NCBI RefSeq assembly: GCF_003334355.1
Contig: NZ_QOWP01000010.1
DNA: 64,000 bases
Direction: 5' to 3' (one strand)
From: Escherichia coli
Lineage (GTDB): Bacteria; Pseudomonadota; Gammaproteobacteria; Enterobacterales; Enterobacteriaceae
In this document: piece by piece, positions 1 through 64,000 of the stretch
Position numbering within the stretch: position 1 is the first letter of the stretch
How the letters are laid out: every line of letters starts with the position of its first letter
Position numbers and translations under genes: made by a program
The notes under the pieces: model-generated
What the model saw: only the letters and a program-made list of their open reading frames with translations
What the model was told of the DNA's origin: nothing
Database searches by the model: none

Positions 1-387
1 CAGCAGTTGCAGCACCAGAAAATTACCGAAACGATCGATAGTAATACCCGGCAGGCCATCAGATTCTCCGGCGATTAAACGATAGCTGTCGAGGCCATCT
101 TTTTGCGCCAGCCAGTCACGCCATTTTTGTGCTTGTTGCAAACGGCGGGAAAAAAAAGCAATGTCGATAGACTCAGACGGGTCAAACGTCCAGACGCGCG
201 CCCGGATTTGCGAAGCTGGCGAATAAGCGCCGCGTGCTAACCATTTTCCCTGATGATCAACAATATCGATGGTTTCACCGAGGCTGGCTTTACCTTCCAT
301 GCGGGCAACGGCCCCGGAAAAGACCCACGGATGGCGACGAAGTAATGATTTTTCGCGCCCTTTGGCTAACACTAAACGTACACTCAT
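1..387 (-). CDS. rlmI: 23S rRNA m5C1962 methyltransferase RlmI (YccW), N-terminal ~129 codons; gene continues beyond window start
   Basis: Reverse-strand translation from ATG at 385-387 reads [27 protein letters not shown]..., recognised as the RlmI N-terminus; open to window edge; not in ORF track because truncated. Confidence 0.85.
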
Positions 388-481
388 AATTTACTTTTCT
401 GTCGATGCAAAGAAATGGGCGTCATTGTCCGGAGTTTTCCATGGATTTGCAACGCGTCCATTAAGGATAAGGAGAGCAGCA

Positions 482-760
482 ATGTCGAAAGTCTGCATAA
501 TTGCCTGGGTTTACGGGCGAGTTCAGGGCGTAGGATTTCGCTACACCACACAGTACGAAGCGAAAAGACTGGGTTTAACCGGGTACGCCAAAAATCTTGA
601 CGATGGCAGCGTGGAAGTGGTTGCTTGCGGTGAAGAAGGGCAGGTGGAAAAATTAATGCAGTGGTTAAAGAGTGGCGGCCCGCGTTCTGCGCGTGTAGAA
701 CGGGTGCTCAGCGAGCCGCATCATCCCTCGGGGGAATTAACCGATTTTCGTATCCGTTAA
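482..760 (+). CDS. yccX: acylphosphatase (92 aa)
   Basis: ORF 269..760 contains [23 protein letters not shown]... from internal ATG at 482; upstream part of the track ORF overlaps rlmI on the opposite strand and is not coding. Confidence 0.9.
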
Positions 761-1086
761 ATACATTTTACCGGTTTTGGCAGGCCAGCAATTTTGGTGG
801 CTTGCTTAGCCGGACCTTTCGGAAACAGTCGGTATAAATAGCGGCTGTTACCTTTTTCTTCGCCAAATTTATTCGCCATCGCTTTTACCAGCATACGAAT
901 CGCCGGAGAAGTATTGAATTCCAGATAGAAATCACGCACAAAACGCACCACTTCCCAGTGTTCCGGTGACAGCGAAATCCCTTCGTTCTCTGCAATCACC
1001 ACAGCCAGCGGCTCACTCCACTGGCTGCTTTCTTTGAGATAGCCTTCGGTATCCGTTTCTATCTCTTTACCTTCGAAGATCAGCAT
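757..1086 (-). CDS. tusE: sulfurtransferase TusE (tRNA 2-thiouridine synthesis), 109 aa
   Basis: ORF 757..1143 minus; known N-terminus [17 protein letters not shown]... begins at internal Met (start 1086). Confidence 0.9.
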
Positions 1087-1123
1087 AATTATTACTACCT
1101 TAATCAGACTGGCGGCAGTGTAA

Positions 1124-1153
1124 CAAAAAACAAAGCCCCGCATAAAGCGAGGC
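1124..1153 (-). terminator. putative rho-independent terminator downstream of yccA
   Basis: Imperfect GC stem gccccgc/gcgaggc with 5-nt loop (1135-1153) followed by a T-run on the minus strand (A-run 1124-1134 on plus). Confidence 0.4.
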
Positions 1154-1176
1154 TATGAAAGTGTTAGCGGGTGAGA

Positions 1177-1836
1177 TTAATCGCGGCTAGCGAAGCCCAG
1201 AATGCTCAGCAGGCTGACGAAGATGTTGTACAGCGAAACATACAGGCTAACCGTGGCACGAATATAGTTCGTCTCACCGCCATGAATGATGTTGCTGGTT
1301 TCAAACAAGATAGCGCCAGAGGAGATCAGAATGAAGACCGCGCTGATCGCCAGATGCAGAGCAGGCAGCTGCAGGAAGATATTCGCAACCATACCAATCA
1401 GCACCACCACAATACCCGCCATCAGCATACCGCCGAGGAACGACATATCTTTGCGGGTGGTCAGCACATATGCAGAGCAGCAGAAGAACACTAACGCCGT
1501 TCCGCCCAGTGCCATAGCGATTACGTCACCCATTCCGGCAGACAGATAGGTGTTCAGAATAGGTCCGAGGATATAACCCAGAAAACCGGTAAAGGCGAAT
1601 GCGGAGATAATCCCGGTCGGCTTATTCGCCGTTTTATAGGTCAGGAACATCAAACCATACATACCCACCAGCGTCAGAATCAGACCCGGAGATGGCAGCA
1701 TCAGCACCGTACTGGCAGTTGCGGTAATCGCCGAAAAGGCCAGCGTCAGGCTCAGCAGAAAATAGGTATTACGCAGCACCTTATGGGTGCTAAGCAGTGA
1801 TGTACGGTCATGTGAAGAACTAACAATACGATCCAT
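1177..1836 (-). CDS. yccA: inner membrane protein YccA (BAX inhibitor-1 family, FtsH substrate/modulator), 219 aa
   Basis: Full-length ORF 1177..1836 minus, [37 protein letters not shown]..., seven-TM hydrophobic profile. Confidence 0.92.
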
Positions 1837-2000
1837 TGAGTCACTCTCTATGACAGATGTAATTAATTAAGCAGCATAATGATAATGCGTAAGGGCACCC
1901 AGAAGTTTTACCCATCTTTACGCATTTGATCTGGAACAGGTTTAACAGCGGATTATCAGGTCATTAAGCAAATATAACGCCCTGAGAATTTCGACAGGCA

Positions 2001-2032
2001 AAAGAAAAAGGGGTTAGCATTTAGCTAACCCC
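2001..2032 (-). terminator. rho-independent terminator of serT
   Basis: Perfect hairpin ggggttagc-loop-gctaacccc (2010-2032) immediately 3' of the tRNA on the minus strand, followed by a T-rich run (plus-strand A-run 2001-2009). Confidence 0.55.
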
Positions 2033-2042
2033 TTATCTTATT

Positions 2043-2130
2043 TGGCGGAAGCGCAGAGATTCGAACTCTGGAACCCTTTCGGGTCGCCGGTTTTCAAGAC
2101 CGGTGCCTTCAACCGCTCGGCCACACTTCC
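2043..2130 (-). tRNA. serT: tRNA-Ser (anticodon UGA), 88 nt with long variable arm and encoded CCA
   Basis: Reverse complement GGAAGTGTGGCCGAGCGGTTGAAGGCACCGGTCTTGAAAACCGGCGACCCGAAAGGGTTCCAGAGTTCGAATCTCTGCGCTTCCGCCA; anticodon loop CTTGAAA gives anticodon TGA; class II tRNA. Confidence 0.93.
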
Positions 2131-2556
2131 GGAATGACGCGCACTATAAACATCCCGATGCGGCGTGTAAACCCCTAATTTGTTTGTTTGCCTGAAAAAC
2201 AGCCAAAAGTGCATTGATAGCGTGAAATAACAGCAGATTGATCATTTCATCACCATGAATTCCTTCTCTTTTACTCGTTTAGCAACCGGCTAAACATCCC
2301 CACCGCCCGGCCAAAAGAAAAATAGGTCCATTTTTATCGCTAAAAGATAAATCCACACAGTTTGTATTGTTTTGTGCAAAAGTTTCACTACGCTTTATTA
2401 ACAATACTTTCTGGCGACGTGTGCCAGTGCAGAAGGATGAGCTTTCGTTTTCAGCATCTCACGTGAAGCGATGGTTTGCCTTGCTACAGGGACGTCGCTT
2501 GCCGACCATAAGCGCCCGGTGTCCTGCCGGTGTTGCTAGGAGAAGAGACGTGCGAT

Positions 2557-3675
2557 ATGAATAACGAGGAAACATTTTACCAGGCCATGCGGCGTCAGGG
2601 CGTTACCCGGCGCAGCTTTCTCAAATATTGTAGTCTGGCTGCCACGTCGCTGGGATTAGGCGCGGGAATGGCACCAAAGATTGCCTGGGCGCTGGAGAAC
2701 AAACCGCGCATTCCGGTGGTATGGATCCACGGTCTGGAATGCACCTGCTGTACCGAATCTTTTATCCGCTCCGCTCACCCACTGGCGAAGGACGTCATCC
2801 TTTCCCTTATTTCTCTCGATTACGACGATACTTTGATGGCTGCCGCCGGAAACCAGGCGGAAGAAGTCTTTGAAGACATCATCACGCAATACAATGGCAA
2901 ATATATCCTCGCAGTAGAAGGCAATCCGCCGCTGGGCGAGCAGGGGATGTTCTGTATCAGCAGCGGTCGACCGTTTATTGAGAAACTCAAACGTGCCGCT
3001 GCCGGAGCCAGCGCGATTATCGCCTGGGGAACCTGCGCGTCCTGGGGCTGCGTGCAGGCCGCGCGGCCCAATCCGACGCAGGCAACGCCTATCGACAAAG
3101 TCATCACCGACAAACCCATTATCAAAGTACCTGGCTGCCCGCCGATCCCGGATGTGATGAGCGCCATCATTACTTACATGGTGACCTTTGATCGCTTGCC
3201 AGATGTCGACAGAATGGGCCGTCCACTGATGTTTTATGGTCAGCGTATCCATGATAAATGCTATCGCCGCGCTCACTTCGACGCCGGAGAGTTCGTCCAG
3301 AGTTGGGATGATGACGCTGCCCGCAAAGGTTACTGCCTGTACAAAATGGGCTGCAAAGGGCCTACCACCTATAACGCCTGTTCCTCCACACGCTGGAATG
3401 ATGGCGTTTCTTTTCCAATCCAGTCTGGTCACGGCTGCCTGGGCTGTGCGGAAAATGGTTTCTGGGATCGCGGTTCGTTCTACAGCCGCGTGGTCGATAT
3501 TCCGCAAATGGGTACTCATTCCACCGCCGATACCGTCGGTTTAACCGCGCTTGGCGTGGTGGCAGCGGCTGTTGGTGTGCACGCAGTCGCCAGCGCCGTT
3601 GACCAGCGCAGACGTCATAACCAGCAACCTACAGAAACCGAACATCAGCCAGGCAATGAGGATAAACAGGCATGA
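2557..3675 (+). CDS. hyaA: hydrogenase 1 small subunit (Tat signal RRSFLK), 372 aa
   Basis: ORF 2530..3675; known N-terminus [23 protein letters not shown] at ATG 2557; stop overlaps hyaB start (ATGA). Confidence 0.95.
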
Positions 3676-5465
3676 GCACTCAGTACGAAACTCAGGGATA
3701 CACCATCAATAATGCCGGACGCCGCCTGGTGGTCGACCCGATTACGCGCATCGAAGGCCACATGCGCTGCGAAGTGAATATTAACGATCAGAATGTGATC
3801 ACCAATGCCGTCTCCTGCGGCACCATGTTTCGCGGGCTGGAGATCATCCTACAAGGGCGCGACCCGCGCGATGCGTGGGCGTTCGTTGAACGTATCTGCG
3901 GCGTCTGTACTGGCGTACACGCCCTGGCTTCGGTTTACGCCATCGAAGATGCTATCGGTATTAAAGTGCCGGACAACGCCAATATCATCCGCAACATTAT
4001 GCTGGCAACGCTCTGGTGCCACGATCATCTGGTGCACTTCTATCAGCTTGCCGGGATGGACTGGATCGATGTGTTAGATGCGCTGAAAGCCGACCCGCGG
4101 AAAACCTCCGAACTGGCGCAAAGTCTCTCCTCTTGGCCGAAATCATCCCCTGGCTATTTCTTCGACGTACAAAACCGCCTGAAAAAATTTGTTGAAGGCG
4201 GGCAGTTGGGGATCTTCCGCAATGGCTACTGGGGGCACCCGCAGTACAAACTGCCGCCAGAAGCTAACCTGATGGGCTTTGCCCACTATCTCGAAGCTCT
4301 CGATTTCCAGCGTGAAATTGTCAAAATCCACGCGGTCTTTGGCGGTAAAAACCCGCATCCAAACTGGATTGTCGGCGGGATGCCTTGCGCCATCAACATT
4401 GACGAAAGCGGCGCGGTCGGGGCAGTCAATATGGAACGCCTGAACCTGGTGCAGTCAATTATCACCCGCACGGCGGACTTCATTAACAACGTGATGATCC
4501 CCGACGCCTTAGCCATCGGTCAGTTCAACAAACCGTGGAGCGAAATCGGCACTGGTCTTTCTGATAAATGCGTTCTCAGCTACGGCGCATTCCCGGATAT
4601 TGCCAACGACTTTGGCGAGAAAAGTCTGCTGATGCCTGGCGGCGCGGTGATTAACGGCGACTTCAACAATGTGCTGCCAGTGGATTTGGTTGATCCGCAG
4701 CAGGTGCAGGAGTTTGTCGACCACGCCTGGTATCGATATCCCAACGATCAGGTCGGGCGTCATCCGTTCGATGGCATCACCGACCCGTGGTACAACCCCG
4801 GCGATGTCAAAGGCAGCGATACCAACATTCAGCAGCTGAATGAACAGGAACGCTACTCGTGGATCAAAGCGCCACGCTGGCGCGGTAACGCGATGGAAGT
4901 GGGGCCGCTGGCGCGCACGTTAATCGCTTATCACAAAGGCGATGCTGCGACCGTTGAGTCGGTCGATCGCATGATGTCGGCGTTGAACCTGCCGCTTTCC
5001 GGTATCCAGTCAACGTTAGGCCGCATTTTGTGCCGCGCGCACGAAGCGCAGTGGGCCGCAGGTAAGTTGCAGTATTTCTTCGACAAGCTGATGACCAACC
5101 TGAAAAACGGCAATCTCGCCACTGCTTCCACGGAAAAATGGGAACCTGCAACCTGGCCGACAGAGTGCCGTGGCGTCGGCTTTACCGAAGCGCCGCGCGG
5201 GGCGTTAGGCCACTGGGCCGCCATTCGCGATGGCAAGATTGATCTCTACCAGTGCGTGGTACCGACCACCTGGAACGCCAGCCCGCGCGATCCCAAAGGG
5301 CAGATTGGCGCTTATGAAGCGGCGCTGATGAACACCAAAATGGCGATCCCCGAGCAACCGCTGGAGATCCTGCGTACTCTGCACAGCTTTGATCCGTGCC
5401 TCGCCTGTTCAACACACGTGCTGGGCGACAACGGTAGCGAGCTGATCTCCGTGCAGGTGCGTTAA
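3672..5465 (+). CDS. hyaB: hydrogenase 1 large subunit [NiFe], 597 aa
   Basis: Full [33 protein letters not shown]... ending ...[24 protein letters not shown] (C-terminal metal-binding motif). Confidence 0.95.
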
Positions 5466-5483
5466 CAGCGAAGGAGAATCATC

Positions 5484-6191
5484 ATGCAACAGAAAAGCGA
5501 CAACGTTGTCAGCCACTATGTCTTTGAAGCGCCAGTCCGTATCTGGCACTGGCTGACGGTGTTATGCATGGCGGTGTTGATGGTCACCGGTTACTTTATC
5601 GGCAAGCCGCTACCTTCCGTCAGCGGCGAGGCGACGTATCTGTTCTATATGGGCTACATCAGGTTGATTCACTTCAGCGCCGGGATGGTTTTTACCGTGG
5701 TCTTGCTGATGCGGATCTACTGGGCTTTTGTTGGCAATCGATACTCCCGCGAGCTGTTTATCGTGCCGGTATGGCGTAAAAGCTGGTGGCAGGGCGTGTG
5801 GTATGAAATTCGCTGGTATCTGTTTCTGGCAAAACGTCCGAGTGCCGATATAGGCCATAACCCCATCGCCCAGGCGGCGATGTTCGGCTATTTCCTGATG
5901 TCGGTCTTTATGATCATCACCGGCTTTGCGCTGTACAGCGAACACAGCCAGTACGCTATTTTTGCGCCGTTCCGTTATGTGGTGGAATTTTTCTACTGGA
6001 CGGGTGGCAACTCAATGGACATTCACAGCTGGCATCGGCTGGGGATGTGGCTGATTGGCGCGTTTGTGATCGGTCATGTCTACATGGCGCTGCGTGAAGA
6101 CATCATGTCCGACGACACGGTGATCTCCACCATGGTCAACGGCTACCGTAGCCACAAATTTGGCAAAATAAGTAACAAGGAGCGTTCATGA
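5484..6191 (+). CDS. hyaC: hydrogenase 1 cytochrome b subunit, 235 aa
   Basis: [29 protein letters not shown]..., membrane protein, follows hyaB with RBS. Confidence 0.94.
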
Positions 6192-6775
6192 GCGAGCAAC
6201 GCGTGGTGGTCATGGGGCTGGGCAACCTGCTGTGGGCCGATGAAGGCTTCGGCGTGCGGGTGGCGGAACGGCTGTATGCCCATTACCACTGGCCCGAGTA
6301 TGTGGAGATTGTCGATGGCGGTACTCAGGGACTGAACTTGCTGGGGTATGTCGAAAGCGCCAGCCATCTGTTGATTCTCGATGCCATTGACTACGGGCTG
6401 GAACCTGGAACGCTGCGAACCTATGCCGGAGAACGCATTCCGGCTTATCTCAGCGCGAAGAAAATGAGCCTGCATCAGAACAGTTTCTCCGAAGTGTTGG
6501 CGCTGGCGGATATCCGCGGACATCTGCCAGCACATATTGCCCTCGTCGGTCTGCAACCCGCAATGCTCGACGACTACGGCGGTAGCCTGAGCGAACTGGC
6601 ACGGGAGCAACTGCCCGCTGCGGAACAGGCGGCGCTGGCGCAGCTTGCTGCGTGGGGAATTGTGCCGCAACCGGCTAATGAATCGCGCTGTCTCAATTAT
6701 GACTGTCTGTCGATGGAAAATTACGAAGGCGTTCGCTTGCGCCAGTACCGGATGACACAGGAGGAGCAGGGATGA
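6188..6775 (+). CDS. hyaD: hydrogenase 1 maturation endopeptidase, 195 aa
   Basis: [32 protein letters not shown]..., start overlaps hyaC stop. Confidence 0.93.
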
Positions 6776-7170
6776 GCAACGACACGCCATTTGATGCGTT
6801 GTGGCAACGAATGCTGGCGCGCGGCTGGACGCCAGTCAGTGAATCCCGTCTTGACGACTGGCTTACGCAAGCGCCAGACGGCGTGGTGTTATTAAGCAGT
6901 GACCCGAAACGCACGCCAGAGGTCAGCGATAATCCGGTAATGATTGGCGAATTACTGCGCGAGTTTCCCGACTATACATGGCAGGTGGCGATTGCTGACC
7001 TTGAGCAGAGCGAAGCCATCGGCGATCGCTTTGGCGTCTTTCGCTTTCCTGCCACTTTAGTATTTACCGGCGGAAACTATCGCGGCGTGCTGAATGGTAT
7101 TCACCCGTGGGCGGAACTGATAAACCTGATGCGCGGGCTTGTCGAACCGCAGCAGGAGCGTGCCTCATGA
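6772..7170 (+). CDS. hyaE: hydrogenase 1 accessory chaperone HyaE, 132 aa
   Basis: [34 protein letters not shown]..., start overlaps hyaD stop. Confidence 0.92.
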
Positions 7171-8024
7171 GCGAAACTTTTTTCCATCTGCTGGGGCCAG
7201 GAACGCAACCGAACGATGACAGTTTCAGCATGAATCCACTGCCGATCACCTGTCAGGTGAATGATGAACCGAGTATGGCGGCCCTGGAGCAATGTGCTCA
7301 CAGCCCGCAGGTGATTGCGCTGTTAAACGAGTTACAACATCAACTAAGCGAACGCCAACCGCCGTTGGGCGAGGTGCTGGCAGTCGATCTGTTAAATCTC
7401 AACGCCGACGATCGTCACTTTATCAATACGCTTCTCGGGGAAGGGGAAGTGTCAGTGCGCATTCAGCAGGCTGACGACAGTGAAAGTGAAATACAGGAGG
7501 CGATCTTCTGCGGATTATGGCGGGTGCGCAGACGTCGCGGCGAAAAGTTGCTGGAGGACAAACTGGAGGCTGGCTGCGCGCCGCTGGCGTTGTGGCAGGC
7601 GGCAACGCAAAATCTCTTGCCGACAGATTCGCTGTTACCGCCGCCCATTGATGGCCTGATGAATGGCCTACCGTTGGCGCATGAGTTACTGGCACATGTA
7701 CGTAACCCCGACGCGCAGCCGCACAGCATTAATCTGACGCAATTACCCATCAGCGAGGCTGATCGGCTTTTTCTCTCACGTCTCTGTGGGCCGGGAAATA
7801 TTCAGATTCGTACCATTGGCTATGGCGAGAGCTATATCAACGCCACGGGGTTACGCCATGTCTGGCATTTACGCTGTACGGACACCTTAAAAGGCCCGTT
7901 ACTGGAAAGTTATGAAATCTGCCCAATACCGGAAGTGGTGCTGGCAGCGCCAGAAGATTTGGTCGACTCTGCGCAGCGGCTTAGCGAGGTATGTCAGTGG
8001 CTGGCGGAAGCTGCACCGACGTAA
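7167..8024 (+). CDS. hyaF: hydrogenase 1 accessory protein HyaF, 285 aa
   Basis: ORF 7107..8024; known N-terminus [14 protein letters not shown] at ATG 7167, overlapping hyaE stop (ATGA). Confidence 0.92.
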
Positions 8025-8157
8025 AAAGACGGTAAGTATCGCTTTCAGTCTTATGAATATCGCAATCGGCGAATACCTCTGGTCGTAGAGTTTCAGGATA
8101 AAGAGGGAGATCTACCATTATCGGGTTATTTTTCTCTCTTCGCCTACAGGAGTGCGC

Positions 8158-9702
8158 ATGTGGGATGTCATTGATTTATCGCGCTGGCAGTTTGCTCTGA
8201 CCGCGCTGTATCACTTTTTATTTGTACCCCTTACCCTGGGGCTGATTTTTTTGCTGGCTATCATGGAAACCATTTACGTGGTCACCGGCAAAACAATCTA
8301 CCGCGATATGACGCGCTTCTGGGGTAAGCTCTTCGGTATCAATTTTGCTCTTGGCGTGGCTACCGGCCTGACCATGGAGTTTCAGTTTGGTACTAACTGG
8401 TCATTCTATTCCAACTATGTGGGCGATATTTTTGGCGCACCACTGGCGATGGAAGCATTAATGGCCTTCTTCCTCGAATCCACCTTTGTCGGGCTGTTCT
8501 TCTTCGGCTGGCAACGGCTGAATAAATACCAGCACCTGCTGGTGACGTGGCTGGTGGCGTTCGGTTCAAATCTCTCTGCGTTGTGGATATTGAATGCCAA
8601 CGGTTGGATGCAATACCCGACCGGTGCGCATTTTGATATCGACACCCTGCGTATGGAGATGACCAGCTTCAGCGAGCTGGTCTTTAATCCGGTCAGCCAG
8701 GTGAAATTTGTGCACACCGTAATGGCGGGCTACGTGACCGGGGCCATGTTTATTATGGCGATCAGCGCCTGGTATTTACTGCGCGGACGGGAGCGCGATG
8801 TCGCATTACGCTCGTTTGCCATCGGTTCCGTCTTCGGTACTCTGGCGATTATCGGTACCCTGCAACTCGGAGACAGTTCTGCGTATGAAGTCGCGCAAGT
8901 ACAACCGGTAAAACTGGCGGCGATGGAAGGGGAGTGGCAAACGGAGCCTGCACCTGCACCGTTCCATGTGGTTGCCTGGCCGGAACAGGATCAAGAGCGT
9001 AACGCCTTTGCCCTCAAAATTCCCGCGCTGCTAGGGATCCTCGCCACTCACTCATTAGATAAACCCGTGCCGGGTCTGAAGAATTTGATGGCTGAAACCT
9101 ACCCACGCTTGCAACGCGGACGTATGGCCTGGCTGTTAATGCAGGAAATATCGCAAGGCAATCGTGAGCCGCATGTGTTGCAGGCATTCCGGGAACTGGA
9201 AGGTGACCTGGGCTACGGCATGTTGCTCTCCCGCTATGCGCCGGATATGAATCATGTCACAGCCGCACAGTACCAGGCGGCGATGCGTGGCGCGATACCT
9301 CAGGTTGCGCCGGTATTCTGGAGTTTCCGCATCATGGTGGGCTGTGGTTCCCTGCTGCTACTGGTGATGCTGATTGCGCTTGTCCAGACGCTGCGTGGCA
9401 AAATCGACCAGCATCGCTGGGTGCTGAAAATGGCGCTCTGGAGTTTGCCCTTGCCGTGGATTGCGATTGAAGCCGGGTGGTTTATGACCGAGTTTGGTCG
9501 TCAGCCGTGGGCGATACAGGACATCTTACCGACATACTCCGCGCACTCCGCTTTAACCACAGGACAACTGGCTTTCTCACTGATCATGATCGTAGGGCTT
9601 TACACCCTGTTCTTAATCGCCGAAGTCTACCTGATGCAGAAATATGCCCGTCTGGGGCCGAGCGCGATGCAGAGTGAACAACCGACGCAGCAACAGGGGT
9701 AA
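8158..9702 (+). CDS. appC: cytochrome bd-II ubiquinol oxidase subunit I, 514 aa
   Basis: ORF 8152..9702; [28 protein letters not shown]... from ATG 8158 with AGGAG 6 nt upstream. Confidence 0.93.
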
Positions 9703-9713
9703 AGGAGAAAATC

Positions 9714-10850
9714 ATGTTTGATTATGAAACATTGCGCTTCATCTGGTGGCTGCTGATTGGCGTGATCCTGGTGGTCTTTATGATCTCCGACGGATTTGAC
9801 ATGGGGATCGGCTGTCTGCTGCCGCTGGTGGCGCGTAATGATGATGAACGCCGGATAGTGATAAACAGCGTTGGTGCACACTGGGAAGGCAACCAGGTCT
9901 GGTTGATCCTCGCTGGTGGGGCATTATTTGCCGCCTGGCCCAGAGTGTATGCAGCGGCGTTTTCCGGCTTTTATGTGGCGATGATCCTGGTGCTGTGCTC
10001 ACTGTTCTTCCGCCCGCTGGCCTTTGATTATCGCGGAAAAATCGCCGATGCACGCTGGCGTAAAATGTGGGACGCCGGTCTGGTCATCGGCAGTCTGGTG
10101 CCGCCGGTAGTCTTCGGTATCGCCTTCGGCAACTTGTTGCTCGGCGTGCCGTTTGCCTTCACACCGCAATTACGCGTGGAGTATCTCGGCAGCTTCTGGC
10201 AACTGCTGACGCCATTCCCTTTATTGTGCGGATTGCTCAGCCTTGGGATGGTGATTTTGCAAGGTGGCGTCTGGTTACAACTGAAAACTGTTGGTGTGAT
10301 TCATCTGCGTTCACAGCTGGCCACCAAACGCGCTGCACTGTTGGTGATGCTGTGCTTTTTGCTGGCGGGTTACTGGCTGTGGGTCGGTATTGATGGCTTT
10401 GTACTGCTCGCCCAGGATGCTAACGGTCCTTCCAATCCGTTAATGAAACTGGTGGCAGTGCTACCTGGTGCCTGGATGAATAATTTCGTCGAATCGCCCG
10501 TTTTGTGGATCTTCCCGCTGCTGGGGTTCTTCTGCCCATTGCTGACGGTGATGGCGATTTATCGTGGTCGCCCGGGTTGGGGATTTTTAATGGCGTCATT
10601 GATGCAATTTGGCGTGATTTTCACGGCAGGCATCACGCTGTTCCCCTTTGTCATGCCGTCAAGTGTGAGTCCAATCTCCAGCCTGACGTTGTGGGACAGT
10701 ACTTCCAGTCAGCTGACGCTGAGCATTATGTTGGTAATCGTGCTGATATTTTTGCCCATTGTGTTGCTCTACACTCTCTGGAGCTACTACAAAATGTGGG
10801 GACGCATGACAACAGAAACTCTCCGCCGTAACGAAAACGAGTTGTACTAA
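9714..10850 (+). CDS. appB: cytochrome bd-II ubiquinol oxidase subunit II, 378 aa
   Basis: [50 protein letters not shown]..., AGGAG RBS upstream. Confidence 0.93.
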
Positions 10851-10862
10851 GGAGCAGGAACA

Positions 10863-10955
10863 ATGTGGTATTTACTTTGGTTCGTCGGCATTTTGTTGAT
10901 GTGTTCGCTCTCCACCCTTGTGTTGGTATGGCTGGACCCGCGTCTGAAAAGTTAA
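10863..10955 (+). CDS. appX: small membrane protein AppX (CydX-like, cytochrome bd-II accessory), 30 aa
   Basis: Manual translation MWYLLWFVGILLMCSLSTLVLVWLDPRLKS, ATG at 10863 preceded by AGGAG in the appB 3' end; below the ORF-track size cutoff. Confidence 0.7.
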   Translation: MWYLLWFVGILLMCSLSTLVLVWLDPRLKS

Positions 10956-10960
10956 CGAAC

Positions 10961-10996
10961 GTAGGCCTGATGCGGCGCATTAGCATCGCATCAGGC
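10961..10996. repeat. REP (repetitive extragenic palindromic) element between appX and appA
   Basis: gtaggcctgatgcggcgcattagcatcgcatcaggc, imperfect palindrome with the GCCTGATGCG / CGCATCAGGC REP signature. Confidence 0.5.
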
Positions 10997-11034
10997 AATC
11001 AATAATGTCAGATATGAAAAGCGGAAACATATCG

Positions 11035-12333
11035 ATGAAAGCGATCTTAATCCCATTTTTATCTCTTCTGATTCCGTTAACCCCGCAATCTGCATTCGCT
11101 CAGAGTGAGCCGGAGCTGAAGCTGGAAAGTGTGGTGATTGTCAGTCGTCATGGTGTGCGTGCTCCAACCAAGGCCACGCAACTGATGCAGGATGTCACCC
11201 CAGACGCATGGCCAACCTGGCCAGTAAAACTGGGTTGGCTGACACCGCGCGGTGGTGAGCTAATCGCCTATCTCGGACATTACCAACGCCAGCGTCTGGT
11301 AGCCGACGGATTGCTGGCGAAAAAGGGCTGCCCGCAGTCTGGTCAGGTCGCGATTATTGCTGATGTCGACGAGCGTACCCGTAAAACAGGCGAAGCCTTC
11401 GCCGCCGGGCTGGCACCTGACTGTGCAATAACCGTACATACCCAGGCAGATACGTCCAGTCCCGATCCGTTATTTAATCCTCTAAAAACTGGCGTTTGCC
11501 AACTGGATAACGCGAACGTGACTGACGCGATCCTCAGCAGGGCAGGAGGGTCAATTGCTGACTTTACCGGGCATCGGCAAACGGCGTTTCGCGAACTGGA
11601 ACGGGTGCTTAATTTTCCGCAATCAAACTTGTGCCTTAAACGTGAGAAACAGGACGAAAGCTGTTCATTAACGCAGGCATTACCATCGGAACTCAAGGTG
11701 AGCGCCGACAATGTCTCATTAACCGGTGCGGTAAGCCTCGCATCAATGCTGACGGAGATATTTCTCCTGCAACAAGCACAGGGAATGCCGGAGCCGGGGT
11801 GGGGAAGGATCACCGATTCACACCAGTGGAACACCTTGCTAAGTTTGCATAACGCGCAATTTTATTTGCTACAACGCACGCCAGAGGTTGCCCGCAGCCG
11901 CGCCACCCCGTTATTAGATTTGATCAAGACAGCGTTGACGCCCCATCCACCGCAAAAACAGGCGTATGGTGTGACATTACCCACTTCAGTGCTGTTTATC
12001 GCCGGACACGATACTAATCTGGCAAATCTCGGCGGCGCACTGGAGCTCAACTGGACGCTTCCCGGTCAGCCGGATAACACGCCGCCAGGTGGTGAACTGG
12101 TGTTTGAACGCTGGCGTCGGCTAAGCGATAACAGCCAGTGGATTCAGGTTTCGCTGGTCTTCCAGACTTTACAGCAGATGCGTGATAAAACGCCGCTGTC
12201 ATTAAATACGCCGCCCGGAGAGGTGAAACTGACCCTGGCAGGATGTGAAGAGCGAAATGCGCAGGGCATGTGTTCGTTGGCAGGTTTTACGCAAATCGTG
12301 AATGAAGCACGCATACCGGCGTGCAGTTTGTAA
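11035..12333 (+). CDS. appA: periplasmic acid phosphatase / phytase (histidine acid phosphatase, RHGVRAP motif), 432 aa
   Basis: ORF 11005..12333; known N-terminus MKAILIPFLSLLIPLTPQSAFAQSEPELKLESVVIVSRHGVRAP at ATG 11035. Confidence 0.93.
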   Translation: MKAILIPFLSLLIPLTPQSAFAQSEPELKLESVVIVSRHGVRAPTKATQLMQDVTPDAWPTWPVKLGWLTPRGGELIAYLGHYQRQRLVADGLLAKKGCPQSGQVAIIADVDERTRKTGEAFAAGLAPDCAITVHTQADTSSPDPLFNPLKTGVCQLDNANVTDAILSRAGGSIADFTGHRQTAFRELERVLNFPQSNLCLKREKQDESCSLTQALPSELKVSADNVSLTGAVSLASMLTEIFLLQQAQGMPEPGWGRITDSHQWNTLLSLHNAQFYLLQRTPEVARSRATPLLDLIKTALTPHPPQKQAYGVTLPTSVLFIAGHDTNLANLGGALELNWTLPGQPDNTPPGGELVFERWRRLSDNSQWIQVSLVFQTLQQMRDKTPLSLNTPPGEVKLTLAGCEERNAQGMCSLAGFTQIVNEARIPACSL

Positions 12334-12337
12334 TGCA

Positions 12338-12369
12338 TAAAAAAGAGCATTCAGTTACCTGAATGCTCT
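12338..12369. terminator. hairpin terminator between convergent appA and etk
   Basis: aaaaaagagcattcag-ttacc-tgaatgctct: 10-bp stem flanked by an A-run on plus (T-run on minus); may act bidirectionally. Confidence 0.4.
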
Positions 12370-12402
12370 GAGGCTGATGACAAACGAAGAACTGTCTAAT
12401 GC

Positions 12403-12437
12403 GTAGACCGGAAAAGGCGTTCACGCCGCATCCGGCC
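12403..12437. repeat. REP element
   Basis: gtagaccggaaaaggcgttcacgccgcatccggcc REP-type palindrome. Confidence 0.45.
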
Positions 12438-12447
12438 ACTTTCAGTT

Positions 12448-14628
12448 TTACTCTTTCTCGGAGTAACTATAACCGTAATAGTTATAGCCGTAACTGTAAG
12501 CGGTGCTGGCGCGTTTAATCACACCATTGAGGATAGCGCCTTTAATATTGACGCCTGCCTGTTCCAGACGCTGCATTGACAAACTCACCTCTTTGGCGGT
12601 GTTCAAGCCAAAACGCGCAACCAGCAGGCTGGTGCCAACAGAACGCCCCACGACCGCGGCATCACTCACCGCCAGCATCGGCGGCGTATCGACAATCACC
12701 AGATCGTAATGGTCGTTCGCCCATTCCAGTAATTGACGCATCCGATCGCGCATCAGCAGTTCAGACGGGTTAGGTGGCACCTGACCGCGAGTAATCACAT
12801 CAAAGCCTCCTTTGCCAAAATGCTGGATCACTTTGTTGAGCTCATCTTTACCTGCCAGATATTCCGACAAGCCATGTTCATTACTCACGGTAAACAGGTT
12901 ATGCGAATAACCACGGCGTAAGTCGGCATCAATAAATAACACTTTTTGATCGGACTGGGCGATCACCGCTGCCAGAGTTGAACTGACAAACGTTTTACCA
13001 CCGTCTGGCGTCGCACCGGTGATCATCAGAATGTTATTCTCCGTCTCCATCATAGCGAAATGCAGACTGGTTCGTAGCGCACGTACGGCTTCCACAGCAG
13101 AATCCGCCGGGTTATCCGCCGCCAGGAAGGGGATATTTTTAGTACGATGGCGCTGCTGATTAGAAAATAAATTTTTCTTACGCAGACGGGTGCGTTTATC
13201 CAGCCACTCGGACATTGGGATAGTGGCATAAACGCTGATGCCGTGCTCTTCCAGTTGTTCCGGGGCTTCTACACCACGACGCAACATCGCACGCGCCAGC
13301 ACGGCACCCACAGAAATAAACAGGCCAAGAATAAAACCAAGCACCACGTTCAACGCTTTTTTCGGTTTCACTGGCTGCGGCTGAGTGACTGCCGGGTCGA
13401 TAATCCGCACGTTACCAATGGCACTGGATTTCGAAATACTCAACTCCTGCTGGCGGTTAAGTAATTGCAGATATACCGCACGGCCCGCTTCTACGTCACG
13501 ACTTAAACGCAACACTTCCTGTTGGGTGGAAGGCATTGCCGATACCCGCTTATTCAGGCGTTTGCGTTCTTGCTCCAGCGTCTGGCGTTTTTCCAGCAGC
13601 GCACGATAAGTTGGGTGATCTTTCTTATACAGCTGGGAGATCTCTGCCTCGCGGAAGGTCAGCTCATTGAGTTGATTATCAACGTTCACAATCTGCTCAA
13701 GAACGGCTTTGGCTTCCAGGTTAAGGTCAACCGAATCGCGCTGCTGGCGATAAACGTTGAGTTTTTCTTCCGCTTGGTCCAGCTCGCTGCGCACTTCAGG
13801 TAACTGGCGCTGTAAGAATTCAAGGCTTTGTGAATCCTGCGCCGCCTGGCGAGCGATATTCTGTTGCAAATAGTTGTTAGCGATGCTGTTCAGAATACGA
13901 GTAATCAACTGGGGATCATCACCAGTCATGGTAAGTTCCAGCATCCCGCTTTCTTTACTGCGTTCGCTAACGGTAAAGGTTTCCTGCAATGCGTTAATCG
14001 CTTCCAGTTCGGTACGCTGGCTCAGGACAAACTGTGTTCCTGGTTTGGCCTTAATGTCCGCGATAGTCAGCGCAACGCCATCTTTTTCCAGACGCTGGCC
14101 GACCATACCATTGACGGTGAACTCTTCACCTTCCAGTGTATAGTGGCCGTTTTCCCCAACCGTGAGTGTCAGTTGCTGATCCTGACCATTCAGTTGTGGA
14201 ATATGCATCCAGCTGATCGCCAGCTCACCTGGTTTTTCTTTGGTTAATCTCGCCCAGCCGCGACCCACAATCGGAAAATACTTCTGCTCAACTATGTCGC
14301 GCAGATTCAGTTCAGCAATGGTTTTACCGAGAATCATGCGCGATTGCAGCAGTTGGATCTCCGGTGCAGACTCGGGCGATGAGTTAGGGATCATATCGCT
14401 CAGGCCGCTGAGAATGGCGTTGCCCTGTTTTTGCTCAACCTGGACCAGAGTATCTGCCTGATAAATTGGTGTGCTTAACAGCGAGTAAGCGACAGCGATC
14501 AGCGTGAATAACGCGGTCACGCTGATAATAAACTTACGGTGATCCCATAACTCGCCGACCAGACGAAGCAGATCGATCTCATTTTCCTGAGTGCTGCCTG
14601 GTGGCGTATTCATATTTTTAGTTGTCAT
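12448..14628 (-). CDS. etk: BY-kinase (protein-tyrosine autokinase, Wzc paralog) of the group 4 capsule locus, 726 aa; C-terminal Tyr-rich tail YSYGYNYYGYSYSEKE
   Basis: Full ORF on minus strand; Walker A GATPDGGKT and C-terminal tyrosine cluster visible. Confidence 0.93.
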   Translation of the reverse strand: MTTKNMNTPPGSTQENEIDLLRLVGELWDHRKFIISVTALFTLIAVAYSLLSTPIYQADTLVQVEQKQGNAILSGLSDMIPNSSPESAPEIQLLQSRMILGKTIAELNLRDIVEQKYFPIVGRGWARLTKEKPGELAISWMHIPQLNGQDQQLTLTVGENGHYTLEGEEFTVNGMVGQRLEKDGVALTIADIKAKPGTQFVLSQRTELEAINALQETFTVSERSKESGMLELTMTGDDPQLITRILNSIANNYLQQNIARQAAQDSQSLEFLQRQLPEVRSELDQAEEKLNVYRQQRDSVDLNLEAKAVLEQIVNVDNQLNELTFREAEISQLYKKDHPTYRALLEKRQTLEQERKRLNKRVSAMPSTQQEVLRLSRDVEAGRAVYLQLLNRQQELSISKSSAIGNVRIIDPAVTQPQPVKPKKALNVVLGFILGLFISVGAVLARAMLRRGVEAPEQLEEHGISVYATIPMSEWLDKRTRLRKKNLFSNQQRHRTKNIPFLAADNPADSAVEAVRALRTSLHFAMMETENNILMITGATPDGGKTFVSSTLAAVIAQSDQKVLFIDADLRRGYSHNLFTVSNEHGLSEYLAGKDELNKVIQHFGKGGFDVITRGQVPPNPSELLMRDRMRQLLEWANDHYDLVIVDTPPMLAVSDAAVVGRSVGTSLLVARFGLNTAKEVSLSMQRLEQAGVNIKGAILNGVIKRASTAYSYGYNYYGYSYSEKE

Positions 14629-14647
14629 CGTATTTTATAAACTCAAA

Positions 14648-15094
14648 TTACCGGCTGAGGCGCTTCGCCCATTCCTGACTGGCGCGCTCCAACATACCGT
14701 AGACATGTTCAAATGCGTCCTGACTTTTACGATAGGGATCCGGGATCTCTTTCTGTTCCAGCCATTGCCCAAACAGCATTGTCTTCCCGCGGACCTCGGG
14801 AGCAATTGCGGTAACCTGAGCAATATGTTCCGACTCCATTGCCAGAATCAGATCGTAATTTCGTGCCATCTCAGCAGTGAGCTTACGTCCGGCATGTCCT
14901 TCAAGAGATACGCCATGATTAGCGGCAACATCTGCCGCTGTCGCATCTGCAGGGTGTTTTACCAGACCATGAACACCTGCCGATTTGACTTTTACGCCCG
15001 GCAGACGTTTACGCAGCAAGCGCTCGCCAATGGGCGAACGGCAAATGTTGCCGGTACAAACCACCAGGATTGAGTTAAATTTTAGTTGGGCCAT
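14648..15094 (-). CDS. etp: low-molecular-weight protein-tyrosine phosphatase (CTGNICRS active site), 148 aa
   Basis: ORF 14648..15106; known N-terminus [21 protein letters not shown] at start 15094. Confidence 0.92.
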
Positions 15095-16221
15095 GTTTGA
15101 ATCCACCGTGAAGTCTCTGTCAGGTCATGCACCCCGGAAATCGTCGGTACCAGCAGAGAAATCACACGGTTCCAACGAGCCAGCGGCGCGGTAGTGACAT
15201 AAACAATGTCGTAAGGTTCAAGCTGGAATTCCGTTCCGAGTATCATTGCCGATGCGTCCTTCGCATTCAGCTGATAAATATTGGCGATTTTGCCATTCTG
15301 CTTGTTTTGCGTTGCACGAATAACAAAAATCCCCGTCGCATCAGCGACATCCTGATTCATACCCTCAGCGTTACCCAGCGCTTCCGCCAGGGTCATACCG
15401 CTGCGGTCCATTTTCAGCGTGCTCTGTTTACCCACTTCACCCATCACGAAGACTTTCAGATCATCGTTGCGCGGAATAAATAAAATATCGCCCGGGTGCA
15501 GCAGTTTGTTCTGGCGCAAGTCGCCACGCTGCATCAGCGCATAGAGGTTCACTTTGGTCTTTACGCCATTCTGGGTGAGCACCACGTTGCGCCAGTCTGC
15601 ATCTGCGGTCAGACCGCCCGCGGCGTTAATCGCATCCATGATGGTCAGAGGAATATTGGTAATCGGCTGCTGACCCGATTTGCTGACTTCGCCGGTGACG
15701 TACGCTTTTTGCGATCGGAACGCCGCGACGCTGACATCGACTTGCGGGCTTTCAATGACTGAATCGAGACGCGCTGTAATCTCGTTGCGTACCTGGGTAA
15801 GTGTTTTCCCGGCCACTTTCAGGCGACCAATATAGGGGTAGAAAATCGCACCATCGGCGTTAACCCAGTTGCCGGTATCACTGGCGCTACGGTATTGCCC
15901 TGCGGGGGTGGTTAGTTCCGGGTGATCCCAGACCGTAACCATCAACACATCACCAATCCCGATACGATATTCATAGTTTGCGATTTGCTGCTCCAGCTCC
16001 GGGTTAGCCTGCGACATAATCGGTTTGGCGCGCAACTGATCAATCAATCCTGGCGTGACGGGATAGATATTGACCATTTTGTCCAGGTCATACTGATTGT
16101 CAGGTAGTTCAATGACATCCTTGTTACTGGTCGATAAATTCTGACCAGGAACAAGGGTACATGCTGTCAAAGACAGAACAGCCAATGTCAGTACCGAAAA
16201 CTTAAAAATGTTCTTTTTCAT
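15082..16221 (-). CDS. gfcE: Wza-like outer membrane polysaccharide export lipoprotein, 379 aa
   Basis: ORF 15082..16242; N-terminus [21 protein letters not shown] (lipobox) at start 16221. Confidence 0.92.
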
Positions 16222-16266
16222 TGGTTTATATTTATCAGTCAATGTAATGTTATGAATTACGTCAGG

Positions 16267-18363
16267 TTATTGTCCAACCGGTACTTCTCGCTCTGCCGTC
16301 ATTGGATAGAGCTGGTATTTGCGTGACAGCATTTGTCCACCATCACGCGTCAATGGTGTCCACGAAACCACCGCGCGGTTGCGGTTAGGTCCAATGGTCA
16401 TCAAGTCGAATGGAATCGAGATATAAAAACCTTTACTAAAGCCGCCTTCGCCGTAGTCATCTTTAGATACGTTACTGATTGCCGCCCATATCCCTACCGC
16501 CACGCCGCTGTCAAAGCGTTTGGCGACGTCGATCGTTGCGCCTTTATCTTTTGCCAGATATTGCCCAACGCTAAGTTTCATCAGTACGCCATTGAGCGTC
16601 GGCGGGTTCCAGTAAGCCGTCACGAAACCTGTTGGCGTGGAATAATCGGTGAAACGCATCATGTTGTCCCAGTCACGTTGCTTCACGTAGTTAACGTCCA
16701 CACCCAGCGCCCAGCAGGCATCTAGCGGGCGATAAAGCAGCTCGGAACCGACACCGGCGTACATCGTTTCCAGATAACCGCCATACACCTGGCCATAGAA
16801 ACCATTGCCTAAGTCAGCAAAATAGTTCGCCTGCAAGTTGTTGAGATAAACGTCATTGCGAACGTAGTCACGGATATGCGTGCGCACGCGGGGCAGGGTA
16901 GAGTCCGCGGGCAACAGCGAAGACTTAAACTTGTCGTAGTTGTTGTAAATATTGGTGAAAATACCGCCATCAAGCAGCAGGTGGTCGGTAAACCAGTAGC
17001 GGGCACTGGACATCAGCCCCAGCTGGAACATATAGAAATCTTCCGGGCCGCCCAGCGACTGTGAAAGTGTTGGGTTGAAAGAGTAGCTAAAGCGATCTTC
17101 ACGAATACGGTAGCCCCGACCAAAGGCAGAAAGATCTTCTGCTTCAACACGTTGTTGTTGAAGTTGCTCTGATTGACCAGGCGCTGTACCAGCCAGCTGT
17201 TTGCGCAGGCTGGCTACGTCGGTTTCGGTAGTCACCATCGCCATATGCTCGCGCTTTTGCGTCACGCTAATCTTCTCAACGCCTTGCGGCAGGTTATTCA
17301 CCAGAATCCGGTTGGCACGATCGACCGCTTCGCGAGAATCACGGTATTTGTATTGTTGACCAGACATATACAGCGTCTTATCGCGCAGCTGAATTTCCGG
17401 TGCTTCAAAACCTGCGTTGTACTTCAGCGCGGTAAGTTGGTTCGCTACTGTGGTGTACTGCAATCCTTCAGATTCAGGCGCAGGTTGATATGCCGGTTTT
17501 GGCGTATCGCGCAGGGCAGGGCGCAGATCGTTGAAATTGGTCCGTAACGTGAAGCCAAACATCAACGCGTTACCGCGTTCATAACTCAGGTTGAGATCTG
17601 CCCAGCTGGCAGCGCGATAAACTGCGCCGACGTTGAAATGGCTTGCCTGAGGCAGTTTGCCAGCGAAATCATTCTGGTAATTGTTGCCATCGTATTCGAG
17701 TTTCAGACGCAGGGGATTCCACGGCGTTTGATACTCAATGCCGCCAAAGATGGAAGCCGGGCCACGAAAGATATCGCTAAAGCTGATATCGCCCGCATCG
17801 TGAGACTCTGCGCGATGACAATATTTATCGCTCACCCGGCAAAACGGGTTGGTAATATTGCCCGCATTACCGGCGTAGCCCCATGCCATCCCGAGGGTGA
17901 AATCAAATGGCCCCGCTTGCTTGCTGGCCACCAGATACTCACCTTCAAACAGACCCGTACCAGCAATATCACGTTTACCAAACGCCACTTGCGGTAGCCA
18001 GTAACCTTCTTCCCACAGGCGAAGTTTAAAATCGAATGATTTGTCTTTGTATGACTGATCGCCGCTGAAATCTTCCCACTGGCTATATTTGCGTGTGCGC
18101 ACATCCGTATAACGAATGGTGCCTTCCAGCCATGGGAACAGCGCCACGGAGGTGGAGTAGAACCGGTATTGATCGTTATCCCGGTAGTTGACGCTGAATT
18201 CACCTTCCGGTGCGATGCGCGCATTTGGCATCTGCAACAATCCTGTGCCGCCAAAGTCTGATTGCGACGAACCCAGCGGATCCGGGTAGGTTAATACTTC
18301 AGCATGACAGGCACTGGAGACGGCAATGGCCAGGCAGCTTAAAAGATAAGAATTCTTCTTCAT
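16267..18363 (-). CDS. gfcD: group 4 capsule outer membrane beta-barrel protein GfcD (YmcA), 698 aa
   Basis: Full [24 protein letters not shown]..., signal peptide. Confidence 0.92.
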
Positions 18364-19109
18364 CAGTCAGGAACACGTTGCGTTAAAACAGACACAATCT
18401 GGTCATTTAAATCAGCATATTTTTCGGGCAGTACATGCGCAGAAAAGCCCAACCAAAGCTGGCTGCCAGGCGGTGGTTCCACATGTCTTTTATTCCACAG
18501 GGCAACAGGGGCGACGACAGTCTCACCCTCAGGCGTAATCACCATAACGTTATTCTTGTCCGCGCCTGCAAGGCGGGGGTGATCTTGCAGATAATCGGTA
18601 ACGCTACGGCCTGCCTGCCAGGGCAATTGCCCGGCCCCAGAAACCGCACCCAGCAGAGTAATAGTCACCGGACGCTGTACGGTATAGAGCGTATAGTCCC
18701 CGACCAACGGGGGATTGCTGTTCTCATCCACTCGTACAAAATCAGGGTCCAGTTTGACCGGTAAGCGACCAGTGATATTGAGATTGAGTAACTGCTGGCG
18801 CACGGATTTAATCGTTGCCGCCACATCGTCGTCAGCTTCTGCTTCCCAGGAAGCAAGCTGTGCCATGACATGTTGGTAGTCTTTAAGCGCTTTAGCTTTC
18901 GCCGCAGAGTCGGTCAGCAAGGCACCAGGCCACCAGAGGCGATCGCGCAGTTGCGGTTGTGTCACCAACTGGACAACATTTTCCATGGGGCCAACGGAAA
19001 GTGTCTGTTGTTCGCCAGGCAGATAAATAGTCACCGTTCCTTGCGCAAAGGCATGGGGTGTCATTACGTAAAGTACGCTGGCAATGAAATACGACTGTAA
19101 TTTATTCAT
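18363..19109 (-). CDS. gfcC: group 4 capsule periplasmic protein GfcC (YmcB), 248 aa
   Basis: Full [30 protein letters not shown]..., stop overlaps gfcD start. Confidence 0.9.
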
Positions 19110-19750
19110 GGTGCGGGTTTAAGAAACGTCATTTCTACGGGAATAACCCCTGCGCCTAACATTTGCCGACTTTGACGAACCTGGCCAGTAGCCGAATCGA
19201 CCCAGAATGTGTTTTGCCACTGTTTTTCTGGCCGCGTGGAAGTCACCTCTTCCTGCCAGACATTACACAGCACATTACGACCCGCAATATTCAGCGTCTC
19301 TAATCCAGCAAAGGAAAAAGTAGAACTCAGGGTCGCAGAGCGAAAATGGTTGTCTTCACTCCAGAGAATATCGCGCGTCCAGCGGCTGCCATCTTTTATT
19401 GCCAGCGCGTTACGCAGAGGGTCCTGCCCGGAATTTGTCACTTCCAGCAGATTATTATTAAGTTTGACGGTTTTTAAAAGACGTCCATTGTGGGTAACCA
19501 GCATGGCGTTATCCTGGGATAACCATTTGCTTTGTTCTTGTTCTATATATCCCAGTACCACAAAGATTCGTTGCCCTTCATTAAGGCGTAAATACATAGT
19601 GGAATAAGGCAACGCCTGGATCTGCTGATCCGCTACGGTGATATCCTGATTATCGAAAAGGCTGGCGCGAAATGTATCGACCATACTTTGCTGGCTGTGC
19701 GTACATCCCGCAAGAAATAGTGCGAAAATCGATAAAATAAGAGGGCGCAC
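19106..19750 (-). CDS. gfcB: group 4 capsule lipoprotein GfcB (YmcC), 214 aa
   Basis: Full ORF MRPLILSIFALFLAGCTHS... (lipobox LAGC). Confidence 0.9.
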   Translation of the reverse strand: MRPLILSIFALFLAGCTHSQQSMVDTFRASLFDNQDITVADQQIQALPYSTMYLRLNEGQRIFVVLGYIEQEQSKWLSQDNAMLVTHNGRLLKTVKLNNNLLEVTNSGQDPLRNALAIKDGSRWTRDILWSEDNHFRSATLSSTFSFAGLETLNIAGRNVLCNVWQEEVTSTRPEKQWQNTFWVDSATGQVRQSRQMLGAGVIPVEMTFLKPAP

Positions 19751-19856
19751 CTTTAATCCTTGAAAGGTTAATTAAAAAAATGCAAATCTCTAAAGCCCGG
19801 TACGAATATCGCAACCGGGTATCATTTAACTTTAATTTCGACGCGTTAAAGCAGTA

Positions 19857-20165
19857 TTAGCGTGTAGTGGACGTGGTGGTTGAGGTGTTATGAGAACCGC
19901 CATCGCCACTGTCATTTGCTGCAACAACTGCCAACGTCGCCACACCAACAGCCGTTGCCACACCGACAACTGTCGCCGTGCCGACAGCGCCAGCAGCCAC
20001 GCCACCAGTGGTAGTAGCAGCAGTCGTGGTTGCGCCGGTAGTGGTCGTTGTGGTGCCAGTAGTACCCGTCGTTGCATCGGTCCCGTTTGTTGCTTCAGGG
20101 GCAGCAAACGCAGCTGGCGTCGTCAACATGAAGGCCATAAGGATTGCAGAAAGCTTGTGTTTCAT
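19857..20165 (-). CDS. gfcA: Thr-rich small secreted/membrane protein GfcA (YmcD), about 101 aa
   Basis: ORF 19857..20183; MKHKLSAILMAFMLTTPAAFA signal then threonine-rich low-complexity region; start at 20165. Confidence 0.85.
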   Translation of the reverse strand: MKHKLSAILMAFMLTTPAAFAAPEATNGTDATTGTTGTTTTTTGATTTAATTTGGVAAGAVGTATVVGVATAVGVATLAVVAANDSGDGGSHNTSTTTSTTR

Positions 20166-20606
20166 AACTTTTCCTTTATTCATCGCATGGACAATACGTA
20201 CGCTTGAGATCAGGATTGTCTACTTTGAGTATAACATCCTTGTGAAATCTCCCTTTCCTCATACCGCTTGCACTATATACTGCGGGTAGGAAAGGCGCGC
20301 AGAGGGAAATATAAGATTGTTAACTATCCCCCTCTGGAAATACGACTTGTGAGCATAAGATAAATCTTAGCAAAATACGAATTAAAGATAAGGAAATTGT
20401 TACGAAAGCTATTAATTATTGTTGGTAATATAGTTTTAAGTGGTACTATAACTGGCTGTTAAATGGCATTTATAACTATTAGGTGCAGAGATATTCGCTT
20501 AAATGGATTAGTTTCTTTGTGGAAAAGTAACTGATGTTATAATGTATGATGTTGACTATTGCACTATTCCAATAAAACCAGTCAGCTTTAAACAAGCAGC
20601 GTCATA

Positions 20607-20819
20607 TTAAGAGAGATAAACATTTGCCGCTGTTGGTCCTCGCAGGCCATTTACGCGGCAAAATTCCACACGTAATCCTGGTATAAGCACTTCTGCGTCG
20701 CGGGGAGTGAATGCGGAAATATGGACCTGAACTTCTTTACGACCGTCGGAGGGGATAATGAATCCTTTGCCGCTTTTGCGATCAAAGGTTTTGACAATTC
20801 CTGTCATTTTACGGGACAA
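20607..20819 (-). CDS. cspH: CspA-family cold-shock-like protein CspH, 70 aa
   Basis: [40 protein letters not shown]... Confidence 0.9.
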
Positions 20820-21104
20820 ACAAATTCCTTACTGAAAATACTGCGCTGCACTATACGGGGTTAATAAAATAAAGCCAGCGATATTTAAGACCGCCGGACG
20901 GCTAAAATAAAATTTGCTTAATCTCAATTATCATGCGTTAATAGCTGCGTCGGTTTGAAAGACAGACAGCATACAAAGTAGTTTACTAAAGCAGTTCTCA
21001 TTATCAGGCATTATCCCCTTCTTTTGAGTCTCTCTCCTGAACACTAAGTAGTTTCTGTATTAAAGCCCTGTTTGCCGAAAGGCCCAAAATGAAGGAAGTA
21101 AAAT

Positions 21105-21317
21105 ATGTCTAATAAAATGACTGGTTTAGTAAAATGGTTTAACGCAGATAAAGGTTTTGGCTTTATCACTCCTGATGATGGCAGCAAAGACGTTTTCGTC
21201 CATTTCACCGCCATCCAGAGCAATGAATTCCGCACGCTGAACGAAAATCAGAAAGTTGAATTTTCTATTGAGCAGGGGCAACGTGGCCCCGCGGCAGCGA
21301 ACGTTGTTACGCTCTAA
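21105..21317 (+). CDS. cspG: cold shock protein CspG, 70 aa
   Basis: [41 protein letters not shown]..., strong RBS, long AT-rich 5' leader upstream. Confidence 0.92.
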
Positions 21318-21516
21318 GGTTGCCATTATTACTCAACATCTCCATTTCCGCTGTCCATGTTGTCATGGTTCACAGTACCGCACATCGGCATTCGATGTGA
21401 CGGAGCGAAACCCTTTGGGCGCTAAGTGTATTTTTTGTAAATCGACGATGATCACCTTTGATAACGTCGCGCTGCAAATACGCACTGACCATGCGCCGCT
21501 GGATTTCACAAAATAA
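21256..21516 (+). CDS. ymcF: small Cys-rich (CPCC...CIFC zinc-ribbon-like) protein immediately downstream of cspG; true start uncertain, probably downstream of the cspG stop; ymcF assignment tentative
   Basis: Track ORF 21256..21516 ends [57 protein letters not shown]; position downstream of a csp gene matches the described small protein YmcF; no in-frame ATG between the cspG stop and the Cys motifs. Confidence 0.4.
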
Positions 21517-21721
21517 TATCAGGCTCCCTCGTGGAGCCTTTTTTATATCTGCCTTATTTTTCTTCAACGCTGTATGTATAGTAAGCGATAACCTGTTGAT
21601 TATTGAATCTTTCGGGGAGATGGCTTATAACATTTCTTACCTGACCAGGGTACCGGGAACCAACACCTTACTGGCGTGTTGCTGTCTTTTAAGACCAGAA
21701 GAGGTTAACAGTGAATATTGA
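21491..21721 (+). CDS. ymcE: small protein YmcE (Sfa), 76 aa
   Basis: ORF 21458..21721; known N-terminus [25 protein letters not shown] at ATG 21491; 3' end overlaps the gnsA start. Confidence 0.5.
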   Translation: MRRWISQNNIRLPRGAFFISALFFFNAVCIVSDNLLIIESFGEMAYNISYLTRVPGTNTLLACCCLLRPEEVNSEY

Positions 21722-21884
21722 AGAGTTAAAAAAACAAGCCGAAACGGAAATCGCCGACTTTATCGCGCAAAAAATCGCCGAGCTGAACAAGAATACAGGG
21801 AAAGAAGTCTCTGAAATTCGCTTCACCGCACGAGAAAAAATGACCGGGCTTGAAAGTTATGATGTCAAAATCAAAATAATGTGA
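21711..21884 (+). CDS. gnsA: GnsA (secG/fabA suppressor; reported toxin-like small protein), 57 aa, GTG start
   Basis: Manual translation from GTG 21711: MNIEELKKQAETEIADFIAQKIAELNKNTGKEVSEIRFTAREKMTGLESYDVKIKIM; GAGGT RBS at 21701-21705. Confidence 0.85.
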   Translation: MNIEELKKQAETEIADFIAQKIAELNKNTGKEVSEIRFTAREKMTGLESYDVKIKIM

Positions 21885-21932
21885 TTTTGTGAACATCACC
21901 CCGTGCGAGGTGATGTTCCGCTTGTTGCTAAT

Positions 21933-23006
21933 TTAGTGACCAATCATTGGCGCTTGTGGAATTAAGCGTCGGTACAATTCCTCCGGCACCGGGCTTTGCC
22001 ATACTCCCGCATACATTGCGTAACCAATCACCGCGAACATAATCCCCAGAACCAGTAGCGTCATTAACCAGCCAGACAACGCAAAAGCTTTTTTATTTGC
22101 CGCAGGTTTTTGCAGTGAAAAGGTCAATGTTGAAGCTACCGGACATGACTCTACGCAAGTCATACAGCCGGTACATTCCACTGTTCGTACCTGAATTAAT
22201 TTATCTACCGGGATCCGTGATGGGCAATTTTTTGCGCATTTGCCACAGCCGATACAACTTTCGGCATTGCGACGAATCTTAAACGGCGATAATAGCGAAA
22301 CCACGCCCATCAGCGCGCCATATGGGCAAAGATAACGACACCAGGCATGGCGAATAAACAGGCTGGCAATCAGCAAAACGGTCACGCTGATTAATGTCGC
22401 GGTCCCCATATAACGAAAGAAATCGAGCATTTTAACGTCCATCACCACGCTGTAGGGCGACAACATAAAATAGTGAATCGCCTGAGCGGGCATCAATAAC
22501 GCGATATAGAGAAAAAAACTCAACAGCAAATACTTTACACCGCGCAGAGGAATATCCAGCCAGCGGGGAAGGACACATTGCCGACCAAACAGTTTGTTAC
22601 CGAGATCGCCGATTAATTCAGAAAGCGTACCAACCGGGCATAACCATGAGCAAAAGGCCTTTTTGAGTAATAGACTGATGACGATAAAAGCGACCAATAA
22701 CAGCATCGCGGCGGCGTGGACGGACGGTAACTGACCTGTTGTAAGGCTATATTTCAGATTCATCAGACCGGCAATCGGTAGCCAGCCTTCGATACCTCCC
22801 GGTCTGGCGACAAATGTCGTGCTACTTGCCGTTTCGTAATAGCGCACCCAATACCAGAACGTGATGGCAATATAAATATTCATTGCCAACAGTAATAATT
22901 GCGTCGCTTTACGCCAGGTCGTGGCATTGCGCCAGTCATTCCACGGTAATTTGCCGCCCGTCGTGCCTGGCCGCCGCTGCCAGCGGGTTCTTTTTTTCTC
23001 TGCCAT
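21933..23006 (-). CDS. yccM: 4Fe-4S ferredoxin-domain polytopic membrane protein YccM, 357 aa
   Basis: Full ORF with CxxCxxC ferredoxin motifs (CIGCGKCAKNCP, CTGCMTCVESCP). Confidence 0.9.
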   Translation of the reverse strand: MAEKKRTRWQRRPGTTGGKLPWNDWRNATTWRKATQLLLLAMNIYIAITFWYWVRYYETASSTTFVARPGGIEGWLPIAGLMNLKYSLTTGQLPSVHAAAMLLLVAFIVISLLLKKAFCSWLCPVGTLSELIGDLGNKLFGRQCVLPRWLDIPLRGVKYLLLSFFLYIALLMPAQAIHYFMLSPYSVVMDVKMLDFFRYMGTATLISVTVLLIASLFIRHAWCRYLCPYGALMGVVSLLSPFKIRRNAESCIGCGKCAKNCPSRIPVDKLIQVRTVECTGCMTCVESCPVASTLTFSLQKPAANKKAFALSGWLMTLLVLGIMFAVIGYAMYAGVWQSPVPEELYRRLIPQAPMIGH

Positions 23007-23077
23007 GATTTTGCCAGTCCGTTAAGTTGCATACCAAATGCCACTATTCTAGTTGTTCTTAACTGGCTGATATTGAT

Positions 23078-48753: not shown

Positions 48754-48940
48754 TGATGAAAAATAGTGTCGCTGAGCACTAAAATTTAATGTAAATGGTG
48801 TGTTAAATCGATTGTGAATAACCAGCGCTTCCGGCAGGATACGGTCGCCCTGGTAAAACATAAACTCTGTTACCCCGTTCCGGTGGCAGATATAACGGCA
48901 AGTTTCGACATTGCCGATAATAATTTTTTGGAGACTTTAG

Positions 48941-50449
<1,509 letters not shown>

Positions 50450-50544
50450 GGGACTTAGCCTGCGGCGGTTTTGTTTGGCTTCAGCAGCGGGTTGCGCTCC
50501 CTTAATGTGCCTCGCCATATAAATTGAATGGTGCAGGGAGCGCG

Positions 50545-50574
50545 CAGGGGGCGGCCAATCGCCGCCGCCCCCTG
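50545..50574. other. GC-rich perfect 11-bp stem hairpin about 100 nt downstream of putP, no T-run
   Basis: cagggggcggc-caatcgcc-gccgccccctg. Confidence 0.3.
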
Positions 50575-50747
50575 CTGTCCCGGCCTTCGGGGAACGCTTC
50601 AGCGATTTTGACGCCACCAACACCCGAGCTGTTATTATGTTCCGGGCAAAAAGTTAGATTTGATAATCGCGGATGGACGAAATTGCTTGATACACCCGCT
50701 TATCAGTTTTACATGGAAGCTCTGATGCATTGAGTCTGGACAGTTTT

Positions 50748-50782
50748 GTCGGCTGGATACGGCGTTTACGCGGCATCCGGCA
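50748..50782. repeat. REP element upstream of efeU
   Basis: gtcggctggatacggcgtttacgcggcatccggca. Confidence 0.45.
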
Positions 50783-50912
50783 AGAACACATGGCTCGTTG
50801 TAAACAATCCCATCTTTGTACCTGGAATAATCGTTTATATCCCCTGGCATTACCTCTCTTTGTTTACATTTCAACATCATTTTATAAACATTCCGCTTGT
50901 ATTTTTCTTTAC

Positions 50913-50931
50913 CGTAATGATAATCGCTATC
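50913..50931 (+). promoter_or_regulatory. Fur-box-like site in the efeU promoter region
   Basis: cgtaatgataatcgctatc matches GATAATGATAATCATTATC at 15/19 positions, about 60 bp upstream of efeU ATG. Confidence 0.45.
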
Positions 50932-50990
50932 ACTGCGATTTACTTTTCTTTGCATAGATTGACTCAGAAAAACGTTTAAGGGTGGGTGGC

Positions 50991-51821
50991 ATGTTTGTTC
51001 CGTTTCTCATTATGTTGCGCGAAGGACTTGAAGCCGCGCTGATTGTCAGTTTGATTGCCAGCTATCTTAAGCGTACCCAGCGAGGCCGATGGATTGGTGT
51101 GATGTGGATTGGCGTGTTGCTTGCCGCTGCGTTGTGCCTGGGCTTGGGTATCTTCATTAACGAAACCACCGGCGAATTTCCGCAAAAAGAACAGGAACTG
51201 TTTGAAGGTATCGTGGCGGTGATCGCCGTGGTGATCCTTACCTGGATGGTTTTCTGGATGCGCAAAGTGTCGCGCAACGTCAAAGTGCAACTGGAACAGG
51301 CAGTCGATAGCGCATTGCAGCGTGGAAATCATCATGGCTGGGCGCTGGTGATGATGGTCTTTTTTGCCGTTGCAAGGGAAGGGCTGGAGTCGGTCTTTTT
51401 CCTGCTGGCGGCATTTCAACAAGATGTCGGGATCTGGCCACCGCTGGGTGCAATGCTCGGTCTTGCTACTGCCGTGGTGCTAGGCTTCCTGCTCTACTGG
51501 GGCGGTATTCGCCTCAATCTTGGTGCATTTTTTAAATGGACCAGCCTGTTTATTCTCTTCGTCGCCGCAGGGCTGGCAGCTGGTGCCATTCGCGCATTTC
51601 ATGAAGCCGGATTGTGGAACCACTTTCAGGAAATCGCCTTCGATATGAGTGCGGTGCTCTCAACTCACTCGCTGTTTGGCACGCTGATGGAAGGGATTTT
51701 TGGCTATCAGGAAGCGCCGAGCGTCAGCGAAGTCGCCGTCTGGTTTATTTATCTCATCCCGGCGCTGGTGGCATTTGCTCTGCCACCACGCGCAGGGGCG
51801 ACAGCGTCTCGCTCCGCGTAA
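50991..51821 (+). CDS. efeU: ferrous iron permease EfeU (FTR1/OFeT family; REGLE motifs), 276 aa, intact
   Basis: ORF 50982..51821; MFVPFLIMLREGLEAALIVSLIASYLKRTQ from ATG 50991; uninterrupted reading frame with two REGLE motifs. Confidence 0.9.
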   Translation: MFVPFLIMLREGLEAALIVSLIASYLKRTQRGRWIGVMWIGVLLAAALCLGLGIFINETTGEFPQKEQELFEGIVAVIAVVILTWMVFWMRKVSRNVKVQLEQAVDSALQRGNHHGWALVMMVFFAVAREGLESVFFLLAAFQQDVGIWPPLGAMLGLATAVVLGFLLYWGGIRLNLGAFFKWTSLFILFVAAGLAAGAIRAFHEAGLWNHFQEIAFDMSAVLSTHSLFGTLMEGIFGYQEAPSVSEVAVWFIYLIPALVAFALPPRAGATASRSA

Positions 51822-51878
51822 CAAATACGACGCAAACTCTTGCTTAGTTACAACATACTTTAAAGGGATAGTCTCGTC

Positions 51879-53006
51879 ATGACCATTAACTTCCGCCGTA
51901 ACGCATTGCAGTTGAGCGTGGCTGCGCTGTTTTCTTCTGCTTTTATGGCTAACGCCGCTGATGTGCCGCAGGTCAAAGTGACCGTGACGGATAAGCAGTG
52001 CGAACCGATGACCATTACGGTTAACGCCGGGAAAACACAGTTCATTATTCAGAACCACAGCCAGAAGGCGCTGGAGTGGGAGATCCTCAAAGGCGTGATG
52101 GTGGTGGAAGAGCGGGAAAATATCGCCCCTGGCTTTAGCCAGAAAATGACGGCGAATTTACAGCCTGGCGAATACGATATGACCTGCGGTCTGCTGACTA
52201 ACCCGAAAGGGAAGTTGATCGTCAAAGGTGAGGCAACGGCGGATGCGGCGCAAAGTGATGCGCTGTTAAGTCTTGGTGGTGCAATTACTGCATATAAAGC
52301 GTATGTCATGGCGGAAACCACGCAGCTGGTGACCGACACCAAAGCCTTTACCGACGCGATTAAAGCAGGCGATATCGAAAAAGCGAAAGCACTGTATGCA
52401 CCGACGCGCCAGCACTATGAGCGTATTGAACCGATTGCTGAACTGTTCTCCGATCTGGATGGCAGCATTGACGCCCGTGAAGATGATTACGAGCAAAAAG
52501 CCGCCGACCCAAAATTCACTGGTTTCCACCGTCTGGAAAAAGCATTGTTTGGCGACAACACCACCAAAGGGATGGATCAGTACGCTGAGCAGCTTTATAC
52601 CGATGTGGTCGATTTGCAAAAACGCATCAGTGAACTGGCTTTCCCACCTTCAAAAGTGGTCGGCGGCGCAGCCGGACTGATTGAGGAAGTGGCAGCCAGC
52701 AAAATTAGCGGTGAAGAAGATCGCTACAGCCACACCGATCTGTGGGATTTCCAGGCTAACGTTGAAGGCTCGCAGAAAATTGTCGATTTGCTGCGTCCAC
52801 AACTGCAAAAAGCCAACCCGGAACTGCTGGCAAAAGTCGATGCCAACTTTAAAAAGGTCGATACCATTCTGGCGAAATACCGTACTAAAGACGGTTTTGA
52901 AACCTACGACAAATTGACCGATGCCGACCGGAAGGCACTGAAAGGACCGATTACTGCGCTGGCGGAAGATCTGGCGCAACTTCGCGGTGTGCTGGGACTG
53001 GATTAA
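51879..53006 (+). CDS. efeO: periplasmic iron-binding protein EfeO (cupredoxin + M75 peptidase-like domains), 375 aa
   Basis: Full [55 protein letters not shown]. Confidence 0.93.
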
Positions 53007-53011
53007 GCGTT

Positions 53012-54283
53012 ATGCAGTATAAAGATGAAAACGGCGTGAATGAACCGTCACGCCGACGTTTACTGAAAGTGATAGGTGCACTGGCGCTGGCGGGAAGTTG
53101 TCCGGTCGCTCATGCACAAAAAACGCAAAGTGCGCCGGGTACGCTTTCACCGGATGCTCGCAATGAGAAACAGCCGTTTTATGGTGAGCATCAGGCAGGG
53201 ATCCTGACGCCACAACAGGCCGCAATGATGCTGGTGGCGTTTGATGTGCTTGCCAGCGATAAAGCCGATCTTGAGCGGTTGTTTCGCTTGTTGACTCAGC
53301 GTTTTGCTTTTCTGACTCAGGGCGGAGCAGCACCAGAAACGCCAAATCCGCGCCTGCCACCACTCGATTCCGGCATTCTTGGCGGCTACATTGCGCCCGA
53401 TAATCTCACCATCACGTTATCGGTGGGTCACTCATTGTTTGATGAGCGCTTTGGCCTTGCGCCACAGATGCCAAAAAAGCTGCAGAAGATGACGCGTTTC
53501 CCCAACGACTCGCTGGATGCGGCGTTATGTCATGGTGATGTGTTGCTACAGATTTGCGCCAACACCCAGGACACGGTTATCCATGCGCTGCGCGATATCA
53601 TCAAACACACGCCGGATTTGCTCAGTGTGCGCTGGAAGCGGGAAGGGTTTATTTCCGATCACGCGGCGCGTAGTAAAGGCAAAGAGACGCCGATTAATTT
53701 GCTGGGTTTCAAAGACGGCACTGCCAATCCCGATAGCCAGAATGATAAGTTGATGCAAAAAGTGGTGTGGGTAACGGCAGATCAGCAGGAGCCTGCGTGG
53801 ACAATCGGTGGCAGCTATCAGGCAGTACGCTTGATTCAGTTTCGAGTGGAATTTTGGGACAGAACGCCGCTGAAAGAACAGCAGACGATTTTTGGCCGTG
53901 ATAAGCAAACCGGTGCGCCGCTGGGAATGCAGCATGAGCATGATGTGCCTGATTACGCCAGCGACCCGGAAGGGAAGGTGATCGCGCTGGACAGCCATAT
54001 CCGGCTGGCGAATCCCCGCACGGCGGAGAGTGAGTCCAGCCTGATGCTGCGTCGTGGCTACAGTTATTCACTGGGCGTCACCAACTCCGGGCAACTGGAT
54101 ATGGGGTTGCTGTTTGTCTGCTACCAACACGATCTGGAAAAAGGCTTCCTGACAGTACAAAAAAGGCTCAATGGCGAAGCGCTGGAGGAATACGTTAAAC
54201 CTATCGGCGGCGGTTATTTTTTTGCGCTGCCGGGGGTGAAGGACGCGAACGATTATTTTGGAAGCGCGTTATTGCGGGTTTAA
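53012..54283 (+). CDS. efeB: Dyp-type haem peroxidase / deferrochelatase EfeB (Tat signal RRRLLK), 423 aa
   Basis: Full [39 protein letters not shown]... Confidence 0.93.
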
Positions 54284-54290
54284 TGTTTTT

Positions 54291-54427
54291 AGGCGGATAA
54301 GGCATTTGTGCGCAGATGCCTGATGCGACGCTTGCGCGTCTTATCATGCCTACAATCAGTGCGGGTTTGGTAGGCTGGATAAGGCGTTCACGCCGCATCC
54401 GGCGATCGTGCACTGATGCCTGATGCA
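54291..54427. repeat. BIME cluster (REP palindromes) between efeB and phoH
   Basis: aggcggataaggcatttgtgcgcagatgcctgatgcgacgcttgcgcgtcttatcatgcctac; gtaggctggataaggcgttcacgccgcatccggc. Confidence 0.5.
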
Positions 54428-54460
54428 AATCCTGCTGAAAGCACACAGCTTTTTTCATCA

Positions 54461-54479
54461 CTGTCATCACTCTGTCATC
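54461..54479 (+). promoter_or_regulatory. Pho box (PhoB binding site) of the phoH promoter
   Basis: CTGTCAT-CACT-CTGTCAT: two 7-bp direct repeats with 4-bp spacer, about 150 bp upstream of phoH ATG. Confidence 0.6.
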
Positions 54480-54627
54480 TTTCCAGTAGAAACTAATGTC
54501 ACTGAAATGGTGTTTTATAGTTAAATATAAGTAAATATATTGTTGCAATAAATGCGAGATCTGTTGTACTTATTAAGTAGCAGCGGAAGTTCCCGGCAGT
54601 GATAGTCAGTCACTATGGAGATCGCGG

Positions 54628-55692
54628 ATGGTAACGTCCTGTACTGGACATGTTTTAGATAATCAACGCGCCACCACTCGCGGAGTTTTCTCCTCCGGTA
54701 GTCATCTCGTCACTTTGCATTTTCAACCTCATCCTTTCTTTTCATGTGTTACCGACGCCGTAAACGGTGCGCGTAGCCGTTTTTCGGCATTTTATCCAAA
54801 AGCAAACTATGGCTTACAAGGAAGCCAACCCTCTGATGTTCGTGCGCATAATCGCGCTGCCAACGGCGCGTGTGATGAATACAAACAACTCAAGGTGCTC
54901 TCCATGGGAAGACAAAAAGCAGTGATCAAAGCTCGTCGCGAGGCAAAACGTGTGCTGAGACGGGATTCGCGCAGCCATAAGCAGCGTGAAGAAGAATCGG
55001 TCACCTCGCTTGTGCAGATGGGCGGCGTAGAAGCCATTGGTATGGCCCGCGACAGTCGCGATACTTCGCCCATCCTCGCGCGAAATGAAGCGCAATTGCA
55101 CTATCTGAAGGCTATTGAGAGTAAGCAGCTGATATTCGCCACGGGCGAAGCCGGGTGCGGAAAAACCTGGATCAGCGCAGCAAAAGCGGCAGAGGCCCTG
55201 ATACATAAGGATGTCGACAGGATTATCGTCACCCGTCCAGTTCTGCAAGCCGATGAAGATCTTGGCTTCTTACCTGGAGATATCGCAGAAAAGTTTGCTC
55301 CCTATTTTCGCCCGGTCTACGACGTGCTGGTCCGGCGCTTAGGGGCTTCCTTTATGCAGTACTGCCTGCGACCGGAAATAGGGAAGGTGGAAATTGCGCC
55401 GTTCGCCTATATGCGTGGACGTACCTTTGAAAATGCAGTCGTCATTCTTGACGAGGCGCAGAATGTGACTGCCGCGCAAATGAAAATGTTTTTAACCCGC
55501 CTCGGGGAGAACGTGACGGTTATCGTCAACGGTGATATCACGCAATGCGATTTGCCTCGCGGCGTGTGCTCCGGATTAAGTGACGCGCTGGAACGTTTCG
55601 AAGAAGATGAAATGGTTGGGATCGTCCGGTTCGGTAAAGAGGACTGCGTACGTTCGGCACTTTGCCAACGTACGCTGCATGCCTACAGTTAA
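54628..55692 (+). CDS. phoH: phosphate-starvation-inducible ATPase PhoH (Walker A GEAGCGKT), 354 aa
   Basis: Full ORF MVTSCTGHVLDNQRATTRGVFSSGSHLVTLHF... Confidence 0.9.
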   Translation: MVTSCTGHVLDNQRATTRGVFSSGSHLVTLHFQPHPFFSCVTDAVNGARSRFSAFYPKANYGLQGSQPSDVRAHNRAANGACDEYKQLKVLSMGRQKAVIKARREAKRVLRRDSRSHKQREEESVTSLVQMGGVEAIGMARDSRDTSPILARNEAQLHYLKAIESKQLIFATGEAGCGKTWISAAKAAEALIHKDVDRIIVTRPVLQADEDLGFLPGDIAEKFAPYFRPVYDVLVRRLGASFMQYCLRPEIGKVEIAPFAYMRGRTFENAVVILDEAQNVTAAQMKMFLTRLGENVTVIVNGDITQCDLPRGVCSGLSDALERFEEDEMVGIVRFGKEDCVRSALCQRTLHAYS

Positions 55693-55710
55693 GTGTGTTA
55701 TCGGTGCAGA

Positions 55711-55735
55711 GCCCGGGCGAACCGGGCTTTGTTTT
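55711..55735 (+). terminator. rho-independent terminator of phoH
   Basis: gcccggg-cgaa-cccgggc hairpin followed by tttgtttt. Confidence 0.6.
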
Positions 55736-55741
55736 GGGTGT

Positions 55742-56155
55742 TTATGCCCGGACTAGCGCTTTTTCTGAAACAACCATTTTTATTTGCCCCTGGCTGGTGA
55801 AGTGTACGCTCATCCTGTGGCTTTTTTGTAGTTGCTGATAGAGCTCATCAGGTATTGCTAAGCTCTCTGCATATTCTTGCGGCGTATATTGGTAGGCTGC
55901 ATGATGCTGCTGTTTTTGAAAACGCAGCTTATTGTACAGCGCCCAGACAATTAACACGACGGCATTCGCCACTGCCAGCAAAAAATAGAACTGAAGTCGG
56001 CTTCTGGCCTCGCTTTGCCAGTAATAACCCGTCAGCAGATCCATGGCGAATAAGAATATGAACAACGCAAATAATGTCCACAAGATGGTTGTGGCAACAT
56101 AATCAACCAGTAAACGTACTGGTGATTGTCGGGTCGTAATAATTAAATTGTTCAT
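55742..56155 (-). CDS. pgaD: PGA synthase accessory membrane protein PgaD, 137 aa
   Basis: Full [50 protein letters not shown]. Confidence 0.92.
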
Positions 56156-56156
56156 A

Positions 56157-57481
56157 TTAACCTCTCAGAATCCCGCGATCGGGACTTACCCAACGGGTGC
56201 GTTGCTTTTTAGGCATCAACATGACTCGTGTAAATGATACCAATGTCGTTGCCAGGCTCAGCATCCAGAAAATAACCGGGAACCAAATAATCCAGAAAAG
56301 CGATGAAGTCAGATTATGCTCATAGCGATTCTCGATCATCAGGCTGACAATAAATTGCAGTAAACATAACGTACACAATAATATTCCGGCAGTATGTGTC
56401 GCAGCGATATGTGTCAATTCAATATTTAACGGTACACCGGCAAGTTGGACTGCGTAAATAATGAAACCGACCAGGCAGGTGAAGGCCCATATTGTCGTCA
56501 GGCAGTATTCAAAAAACAGCGGCCACATTCGAAAGTTTTCTTTGCGCCACAACCTTGTCATATTTTTGAGGAATACTTCTGCACCGCCCTGAGCCCAGCG
56601 CAGGCGCTGTTTCCACAGCCCTTTTAACGTTTCAGGCATTAATATCCAGCACAGTGCCCGTGGCTCGTAAAAATCGTCCACTGATTCAACTGCAGCTTCC
56701 AGCTAATATCAATATCTTCGGTGATCATATCGTCACTCCAGTAACCCACTTCTGCCAGGGCGCTGCGACGAAATGCGGCAATAACACCGGAAACGGTAAA
56801 TACGTTTCCATAGATACGCTGGGTTCGCTTGATCAAACCAATAATTGAGGAATACTCGCCAACCTGAATTTTACCCACCAGGGTAGAACGTGTTCGAATA
56901 CGAGGATTACCGGTTACGGCACCCACACGCGGGTTGTACAACATCGGTTCCACAATATATGCCGCCGCATCGCGGTCTAATAACGCATCGCCATCAATGC
57001 ACACCAGATATTCACTTTTCGCCGCGGCAGCTCCGGTTTTAAGCGCAATGGCTTTCCCCTGGTTTTGCGCCAGATGAATGACCCGCAAATGGGGAATTTG
57101 TGCAGCCATGCGATCCAGGATGGCACGGGTTTTATCTGTTGAACCGTCATTTACGGCAATAACTTCAATGTTCTCATAACGCTGTGCTAAAGCGGCGTGT
57201 ATGGTTTCCTCAACGTTTTTCTCCTCATTAAAACAGGGAATGATAATGGAGATAGACGGATTATCTTTCAACTGGGGAGCTGGTGCGTTTTCTCCCCACG
57301 GCCAGTGGCGTTCACGATAGACCCAGAAATAGACGCCGCCAACAATCCACATAATGGACATAAAAAACGGCCAGAAGAAAACGAACCTCATCATCAGTTC
57401 ACCAGAGTGAAAGTACGCTACGCATAGGGGTATGCATAACACCAGACATAATATAAAAAACGATACGATGCGATTAATCAT
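56157..57481 (-). pseudogene. pgaC: poly-beta-1,6-N-acetylglucosamine synthase PgaC (GT2), reading frame split by a 1-nt loss in a homopolymer (plus-strand A5 at 56669-56673): frameshifted allele or sequencing error
   Basis: Track gives two ORFs in different frames: 56639..57481 (N-terminal 280 aa ...[13 protein letters not shown] then out of frame) and 56157..56681 (C-terminal, ..[32 protein letters not shown]); the intact protein reads ...[13 protein letters not shown]... Confidence 0.8.
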
Positions 57482-59492
57482 TTTTCGGATACCAGGCTGT
57501 TGAAAACTCAGGACGAATAAGGTCTATTTCAGGTTGGTTATGCAGAAAATTGTCGGGATAATAACCATAGTTTTTCACTCCATTCAGTTGTAATAGGCTC
57601 ATCCAGTGAGCGAGTTGTTGCGAAGAAATAGCCTGATGCTGACCATTTTTCTGCCAGTTTTGTGCCTGTAATTCTAAAATAGATTTGTCTTTAGCCTGAG
57701 GGATGTTTTTAATTTGATTGGTCAATTGTATTAACCATTGGTCAGCCGATTTTTCTGCGACACCTTCCAGATAAGGCATAGCCATAATAGCGGTCCAGTC
57801 ATAGCTTTTTAGGAAATCAGCATAATTCTGTGCAAACCAGGCTTCACTTTCAGGTTGTATTACCGGAAGTGCAAAAATATTTCGTGCAGTTTTAATATGT
57901 GGACCGCGAATGGCTTTTACGCGCGCACTAAGTTCTAAAGTGAAGTCAGTTAACGCACGACTTTTAAAGCGGGCCCACTGTTTAAATTGCTCCGGGTTTT
58001 GTCGAATTTCGCTCAGACTCCCGCTAAAGCCTGCTTGCTGATAAGCCGTGATAGCCGGTGCACTGGCATCTTCATAATCTGAAAGCAAAGCATCATCGTG
58101 GAACAATATGCCATCAAAAGCAGCATGTCCGGCAAGATCTTCATATAACATGCCAACTTGTGCTCTGACTCTGTCATCGAAAGGAGAGAGACGGTGATAT
58201 TGTTCAGGATGAATTTGTGCTTTTTTCTCCCCTGTTGGTAAGTATTTTACTCGCGTTAATGTGGGATCTAAATCCCAGCTTAATACCGGCATCCACGCAT
58301 AGATGTTTACACCTGAGCGGGTACGTAATTGCCAGGCAACCCGACTAAAAATATCTGCTTTCATTGGTAGCAAACGATTTGGAAACCAGACCTCTTTGAC
58401 CAGCCCATCACCATCGGGATCAGCAAATGCCTGCAAATACACGGTTGATATTTGCATATCTTTCACCCGCTGAATTAGCACATCAATATTGCGATCCATT
58501 TGCTGGAGGTTTTCGTCATAAACGTAATCAAGATCGATATGCATTATCCGTTGTGGTGATTTTTCCTGTACGGTAATAATTTGCTGGGCAAACTCTTTTA
58601 ATGAGGGATTATTGGCGATTAATACCCGCGGAATGGAATCCAATTGCGACGCATTTGCCAAACCTGATTCAAGGGTGAAGAACATGTCATAACCGAGTTT
58701 TTTTAATTCCTCTATCGCTATGCCATTCGCTTCGCCATAAGGCCAAACAAAAACGTGTGGATTTACCTCAACCTTTGTACGCAGGTATTCCGTCATTTTT
58801 ACAGCATCCAGACGAATTCTTTCCCGGTATTCTGCTGCGGTTTCATACCGTGCGTGGTCAGTAAAATATGCACGATTTACATATACAGGCAATAAGCTGC
58901 CGGTGGCATTAGCCTGAATACCGTAGTGAGAATTCCATGTATGAGAAGCGAGCTCAACGAGCCGGGAACGCGCAACTTCTCGCACTTGTTGCCACGTGGC
59001 AAAATATTCTCGATCGACCAACTCATCGCCAAATTTTACTTGTTTATCCGCTGGCGTATCGACCCAACTGCCGACGGGGGCCCATACAGCAGGCCACTGG
59101 AAGGCCTGAAGAATTGGGAAGACGCGGGTATAAAAACTCTGGTAGCCGTCATCAAAAGTCAGCACTACAGCTTTTTCCGGTAGCGGTTTTCCTCCTCGAT
59201 GTGCTTCACGAATTTGAGCAATACTGACCGGTTGATAACCGTTCTCGCGCAGCCAGGCAAATTGTTCACGCAGTGCTGATGTCCGCACTGACATAAAACG
59301 CTGGTCGGCAGTTTCGTCTTCAACGTTATGCCATGAAATCGCTACAAAACCATTATGCGGCCACGGTTGCTCGGCGAGTAAAGATTCGCGATCCTGTGGC
59401 GGTATAAATGATGTTCTTGACTGGCTAATGCACGCGGTGAGCATAATTATACTCACCAGCATCAGGAGATATTTATTTCCATTACGTAACAT
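57474..59492 (-). CDS. pgaB: PGA N-deacetylase lipoprotein PgaB, 672 aa
   Basis: Full [40 protein letters not shown]... Confidence 0.93.
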
Positions 59493-59500
59493 ATTTATCC

Positions 59501-64000: not shown

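Follow-up and report, generated by a model that had tools for sequence, protein, structure and literature searches.

The operon for the group 4 (O-antigen) capsule of Escherichia coli opens with gfcA, a small gene whose product is unusually rich in threonine, which raises the questions of what such a protein does and whether the DNA that encodes it is an unstable repeat. The gene is required for this capsule; its deletion abolishes the capsule of EPEC, and pgfcA alone complements the defect (PMC3853201). The threonine content (30%) and the length of 101 amino acids have been described, as have the interaction of GfcB, GfcC and GfcD at the outer membrane and the LolA-like fold of GfcB, and the same authors speculate that O-antigen might be added to GfcA and that GfcD might export it (PMC8592465). 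In GfcD, the C-terminal barrel follows a 14-strand topology minus one strand, which leaves a lateral gap (PMC11494523). Gene and compositional oddity are therefore already known, and both the threonine richness and the glycosylation idea are already published; minor details are new here, namely an allele with a private GCT duplication, a catalogue of alleles that gained or lost a repeat unit, a layout common to the whole family and a hairpin after the gene. The copy analyzed lies in a 64,000-nucleotide stretch of E. coli DNA (the window). A preliminary description of this DNA had called it gfcA and seen in it a mucin-like peptide, probably O-glycosylated or surface-associated, encoded by slippage-prone, triplet-repetitive DNA. 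The reading preferred here, to which we assign a probability of roughly 60%, is that gfcA encodes a small Sec-exported, largely disordered protein of small residues that belongs to a GfcA/YjbE family, acts as a partner or cargo of GfcB, GfcC and GfcD, and undergoes occasional in-frame length changes of 3-30 nt.

The coding sequence occupies positions 19857..20165 on the minus strand and consists of 102 codons plus a stop, in agreement with the ORF list, the codon table and RefSeq. RefSeq annotation of near-identical alleles puts the start at the ATG at 20165 (-), and a RefSeq CDS of 306 nt is found at the same position in five further loci (L001-L004 and L011); an alternative in-frame ATG at 20183 (-) would prepend MNKGKV to the protein. 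A putative Shine-Dalgarno-like AAGGA, read from the sequence, lies at 20172..20176 (-), 6 nt before the ATG at 20165. In four consecutive segments, the translation reads MKHKLSAILMAFMLTTPAAFA, APEATNGTDATTGTTGTTTTTTGATTTAATTT, GGVAAGAVGTATVVGVATAVGVATLAVVAA and NDSGDGGSHNTSTTTSTTR. E30D and an additional alanine are its sole differences from RefSeq WP_001295358.1, annotated as 'threonine-rich inner membrane protein GfcA'. GfcA of K-12, EPEC O127 and EHEC O157 (YmcD; WP_001295358.1, WP_001299283.1) represents the same gene at the same operon position, and the K-12-type protein is identical to the window protein at 100 of 101 aligned residues; unlike it, the window allele has 102 residues, carries a GCT duplication at Ala49-Ala50 together with E30D, and has no IS1 upstream. 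Downstream on the minus strand, the ORF list gives gfcB, gfcC, gfcD, gfcE (NF011658), etp (NF008486) and etk (NF007350), and the nearest complete genome annotates the stretch as etk-etp-gfcE-gfcD-gfcC-gfcB-gfcA-cspH, the closest 12-kb matches to the window being 99.9% identical. The gene thus lies on the same strand as, and immediately 5' of, gfcB/yjbF (PF11102), gfcC/yjbG (PF06251) and gfcD/yjbH (PF06082); PF11102 is present in P0033, a cluster representative 99% identical to the GfcB of the window. Positions 19857-20165 are gfcA, with which the group 4 capsule operon gfcABCDE-etp-etk begins, and the initial identification is borne out by operon order and by near-identity to the RefSeq protein.

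Between gfcA and cspH, the upstream region (20166-20606) contains no IS1, so that the upstream region of the operon is intact in the window; genomes of the K-12 lineage harbor IS1D there, with its transposase gene starting 89 nt from gfcA. A scan of 19700-20650 with promoter and terminator consensus models gave no sites. Around position 20345, four metagenomic E. coli loci (L025, L054, L056, L062) show a 23-nt deletion relative to the window, which may be a promoter-region polymorphism. Elsewhere in the window, five matches above the Rfam gathering score were recorded: a cspA thermoregulator (leader of cspG) at 20949-21371 (+), Ysr251 at 55494-55687 (-), naRNA4 at 32054-32132 (-), ES036 at 38009-38051 (-) and a tRNA at 2046-2130 (-).

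With 30 threonines, 21 alanines, 13 glycines and 9 valines among 102 residues (29% Thr), GfcA has the highest T+A+G+V fraction (0.69) of the 115 window ORFs of at least 80 aa, the next reaching 0.43. Beyond position 22, these four residues make up 81% of the remaining 80, so the layout first proposed for the protein, a signal peptide followed by T/A/G/V low complexity, holds. Four parts can be told apart. Residues 1-21 (20103..20165, -) form a predicted signal peptide with MKHK, a hydrophobic stretch and AFA, cut before AP; it was judged by eye from its basic n-region, hydrophobic h-region and AxA site, and the same layout recurs in 15/15 aligned members of the family. Residues 22-53 (20007..20102, -) constitute a threonine-rich low-complexity stretch that is variable and lineage-specific in the alignment, has the highest dN, and is the site of variants of +3, +18, +21, -15 and -30 nt. 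It is followed by a Gly/Ala/Val-rich hydrophobic core (residues 54-83; 19917..20006, -), conserved in the family alignment with low dN, and by a polar C-terminal tail, N-DSGDGG-SHN-TSTTTSTT-R plus stop (19857..19916, -), in which the alignment reveals a GDG motif and an oligo-Thr tail. Of 15 homologues, all retain the oligo-Thr tail and most have the GDG motif or something very like it, while D88, T96-T98 and T100 are invariant or nearly so.

This order of parts is not peculiar to E. coli. The gene just 5' of every gfcB/yjbF homologue examined encodes a protein of 80-122 aa with 62-80% T/S/A/G/V and the same sequence of signal peptide, variable small-residue region, G/A/V core, GDG-like acidic motif and oligo-Thr tail, the last usually ending in Arg or Gln; the window protein shares it, with the signal peptide assigned by eye. 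The operons stem from Escherichia sp., E. albertii, Cedecea, Citrobacter, Paramixta, Salmonella, Kluyvera and Siccibacter, and further ones with a small upstream protein were found in a gammaproteobacterial MAG, in E. coli itself (yjbEFGH) and in several metagenomic clades; 15 members from 12 operon types were aligned. The most distant homologue, L010:2545-2862 from the gammaproteobacterial MAG (GfcB 32% identical), keeps the signal peptide, the G/A/V core and a threonine-rich end; it contains an inserted Cys-containing segment, and its tail ends in ...TYTYAATLQ. The closest comparison is YjbE of E. coli and Salmonella ('exopolysaccharide production protein YjbE'), which as the first gene 5' of yjbF, yjbG and yjbH occupies the paralogous position and likewise has a signal peptide, a small-residue region, an AVGVALAA core, a GGGDGS motif, an oligo-Thr tail and a hairpin after the gene. 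It consists of 79-80% T/S/A/G/V, yet it differs from GfcA in being only 80 aa long, in being rich in Ser besides Thr (both 17-19%), in the absence of the threonine-rich insertion of about 20 residues and in a far less hydrophobic core (Kyte-Doolittle 1.24 vs 2.16). An IS1 that splits yjbE from yjbF increases colanic acid and sedimentation resistance, from which the authors infer Rcs activation (PMC8117528).

Relative to YjbE and most other members, E. coli GfcA has about 17-20 extra threonine-rich residues, and its long Thr stretch of about 30 residues is an expansion of the variable spacer in the Escherichia lineage. Against homologues, dN/dS amounts to 0.12-0.31, and against E. albertii the core and tail together have a dN of 0.03 at a dS of 0.55 vs a dN of 0.30 in the Thr region. 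Hence, gfcA is a real coding sequence under purifying selection, and judging from the alignment its conserved functional parts would be the core and the tail, the 'mucin-like' stretch being the least constrained. Homology searches recover little of this family. Pfam and NCBIfam scans of GfcA gave no model, a phmmer search of 1.84 billion representatives returned 14 matches, nearly all Escherichia fragments or frameshift products and YjbE not among them, and a word-indexed sequence search had a similar outcome; because such searches miss the GfcA/YjbE family, gene context is needed for its recognition.

The preferred reading, a partner or cargo of GfcBCD, draws on gene order and on what is known of these three proteins. 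In this reading, GfcA would have no enzymatic activity and would work beyond the cytoplasm, in large amounts, as a partner or cargo of the GfcB/C/D machinery at the outer membrane, for example as a carrier or anchor for the capsule polymer. Abundance is suggested by a GC-rich hairpin (CCCGGU..ACCGGG) followed by a U-rich stretch in the gfcA-gfcB spacer (19796..19819, -). A hairpin after the small gene and before gfcB/yjbF was present in 9/9 operons folded (besides the window, L012:22348-22371 and the spacers of L105, L106, L108, L010, L008, L009 and L082), which fits a small protein that is more plentiful than its partners. The hairpins of Paramixta, Salmonella and the MAG have the canonical stem and U-tract of a terminator. 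The fold of the E. coli hairpin is not significantly better than those of shuffled sequences (z = -1.4), and it was not called by the consensus terminator scan of 19700-20650; it is possibly a partial terminator. Together, the hairpins suggest attenuation that could allow GfcA to be made in excess of gfcBCD.

An alternative takes the database name at its word. Once its signal peptide has been cleaved, GfcA would then be a single-pass inner-membrane protein with a periplasmic Thr-rich N-terminus, a helix at about residues 56-83 and a cytoplasmic tail, working in that membrane with Wzx, Wzy and Etk, for instance by small-xxx-small helix packing. The RefSeq name 'inner membrane protein' agrees with this, as does the core itself, whose best 19-residue window (residues 64-82) has a Kyte-Doolittle value of 2.16, above the usual cut-off of 1.6, and which offers nine [GAS]xxx[GAS] motifs; AF2 places a helix at 60-84 both in GfcA alone and in a fusion with GfcD. 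Its confidence, however, is about 50 or lower in pLDDT. For GfcA alone, the mean pLDDT was 45, the helix at 60-84 (pLDDT ~50) was the only one, and the model was not usable for a fold search. Moreover, GfcA, but not YjbE, has a stretch of 19 or more residues hydrophobic enough to pass for a transmembrane segment: the YjbE cores of E. coli, Salmonella and Kluyvera reach only 1.14-1.24, so that an anchor is not a feature of the family. Nor does the tail appear to provide a positive-inside signal, as its single charge of this kind, the terminal Arg, is replaced by P, H or Q in relatives. Finally, the constant genomic partners are the outer-membrane and periplasmic GfcB, GfcC and GfcD, also in yjbEFGH operons without etk and wza. 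By comparison across the family, the 'inner membrane' label thus seems to be a prediction that does not generalize, and we regard an inner-membrane role as somewhat unlikely.

The second alternative was raised in the preliminary description and likewise in PMC8592465. It views GfcA as a mucin-like carrier whose threonines are O-glycosylated, possibly with O-antigen repeats, and GfcD as the exporter of the glycopeptide that would then form or anchor the capsule. A protein that is exported, disordered and 29% threonine invites this idea, and so does the oligo-Thr tail in every homologue; gfcA is required for the capsule (PMC3853201), whose anchor is still being sought, and GfcD has a lateral gate (PMC11494523). 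Exported and disordered Ser/Thr-rich regions of streptococcal membrane proteins are reported to be glycosylated (PMC12041528), and GfcA resembles these and the mucins in being exported, disordered and rich in hydroxy amino acids and in a length that evolves by gain and loss of repeats. Several features argue against such a role. The operon contains gfcB, gfcC, gfcD, gfcE, etp and etk only, with no gene for a glycosyltransferase or (O-)oligosaccharyltransferase, a statement confined to the operon, as the enzyme could be encoded elsewhere in the genome. Most members of the family do without the long Thr stretch, which is also under the weakest constraint. Mucins have Pro/Thr/Ser-rich tandem-repeat domains, whereas GfcA has a segment of about 30 residues with a single Pro in the mature part, no long tandem repeat beyond one imperfect 21-nt x 2.0 repeat and no associated glycosyltransferase. 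A glycosylated carrier of this type is unlikely.

A bolder version extends the carrier idea to the whole family and would make GfcA/YjbE the long-sought non-lipid anchor or primer of O-antigen (group 4) capsules and of the Yjb exopolysaccharide. Conceivably, the polysaccharide would be attached to the conserved oligo-Thr tail or to the Thr-rich spacer of an abundant exported peptide, and the LolA-like GfcB, together with GfcC, could pass the G/A/V core on to GfcD, whose 13-strand barrel is open laterally and would insert it into the outer membrane. An AF2 model of a GfcD-(GGGGS)6-GfcA fusion, based on a shallow paired alignment of 15 rows, addressed whether the 14th strand that this barrel lacks comes from GfcA. 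Here, the GfcD barrels formed (pLDDT 60-88), while GfcA remained an isolated helix at pLDDT 20-29 with no sign of docking; within the limits of this alignment depth, the model thus lends no support to the anchor or to the partner reading. We consider the proposal distinctly unlikely; if true, it would amount to a bacterial proteoglycan-like export pathway.

Turning from the protein to its DNA, the description of the gene as triplet-repetitive, with a run of acc/gcc/ggc-type codons, does not stand. Purines make up 85% of codon position 1 and C makes up 55% of position 2, but all four bases are well represented at position 3 (34% T, 27% C, 22% G and 17% A); the threonine codons comprise 10 ACG, 9 ACC, 7 ACT and 4 ACA. 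No perfect triplet tandem exceeds two units (6 nt), tandem tracts of whatever period reach at most 10 nt, and repeated k-mers are no longer than 8 nt. In 5,000 synonymous-codon shuffles the same repetitiveness was obtained, with 8 adjacent identical codons observed vs a mean of 6.5, a longest tract of 10 vs 10.9 nt and a longest repeated word of 8 vs 9.4 nt. Repeats are neither enriched nor purged, and a proneness to triplet slippage was overstated. The idea that the mixed codons reflect selection against repeats was dropped as well, since in repetitiveness the gene ranks near the middle of its shuffles. The DNA is of low complexity because few amino acids are used, and since the codons are mixed it is not a microsatellite; its period-3 signal is compositional. 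TRF finds a single imperfect repeat of 21 nt x 2.0 with 80% matches and a score of 54, located at 20023..20063 (-) and made up of T-T-G-T-T-T-T units, which is the substrate of +21 and +18 nt duplications in other strains. A second element, recognized from variant alignments (strain 1409, ABW_A19 and L074), is the 18-nt unit GGTGTGGCAACGGCTGTT (G-V-A-T-A-V) followed by a partial second copy at 19935..19964 (-).

The composition also leaves other frames open. Stop codons are few in 5/6 frames. Overlapping antisense ORFs (+) run from 19890-20207 (105 aa) and 19978-20289 (103 aa), together covering 19890..20289, and an alternative-frame ORF of 91 aa lies at 19832-20107 (-). The two antisense ORFs are the long spurious ones expected on the opposite strand; they are judged spurious, since no stop can arise by complementing an ACN, GCN, GGN or GTN codon. 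A shuffle-based count of stop-free frames was set aside, as the segment with its flanking stops was poorly matched to the data.

How the length of gfcA varies was followed in 5,426 complete E. coli genomes, about 3,600 of which carry the gene. There is no match at all to the region in 1,753 of the 5,426, and in some 100 further genomes the gene is truncated, for example by IS3 in strain TBE6. All full-length rows in two evenly spaced samples of the ranked matches (38/38 and 59/59, i.e. 97/97) have the canonical CDS of 306 nt, even at 93.5% identity. The window gfcA has 309 nt through a change of GCT to GCTGCT (20016..20021, -), a one-codon tandem duplication (Ala49-Ala50) that alignments indicate to be private to the window. 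Over 12 kb, the window differs from the closest genome by 8 substitutions and one indel, and the indel is this duplication. Among 3,579 complete genomes it was not found (none reached 99% identity with an 81-nt probe), nor was its combination with E30D, and it was not found among about 57 metagenomic E. coli loci either. Three gfcA alleles, with either start codon, had no exact match in a collection of 15 billion sequences.

Other changes in length do exist. In the Thr region, an allele of -15 nt occurs in 2 complete genomes, one of +18 nt in 5 genomes of an O169:H41 ETEC group and one of +21 nt in a single genome (RMDEC465); in the core, one GGTGTGGCAACGGCTGTT unit is lost in 1 genome (-18 nt; ABW_A19) and gained in 4 (+18 nt; strain 1409). 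These add up to at least 13 of 3,592 complete genomes (0.36%), a lower bound, as the census used targeted queries with metagenomic deletion alleles as probes; upper bounds are ~1% for changes of at least 15 nt (from identity bands) and ~3% for smaller ones (from sampling). All length variants in complete genomes are in frame. At the junctions, exactly one 18- or 21-nt unit has been gained or lost, or a deletion has occurred between ACCAC or ACCACT direct repeats, so that the variants arise via 18-/21-nt repeats or direct repeats of 5-8 nt and not via triplet slippage. Of the length variation predicted at the outset, existence is therefore confirmed by the alleles of +18, +18, +21, -15 and -18 nt and the +3 nt of the window, and lengths are not identical in all strains; the comparison across genomes also showed that such alleles are rare (13/3,592), that every sampled row is canonical (97/97) and that the mechanism, recombination or slippage at short imperfect repeats, differs from the one assumed. 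Within E. coli, changes in gfcA length are rare and filtered by selection.

A metagenome scan with a GfcB alignment returned mostly E. coli loci, which offered little diversity but served as a population sample, and a scan of genome contigs with a single GfcB gave 5 loci. In the metagenomic E. coli contigs, gfcA has 8 indels of at least 4 nt in 17.7 kb (0.45 per kb) compared with about 7 in 279 kb of neighboring coding DNA in the same contigs (~0.025 per kb), i. e. an ~18-fold higher density. Half of the gfcA indels are out of frame and 6/57 loci are frameshifted, several of these copies being on contigs at ~1.6-3x coverage, where some may be artefacts. Frameshifted gfcA reads on in an open frame, and the resulting chimeric ORFs of 98-109 aa that end in ...QQMTVAMAVLITPQPPRPLHANTALTRRN populate protein databases (P0008, P0011 and P0028; L050, L051, L056, L059, L065 and L073; compare the alternative frame at 19832-20107, -). 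The E. albertii homologue has 95-96 aa, and an enterobacterial clade with a GfcB of 63-65% identity has forms of 94, 98, 118 and 122 aa; in this clade, a 12-nt unit (T-T-T-G) is present at 2.5, 5.8 and 7.7 copies in the 98-, 118- and 122-aa proteins (L080:1333-1362, L097:2719-2788 and L091:2266-2364, respectively). From one lineage to another, repeat change is clearly how the Thr-rich spacer evolves.

It could be argued from the ~18-fold indel density, the 6/57 frameshifted loci and the 2.5 to 7.7 copies of the 12-nt unit that gfcA is a contingency locus whose repeats mutate at high frequency and thereby switch the capsule or vary a surface peptide. As in the phase-variable loci of Neisseria and Haemophilus, repeat-mediated indels occur and an alternative frame is open. 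Unlike these loci, gfcA has no perfect tract, its longest being 10 nt, and imperfect units of 12-21 nt at about two copies; its variation is rare and in frame. Frequent differences in repeat number, as expected of a contingency locus, are not seen, given 13/3,592 variant genomes; the length stays at 306 nt even where nucleotides diverge by 6.5%, at most ~1% of the 3,592 genomes show a change of 15 nt or more, all variants in complete genomes preserve the frame, and the frameshifted copies include those on contigs at ~1.6-3x coverage that may be errors. At the species level, this explanation is already largely refuted, and we hold it to be highly improbable. Least credible of all, and hardly to be reckoned with, is that the ORF yields no functional protein and the region serves gfcBCDE as a leader or regulatory RNA, as its extreme composition, its lack of a Pfam or NCBIfam model and its open alternative frames might be taken to say, against which stand a dN/dS far below 1, synonymous change being saturated between clades, the conservation of signal peptide, core and tail at the protein level in operons with unrelated DNA, the restriction of complete-genome length variants to in-frame changes and the complementation by gfcA in trans from a plasmid (PMC3853201).

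For capsule biology, these results concern a protein that EPEC needs for its O-antigen capsule and an operon, gfc, that Shigella sonnei needs for its own. They narrow the likely function of GfcA to the G/A/V core, the GDG motif and the oligo-Thr tail, and make the Thr stretch a dispensable-looking, lineage-specific spacer. For annotation, the antisense and alternative-frame ORFs can be treated as artefacts of codon composition, and frameshifted database entries of 98-109 aa as read-through into an open alternative frame. The natural alleles with one unit more or less in core or spacer could serve as ready-made variants for structure-function studies of GfcA.

Follow-up and report, generated by a model that had tools for sequence, protein, structure and literature searches.

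An intact gfcABCDE-etp-etk operon with an uninterrupted, IS1-free upstream spacer in Escherichia coli

Introduction

The group 4 capsule (G4C) operon gfcABCDE-etp-etk raises a simple question wherever it is met in a new E. coli genome: is the region upstream of gfcA the native regulatory spacer of the operon, or does it carry the IS1 element found at this place in K-12, and what does its state say about the capacity of the strain to express the capsule export machinery? The operon with its native promoter is reportedly known from EPEC, EHEC and Shigella sonnei (Peleg et al. 2005; Shifrin et al. 2008; Caboni et al. 2015), and the difference between K-12 and the wild-type gfc locus has reportedly been in print since 2005. 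The IS1-free gfc spacer is, in this respect, already documented, and the K-12 difference is published and routinely mentioned in genome papers. In isolate 26561, a different strain that is likened to ours by its published description only, the G4C locus was described without IS1 and the contrast with K-12 was remarked (PMC6128206).

Here, the question is addressed for a 64-kb stretch of E. coli DNA, referred to as the window. An earlier note on this DNA had proposed that the spacer between gfcA and cspH is contiguous and that the strain may express the G4C export machinery. We conclude that the interval 20166-20606 is the native, ancestral and uninterrupted regulatory spacer of gfcABCDE-etp-etk, a reading to which we assign a probability of about 0.9. 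Its import scarcely goes beyond annotation: the group 4 capsule export locus is structurally competent in this strain, in contrast to that of K-12.

The gfcABCDE-etp-etk genes

The operon occupies positions 12448-20165 on the minus strand as seven consecutive ORFs, which stand in the canonical order between appA and cspH (Table 1). All seven ORFs are full-length and have no internal stops, so that their intactness, asserted in the earlier note, is borne out. Their lengths equal those of K-12 and O157, with the exception of gfcA (102 vs 101 aa), the gene order is colinear with the RefSeq-annotated loci of K-12, MLI023K1 and O157, and the seven proteins display 97-100% identity to those of O157. 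For GfcE, Etp and Etk, the NCBIfam models NF011658 (703 bits), NF008486 (334 bits) and NF007350 (1591 bits), respectively, are matched with scores that exceed the curated cut-offs. GfcA, GfcB, GfcC and GfcD match no NCBIfam model, and their identity therefore rests on the 97-100% identity to annotated proteins.

Table 1. Positions of the operon genes, the spacer elements and the neighbouring cold-shock genes in the window.
Feature	Position	Strand	Remarks
etk, BY-kinase, 726 aa	12448..14628	-	intact; V504A and S543G vs K-12
etp, low-molecular-weight phosphotyrosine phosphatase, 148 aa	14648..15094	-	identical to K-12 and O157
gfcE, OPX polysaccharide export protein, Wza paralogue, 379 aa	15082..16221	-	identical to K-12 and O157
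gfcD, YjbH-domain outer membrane protein, 698 aa	16267..18363	-	intact; 5 substitutions vs K-12
gfcC, 248 aa	18363..19109	-	intact; 1 substitution vs K-12
gfcB, lipoprotein, 214 aa	19106..19750	-	identical to K-12
gfcA, threonine-rich inner membrane protein, 102 aa	19857..20165	-	intact; E30D and one extra Ala vs K-12
gfcA-cspH intergenic spacer	20166..20606	-	441 bp, uninterrupted; colinear with IS-free genomes
Proximal block, nearly invariant	20166..20225	-	59/60 positions identical in four taxa
GACAATACG, 9-bp IS1D target	20190..20198	.	single copy; 25-33 bp upstream of the gfcA ATG
TGTTATACT, extended -10-like	20228..20236	-	invariant; poor -35; outside the top PWM candidates
Second conserved upstream block	20286..20405	-	15-18/20 positions invariant per 20-nt bin
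Perfect palindrome TAAGATAAATCTTA	20356..20369	.	within the conserved upstream block; invariant in four Escherichia taxa
cspH, 70 aa	20607..20819	-	identical to K-12; far boundary of the spacer
cspG	21105-21317	+	beyond cspH

The same seven genes, in the same order and orientation, make up the operon (ymcDCBA-yccZ-etp-etk) of EPEC O127:H6, EHEC O157:H7 and Shigella sonnei. In these strains the capsule is made, and in the strain of the window it may be. The locus of O157:H7, with which GfcE and Etp are shared without change, differs at the protein level by the extra Ala in GfcA and by S543G and V504A in Etk. At the level of its sequence, the locus has every attribute of a wild-type group 4 capsule export operon.

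Two of these protein differences deserve a closer description. GfcA has 102 rather than 101 residues because of an additional AGC triplet (Ala) at 20016-20018, which lies within a short AGC repeat in the Thr/Ala/Gly-rich low-complexity region of the protein and is absent from all compared genomes. In Etk, codon 543 (13002-13004) turns the Walker A motif GATPDSGKT of K-12 and O157 into GATPDGGKT, a form that is also present in MLI023K1. The S543G substitution affects the residue that immediately precedes GK in the P-loop, within the catalytic motif, and is probably tolerated. The C-terminal tyrosine cluster of Etk is unchanged with respect to K-12.

The gfcA-cspH spacer and the K-12 IS1D insertion

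On the minus strand, gfcA has its start codon at 20165-20163 and cspH its stop codon at 20609-20607, so that the spacer between them measures 441 bp. It contains the native upstream regulatory region of the gfc operon and its 5' leader, together with the 3' flank of cspH. Its GC content is 0.31-0.40 across 20200-20600, compared with about 0.45-0.6 in the genes on either side, in agreement with the earlier description of a contiguous, AT-rich spacer of about 440 bp without IS1 ends or insA/insB. Indeed, a scan for the IS1 terminal inverted repeat that allowed up to 3 mismatches returned zero matches within the 64-kb window, and blastn and tblastn of the window with IS1D of K-12 and the ORFs of that element gave chance matches of 12-22 nt only. 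In the alignment of 19750-20900 that had been suggested as a check, the interval is colinear from end to end with E. coli genomes that are free of the IS; the identity is 99.6%, the best value among the complete E. coli genomes, none of which matches this interval at 100%; K-12 differs by the 768-bp IS1D.

In K-12, the spacer is not equally uninterrupted. In its gfcA-cspH interval, the genome NZ_CP043189.1 has an annotated "IS1-like element IS1D family transposase", and in the alignment the 768-bp IS1D stands 25 bp ahead of the ATG of gfcA, between the two copies of the duplicated 9-bp sequence GACAATACG. At the K-12 junctions, GACAATACG directly abuts GGTGATGCTGCC on one side of IS1, and GTCATTACC abuts GACAATACGTACG on the other. 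The K-12 locus, gfcA::IS1D (insAB-4), is otherwise the same, with flanks that are 99.1-99.8% identical and with GfcB, GfcE and Etp unchanged. Since GACAATACG is present once in the window, the equivalent site at 20190-20198 is empty, and with a single target copy and no IS1 ends or ORFs in the window, the K-12-type gfcA::IS1D disruption is absent.

The insertion in K-12 leaves the Shine-Dalgarno sequence and the ATG joined to gfcA and severs everything further upstream. It has been reported that the K-12 ymc/gfc promoter carries IS1 and that pathogenic strains lack it there (PMC2516531), and IS1D has likewise been located in the gfcA promoter region (PMC12428005). Annotation, alignment and these two reports agree that K-12 has IS1 in its gfc promoter region, in the interval from gfcA to cspH, as the earlier note had stated. 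The further claim that IS1 silences the K-12 operon goes somewhat too far, since K-12 does express etk in certain conditions (PMC2516531). A genomic SELEX study (PMC3946193) lists a site for RNA polymerase in the gfcA-insA4 interval and predicts, on the side of gfcA, the promoter TGGAGA-18-TACACT; read as its reverse complement, the IS1 end at the K-12 junction matches this motif.

Frequency and ancestry of the uninterrupted site

The distribution of the two states was surveyed in 5426 complete E. coli genomes with a 101-bp stretch across the insertion site as probe. This stretch was found in 3611 genomes, and in 3195 of them (88%) it is uninterrupted. The outgroups are uninterrupted too, and any suggestion that the IS1-free state would be unusual is unfounded. 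By contrast with these numbers, a 40-mer spanning the K-12 gfcA-IS1 junction has exact matches in 390 genomes, and among 60 sampled carriers nearly all are K-12 laboratory derivatives (e.g., MG1655, W3110, J53, HB101, JM109, NEB10-beta, Stbl4). The pig strain ETEC1730 and EC06 are apparent non-laboratory carriers of the exact K-12 gfcA::IS1D junction. About a third of the complete E. coli genomes, e.g., O25:H4 strains, lack gfc-etp-etk, and in these cspH adjoins appA.

The insertion site is contiguous and invariant in O157, in E. albertii and in Escherichia sp. MOD1-EC7003, a member of a cryptic Escherichia clade; it follows that the site was empty ancestrally and that the insertion arose later, in K-12. 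On this comparison, the IS1D state of K-12 is a derived and essentially lineage-specific lesion.

Conserved elements and promoter candidates in the spacer

The conservation footprint of the spacer was obtained from a four-taxon alignment of the window, O157, E. albertii and Escherichia sp. MOD1-EC7003. The nearly invariant proximal block (20166-20225) contains the Shine-Dalgarno sequence AAGGAA as well as the K-12 IS1 site, and it includes the probable 5' leader. A second block, at 20286-20405, is probably regulatory. The distal half of the spacer, toward cspH, is poorly conserved (7-10/20 positions per bin), with the exception of 20466-20485 (14/20). Comparison with O157 alone is consistent in that the proximal 100 bp of its uninterrupted spacer are identical to the window, whereas 29 substitutions separate the two in the distal and middle parts.

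To our knowledge, no transcription start site is known for the gfc operon. Scanning the spacer with the sigma-70 consensus gave no promoter on the gfcA (minus) strand, and a PWM promoter scan with shuffles reached a best score of 7.6, below the median shuffled maximum of 9.3. The element TGTTATACT, read at 20236-20228, could be an extended -10, which would make it, by inference only, a candidate for the core promoter.

A functional argument comes from S. sonnei: there, a delta-g4c strain regained its capsule when it received the g4c operon cloned "with its own promoter" (Caboni et al. 2015, PMC4368438). The cloning primers of that work map to 20437-20458 and 12429-12451 of the window, and as the plasmid fragment restored the capsule, a working promoter should lie within 293 bp upstream of gfcA, assuming no read-through from the vector. 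This placement agrees with the conservation footprint, and the second conserved block falls inside the complementing fragment (window equivalent 12429-20458). We infer that the functional promoter and the leader are located in the conserved proximal 240-290 bp or so, from 20166 to about 20405-20458. Position 20437, also inside the promoter-active S. sonnei fragment, carries T where the usual allele is C (the exact 71-mer occurs in 26/3068 genomes), and this T turns a TTGAAA hexamer into TTAAAA on the gfcA strand.

Within the second conserved block, the palindrome TAAGATAAATCTTA resembles the RcsAB-box consensus TaAGaatatTCcta (Wehland & Bernhard 2000, as given in PMC4325325). It matches 10 of the 14 positions, including all five most-conserved bases, and an equal match is found by chance in 8.5% of shuffled spacers. 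The core pattern of the RcsAB box has its sole occurrence in the 64-kb window at 20356-20369, where 0.19 occurrences are expected. The palindrome is thus a weak candidate for an RcsAB box and a lead for control of the operon by Rcs. Our literature search returned nothing specific on the regulation of gfc by Rcs, H-NS or a repressor.

The small ORFs of the spacer (20-38 aa) carry no annotation in any RefSeq relative and none of them is supported, and the Rfam scan of the spacer gave no match. For an intrinsic terminator of cspH, no convincing candidate was found downstream of the gene, with a fold z-score of 0.26 and an empty terminator scan of the spacer.

Expression of the operon and formation of capsule

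From about 20199 upstream, the sequence, with the transcription signals that it holds, is linked without a break to the ribosome-binding site of gfcA and to the seven intact genes. In the proposed scheme, a weak or activator-dependent promoter in the interval from 20199 to about 20405 would drive transcription of the seven genes behind a leader of at least some 55 nt. IS1D would cut the connection between promoter and operon in K-12, whereas in the window this connection would be intact. Because the putative promoter and leader sit in the intact conserved proximal region, the strain can in principle transcribe the operon, and it is plausible, as judged from these sequence features, that it expresses the capsule export machinery. 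Absence of IS1 is necessary for expression of the operon; it is not sufficient. An O-antigen capsule would be formed only in the presence of a Wzy-dependent O-antigen cluster and of the right regulatory input, and both the O-antigen cluster and the regulators lie outside the 64-kb window.

The alternative that survives best is that the operon, intact and IS1-free as it is, remains silent or conditional, for instance through silencing by H-NS or a need for an activator such as Rcs. The GC content of the spacer (31-40%) and the lack of a sigma-70 consensus promoter scoring above shuffled sequences would fit this idea, and the conserved RcsAB-box-like palindrome suggests activator dependence. Moreover, the EHEC capsule is reported to be regulated inversely to the type III secretion system (cited in PMC8592465). 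However, O157:H7, EPEC O127 and S. sonnei, which have near-identical upstream sequences, make the capsule in culture (PMC4368438; bioRxiv 10.64898/2026.07.23.740414), and over the proximal 100 bp the window does not differ from O157. Silence or conditional expression is accordingly a possibility to be kept in mind, albeit a somewhat doubtful one.

It is less likely still that the machinery is expressed and that the capsule is nevertheless absent, be it for lack of a functional Wzy-dependent O-antigen pathway, as in rough laboratory strains, or through a defect elsewhere. Most natural isolates are smooth, which speaks for a working pathway in an isolate of this kind. On the other hand, the G4C shares its O-antigen repeat units with LPS and needs the O-antigen cluster (PMC4368438, PMC8592465), and the window, from which that cluster is absent by position, leaves room for such an outcome; on balance we consider it unlikely.

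A K-12-derived strain in which precise excision of IS1D had secondarily restored the spacer is very improbable and was rejected: the flanks are close to K-12 (99.1-99.8%) and the pgaA-dgcT-IS3 arrangement at the far end is common to both, but precise IS1 excision is rare, the window is nearer to natural phylogroup-A-like isolates (99.9%), and, decisively, substitutions with respect to K-12 are scattered through the operon (GfcC 1, GfcD 5, Etk 2, GfcA 2) and the site, with its single GACAATACG, is scarless and matches the outgroups.

The reading of the spacer as native and ancestral is the one that is retained here. If the strain is smooth and the operon is expressed, this would have a bearing on phage susceptibility, on resistance to antimicrobial peptides and on the shielding of surface structures.

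Further insertion events at the gfc locus

Insertion sequences have entered this locus in other genomes as well. In RM9513, IS1A lies in the 3' end of gfcA (equivalent to window positions 19867-19876), and in 1297KP it has entered the spacer at a distance of about 240 bp from gfcA (20400-20412). Strain 2023CK-01482 has IS1A and has lost gfcA, together with the proximal promoter, by deletion (19877-20363), while 23CRST009 carries IS1A in the opposite orientation together with a deletion that extends from etk to gfcA (12699-20196). The IS1 junction of 23CRST009, at 20197, falls inside the 9-mer targeted in K-12 (20190-20198). In addition, IS3 or IS5 is present in the operon region of further genomes among the top matches.

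IS1 sites and orientations differ among K-12, 1297KP, RM9513, 2023CK-01482 and 23CRST009, and the events in the natural isolates are independent. This pattern suggests either a hotspot or a recurrent selection for loss of the capsule operon at the gfcA locus. Recurrent IS1 events could reflect selection against the capsule, e.g., by phages that use it as a receptor. If the locus is indeed a recurrent target, the K-12 lesion would be an example of a general on/off switch in evolution. If the palindrome at 20356-20369 is an Rcs operator, group 4 capsule export would come under envelope-stress control, like colanic acid and the paralogous yjbEFGH. The joint reading, in which the palindrome is an operator for Rcs (RcsAB/RcsB) and IS1 recurrently hits the gfcA 5' region under selective pressure, is a speculative one that we hold to be improbable.

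Surroundings of the operon and nearest relatives

The window spans roughly the region from hspQ/rlmI via hya, app, gfc, csp, tor, rut, put, efe and pga to dgcT-IS3. Beyond cspH, the cspG leader and gene (20949-21371) match the Rfam cspA thermoregulator RF01766 with 159 bits, above the gathering score, and a sub-threshold Rfam match to STnc220 is found at 21474-21554; neither is out of the ordinary. Over 12 kb, the closest genomes are those of human and animal isolates such as MLI023K1, with 99.9% identity. At its far end (63879-64000), the window terminates inside an IS3 beside dgcT (ycdT), an arrangement that is also that of K-12. In MLI023K1, an IS3-associated deletion has removed dgcT and the 5' part of pgaA, so that positions 60253-63878 of the window are missing there.

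Follow-up and report, generated by a model that had tools for sequence, protein, structure and literature searches.

Two genes, infC and pcnB, are still described as the only genes of Escherichia coli that start with AUU (PMC5499595; 10.1101/063800). Initiation at AUU is 6-8 times weaker than at AUG, and at the thrS-infC junction (UAA GGU AUU), reinitiation and de novo initiation contribute about equally (PMC3592434). mRNAs with an AUU start are poor competitors, most of all in the cold, and they are subject to repression by IF3, whose ratio to ribosomes goes up when the temperature falls (PMC5499595). The ymcF gene resembles infC in that a conserved AUU follows shortly after an upstream stop codon (thrS UAA GGU AUU versus cspG UAA GGU UGC CAU UAU U), although the distance from stop to start is 3 nt for infC and 10 nt for ymcF. 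The autoregulation of infC by IF3 and the limited expression of pcnB were shown experimentally, whereas the AUU of ymcF is supported by annotation and comparison. Contrary to the statements that restrict AUU to infC and pcnB, ymcF and its paralogue ynfQ lie on cold-shock messages and have annotated AUU starts that are strongly conserved. Our reading, in which we have good confidence, is that the cspG message carries ymcF as its second cistron, that ymcF starts at AUU 21328 and that it encodes a Cys4 zinc-ribbon protein at low output, probably coupled to the termination of cspG translation.

Identity of ymcF and the message that carries it

All positions refer to the window, which is the whole stretch of 64,000 nucleotides that was analysed and is 100% identical to MG1655. 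A preliminary description had noticed a Cys-rich ORF in a frame other than that of cspG and had compared the arrangement to YmcF. The frame indeed differs from that of cspG (21105-21317), the ORF comprises 86 codons (21256-21516, +), and its frame stays open over 21241-21516. The likeness can be stated more firmly, as the ORF at 21328-21516 (+) is ymcF (b4723) itself, beyond mere resemblance. RefSeq annotates an ATT-started ymcF at exactly these coordinates in thousands of E. coli genomes under the name 'cold shock small protein YmcF' (YP_009518761.1 / WP_071524879.1), and the locus was found in 5417 of 5426 complete E. coli genomes. Residues 1-62 of YmcF correspond to positions 1-62 of the PF23641 'YmcF-like' model (E 1.7e-49, 166 bits), and YmcF keeps the core of that model, including GAKCIFCK, in columns that are invariant or near-invariant in two alignments. 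Neither ymcF nor its family nor the ATT start is new. Because ymcF and its start are present in RefSeq and Pfam, no new gene is added here.

YmcF homologues occur across the Enterobacteriaceae, including Salmonella, Citrobacter, Klebsiella, Enterobacter, Kosakonia, Raoultella and Leclercia. There are 191 hits in genomes and 181 in viral sequences. The family is small: a profile search of 1.84 billion representatives returned 42 matches at E <= 0.001, all of which belong to the YmcF family. No family was matched in PHROGs, and neither that search nor Foldseek against the PDB, the PDB profile search or the search of 1.84 billion representatives gave a functional lead. The literature that was found on ymcF, ynfQ, b4723 and b4724 consists of gene lists and transcriptome mentions, and no experimental study was found; the ymcF locus is absent from the main text of the tetracycline start-site paper, and ynfQ is classed as uncharacterised in the 2024 y-ome paper. 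The entropy at the first, second and third codon positions of ymcF is 0.44, 0.25 and 1.22 in the alignment of species loci, and pN/pS is 0.13-0.16 at a saturated pS of ~0.75, with a value of 0.12 for the adjacent csp. Judged by these substitution patterns, ymcF is a genuine protein-coding gene under strong purifying selection. Two entries carry labels from outside the enterobacteria, probably through contamination or mislabelling. Locus L058 ('Chryseobacterium sp. 18061') contains an enterobacterial csp-ymcF pair whose junction is closely like that of Citrobacter sp. 18056 (L059), and protein P0028 ('Aeromonas hydrophila') has the sequence of E. coli YmcF (100% identity).

ymcF would have no promoter of its own, and its message would begin near 20949 and end at the hairpin and T-run at 21521-21547 (Table 1). 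The elements at 20914-20942 are presumably the cspG promoter, by analogy with the cspA promoter. The promoter-region block ATGCGTTAAT is conserved in an alignment of csp leaders and lies just upstream of 20949, where the match to the Rfam model starts. This match to the cspA thermoregulator (RF01766) extends over 20949-21371 and reaches 159.3 bits, where the gathering score is 78 (E 1.3e-41). A terminator scan detected no terminator between cspG and ymcF. The only terminator-like site that it detected on the + strand is the one behind ymcF, with the hairpin proper at 21521-21539 followed by the T-run. As ymcF shares the cold-shock leader of cspG and the terminator behind it, YmcF synthesis would follow the build-up of cspG mRNA at low temperature. 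In RNA-seq, ymcF, ymcE and cspG move together (PMC10920338), and YnfR is induced by cold shock (PMC6001520).

Table 1. Features of the cspG-ymcF region, in positions of the window
Feature	Position	Strand	Details
cspG promoter, putative	20914..20942	+	-35 TTGCTT 20914-20919, -10 GTTAAT 20937-20942, 17-nt spacer
cspG 5' leader, cold-shock thermoregulated	20949..21104	+	RF01766 match
cspG CDS, 70 aa	21105..21317	+	NF007378 CspG equivalog, 179 bits vs cutoff 144; RefSeq
TAAGG, cspG stop fused to Shine-Dalgarno-like AAGG	21315..21319	+	8 nt upstream of ymcF start
ymcF (b4723) CDS	21328..21516	+	62 codons plus TAA; RefSeq, PF23641, 137 homologues, pN/pS 0.13-0.16
ymcF start codon ATT (AUU)	21328..21330	+	RefSeq CDS start, alignment of 80 species loci
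First zinc knuckle (predicted), C9-P-C11-C12, then H13	21352..21363	+	C9, P10, C12 (near-)invariant
Second zinc knuckle (predicted), C34-I-F-C37	21427..21438	+	C37 invariant, C34 nearly
ymcE	21491..21721	+	NF007379, 187 bits vs cutoff 163; RefSeq; neighbour, outside ymcF
Intrinsic terminator-like hairpin AGGCTCCCTCGTGGAGCCT plus T-run	21521..21547	+	5 nt past ymcF stop; terminator scan
gnsA	21711..21884	+	RefSeq; phrog_2301, E 1.1e-33; last of cspG-ymcF-ymcE-gnsA

ymcE starts inside ymcF, whose final 26 nt it shares, and its coding sequence continues through the terminator hairpin (…IRLPRGAFFI…). The 21-aa YnfR, encoded after ynfQ (L084 8189-8254, -), spans the equivalent hairpin (MKAPSGAFLLGV…). 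Because ymcE and YnfR are coded across the hairpin, the 'terminator' would be leaky or would double as coding sequence. In Salmonella enterica subsp. diarizonae, a match to STnc220 (RF02077, 102 bits; L014 2647-2726, +) covers the 3' end of the ymcF homologue and the terminator, which suggests that the csp-ymcF message yields a 3'-UTR-derived sRNA in Salmonella. The other Rfam matches in the window are Ysr251 at 55494-55687 (-; 189 bits), naRNA4/CssrE at 32054-32132 (-; 69 bits) and ES036/CssrF at 38009-38051 (-; 38.5 bits, narrowly over the threshold), together with a tRNA at 2046-2130 (-).

The start codon of ymcF

Which codon initiates ymcF? The preliminary description had named 21256, inside cspG, as the only in-frame ATG. 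This was a misreading: the codon is TTG, and the frame contains no ATG before 21448. Nor is 21256 the sole conventional candidate, as TTG 21268, GTG 21283 and TTG 21304 also lie in frame inside cspG. The rest of the description of this junction was accurate. The cspG stop at 21315-21317 is TAA, no in-frame ATG, GTG or TTG occurs from there to the first Cys codon at 21352, and the two ATT codons proposed as non-canonical starts exist at 21325 and 21328, the second of which is the RefSeq start. Of the two solutions that had been offered, a non-canonical start stands, at ATT 21328, on RefSeq and comparative grounds, and an overlap with cspG is disfavoured by upstream stops and by the synonymous sites of csp.

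The codon aligned to 21328 was read in a sample of 80 loci, one per species. It is ATT in 42 of these loci, ATG in 31 and ATC in three; the remaining four have another codon, each with an ATG within three codons. In many ATT loci, including those of several Kosakonia, Citrobacter MGH106, C. amalonaticus, Siccibacter turicensis and Pluralibacter gergoviae, an in-frame stop lies 12-30 nt upstream and no ATG, GTG or TTG intervenes. ATT is therefore the sole possible start in those loci. Among the 40 loci that are linked to an upstream csp, bases -13 to -9 read TAAGG (25 loci), TGAGG (8 loci) or CTAAG (7 loci); the CTAAG class has its stop at -12, again followed by GG. When the 24 non-identical csp-linked loci with a stop at -13 are aligned, T(A/G)AGG at -13 to -9 is invariant, as are the A and the first T of ATT, and the spacer from -8 to -2 is variable. 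This pattern, with AUU or AUC conserved at the aligned start and no canonical alternative, is that of an AUU gene. The comparison supports AUU 21328, 10 nt after the UAA of cspG, as the codon at which ymcF translation begins. A conserved hairpin that occludes the ymcF start, which would explain coupling, was considered as well and rejected: for 16 diverse junctions, the RNAalifold consensus had an energy of -1.2 kcal/mol and lacked compensatory pairs.

Translation in K-12 could instead, or in addition, begin at the adjacent ATT 21325 to give a 63-aa protein, which we consider quite unlikely. K-12-type sequence has ATT ATT in tandem, and a distance of 5 nt between AAGG and ATT 21325 would still be workable. 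However, the 21325 codon is GTT in five other Escherichia loci and widely variable beyond, and all ATG-type homologues, like the Pfam model, begin at the codon aligned to 21328.

Slightly less likely again is a start at one of the TTG or GTG codons inside cspG (21256, 21268, 21283 or 21304), which would produce a protein of 70-86 aa through an out-of-frame overlap with cspG. In E. coli, these codons are in frame without a stop before 21328, GTG 21283 has the G-rich CAGGGG 5-10 nt upstream, and some database entries carry such extensions (70-71 aa). Because no stop interrupts the frame for 90 nt upstream and TTG and GTG codons occur in it, a minor longer isoform could exist in E. coli. However, in 12 of the 24 non-identical csp-linked loci, the ymcF frame is closed by a stop no more than 72 nt upstream, in some cases at -12 or -21. 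Moreover, the third positions of csp are no less variable in the would-be overlap (entropy 1.26-1.49) than elsewhere (1.08), the residues of the extension are unconserved, and the Pfam model does not include them. Given the upstream stops and the unconstrained third positions of csp, there is no conserved extension into cspG, and the data favour a start at 21328.

Far less probable than either alternative is a CspG-YmcF fusion in which ribosomes read through the cspG stop, or shift by +1 there, and independent initiation plays no part. CUC-UAA is not known as a slippery context. ymcF does lie in the +1 frame relative to cspG, with the stop 10 nt upstream, and a genomic in-frame csp-ymcF fusion exists in C. 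sedlakii. However, the frame relation varies, since the stop is mostly at -13 and is at -12 (in frame) in seven loci; stand-alone ATG-type copies with their own Shine-Dalgarno sequence are found in many genera, and the spacer from the stop region to ATT varies freely. Just as improbable is an untranslated ORF that represents the cspG 3' UTR and terminator and owes its annotation to a propagated prediction: experimental literature on ymcF was not found, the Rfam cspA model reaches 21371 and gene callers frequently omit ymcF, but pN/pS is about 0.15 at saturated synonymous sites, the Cys pattern is invariant across many genera, and strong Shine-Dalgarno sequences precede the stand-alone ATG copies.

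The predicted zinc ribbon and the ynfQ and phage relatives

The two Cys pairs to which the preliminary description had drawn attention are present, with Cys codons at 21352, 21358 and 21361 (CPCC) and at 21427 and 21436 (CIFC). Their expected conservation is borne out, as C9, C12, C34 and C37 are invariant or nearly so in alignments across Enterobacteriaceae, and C11 and H13 are conserved at >= 90% in YmcF alignments. The CPxC and CxxC knuckles are about 20 residues apart, in a Cys4 pattern. An AlphaFold2 model of YmcF from 90 sequences has a pLDDT of 75.9 overall and about 90 in the core, and was preferred to a run from 35 sequences (pLDDT 55), which was set aside. The top structural matches to the model are weak ones to zinc ribbons (best Foldseek PDB E 0.99), and the ribbons of TFIIE-alpha, TFIIB and ribosomal eL43 are the nearest known systems of this type. 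The zinc-ribbon-like character proposed earlier agrees with CPxC...CxxC, the AlphaFold2 core and the weak TFIIE-alpha/TFIIB matches. The first ~43 residues of YmcF are consistent with a predicted Cys4 (CPxC...CxxC) zinc-ribbon-type module that would bind metal. As a guess, YmcF may be a small nucleic-acid-binding or protein-binding zinc ribbon that acts alongside Csp and has a role in cold adaptation.

A PDB profile search with YmcF gave motif-level matches alone, to UvrA and Rieske proteins. Membership in the Rieske [2Fe-2S] proteins was rejected, as the match is a short box-II-like CPcCHGSqY (E 0.04-1) and box I (CxH) is missing. YnfQ was modelled as rubredoxin-like in a 2026 review (PMC13348028).

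The counterpart downstream of cspI, which had been suggested as a check on the Cys spacing, is ynfQ (b4724) in the Qin prophage. It has 62 codons, its product and YmcF are 66% identical and agree fully in Cys spacing, and it starts with ATT 10 nt past the TGA of cspI (TGAGGTAGACAAT ATT), in a TGAGG-N8-ATT geometry. A hairpin and T-run similar to the ymcF terminator lie 3' of ynfQ. ynfQ differs from ymcF in that it is prophage-borne and has a diverged C-terminal tail. The gene order cspG-ymcF-ymcE-gnsA parallels cspI-ynfQ-ynfR-ynfN-gnsB of Qin. The name ynfQ requires caution, as the 'ynfQ' of VanOrsdel 2018 is a 37-aa ORF between ydfJ and ydfK that is now ynfT (NC_000913.3). This ORF is located at L084 2891-3004 (+), and the current ynfQ, which encodes 62 aa, is located at L084 8257-8445 (-). 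YnfU (b4776) is likewise small, Cys-rich (CPxC) and encoded in Qin near cold-shock genes; it was rejected as a paralogue, as it has no BLASTP similarity to YmcF and ynfU lies elsewhere in Qin, not downstream of cspI. YmcF scores 17.4 bits (E 0.003) against NF047912 (ECs_2282 / YnfU putative zinc-binding family), below the cutoff of 37.

The csp-ymcF-(ynfR)-ynfN-gns cassette, or a shorter form of it, is found in 79 of 80 IMG/VR loci, and in lambdoid phages such as Tritos it is located just after the lysis genes. In seven of nine phage records, no + strand CDS corresponds to the ymcF/ynfQ homologue, probably on account of the ATT start: five have nothing annotated at the site, HannyBb has an antisense ORF alone, and the record of Klebsiella phage ST11-VIM1phi8.3 was not inspected. 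In phage HannyBb (L086), the homologue occupies 2501-2689 (+), and an antisense ORF at 2545-2745 (-) is annotated instead. ymcF is an example of how a non-canonical start conceals a conserved gene from gene callers.

Probable coupling to cspG and the switch of the start codon

How would ribosomes reach AUU 21328? The junction consists of a 10-nt gap and a TAAGG that overlaps the stop, and this short spacing is conserved in all 40 csp-linked loci. On the evidence of this geometry, cspG and ymcF are probably translationally coupled. The cspG stop codon would double as part of a weak Shine-Dalgarno sequence (UAAGG). Ribosomes that finish CspG would reinitiate at AUU 21328, with some de novo initiation in addition, and the weak AUU would hold YmcF output low and bound to cspG translation. 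We propose such low-level termination-reinitiation because of the published behaviour of AUU and infC and the like logic at UAA GGU UGC CAU U AUU. The weakness of AUU in the cold is an awkward fit for a cold-expressed gene unless low output is intended.

The start codon covaries with the upstream context, which lends indirect support to coupling. In the 40 species loci in which a csp ends 12-13 nt upstream, the start is ATT or ATC in 39 and ATG in one, and in the 40 species loci with no csp directly upstream, it is ATT or ATC in six and ATG in 34. Fisher's p is 5e-15 with phylogeny ignored. Clustering of the upstream sequences yields about 10 context classes, and all csp-linked copies belong to one homologous class; the association is suggestive and not phylogenetically independent. 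All 77 evaluable viral loci are csp-linked and start with ATT (74 loci) or ATC (three loci). ATT is retained in three uncoupled context classes (L040/L063/L068, L057/L078 and L075). The single csp-linked ATG exception is C. sedlakii, in which the csp stop has been lost and csp reads in frame into ymcF. Therefore, no ribosome terminates beside the ymcF start in this species.

In Citrobacter sedlakii NBRC 105722 (L019 2297-2689, +), csp is degenerate, with VFVPSS for VFVHF and loss of the RNP2 motif; the potential Csp-YmcF fusion ORF is 130 aa long, and the codon at the customary start of ymcF is ATG. In Enterobacter, Leclercia, Lelliottia and Pluralibacter, the ATG-type copies are immediately preceded by a promoter and leader homologous to those of cspG/cspI, in most cases together with a strong AGGAG, and ymcF is, as predicted from this layout, the first cistron of a cold-shock-type message in these genera. 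A remnant of a csp 3' end (…aatgttgtagcaaa…aggctaacatc ATG) occupies -30 to -1 in three ATG-type loci, the second copy of Citrobacter braakii (L082), Raoultella (L051) and Klebsiella (L033), in which the csp ORF has been lost or is found 440-750 nt upstream. The remnant suggests that the three copies descend from a csp-linked ancestor. In L040 and L068, which lack csp and start with ATT, a 9-codon mini-ORF (ATG AAA AAA GG..AC TAT TAT TAC TAA, about -19 to +7) extends across the ATT start to a stop 7 nt beyond; it is absent from L063. The mini-ORF may substitute as the upstream ORF for coupling in L040 and L068.

Tentatively, the AUU start can be viewed as a selected regulatory device, not a historical accident, that ties YmcF synthesis to csp termination and possibly to the IF3-to-ribosome ratio. 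AUU or AUC has been kept in 39 csp-linked species loci and 77 phage loci despite saturated synonymous sites, and most lineages without an adjacent csp stop have changed to AUG with a strong Shine-Dalgarno sequence. This comparative switch of the start codon may be new. If this view is correct, ymcF and ynfQ would raise the number of natural AUU-start genes in E. coli K-12 from two to four and would be the earliest of these with a link to the cold-shock response. The switch to AUG upon loss of the upstream csp provides a directly testable hypothesis on reinitiation at weak start codons.

Follow-up and report, generated by a model that had tools for sequence, protein, structure and literature searches.

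The putP-efeU spacer of Escherichia coli raises the question of what a long, GC-rich hairpin represents when it lies downstream of a gene and is not a terminator. In the 64,000-nt stretch of DNA analysed here (the window), the putP stop codon is at 50447-50449 and efeU starts at 50992, and the hairpin starts 95 nt downstream of the stop codon:

50544-50575, no strand assigned: the reported hairpin, stem-loop 2 of the repeat TRIP1b (inverted-repeat search, folds, shuffles and an 18-copy alignment)

The window sequence here reads GCAGGGGGCGGC-CAATCGCC-GCCGCCCCCTGC (stem arm, loop, stem arm), with 50544-50555 pairing with 50564-50575 across an 8-nt loop (one match in the inverted-repeat search, none expected by chance). 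An earlier note on this DNA had described a perfect 11-bp, all-GC stem; a perfect GC hairpin is present, but its stem comprises 12 perfect pairs, 11 of them G:C and one, the second, A:T. This is the longest perfect hairpin in the window, and a stem of at least 12 bp appeared in only one of 20 composition-preserving block shuffles. Minimum-energy folds contained the hairpin on both strands, as RNA and as DNA, and the DNA fold of 48 nt gave -19.7 kcal/mol, with z = -3.0 on the plus strand and -3.4 on the minus strand. The feature is real and non-random.

Several familiar explanations were rejected. An intrinsic terminator was ruled out, as the earlier note had judged, since the stem has no U-tract and the terminator scan made no call at the hairpin; the flanks are free of T-runs on both strands, the downstream sequence being CTGTCCCGGCC on the plus and GCGCTCCCTGC on the minus strand. 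Its view that the hairpin is not a REP sequence also held, as REP families D1 and I4 and the naRNA4 match map to 50743-50787, outside the hairpin, where a genuine REP is found. A known RNA family was likewise excluded, the Rfam E-value scan of 49900-51300 giving only a chance-level miRNA match at the hairpin. Two neighbouring features were recorded in the same spacer:

50747-50783, no strand assigned: REP element, outside TRIP1b (repeat family D1, inverted pairs I4, weak naRNA4 Rfam match)
50434-50476, plus strand: hairpin across the stop codon of putP, with UUUUGUUU after it (fold -21.2 kcal/mol, z = +0.3)

The REP element has relatives in the window at 12398, 38047 and 54365. The hairpin at the putP stop codon is not distinctive by its z score and drew no call from the terminator scan; it may be a weak putP terminator upstream of TRIP1b.

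The earlier note had treated the hairpin as an isolated local feature, and in this it was mistaken, as the hairpin proved to be one module of a dispersed, named repeat with the following parts:

50491-50636, plus strand: TRIP1b, a 146-bp partial copy of the TRIP1/RRS repeat (BLAST, alignments, published length and position)
50494-50543, plus strand: stem-loop 1 of the repeat (DNA and RNA folds, RNAalifold)
50579-50591, plus strand: short second stem, CCCG-GCCTT-CGGG, the distal copy of an internal direct repeat (fold)

Homology begins at 50491, 41 bp after the putP stop codon, and the G+C content of TRIP1b is 62% against 48% for the spacer. BLAST against K-12 TRIP1a returned one match of 118 nt at 78% identity (E = 7e-20) and another of 60 nt at 87% (E = 2e-14), and BLAST and alignments together matched TRIP1b to both TRIP1a and TRIP1c over the two outer modules. 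The full-length repeats, about 265 bp by alignment of the copies, lie at lysO-aqpZ and dusC-yohP. TRIP1b keeps two modules, a left one in which stem-loop 1 is followed by the hairpin and a right one that ends in GATTTTGACGCCACCAAC; the central 125 bp are absent. As Rudd (1999) is quoted in PMC10888264, TRIP1b is 146 bp long, lies 41 bp past the stop codon of putP and represents a partial TRIP1a with a 125-bp internal deletion. Position, length and deletion in the window equal these published values, and the element is therefore TRIP1b. Sequence comparison makes it essentially certain that TRIP1b is a third, truncated copy of the TRIP1 repeat in E. coli and that the hairpin is its stem-loop 2. 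TRIP1b was already known, having been catalogued in 1999 (Res Microbiol 150:653, cited as the original description of TRIP1) and surveyed in 6,725 genomes in 2024 (Li et al. 2024, PMC10888264).

Within the repeat, stem-loop 1 is predicted to form from an outer stem, GCGCTCCC / GGGAGCGC, and an inner stem, GCCAT/ATGGTGC. The second, ttcg-looped short stem that the earlier note had seen beyond the hairpin does exist, although it is weak and its predicted form is CCCG-GCCTT-CGGG, with CC-TTCG-GG as an alternative reading; in full-length copies the 3′ half pairs instead with the centre that is lost here (alignment columns 164-168 with 252-256). The TRIP1b of MG1655 differs from the window copy in nothing material, with few substitutions and 98.3% identity over the spacer, from which it follows that the window does not come from K-12 itself. 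Immediately downstream, efeU in the window (50992-51821) is an intact ORF of 276 codons, whereas in K-12 MG1655 it is a frameshifted pseudogene. TRIP1b is overlapped by two mechanically called ORFs, one of 64 codons (50429-50623, minus strand) and one of 69 codons (50524-50733, plus strand), and a "hypothetical protein" is annotated across the repeat in some RefSeq records. These are likely spurious, since the repeat is polymorphic for an indel of 125 bp, a length not divisible by three.

The distribution of the repeat was examined by blastn of 50450-50640 against 5426 complete E. coli genomes, which placed it at a median of three sites per genome, with a maximum of eight; the extra places outside putP are the lysO-aqpZ and dusC-yohP spacers. 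No second TRIP1 copy was found within the window. Searching 100,044 species representatives for the central 18-mer GGCGAACAAAATCGCCGC returned 96 stretches, an exact match of this length being too strict to test the wider enterobacterial conservation that has been published. True TRIP1 copies among the 96 came from E. coli, E. albertii, E. whittamii, two Escherichia sp. and an unclassified Proteobacteria MAG contig; a Bacillus sp. assembly also gave a TRIP1 copy, and the remaining 18-mer matches were due to chance. The Bacillus sp. copy lies on a 583-bp contig with a coverage of 0.7 and a putP-type left flank, and is almost certainly E. coli contamination.

The earlier note had proposed looking for the palindrome in related genomes, and there it proved strongly conserved. 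Across an alignment of 18 TRIP1 copies from E. coli, E. albertii, E. whittamii and two Escherichia sp., 99.5% of cells in the hairpin were paired; ten pairs were invariant, and at the other two the same three copies had A:T in place of C:G, both bases having changed. Stem-loop 1 kept eight pairs (RNAalifold, 18 members), with 98.5% paired and one compensated change from U:A to C:G. Even the degenerate O157 copy keeps a shorter hairpin, GGGGGCAA..TTGCCC. Template-switch correction in DNA palindromes can mimic compensated pairs without selection. Covariation was accordingly set aside as proof of selection, both compensated pairs of the hairpin coming from the same three sequences. The alignment thus gives modest evidence that the fold matters, in a way that does not distinguish the DNA from the RNA level.

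The origin of the truncation could be traced at the putP locus itself, where the boundary maps as follows:

50574-50576, no strand assigned: junction left by the 125-bp internal deletion, which took out the centre of the repeat (comparison with strain 2014C-3011)

At the same putP-efeU site, strain 2014C-3011 carries a left half that is 100% identical to the window and 125 extra bases at 50574/50575, and by alignment K-12 TRIP1a and TRIP1c carry the corresponding extra centre. An imperfect direct repeat of about 22 nt, CTGCACCCCCGGGCTCTGGCGAAC / CTGCCCCGGCCTTCAGGGAAC, flanks the lost segment. Since the left half of 2014C-3011 is identical and is followed by the additional 125 bases, the comparison indicates that the short TRIP1b is a deletion derivative of a full-length copy. 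The K-12-type spacer was present in 3,562 of the 5,426 genomes. A full-length TRIP1 adjoins putP in 1,012 genomes (about 19% of complete E. coli), leaving the short form in about 2,550 of the 5,426 (3,562 minus 1,012, in agreement with other genome counts), and the remaining genomes, about 1,860, have other putP-efeU arrangements. One of these is found in the B2 strain UPEC132, whose 219-bp spacer, at 2699-2917 of locus L007, has a canonical intrinsic terminator, GCAGGCAGAGGGCAATCAGTGATTGCCCTCTGCGTTTTTT, directly after putP and contains neither TRIP1 nor REP; relative to it, the K-12-type spacer has about 410 bp in place of about 95 bp. In O157 strain FDAARGOS_293 the putP-efeU spacer carries a degenerate, AT-shifted TRIP1-like copy that is split by an AT-rich island of about 2.2 kb. 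The hypothetical protein that the island encodes (WP_001247490.1, 447 aa) contains internal repeats and has no match in NCBIfam. The TRIP1-like copy continues with its right end at about 2624-2670, the whole feature spanning 236-2670 of locus L009. Comparison of the B2 and O157 spacers revealed no clean empty site that would define the ends of a mobile element.

A function has been published for the full-length paralogues. TRIP1a corresponds to RRS-lysO and TRIP1c to RRS-dusC, and "a third partial repeat" is mentioned in addition (Pham et al. 2024, PMC11194060). The RRS are GC-rich, near-perfect repeats of 222 bp, located about 650 kb either side of dif (PMC10287960; PMC11194060), and trigger transient post-replication gaps, bound by RecA and SSB, on the lagging strand (Pham et al. 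2023, PMC10287960; Pham et al. 2024, PMC11194060). Their activity has been attributed to a G-quadruplex (G4), 5′-GGGGGTGCAGGGGGCGGCGG-3′, at which Pol I, II and IV are blocked (PMC11194060). When the RRS is unwound at the replication fork, the G-quadruplex and hairpins form on the lagging-strand template and stall the polymerase, so that a single-strand gap is left transiently. In MG1655, ssGap-seq gave only two peaks, at lysO and dusC (PMC10287960), and gaps failed to form in vivo at an RRS that had been inverted by engineering (PMC11194060). With the C-rich RRS strand as lagging template in vitro, by contrast, about two-thirds of encounters are reported to give gaps (2026 preprint, PMC13308219).

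The deletion in TRIP1b falls within this G4 motif. The motif is the reverse complement of CCGCCGCCCCCTGCACCCCC, which consists of the 3′ arm of the hairpin and the first 9 nt of the deleted segment, so that three of its four G-runs (GGGGG, GG, GG) are the complement of the hairpin 3′ arm. Loss of the central 125 bp therefore cut the first G-run of the motif. Neither strand of the window contains the exact string, in agreement with the published genome search, which found no further site for the RRS G4 sequence (PMC11194060). What is left in the window is a shortened form:

50562-50581, minus strand: remnant of the RRS G4 motif, GGGACAGCAGGGGGCGGCGG (G4Hunter and the published motif)

In the remnant the first G-run has gone from 5 to 3 and the loop from 4 to 6; the minus strand retains four G-runs (3, 5, 2, 2), and G4Hunter peaks at 1.36 in TRIP1b versus 1.84 in TRIP1a and TRIP1c. 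The orientation of the element was also considered. The plus strand of the window is collinear with the plus strand of K-12, and there TRIP1b has the orientation of TRIP1c, opposite to that of TRIP1a, while lying on the replichore of TRIP1a. From this synteny, and assuming the orientation of the window relative to oriC, we infer that the G-rich strand of TRIP1b is on the leading-strand template. Applied to both RRS, the same derivation made the G4 strand the lagging-strand template, as the published rule states.

Because the motif is clipped and its G-rich strand would lie on the leading-strand template, TRIP1b most likely has little or no RRS activity. Loss of the centre removed part of the G4 motif, and the inverted orientation is the one in which an engineered RRS gave no gaps in vivo. 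Very probably, then, TRIP1b is a truncated TRIP1 copy bearing stem-loop 2, a decayed RRS with little or no gap-triggering activity. Such a copy would probably persist as a stable DNA- or RNA-folding relic, be a substrate on which other copies of TRIP1 can recombine ectopically, and form a structured stretch in any read-through transcript from putP. Against decay, it can be argued that four G-runs and a very stable hairpin (the latter on both strands) remain, that the C-rich RRS strand still gives gaps on the lagging template in vitro (PMC13308219), and that about 47% of genomes carry the short form in near-identical sequence, although this near-identity could reflect either recent common descent or retention for a use.

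These observations leave some room for the view that TRIP1b is not inert and acts as a weak gap or topology element near Ter or sets the putP mRNA 3′ end, which we consider unlikely. TRIP1b would then be a natural "G4-clipped, inverted, centre-less" RRS that folds at the fork or in RNA, with a role at the putP 3′ end in lineages where this segment replaced the ancestral putP terminator. As an attenuated yet active RRS, it would form occasional lagging-strand gaps inside the Ter-flanking region, the 12-bp hairpin and residual G-runs folding when the DNA is unwound; the stability of the DNA hairpin on either strand (-19.7 kcal/mol), the retained four-G-run motif, the conservation of the hairpin with compensated pairs and the gaps seen in vitro with the RRS-C strand (PMC13308219) all favour such activity. 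It is nevertheless improbable, given that MG1655 shows just two peaks genome-wide (PMC10287960), that a full-length RRS is gapless in vivo once inverted (PMC11194060), that the missing 125-bp centre held most of the predicted structure, and that about one-third of E. coli genomes lack a K-12-type TRIP1b. The earlier note had suggested an RNA stability element at the putP 3′ end. Such a role in RNA, by which transcription reads through from putP into TRIP1b and the GC hairpin blocks 3′-to-5′ exonucleases, defining and stabilising the putP mRNA 3′ end as REP elements do, strikes us as similarly doubtful. It would suit the K-12-type spacers, which do not have the canonical terminator GCAGGCAGAGGGCAATCAGTGATTGCCCTCTGCGTTTTTT that B2 strains have after putP and whose sole upstream candidate is the weak hairpin with UUUUGUUU, and it is consistent with G:U pairs in stem-loop 1 that suit the plus (mRNA-sense) strand and with the location of all five TRIP1 types just downstream of a gene (PMC10888264). 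On the other hand, the sole putP entry in the Term-seq tables of Adams et al. (2021) is a 5′-UTR 3′ end at 1079260, in tables that are possibly incomplete and for a gene poorly expressed without proline; the hairpin has no Rfam match, and it is at the DNA level that activity of the full-length paralogues has been demonstrated.

The remaining explanations concern the origin of the repeat and local regulation. That TRIP1 is, or once was, a non-autonomous mobile element, with TRIP1b a decayed insertion and the hairpin a recombinase recognition structure, would account for its dispersal at no fewer than five fixed intergenic loci with presence/absence polymorphism, and for copies in several Escherichia species; an IS110-family RNA-guided transposase inside TRIP1a in one strain, and the 2.2-kb island that splits the O157 copy, also point towards mobility. 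Yet the IS110 element and the island are insertions into TRIP1 rather than parts of it, no terminal inverted repeats or target-site duplications were seen in TRIP1, its copy number is very low, and the "empty" B2 site is a replacement (about 95 bp versus about 410 bp) rather than a clean excision, all of which makes mobility a long shot. The IS110-family element (NF033542, 359 bits) lies in the lysO-aqpZ spacer of E. coli MSB1_8B (about 2673-4058), inside the central hairpin of TRIP1a, and suggests that insertion sequences of the bridge-RNA type can target TRIP1. The earlier note had further raised a protein-binding palindrome or the end of an unannotated small RNA. Perfect dyad symmetry alone speaks for an operator or a small-RNA 3′ end, but the same palindrome recurs in the unrelated gene contexts of lysO, dusC, alx and copA, which argues against locus-specific regulation, and with no promoter-like site in 50300-51100, no U-tract and no Rfam family at the hairpin, either role is very hard to credit.

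The reading of TRIP1b as a decayed RRS copy carries little weight as a discovery, as the function of the full-length paralogues was published between 2023 and 2026. The modest value of TRIP1b lies instead in being a natural dissection of the RRS, in which the hairpin and three of the four G-runs are kept, the centre is absent and the orientation is opposite; comparison of short and full-length alleles at the putP locus could show which parts of the RRS are needed for gap formation.

Among known systems, TRIP1b resembles a Rho-independent terminator in having a strong GC stem-loop downstream of a gene, and differs in the lack of a U-tract on either strand and in its distance of 95 nt past the stop codon. 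With REP/BIME elements it shares the character of GC-rich intergenic palindromes that lie downstream of genes and can fold in mRNA and in DNA, although the sequences are unrelated, TRIP1 has 3-5 copies against several hundred for REP, and a true REP lies 170 bp further on. A likeness of another kind, to the orphan TwoAYGGAY RNA motif (RF01731; Weinberg et al. 2010, PMC2864571), is seen as repeated sub-threshold matches in full-length TRIP1/RRS copies:

L006, 3230-3381, minus strand: RF01731 match in a full-length TRIP1/RRS copy
L020, 140-279: RF01731 match in a full-length TRIP1/RRS copy
L081, 1336-1475: RF01731 match in a full-length TRIP1/RRS copy
L023, 442-579: RF01731 match in a full-length TRIP1/RRS copy

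These matches score 29.8-36.9 bits against a gathering score of 43, lie on the G4 strand, and span an AUGGAU-loop hairpin, which has three compensated pairs in two copies, and a second hairpin. RF01731 has no match in the window, the matching region being exactly the part deleted from TRIP1b, and no link between RRS and TwoAYGGAY was seen in the RRS/TRIP1 literature cited here. The closest comparison is with the RRS themselves. TRIP1b is 146 bp long, without the central 125 bp and with the G4 motif clipped; it is not among the two ssGap-seq peaks; its G-rich strand would be the leading-strand template, whereas that of both RRS is the lagging-strand template; and it is not placed symmetrically about dif, lying in K-12 at about 1.081 Mb, some 166 kb inside RRS-lysO. 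What TRIP1b shares with the RRS is the hairpin, stem-loop 1 and the right end.

Follow-up and report, generated by a model that had tools for sequence, protein, structure and literature searches.

In the literature, Escherichia coli K-12 MG1655 is described as having a non-functional EfeUOB transporter because of a frameshift in efeU. The locus studied here raises the question of whether another strain of the species holds this gene intact and, if so, how ordinary that state is. We analysed a window of 64,000 nucleotides (the whole stretch of DNA under study) from an E. coli contig. Its first-pass annotation had read efeU as uninterrupted over 276 codons with both REGLE motifs, followed by intact efeO and efeB, and had considered the system likely functional. 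With high confidence, we read the locus as efeUOB (ycdNOB) in its ordinary wild-type form, carried by an E. coli that resembles phylogroup A and is near strains PSS-12 and ATCC 8739.

Re-translation of efeU bore out the first of these claims. The gene consists of one open frame on the plus strand, 831 nt long, beginning with ATG and ending with TAA; a frameshift or an internal stop was looked for in it and is absent. A GTG at 50982 lies in frame with efeU and would add three residues if used as a start; in the RefSeq annotation of near-identical strains, it is the ATG, not this GTG, that starts the gene. The REGLE motifs are placed at residues 10-14 and 129-133 of the protein. With the curated NCBIfam equivalog for EfeU, NF041756, the protein reaches 331.2 bits (cut-off 255); its match to TIGR00145 covers residues 1-273 with 351.7 bits (cut-off 303.8).

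Table 1 Features of the efeU locus and its surroundings, in window coordinates.
Feature	Position	Strand	Description
Conserved efeU regulatory region	50863-50990	+	~130 bp, from a six-strain alignment
Candidate sigma-70 promoter	50897-50924	+	TTGTAT, 16-nt spacer, GATAAT; 8/12 in a hexamer scan
Fur box	50913-50931	+	CGTAATGATAATCGCTATC, 15/19 against the consensus GATAATGATAATCATTATC
Candidate CpxR-like tandem pentamer	50939-50953	-	GCAAAgaaaaGTAAA, 9/10 against GTAAA-N5-GTAAA; between Fur box and start codon
efeU	50991-51821	+	Ftr1-type iron permease, full length, 276 aa
K-12 frameshift site	51095-51096	+	GG here, one G lost in K-12; codon 36
efeO	51879-53006	+	Periplasmic cupredoxin and M75-domain protein, 375 aa, N-terminal signal-like sequence
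efeB	53012-54283	+	DyP-type haem peroxidase/deferrochelatase, 423 aa
REP/BIME-like imperfect palindromes	54290-54430	.	3' of the efeB stop codon
pgaC	56157-57481	-	Poly-beta-1,6-GlcNAc synthase, 1-bp deletion at 56668

A Kyte-Doolittle hydropathy profile of EfeU, with a threshold of 1.6, delimits six segments: 5-23, 38-56, 70-88, 152-170, 185-203 and 248-266. The first REGLE motif lies inside segment 5-23, whereas charged residues keep the stretch around the second (approximately 118-140) under the threshold. By this crude method, six clear membrane segments and the second REGLE stretch fit the expectation of a polytopic protein with about seven segments. A sequence search for relatives of EfeU with a solved structure detected none.

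The two genes that follow are also whole, as had been claimed. All three genes lie on the same strand, with gaps of 57 nt between efeU and efeO and of 5 nt between efeO and efeB, and both downstream frames are uninterrupted. Their products score well over the cut-offs of the corresponding NCBIfam equivalogs: 480.5 bits for EfeO with NF041757 (cut-off 270) and 617.7 bits for EfeB with TIGR01412 (cut-off 428). EfeO carries the HxxE motif of the M75 domain as HRLE at residue 217, and its residues 27-375 align with the solved EfeO chain 7wgu_A, the sole difference being N352K. In EfeB, a hydrophobic stretch comes after a twin-arginine motif (SRRRLL, residue 13), and the whole protein is 100% identical to EfeB of K-12.

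The imperfect palindromes behind efeB, which we take to be REP elements from general knowledge of such sequences in E. coli, probably mark where the operon ends on its 3' side; a canonical intrinsic terminator was looked for after efeB in 54290-54430 and is absent. Terminator-like matches within the operon (12, against 6.4 ± 3.1 expected), one of them lying over the Fur box at 50922-50940, were judged to be chance occurrences. An Rfam scan of 50400-54700 returned no RNA family. The stretch 54290-54481 holds these palindromes and, past them and ahead of phoH, a tandem Pho-box-like sequence, CTGTCATCACTCTGTCATC (~54463-54481). From 54628, phoH has an open frame of 354 aa, the length of the RefSeq product in strain Sakai, while the product annotated in PSS-12 has 262 aa. 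On the minus strand, 55494-55687 matches the Rfam family Ysr251 with 189 bits against a gathering score of 100; the match runs antisense to phoH at its 3' end.

As the reference for the lesion we used K-12 MG1655, whose efeU is marked in RefSeq as 'frameshifted' and as a pseudogene. This flag and our alignment agree with the earlier statement that the K-12 gene is frameshifted. The alignment places the loss of a single G at the site given in Table 1, where GGT of the window is reduced to GT; the window thus has an extra G, and its allele is not that of K-12. The K-12 product reads MFVPFLIMLREGLEAALIVSLIASYLKRTQRGRWIV (MFVP...RGRWIV) and then meets a stop, so that the loss of one G leaves an EfeU of 36 residues. 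When the G is put back, the K-12 gene encodes a protein identical to that of the window. The second and last difference within efeU is a synonymous A/G at 51440.

Over the operon as a whole, the window and K-12 differ at 4 of 3293 nt, and their EfeO proteins at residue 352 only. That efeU is intact in a sequence otherwise so close to K-12 makes the K-12 mutation look recent and specific to its lineage. Upstream of the gene, nine further differences fall within 50794-50911. Nine in a stretch of some 120 bp, set against four in a 3.3-kb operon, form a cluster, which may reflect a recombination boundary close to the promoter of efeU.

How common is each allele? Our survey set consisted of 5426 complete E. 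coli genomes, 5418 of which contain a match to efeU; among the matches listed, efeU is annotated under every one. The K-12 deletion, sought as an exact 60-mer, occurs in 368 of the 5426 genomes (6.8%). Among 60 of its carriers listed, all the recognisable names are those of K-12 derivatives or laboratory strains (for example MG1655, DH5alpha, C600, J53 and DH1). The window's own 61-mer at the lesion site is found exactly in 3638 genomes, O157:H7 included. By subtraction, about 1390 further genomes hold neither the window 61-mer nor the exact K-12 match. They include Nissle 1917, which aligns with the window 61-mer at 98.4% identity and 108 bits, against 106 bits for the gapped match of K-12. 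In a sample of 60 matches spread across the ranking, only four were one base shorter than the query they covered: strain 9FA, which also has the exact K-12 allele, one strain labelled as laboratory-developed, and two without an informative source.

An intact efeU is therefore the majority state and the norm of the species, with K-12 as the exception. Both the intact gene in E. coli and the K-12 defect are already known (Grosse 2006; Cao 2007); our addition is quantitative, namely the frequency of the K-12 lesion given above. K-12 is an atypical reference at the efeU locus, and this matters mainly for correct annotation.

The comparison can be extended to O157:H7 and Nissle 1917, both of which are reported to have a working transporter (Grosse 2006 and Cao 2007, as cited in later work). 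EfeU of O157:H7 strains Sakai and PV15-279 is identical to that of the window at all 276 positions; the order efeU-efeO-efeB is also the same, as are the Fur box and the regulatory region of 130 bp. Two residues differ in EfeO and five in EfeB. Nissle 1917 has the same operon, with a full-length EfeU of 276 aa and both REGLE motifs; compared to the window, this EfeU shows three amino acid differences (M8I, A263V and A276M), and the operon as a whole shows 107 nucleotide differences.

The spacer between putP and efeU is variable among strains. The window and K-12 have a spacer of 541-542 bp, Nissle 1917 one of 219 bp (3707-3925 of the compared locus L004). In O157:H7, contrary to the window, it holds an extra hypothetical gene of 1344 bp on the opposite strand (1402-2745 of the compared locus L003). 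The variable part spans 50450-50862 of the window. A perfect 12-bp GC-rich inverted repeat is also present in the window's spacer (50544-50575).

We aligned this upstream region for six strains: the window, K-12, 214-4, O157:H7, Nissle 1917 and PSS-12. Strains with unlike spacers can be aligned only from about TTTACAT, some 130 bp before the start codon, to the ATG, and the columns in between are nearly invariant. Of the nine differences from K-12, all shared with 214-4 and PSS-12, only three lie inside this conserved region (50871, 50901 and 50911) and none inside the Fur box.

A Fur-like box upstream of efeU had been proposed earlier, and it stands as both the best match in the 64 kb and a conserved one. 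It is the sole sequence of the window to match the consensus at 15 or more of 19 positions; in dinucleotide shuffles, such matches arise by chance about 0.07 times per window, and when the 541-bp intergenic region alone is shuffled, one turns up in 0.6% of cases. The box is the same in the window, K-12, O157:H7 and Nissle 1917, and invariant in five of the six aligned strains, PSS-12 having a T-to-C change at box position 3. Fur iModulons include both efeU and efeO, and EfeUOB is called Fur-regulated in a review. The efeU promoter is probably repressed by Fur through the predicted box.

A plausible promoter candidate is the TTGTAT/GATAAT pair of Table 1, picked up by a hexamer scan; a stricter scan for sigma-70 promoters returned none in front of efeU. 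The candidate -10 hexamer GATAAT sits within the Fur box, at which Fe2+-Fur would repress transcription. Further down, the pentamer pair resembling a CpxR site stays only a candidate, given that the count of such matches with at most one mismatch across the window (6, against 3.85 ± 2.0 expected) is not above chance. The gene efeU is listed under negative regulation by CpxR, which would repress transcription at higher pH. The 96-nt leader of efeU folds at -14 kcal/mol, which is no improvement on shuffled sequence (z = 0.52).

In the mechanism that we propose, EfeU would serve as an Ftr1-type inner-membrane iron permease with both of its REGLE motifs in hydrophobic segments, EfeO as a periplasmic iron-binding protein of the cupredoxin/M75 type, and EfeB as a haem peroxidase of the DyP type, presumably exported through the Tat pathway. 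Published work on the same proteins states that the three jointly import ferrous iron at low pH. By analogy, Fe2+ may be oxidised in the periplasm and the resulting Fe3+ then handed to EfeU, a model that comes from the B. subtilis system.

The window's system has in common with yeast Ftr1p/Fet3p and with B. subtilis EfeUOB a permease of the Ftr1 type whose REXXE motifs are paired. According to a review, the coupling of Fe2+ oxidation to Fe3+ permeation is a second shared trait. The oxidising partner in the window is, however, a DyP peroxidase together with a cupredoxin/M75 protein, and not a multicopper oxidase.

EfeUOB (YcdNOB) of O157:H7 is reported as a functional low-pH Fe2+ transporter (Cao et al. 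2007, as cited in later work). The identity of the window's EfeU to the protein of this serotype makes the earlier judgement of a likely functional system a sound one, and expression and transport activity in the present strain may be presumed on the same comparative grounds. The strain is predicted to own an acid-inducible, Fur-repressed route of Fe2+ uptake that K-12 lacks.

It is possible in principle that the frames are open and yet the system is inactive in this strain, for example through the N352K change in EfeO or through altered regulation; the chance of this seems to us very slim. N352K results from AAT to AAG, with the G at 52934, and its exact 61-mer occurs in none of the 5426 complete genomes, which lends the idea some substance. 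The solved distant homologs 7q1g and 3at7 nevertheless have K in the same column, which lies outside the HxxE motif, and on account of these homologs the substitution is probably harmless. As for regulation, the nine upstream differences from K-12 might count in favour of such a change; they are nonetheless shared with other strains, lie for the most part upstream of the conserved 130 bp, and leave the Fur box as it is in K-12, O157:H7 and Nissle 1917. Moreover, characterised alleles encode the same EfeU and EfeB proteins.

That the extra G is an error of sequencing or assembly, or that the strain is a K-12 derivative with a repaired efeU, appears extremely improbable. The near-identity of the operon to that of K-12 would suit a repaired derivative, and the assembly does contain one suspicious homopolymer indel, in pgaC. 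The GG state is, however, no long homopolymer, and it is exactly common to the 3638 genomes counted above. In addition, the closest strains to the window outside the operon are PSS-12 and ATCC 8739, with 99.9-100% identity over 20 kb, compared with 99.1% for K-12 over a 1.2-kb stretch in which the upstream differences are clustered. We reject a repaired K-12 origin on this closeness of the flanking sequence to PSS-12 and ATCC 8739.

Finally, the probability is close to nil that the real feature is a gene on the opposite strand and the efeU frame has no product of note: antisense ORFs of 148 and 73 aa do overlap efeU but lack family support, while the plus-strand frame reaches 331-352 bits with the EfeU models and lies at a match that nearly all the genomes surveyed contain, annotated as efeU wherever listed.

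The window has a few changes private to this lineage. The synonymous variant at 51440 has no exact counterpart in the 5426 genomes, the best match being 99.9% identical. In pgaC, a run of six T is one base shorter (T5), which leaves two ORFs, of 280 and 174 aa, in place of the 441-aa synthase; the QRLRW motif falls after the frameshift. The 61-mer with this deletion likewise has no exact match among the 5426 complete E. coli genomes. The deletion, the most notable by-product of the analysis, has two possible readings: a real loss, private to this lineage, of the ability to make the biofilm polysaccharide PGA, or a sequencing error in the homopolymer. Since the window with N352K also has the private pgaC frameshift, the lineage or its assembly carries unique lesions, none of them in efeU. 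We consider it very unlikely that N352K, the change at 51440 and the pgaC frameshift are together the sign of unusual selection on this strain or of a relaxed constraint. If they were, N352K could subtly alter how EfeO hands on iron, and the loss of PgaC could abolish the PGA polysaccharide. Nothing in the evidence points to a new kind of system.

Elsewhere, the window departs from its nearest relative PSS-12 in three places, at ~15866, ~18800-20020 and 33758, which concern the gfcA region, gfcE and yccE. In the gfcA region, the window is without the IS3 copy of about 1.25 kb present in PSS-12; gfcE has a C in the window against a stop-making T in PSS-12; and the yccE pseudogene has a run of seven A (A7) against six (A6). 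An IS3 end apparently lies at the right edge of the window, from ~63910. Rfam matches outside the operon include a tRNA at 2046-2130 (minus strand), tRNA-Ser by position; a cspA-type thermoregulator leader at 20949-21371 (plus strand), which covers cspG; naRNA4 at 32054-32132 (minus strand); and ES036 at 38009-38051 (minus strand).

Follow-up and report, generated by a model that had tools for sequence, protein, structure and literature searches.

In the well-described pho promoters of Escherichia coli, such as those of pstS and phoA, PhoB usually replaces the -35 element, with the Pho box lying about 10 bp upstream of the -10 element, and the classical consensus of the box has an A/T-rich 4-nt spacer. 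The Pho box has been defined as two 7-nt direct repeats which, with 4 nt each, form two 11-nt units, the four spacer positions being described as non-conserved or less conserved in a 2015 review (PMC4415409). Direct repeats phased at 11 bp also make up the ArcA operator arrays (Park et al. 2013), which are likewise bound by a response regulator of the OmpR family and are found in the same promoter region as the Pho box of phoH; these arrays differ from that box in their GTTA-type repeat, in mediating repression and in having a footprint that leaves out the Pho box. The phoH gene has long been counted in the Pho regulon and is listed as a PhoB target in RegulonDB; its Pho box is already known and the present finding adds nothing on that point. 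Here the phoH locus was compared with these systems in a 64 kb window, a term used for the whole stretch of 64,000 nt of E. coli DNA that was analyzed. In common with the pstS and phoA promoters, the phoH upstream region has two CTGTCAT-type heptads in an 11-bp register, with a candidate -10 element ten bp downstream that would put the box in the place of the -35 element. Binding by PhoB in vivo and positive regulation are likewise shared (PMC10294691). The heptads of phoH and pstS (TGTCATAAAACTGTCATA in the table of Fitzgerald et al. 2023) are equally perfect. The locus differs from pstS and phoA in its CACT spacer, which is not A/T-rich, in having a single box where pstS has several, in the modest induction of its total RNA (2.8-fold versus hundreds-fold for pstS and phoA; PMC10294691) and in the presence of ArcA-P sites overlapping the predicted transcribed start of the upstream promoter P1.

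All 5,426 complete E. coli genomes in the search had a match to the region from 54200 to 54950, with a coverage of 80% or more in 5,177 of them. Over 4.5 kb, three substitutions and a single 1-nt deletion separate the window from K-12 MG1655, and the efeB-phoH spacer was identical to that of MG1655. The gene order is efeO, efeB and phoH, followed by pgaD and pgaC on the opposite strand. Window coordinates are converted into those of NC_000913.3 by adding 1,030,364 and into those of U00096.2 by adding 1,029,587, as checked on the phoH start and on published sequences. A 1-nt deletion relative to MG1655 in an A-run at 56669 splits pgaC (- strand) into two ORFs, at 56639-57481 and 56157-56681; the strain may have a genuine pseudogene by frameshift here, or the deletion may be a sequencing error in the homopolymer. 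The features of the locus are listed in Table 1.

Table 1. Features of the efeB-phoH region, in window coordinates.
Feature	Position	Strand	Basis or remark
efeB, last gene of efeUOB	53012-54283	+	ORF list, MG1655 and PGAP annotation; stop codon bounds the spacer
BIME, alternating REP palindromes	about 54288-54427	.	Inverted and direct repeats, REP consensus match
Degenerate REP copy	about 54288-54327	-	Repeat analysis
Z-type REP	54318-54353	+	1 mismatch to the REP consensus used
Y-type REP	54370-54403	-	Repeat analysis
Truncated REP head	about 54408-54427	+	Repeat analysis
Pho box, two CTGTCAT heptads and CACT spacer (CTGTCATCACTCTGTCAT)	54461-54478	+	
Pho box as two 11-bp units	54461-54482		
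Predicted P1 -10, GAAACT	54489-54494	+	10 bp past the box; spacing rule, conserved GAnACT
ArcA-P binding region, direct-repeat array	54496-54549	+	Sequence in Table S4 of Park et al. 2013
P2 -35-like element, TTGCAA	54543-54548	+	Inferred hexamer
P2 extended -10-like element, TGTACTTAT	54565-54573	+	Inferred hexamer
P2 start site	54579	+	U00096.2 position 1084166 in two independent genome-wide start-site data sets
GGAG Shine-Dalgarno and upstream ATG (54628)	54617-54630	+	Near-invariant across genera
phoH as annotated in K-12, 354 codons	54628-55692	+	ORF list, MG1655 annotation
Conserved leader hairpin	54847-54877	+	RNAalifold and pair counts; 27-57 nt before the core ATG

The two heptads of the phoH box agree with the CTGTCAT consensus at all 14 of 14 positions. 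The box was the sole match to the pattern CTGTCATNNNNCTGTCAT in the 64 kb window, even with two mismatches allowed, and an exact match (0 mismatches) arose in none of 100 dinucleotide-preserving shuffles of the window, bearing out the preliminary description of 7-bp direct repeats with a 4-bp spacer. That description had given the span as 54461-54479, of which the start stands, whereas the 18-mer ends one position earlier and the end originally given takes in the next C; position 54479 is the end of the 18-mer TGTCATCACTCTGTCATC in the register of the published ChIP-seq site (54462-54479). A PhoB weight matrix that left phoH out and was built from the 58 other sites listed by Fitzgerald et al. 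2023 (their Table 1) scored the phoH box at 18.7 bits, the maximum reached in 30 shuffles being 16.3 bits. This was the second-best matrix score in the window, behind the agp site. The latter, AGTCATATTTCTGTCACA at 35166-35183 upstream of agp, was itself in the training set and is the window's other PhoB ChIP-seq site, with a published peak at 1065537 (Fitzgerald 2023, PMC10294691). A further matrix match at 61347-61364 (15.4 bits) was set aside, being within the shuffle range and missing from the ChIP-seq list. A third heptad-like sequence, TTTTCAT at 54452-54458, lies 9 bp rather than 11 bp from the first repeat and varies among E. coli strains, and was left out of the box. The phoH sequence conforms fully to the published definition of the Pho box (PMC4415409), with a CACT spacer that departs from the A/T-rich spacer of the classical consensus; since the spacer positions are the less conserved ones (PMC4415409), CACT does not exclude the sequence from this class.

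Published data tie this sequence to PhoB. The centre of a PhoB ChIP-seq peak at position 1084845 of NC_000913.3 corresponds to window position 54481, and the peak was assigned to phoH with the 18-mer given above as its site (Fitzgerald et al. 2023, PMC10294691). In low phosphate, phoH RNA was significantly reduced from 37,076 in the wild type to 13,375 in a phoB deletion, i.e. 2.8-fold, and sigma-70 occupancy at phoH was more than 2-fold lower in the deletion (Fitzgerald 2023, PMC10294691). In a pst mutant, phoH was induced 5.95-fold. With a published peak on the site and PhoB-dependent phoH RNA, the original reading of the repeat as the Pho box of phoH is supported, and it can be said that a reading of the raw sequence recovered a real regulatory site at single-base accuracy. 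The direct repeat is very probably the Pho box of an upstream, PhoB-dependent promoter of phoH, P1. Counting against this are the total phoH RNA, only 2.8-fold dependent on PhoB, the weakness of the predicted -10 element and the CACT spacer.

The box and the next 26 nt were invariant in eight diverse E. coli strains (91-100% identity), in which the BIME showed substitutions and indels. The analysis was extended to one genome per species, giving 80 phoH loci from Escherichia, Citrobacter, Salmonella, Enterobacter, Klebsiella, Kosakonia, Buttiauxella and other genera, with a PhoH core of 92-99% identity and efeB lying upstream of phoH in 73 of the 80 Enterobacteriaceae loci. Across the genera, a PhoB-type direct repeat, typically CTGTTATATTTCTGTAATAT, aligned with the E. 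coli box and was followed 10 nt later by GAnACT. Of 77 loci, 65 had a matrix match of at least 10 bits at 405-465 nt ahead of the core ATG (median 13.6 bits), as compared with 6 of 693 control windows (median -2.1 bits). In line with this, the phoH site has been described in print as conserved, less widely than those of pstS or phoA. One of the loci, on contig CACSKA010000011.1 titled Chryseobacterium sp. 18061, showed an enterobacterial efeB-phoH arrangement with a PhoH 95% identical to that of E. coli, and the assembly is probably mislabelled or contaminated. Two Escherichia loci had an altered box about 440 nt before the core ATG: only one CTGTCAT heptad was present in Escherichia albertii (locus L014), as if an 11-bp unit had been lost, and the first heptad was degenerate in Escherichia sp. 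MOD1-EC7003 (locus L010). Judged from these box sequences, PhoB control of phoH may have been weakened or lost in the two lineages.

Because the box adjoins a plastic BIME, and because the single heptad of E. albertii looks like the outcome of an 11-bp slippage loss, it might be proposed that the repeat is a functionless product of chance or of slippage duplication by the repeat-rich region. This has next to no probability, being already refuted by ChIP-seq and conservation: exact matches were absent from the shuffles, the repeat stays the same in E. coli strains that differ in the BIME, its position is conserved in genera without a BIME and its binding in vivo is published.

The repeats that fill the efeB-phoH spacer show the features of the BIME/REP elements of E. 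coli, i.e. imperfect palindromes of some 35 bp that alternate in orientation, an extragenic position after the last gene of an operon, copies dispersed in the genome and a unit number that varies between strains; judged from the consensus, this BIME is probably BIME-2-like, with alternating Y and Z2 units. Its orientations are -, +, - and then a partial +, with a direct periodicity of 100 bp. Across the 5,426 E. coli genomes, a 751-bp query over the spacer had matches at 50,091 places, with a median of 8 in each genome, showing that part of the query is a dispersed repeat; a 37-nt match elsewhere is one example of such a dispersed copy. The REP-derived Rfam family naRNA4 matched at the BIME with scores short of the gathering threshold (E-values 3.5e-5 and 1e-4). 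Amplification of this BIME in E. coli TW11681 (positions 170-860 of locus L008) has given some six tandem copies of the 100-bp unit, compared with about one and a half in the window, with an unchanged Pho box boundary. Elsewhere in the window, another REP-like palindrome was observed at 10961-10996 (- strand), with 3 mismatches to the consensus pattern used.

REP palindromes had been described at 54291-54427, with the PhoB site directly beside them, and both statements hold for the BIME as delimited here (Table 1), which ends 33 bp before the box; the 33 bp (54428-54460) that part the last REP-derived bases from the box are a non-repeat stretch. Such proximity to an activator site sets this BIME apart from typical ones. 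Outside Escherichia, the spacer between the efeB stop and the box was mostly 55-110 bp and almost never contained REP words (two loci with one or two), whereas in Escherichia species it was 178-400 bp with 4-9 REP words. Nothing in these comparisons suggests that the BIME contributes to PhoB control, since genera without a BIME keep the box. On this comparison of spacers, the BIME is an Escherichia-lineage insertion upstream of an older promoter that is independent of it.

Start-site data for the region identify P2 as the dominant + strand start under phosphate-replete conditions, 101 nt downstream of the end of the box. The P2 start was supported by 221 reads in Kim D. et al. 2012, where the leader up to the annotated ATG measures 49 nt, and by a Cappable-seq score of 248. 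At this distance, the box is too far from P2 for the mode in which PhoB replaces the -35 element, which argues for the separate upstream promoter P1. The hexamer GAAACT exactly 10 bp after the box, conserved as GAnACT with the same spacing across genera, is the predicted -10 element, and from the spacing rule of pho promoters P1 is predicted to start near 54501 (about 54499-54503). Both P1 and P2 of phoH were reportedly mapped with S1 nuclease by Kim et al. in 1993, who are also said to have obtained a DNase footprint of PhoB. Two phoH promoters are given by Park et al. 2013, citing Kim 1993, with P2 treated as the second. In phosphate-replete Cappable-seq data, no start was found between 1083344 and 1084120 and thus none near 54501, as expected if P1 depends on PhoB and is silent without induction. 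The 36% of phoH RNA that remains in the phoB deletion fits a constitutive P2, and the modest induction of phoH would follow from the presence of this strong constitutive promoter 78 nt downstream of the predicted P1 start. The predicted P1 -10 element was not called by a sigma-70 consensus scan. The only call of that scan, TTTATA-16-TATATT (54514-54541), which is also the sequence-based promoter guess of Shimada 2014, was rejected, since such calls were no more frequent than in shuffles and it fits neither P1 nor P2.

It could alternatively be held that there is no separate P1 and that PhoB at the box acts on P2 as a distant activator, repressor or roadblock, as the start-site data show P2 only. 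However, the cultures behind these data were phosphate-replete, a condition in which no activity of P1 is expected. Measured from its centre, the box lies about 109 nt upstream of P2, a geometry that is not known for PhoB. Together with the two promoters cited by Park et al. 2013, the conserved GAnACT exactly 10 bp past the box and the positive direction of the regulation, this makes action of PhoB on P2 from a distance very unlikely.

The ArcA-P footprint has been reported at -80 to -21 relative to “phoH P2” (Park et al. 2013), a position that agrees with P2 at 54579. The ArcA-P binding region listed in Table 1 extends from about -83 to about -30 relative to P2, a span that includes the predicted P1 start, and the core of the array, with its GTTA-type repeats, was conserved across genera. 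Deletion of arcA led to a 25-fold derepression (Park et al. 2013), which would be explained by ArcA-P covering the first ~50 nt transcribed from P1 together with the -35 side of P2; anaerobic repression thus probably acts on both phoH promoters. With ArcA-P binding directly downstream and 11-bp phased direct repeats being common to the sites of OmpR-family proteins, the repeat might also be thought to be the site of another response regulator of this family, with only incidental binding of PhoB. This is extremely improbable, as the heptads follow the PhoB consensus and not the GTTA type of ArcA, the ArcA footprint starts past the box, and PhoB ChIP-seq and RNA-seq of the phoB deletion tie the site directly to PhoB.

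In the mechanism proposed for phoH, phosphate limitation would lead two phosphorylated PhoB molecules to bind the two 11-bp units head to tail. From the place of the -35 element, PhoB would then recruit sigma-70 RNA polymerase to the weak predicted -10 element GAAACT, and transcription from P1 would start near 54501. Basal expression of phoH would come from the PhoB-independent P2 (54579), and anaerobic repression would be exerted by ArcA-P bound between and over both promoters. The BIME upstream, presumably a repeat inserted at the efeUOB 3' end in Escherichia only, would form no part of the promoter.

The start of phoH itself differs between annotations. The conserved PhoH core, as called by the NCBI pipeline in other strains and as delimited by the cross-genus comparison, begins at the ATG at 54904 and comprises 262 codons. 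Of the K-12 protein, residues 101-353 fall under the NCBIfam PhoH equivalog and residues 149-353 under Pfam PhoH, and the first 92 codons of the 354-codon phoH of K-12 are not part of the conserved PhoH. Of seven further E. coli strains sampled, four had the reading frame from 54628 out of frame with the core. From the end of the box, the distance is 149 nt to the K-12 ATG at 54628 and 425 nt to the core ATG at 54904, the latter being 443 nt from the start of the box. The placement of the box “about 150 bp upstream” of the phoH ATG in the preliminary description is therefore accurate for the K-12 annotation and does not hold for the conserved start. The K-12 start of phoH, and with it any “distance to the ATG”, is thus not the conserved start, a by-product concerning annotation that is the more useful outcome. 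In Ribo-RET work, phoH was listed as having a conserved internal initiation site in frame.

Upstream of the core, in 75 of 75 loci, the ORF from the ATG at 54628 ran through 84 codons or more without a stop, the other two frames having 1-11 stops each. It ended in one of three ways: by in-frame fusion to the core, giving 353-356 aa as in K-12; at a stop 22 nt past the core ATG, giving 97-99 codons, in Citrobacter, Salmonella and many E. coli; or at a stop 23 nt before the core ATG, giving 84 codons, in Pseudescherichia and Kluyvera. Across genera, two blocks of the leader shared high identity with E. coli (79-84% for 54583-54651 and 84% for 54807-54903), and the third codon positions of the PhoH core were 57% identical to E. 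coli in the non-Escherichia loci. Measured against the third positions of the core, the two blocks are under constraint at the nucleotide level and the middle of the leader is not. Taken more widely, as 54583-54700, the first block forms with the second the leader region that holds the hairpin and the stems below. The hairpin in the second block (Table 1) consists of an inner stem, 54853-54858 pairing with 54865-54870, and an outer stem of CAT with ATG. The inner stem covaries, with four of its six pairs changing on both sides and 97.5% of cells paired, values reached in none of 500 shuffles, and insertions in the hairpin loop were multiples of three. Further stems with constant arms and variable loops were found at 54638-54651, 54676-54696 and 54811-54826. 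Beyond the sub-threshold matches to REP-derived naRNA4, an Rfam search of 54200-55000 gave no known RNA family, and the literature covered by the search had no relevant description of a phoH leader or uORF.

These features raise the tentative possibility that the stretch of about 400 nt from P1 to 54904 is a conserved, translated and structured regulatory leader, and not a mere N-terminal extension or a passive 5' UTR; a regulatory role of the leader is possible and unproven. If this is true, the synthesis of the PhoH core would be set by the passage of ribosomes over the leader, through coupling or re-initiation, or else by a factor that binds the hairpins, and the 354-aa protein of K-12 would be one state of a toggling leader ORF. 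The long conserved leader of phoH may deserve a study of its own.

Follow-up and report, generated by a model that had tools for sequence, protein, structure and literature searches.

PgaC is a GT2 polymerase whose activity depends on PgaD (reviewed in PMC8461298, citing Wang 2004, Itoh 2008 and Steiner 2013), and the same review records that PgaD is rapidly degraded when PgaC or c-di-GMP is missing. A pgaC pseudogene with a 283-aa product occurs in Shigella flexneri (for example, SVH73298.1 and KFZ99471.1), and scattered E. coli genomes carry pgaC lesions caused by the insertion sequences IS1 and IS5 (NZ_CP119441 and NZ_CP138397). The rph frameshift of K-12, a single-base change, has been cited in PMC3571907. 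Our searches of the searchable literature retrieved nothing specific on a pgaC frameshift, on a pga pseudogene in Shigella, or on the PGA or biofilm phenotype of the ECOR collection, and the pgaC allele described here was likewise not found there.

The DNA that we analysed is a stretch of 64 kb (hereafter, the window), an E. coli chromosomal segment in which annotated matches in complete genomes give the gene order hya-app-gfc-tor-rut-put-efe-phoH-pgaDCBA-dgcT. The initial annotation had described pgaC, which lies on the minus strand, as two ORFs of 280 and 174 aa in different frames, and the ORF list agrees with this throughout (Table 1). Orthology and operon position are confirmed, with pgaB located upstream and pgaD downstream. 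The plus-strand run of five A's (T5 on the coding strand) corresponds to six T's (T6) at the same position in K-12 MG1655 and in the two complete genomes nearest to the window, PSS-12 (NZ_AP027697) and OW1E2 (NZ_CP067245). Inside the gene, this run and one SNP are the sole differences between the window and K-12, and DNA identity to the annotated K-12 orthologue is 99.9%. When one T is added back in silico, the result is a 441-aa ORF encoding K-12 PgaC (WP_000610451.1) except for the substitution A429T, and the sequence ...TIFYEPRAL... is read across the junction. The intact protein reads TIFYEPRAL at this point as well, so that the repair suggested at the outset does restore PgaC, and the objection that the intact protein might read differently there falls away. 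Chance is not at issue in this observation, since the window was compared directly with an annotated orthologue. The ATG of a shorter, 160-aa C-terminal ORF overlaps the stop codon of the 280-aa ORF (TAATG), and it is this 160-aa version that gene callers report as the C-terminal ORF on contigs assembled from reads.

Table 1. Positions of the pgaC lesion, its ORFs and the neighbouring pga genes in the window
Feature	Position	Strand	Remarks
Shortened homopolymer	56669..56673	-	Coding T5 / plus-strand A5, wild type T6; frame lost after codon F271
Whole pgaC pseudogene	56157..57481	-	441-aa poly-beta-1,6-GlcNAc synthase if one T is restored
N-terminal ORF, 280 aa	56639..57481	-	PgaC 1-271 plus 9 out-of-frame residues (TSHGHCAGY)
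C-terminal ORF, 174 aa, GTG start	56157..56681	-	Holds QRLRW and the hydrophobic segments at ~323-421; putative product
Alternative C-terminal ORF, 160 aa (WT residues 282-441)	56157..56639	-	ATG start
SNP, PgaC A429T	56198	-	Differs from K-12, PSS-12 and OW1E2
pgaD, intact, 137 aa, common allele	55742..56155	-	
pgaB, intact, 672 aa	57474..59492	-	
pgaA, intact, 807 aa	59501..61924	-	

Whether the missing base is a genuine allele or a homopolymer error had been left as an alternative in the initial annotation, and the data favour the genuine allele: separate assemblies and a contig assembled from reads all carry T5, and none carries T6. We compared every base of the 64-kb window with PSS-12 and OW1E2. 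The window differs from PSS-12 by 23 substitutions and two single-base indels over 64 kb; the indel at position 33764 is private to PSS-12, OW1E2 agreeing with the window there, and the pgaC run is the window's only private indel. Because this is one private indel among 281 homopolymer runs of at least 5 bases, or 75 runs of at least 6 bases, the assembly is not error-prone. In addition, the exact products of the broken gene were used as queries in public sequence collections. The 160-aa ORF with A429T was found on one Logan contig (ERR4578542_246; 9534 bp, assembled from raw reads), which is 100% identical to window positions 54374-63907, T5 included, and on which dgcT, pgaA, pgaB, pgaD and phoH are all intact. 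This contig was recovered from 7 samples, the read sets of which may include the reads behind the deposited assemblies, and the evidence here is that of assemblies and contigs rather than of read pile-ups. Two NCBI draft assemblies were retrieved with the window's DgcT allele as query, GCA_002190165.1 (LYBG01000730.1; 143,290 bp) and GCA_003334355.1 (QOWP01000010.1; 143,448 bp, the window's own contig). Over a length of about 11.4 kb, each of them carries T5 and is 100% identical to the window, and neither has a called protein between pgaD and pgaB. QOWP01000010.1 stops exactly at window position 64000, so that the window is probably the final 64 kb of this contig. LYBG00000000 is strain ECOR04 of the ECOR reference collection (PMC13293308), and, judged by this sequence identity, the window is ECOR-04 or an identical clone. 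We consider it highly probable that the ECOR-04 clone has truly lost one base of the pgaC run (T6 to T5), a deletion of the slippage type, and that this loss inactivates PgaC.

The truncated PgaC product is also encoded on the Logan contigs L006 and L022-L027 (from ERR4564663/4, ERR4562439/42, ERR4087472, ERR2235309 and SRR16936275), the haplotype of which (56198C, 59312C and an extra T at 62195) is not that of the window. These contigs contain 2-26 extra one-base deletions per 2-8 kb, nearly all of them in T/A runs of 5-7 bases and a few in runs of 4, which break up pgaA, pgaB and dgcT and leave spurious split genes throughout pgaABCD and dgcT. Here T5 is evidently a homopolymer under-call. 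Clearly noisy read sets from another strain background can thus make exactly the same call, with an identical 280/240-aa product, and homopolymer-undercalling chemistries do miscall the site; together with the absence of T5 from all 5426 complete RefSeq E. coli genomes, this is the case for a sequencing or assembly error in a strain that truly has T6 and an intact pgaC. For the window we nevertheless judge such an error very unlikely. The artefact is recognisable because other homopolymer errors accompany it, and the window and its sister assemblies are without them, there being no further private homopolymer indel in the window's 64 kb. T5 is reproduced in LYBG01, in QOWP01 and in the contig shared by 7 read sets, so that separately deposited assemblies and this contig match the window base for base and have intact neighbouring genes. 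Moreover, a systematic platform error at the run would recur elsewhere, and T5 occurs in 0 of the ~4330 complete genomes that carry pgaC. Frameshift products in such noisy public assemblies are often artefacts. The run may serve as a calibration case, T5 being genuine in one clone and arising repeatedly as an artefact in error-prone sets, and the two can be separated by counting nearby homopolymer indels.

The T5 allele is rare and essentially specific to the ECOR-04 clone. A search for 100% matches across the T5 site returned none among the about 4330 complete RefSeq E. coli genomes that carry pgaC, and a 38-nt query that could be seeded only by a T5 genome had no match in the 5426 complete RefSeq E. 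coli genomes. Including ECOR-04, T5 is seen in four haplotypes. The other three are represented by clean contigs, namely L020 (ERR2019164), which equals K-12 except for one SNP, L021, which is 50 substitutions from the window and comes from 2 samples, and L019, which is 91 substitutions from the window. As they were picked out of a very large data set by their T5 product, these contigs could be rare consensus errors; among the T5 cases, only that of ECOR-04 is replicated enough to be called real with confidence. Lengthening of the same run is also seen. Shigella flexneri has T7, its 283-aa PgaC products, which end in QWTIFLRATGAVLDINA directly before the stop codon, being present on 479 + 128 contigs, and T7 was confirmed at the DNA level in four loci (L031-L034). 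The same loci have a pgaB in fragments and a short pgaD (100-107 aa), with IS1 in some records, and decay seems to affect the entire pga operon of the S. flexneri lineage. Just one of the 5426 complete E. coli genomes reads T7 in its assembly, that of strain ST648 (NZ_CP008697.1, locus 1540-1550; L035), in which pgaC is annotated as "frameshifted".

The initial annotation had also suggested that the allele might be slippage-prone. This stands in the generic sense that applies to any T6 run, but not for the site as a special one. A mutational hotspot at the pgaC run, as suggested by T5 in four haplotypes and by T7 in S. flexneri and ST648, was ruled out with a control run, a second mid-gene T6 run at position 966 of the pgaC CDS, for which the predicted ±1 frameshift products in the same K-12-type background were sought. 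In a collection of 15 billion proteins, these products were found on 37 (T5) and 52 (T7) contigs for the control run, compared to 26 and 8, respectively, for the run affected in ECOR-04. Because the control run has as many ±1 frameshift products or more, there is no site-specific excess. The existence of -1 and +1 alleles at the same run, in the haplotypes and lineages just named, might also point to a contingency tract at which reversible slippage switches PGA on and off (phase variation). Such a tract is extremely unlikely, however, because length variants are so infrequent, with 0 (T5) and 1 (T7) among 5426 complete genomes. In addition, the tract has only 6 bases and shows no excess over the comparable one in the same gene, the single-sample "clean" T5 contigs could be rare consensus errors from a very large data set, and the T7 of S. 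flexneri lies in an operon with the pgaB, pgaD and IS1 lesions described above, which indicates decay rather than switching.

The consequences of the deletion for the protein were assessed from the restored PgaC, for which the motif positions were taken from the sequence and from Pfam. The restored protein has a GT2 domain, matching PF00535 (residues 78-245, E=3e-39), PF13641 (75-299) and PF13632 (159-363), and among proteins of known structure it matches GT2 enzymes and BcsA chains. A PDB sequence search gave no structure of PgaC or PgaCD, the matches being distant GT2, BcsA and hyaluronan synthase chains. The frameshift falls inside the Pfam GT2 envelopes, in the region that aligns with the solved GT2 enzymes. 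Two N-terminal hydrophobic segments, DGS-112, DGD-163 and TED-254 are kept in the 280-aa ORF, from which QRLRW (292-296) and all C-terminal hydrophobic segments (~323-421) are removed. No single polypeptide contains the full set of catalytic motifs (D, DxD, TED and QxxRW), since QRLRW is in the other frame, downstream of T5, and the uninterrupted ORF of ~441 aa that would include the C-terminal membrane segments is replaced by ORFs of 280 aa and 174 aa.

We propose that replication slippage deleted one T from the run in the coding strand of pgaC (T6 to T5) in the ECOR-04 clone, whereupon the frame would shift after Phe271 and translation would stop nine codons later. The truncated product would still have its N-terminal membrane anchor and the greater part of the GT2 catalytic domain, including DxD and TED, and would be without the QxxRW acceptor-binding motif and all C-terminal hydrophobic segments. 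The lost segments would, by analogy with related processive synthases, form the membrane part that works with PgaD. No PGA/PNAG would then be expected although pgaA, pgaB and pgaD are intact, and PgaD would be expected to be unstable without its partner PgaC. Because QRLRW and all C-terminal hydrophobic segments are removed, complete loss of PGA synthesis, probably with an unstable PgaD, is the best-supported outcome, and the earlier expectation that the strain should be PGA-negative despite intact pgaA, pgaB and pgaD is, as a prediction from the sequence, well founded.

For PgaC to remain functional, ribosomes would have to slip by -1 on the T-run, or re-initiation at TAATG would have to yield an enzyme in two pieces, and neither seems at all plausible. 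A -1 slip of tRNA-Phe on the run would give ...IFYEPRAL..., which is exactly the wild-type sequence, but the X XXY YYZ heptamer is absent in the zero frame (ACG ATT TTT ACG) and only the A-site codon could re-pair after the slip. The ATG that overlaps the stop of the 280-aa ORF makes expression of the C-terminal fragment possible in principle, but a two-piece enzyme would miss residues 272-281, which lie between TED and QxxRW within the conserved GT2 core. T6, moreover, is the state in about 4330 genomes. We know of no homologue that is naturally split at the site of PgaC residues 272-281, and of no stimulatory frameshifting element at the pgaC T-run. Taken as one proposition, a low-frequency reversible switch at codons 270-272 or residual PgaC from a -1 ribosomal slip or TAATG re-initiation has, in our estimate, only the slightest chance of being correct; if it were, the run would turn PGA output in E. 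coli and Shigella on and off or reduce it, and PGA would not simply be lost. Inactivation of pgaC by the deletion is the reading that we retain.

A real T5 might still have arisen while the ECOR-04 stock was stored or passaged in the laboratory and not have been present in the original human isolate of the 1980s. The nearest natural relatives, PSS-12 and OW1E2, have T6, ECOR stocks differ between laboratories (PMC13293308), and the clean T5 contig from ERR2019164, which is K-12 bar one SNP, suggests that the change may arise in laboratory lineages too. We nevertheless think a laboratory origin unlikely, although it is the alternative to which we give the most weight. Every ECOR-04-type data set that we found has T5, and no contig was found that combines ECOR-04-specific markers with T6, the T6 contig L045 overlapping only the non-specific marker 56198T.

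The second change in the gene, A429T (codon 429), converts a C-terminal QRARW to QRTRW. Two of the 10 changes on the ECOR-04 branch in 64 kb fall in pgaC (P about 0.017, calculated post hoc), and relaxed constraint after inactivation was considered as the cause. This idea was rejected: A429T is a standing polymorphism, because at least 12 further contigs of several backgrounds carry it alongside an intact T6 pgaC. The same substitution is found in several unrelated haplotypes whose pgaC is intact (L036-L045), which indicates that A429T is either recurrent or spread by recombination. The window's PgaD allele was also tried as a lineage marker and proved uninformative, being the common allele, from which PSS-12 deviates.

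Several other differences were noted in the window. At intergenic position 62195, some 271 nt ahead of the pgaA start codon (61924), K-12, OW1E2 and most other haplotypes have a T (AAATCAG[T]AAATTCC) that both the window and PSS-12 lack. The pgaA leader is presumably about 234 nt long, in which case the indel would lie close to the -35 region of the pga promoter; a simple promoter scan around 62195 returned no minus-strand consensus promoter. The efeU gene is intact in the window, PSS-12 and OW1E2. K-12 efeU is a known pseudogene, which differs by two single-base indels (window positions 50822 and 51097) and is annotated as "frameshifted". The yccE gene (33679-34926) is interrupted, a 293-aa ORF ending at 34560 and being followed by a separate 116-aa ORF; OW1E2 and PSS-12 carry a matching "internal stop" pseudogene annotation, this state is common to the lineage, and PSS-12 additionally has A6 rather than A7 at 33764. 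An IS3-family fragment adjoins dgcT at the end of the window (63879-64000), where the contigs of the draft assemblies also end. Insertions that are absent from the window are an IS3 at about 20010 in PSS-12 and an IS421 in gfcC at about 18580 in OW1E2, and the window and OW1E2 differ in the copy number of a CAG triplet at 20021-20023. For phoH (54628-55692), the longest ORF has 354 aa compared to 262 aa for RefSeq PhoH, and gene callers give 262, 307, 325 or 354 aa; this spread is a matter of start-codon ambiguity and not of a lesion.

ECOR-04 (ECOR4) is in wide circulation as a reference strain and is often chosen as a host for isolating phages and for work on defence systems. Those who use it in studies of biofilms, surface polysaccharides, phage adsorption or anti-PNAG antibodies should expect, on our prediction, no PGA despite the presence of a pga operon, and typing by the presence or absence of pga would score the strain as positive.

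In comparison with known systems, the ECOR-04 allele is an ordinary strain-specific pseudogenisation of a well-characterised gene. The run resembles phase-variable homopolymer contingency loci in that it lies in a gene for a surface structure and has both +1 and -1 variants in nature, but it does not qualify as one, being short (6), with very rare variants and no excess over the control tract. Like rph and efeU of K-12, pgaC of ECOR-04 is a non-essential gene with a single-base frameshift in a widely distributed reference strain, although the K-12 alleles, unlike that of ECOR-04, are documented and their phenotypes characterised. The pgaC lesions of other E. coli (the IS1 and IS5 insertions in NZ_CP119441 and NZ_CP138397, and T7 in ST648, NZ_CP008697) are similarly sporadic and strain-specific, with the flanking pga genes kept, but differ from ECOR-04 in mechanism or in the sign of the indel, no complete genome having T5. 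A close counterpart is the pgaC pseudogene of S. flexneri, in which the same T-run is affected, truncation likewise follows F271, and QxxRW and the C-terminal membrane segments are lost. In S. flexneri, however, the change is +1 (T7) and not -1 (T5), it is fixed across the lineage, and it is accompanied by further operon lesions, whereas the pga operon of ECOR-04 is otherwise intact.
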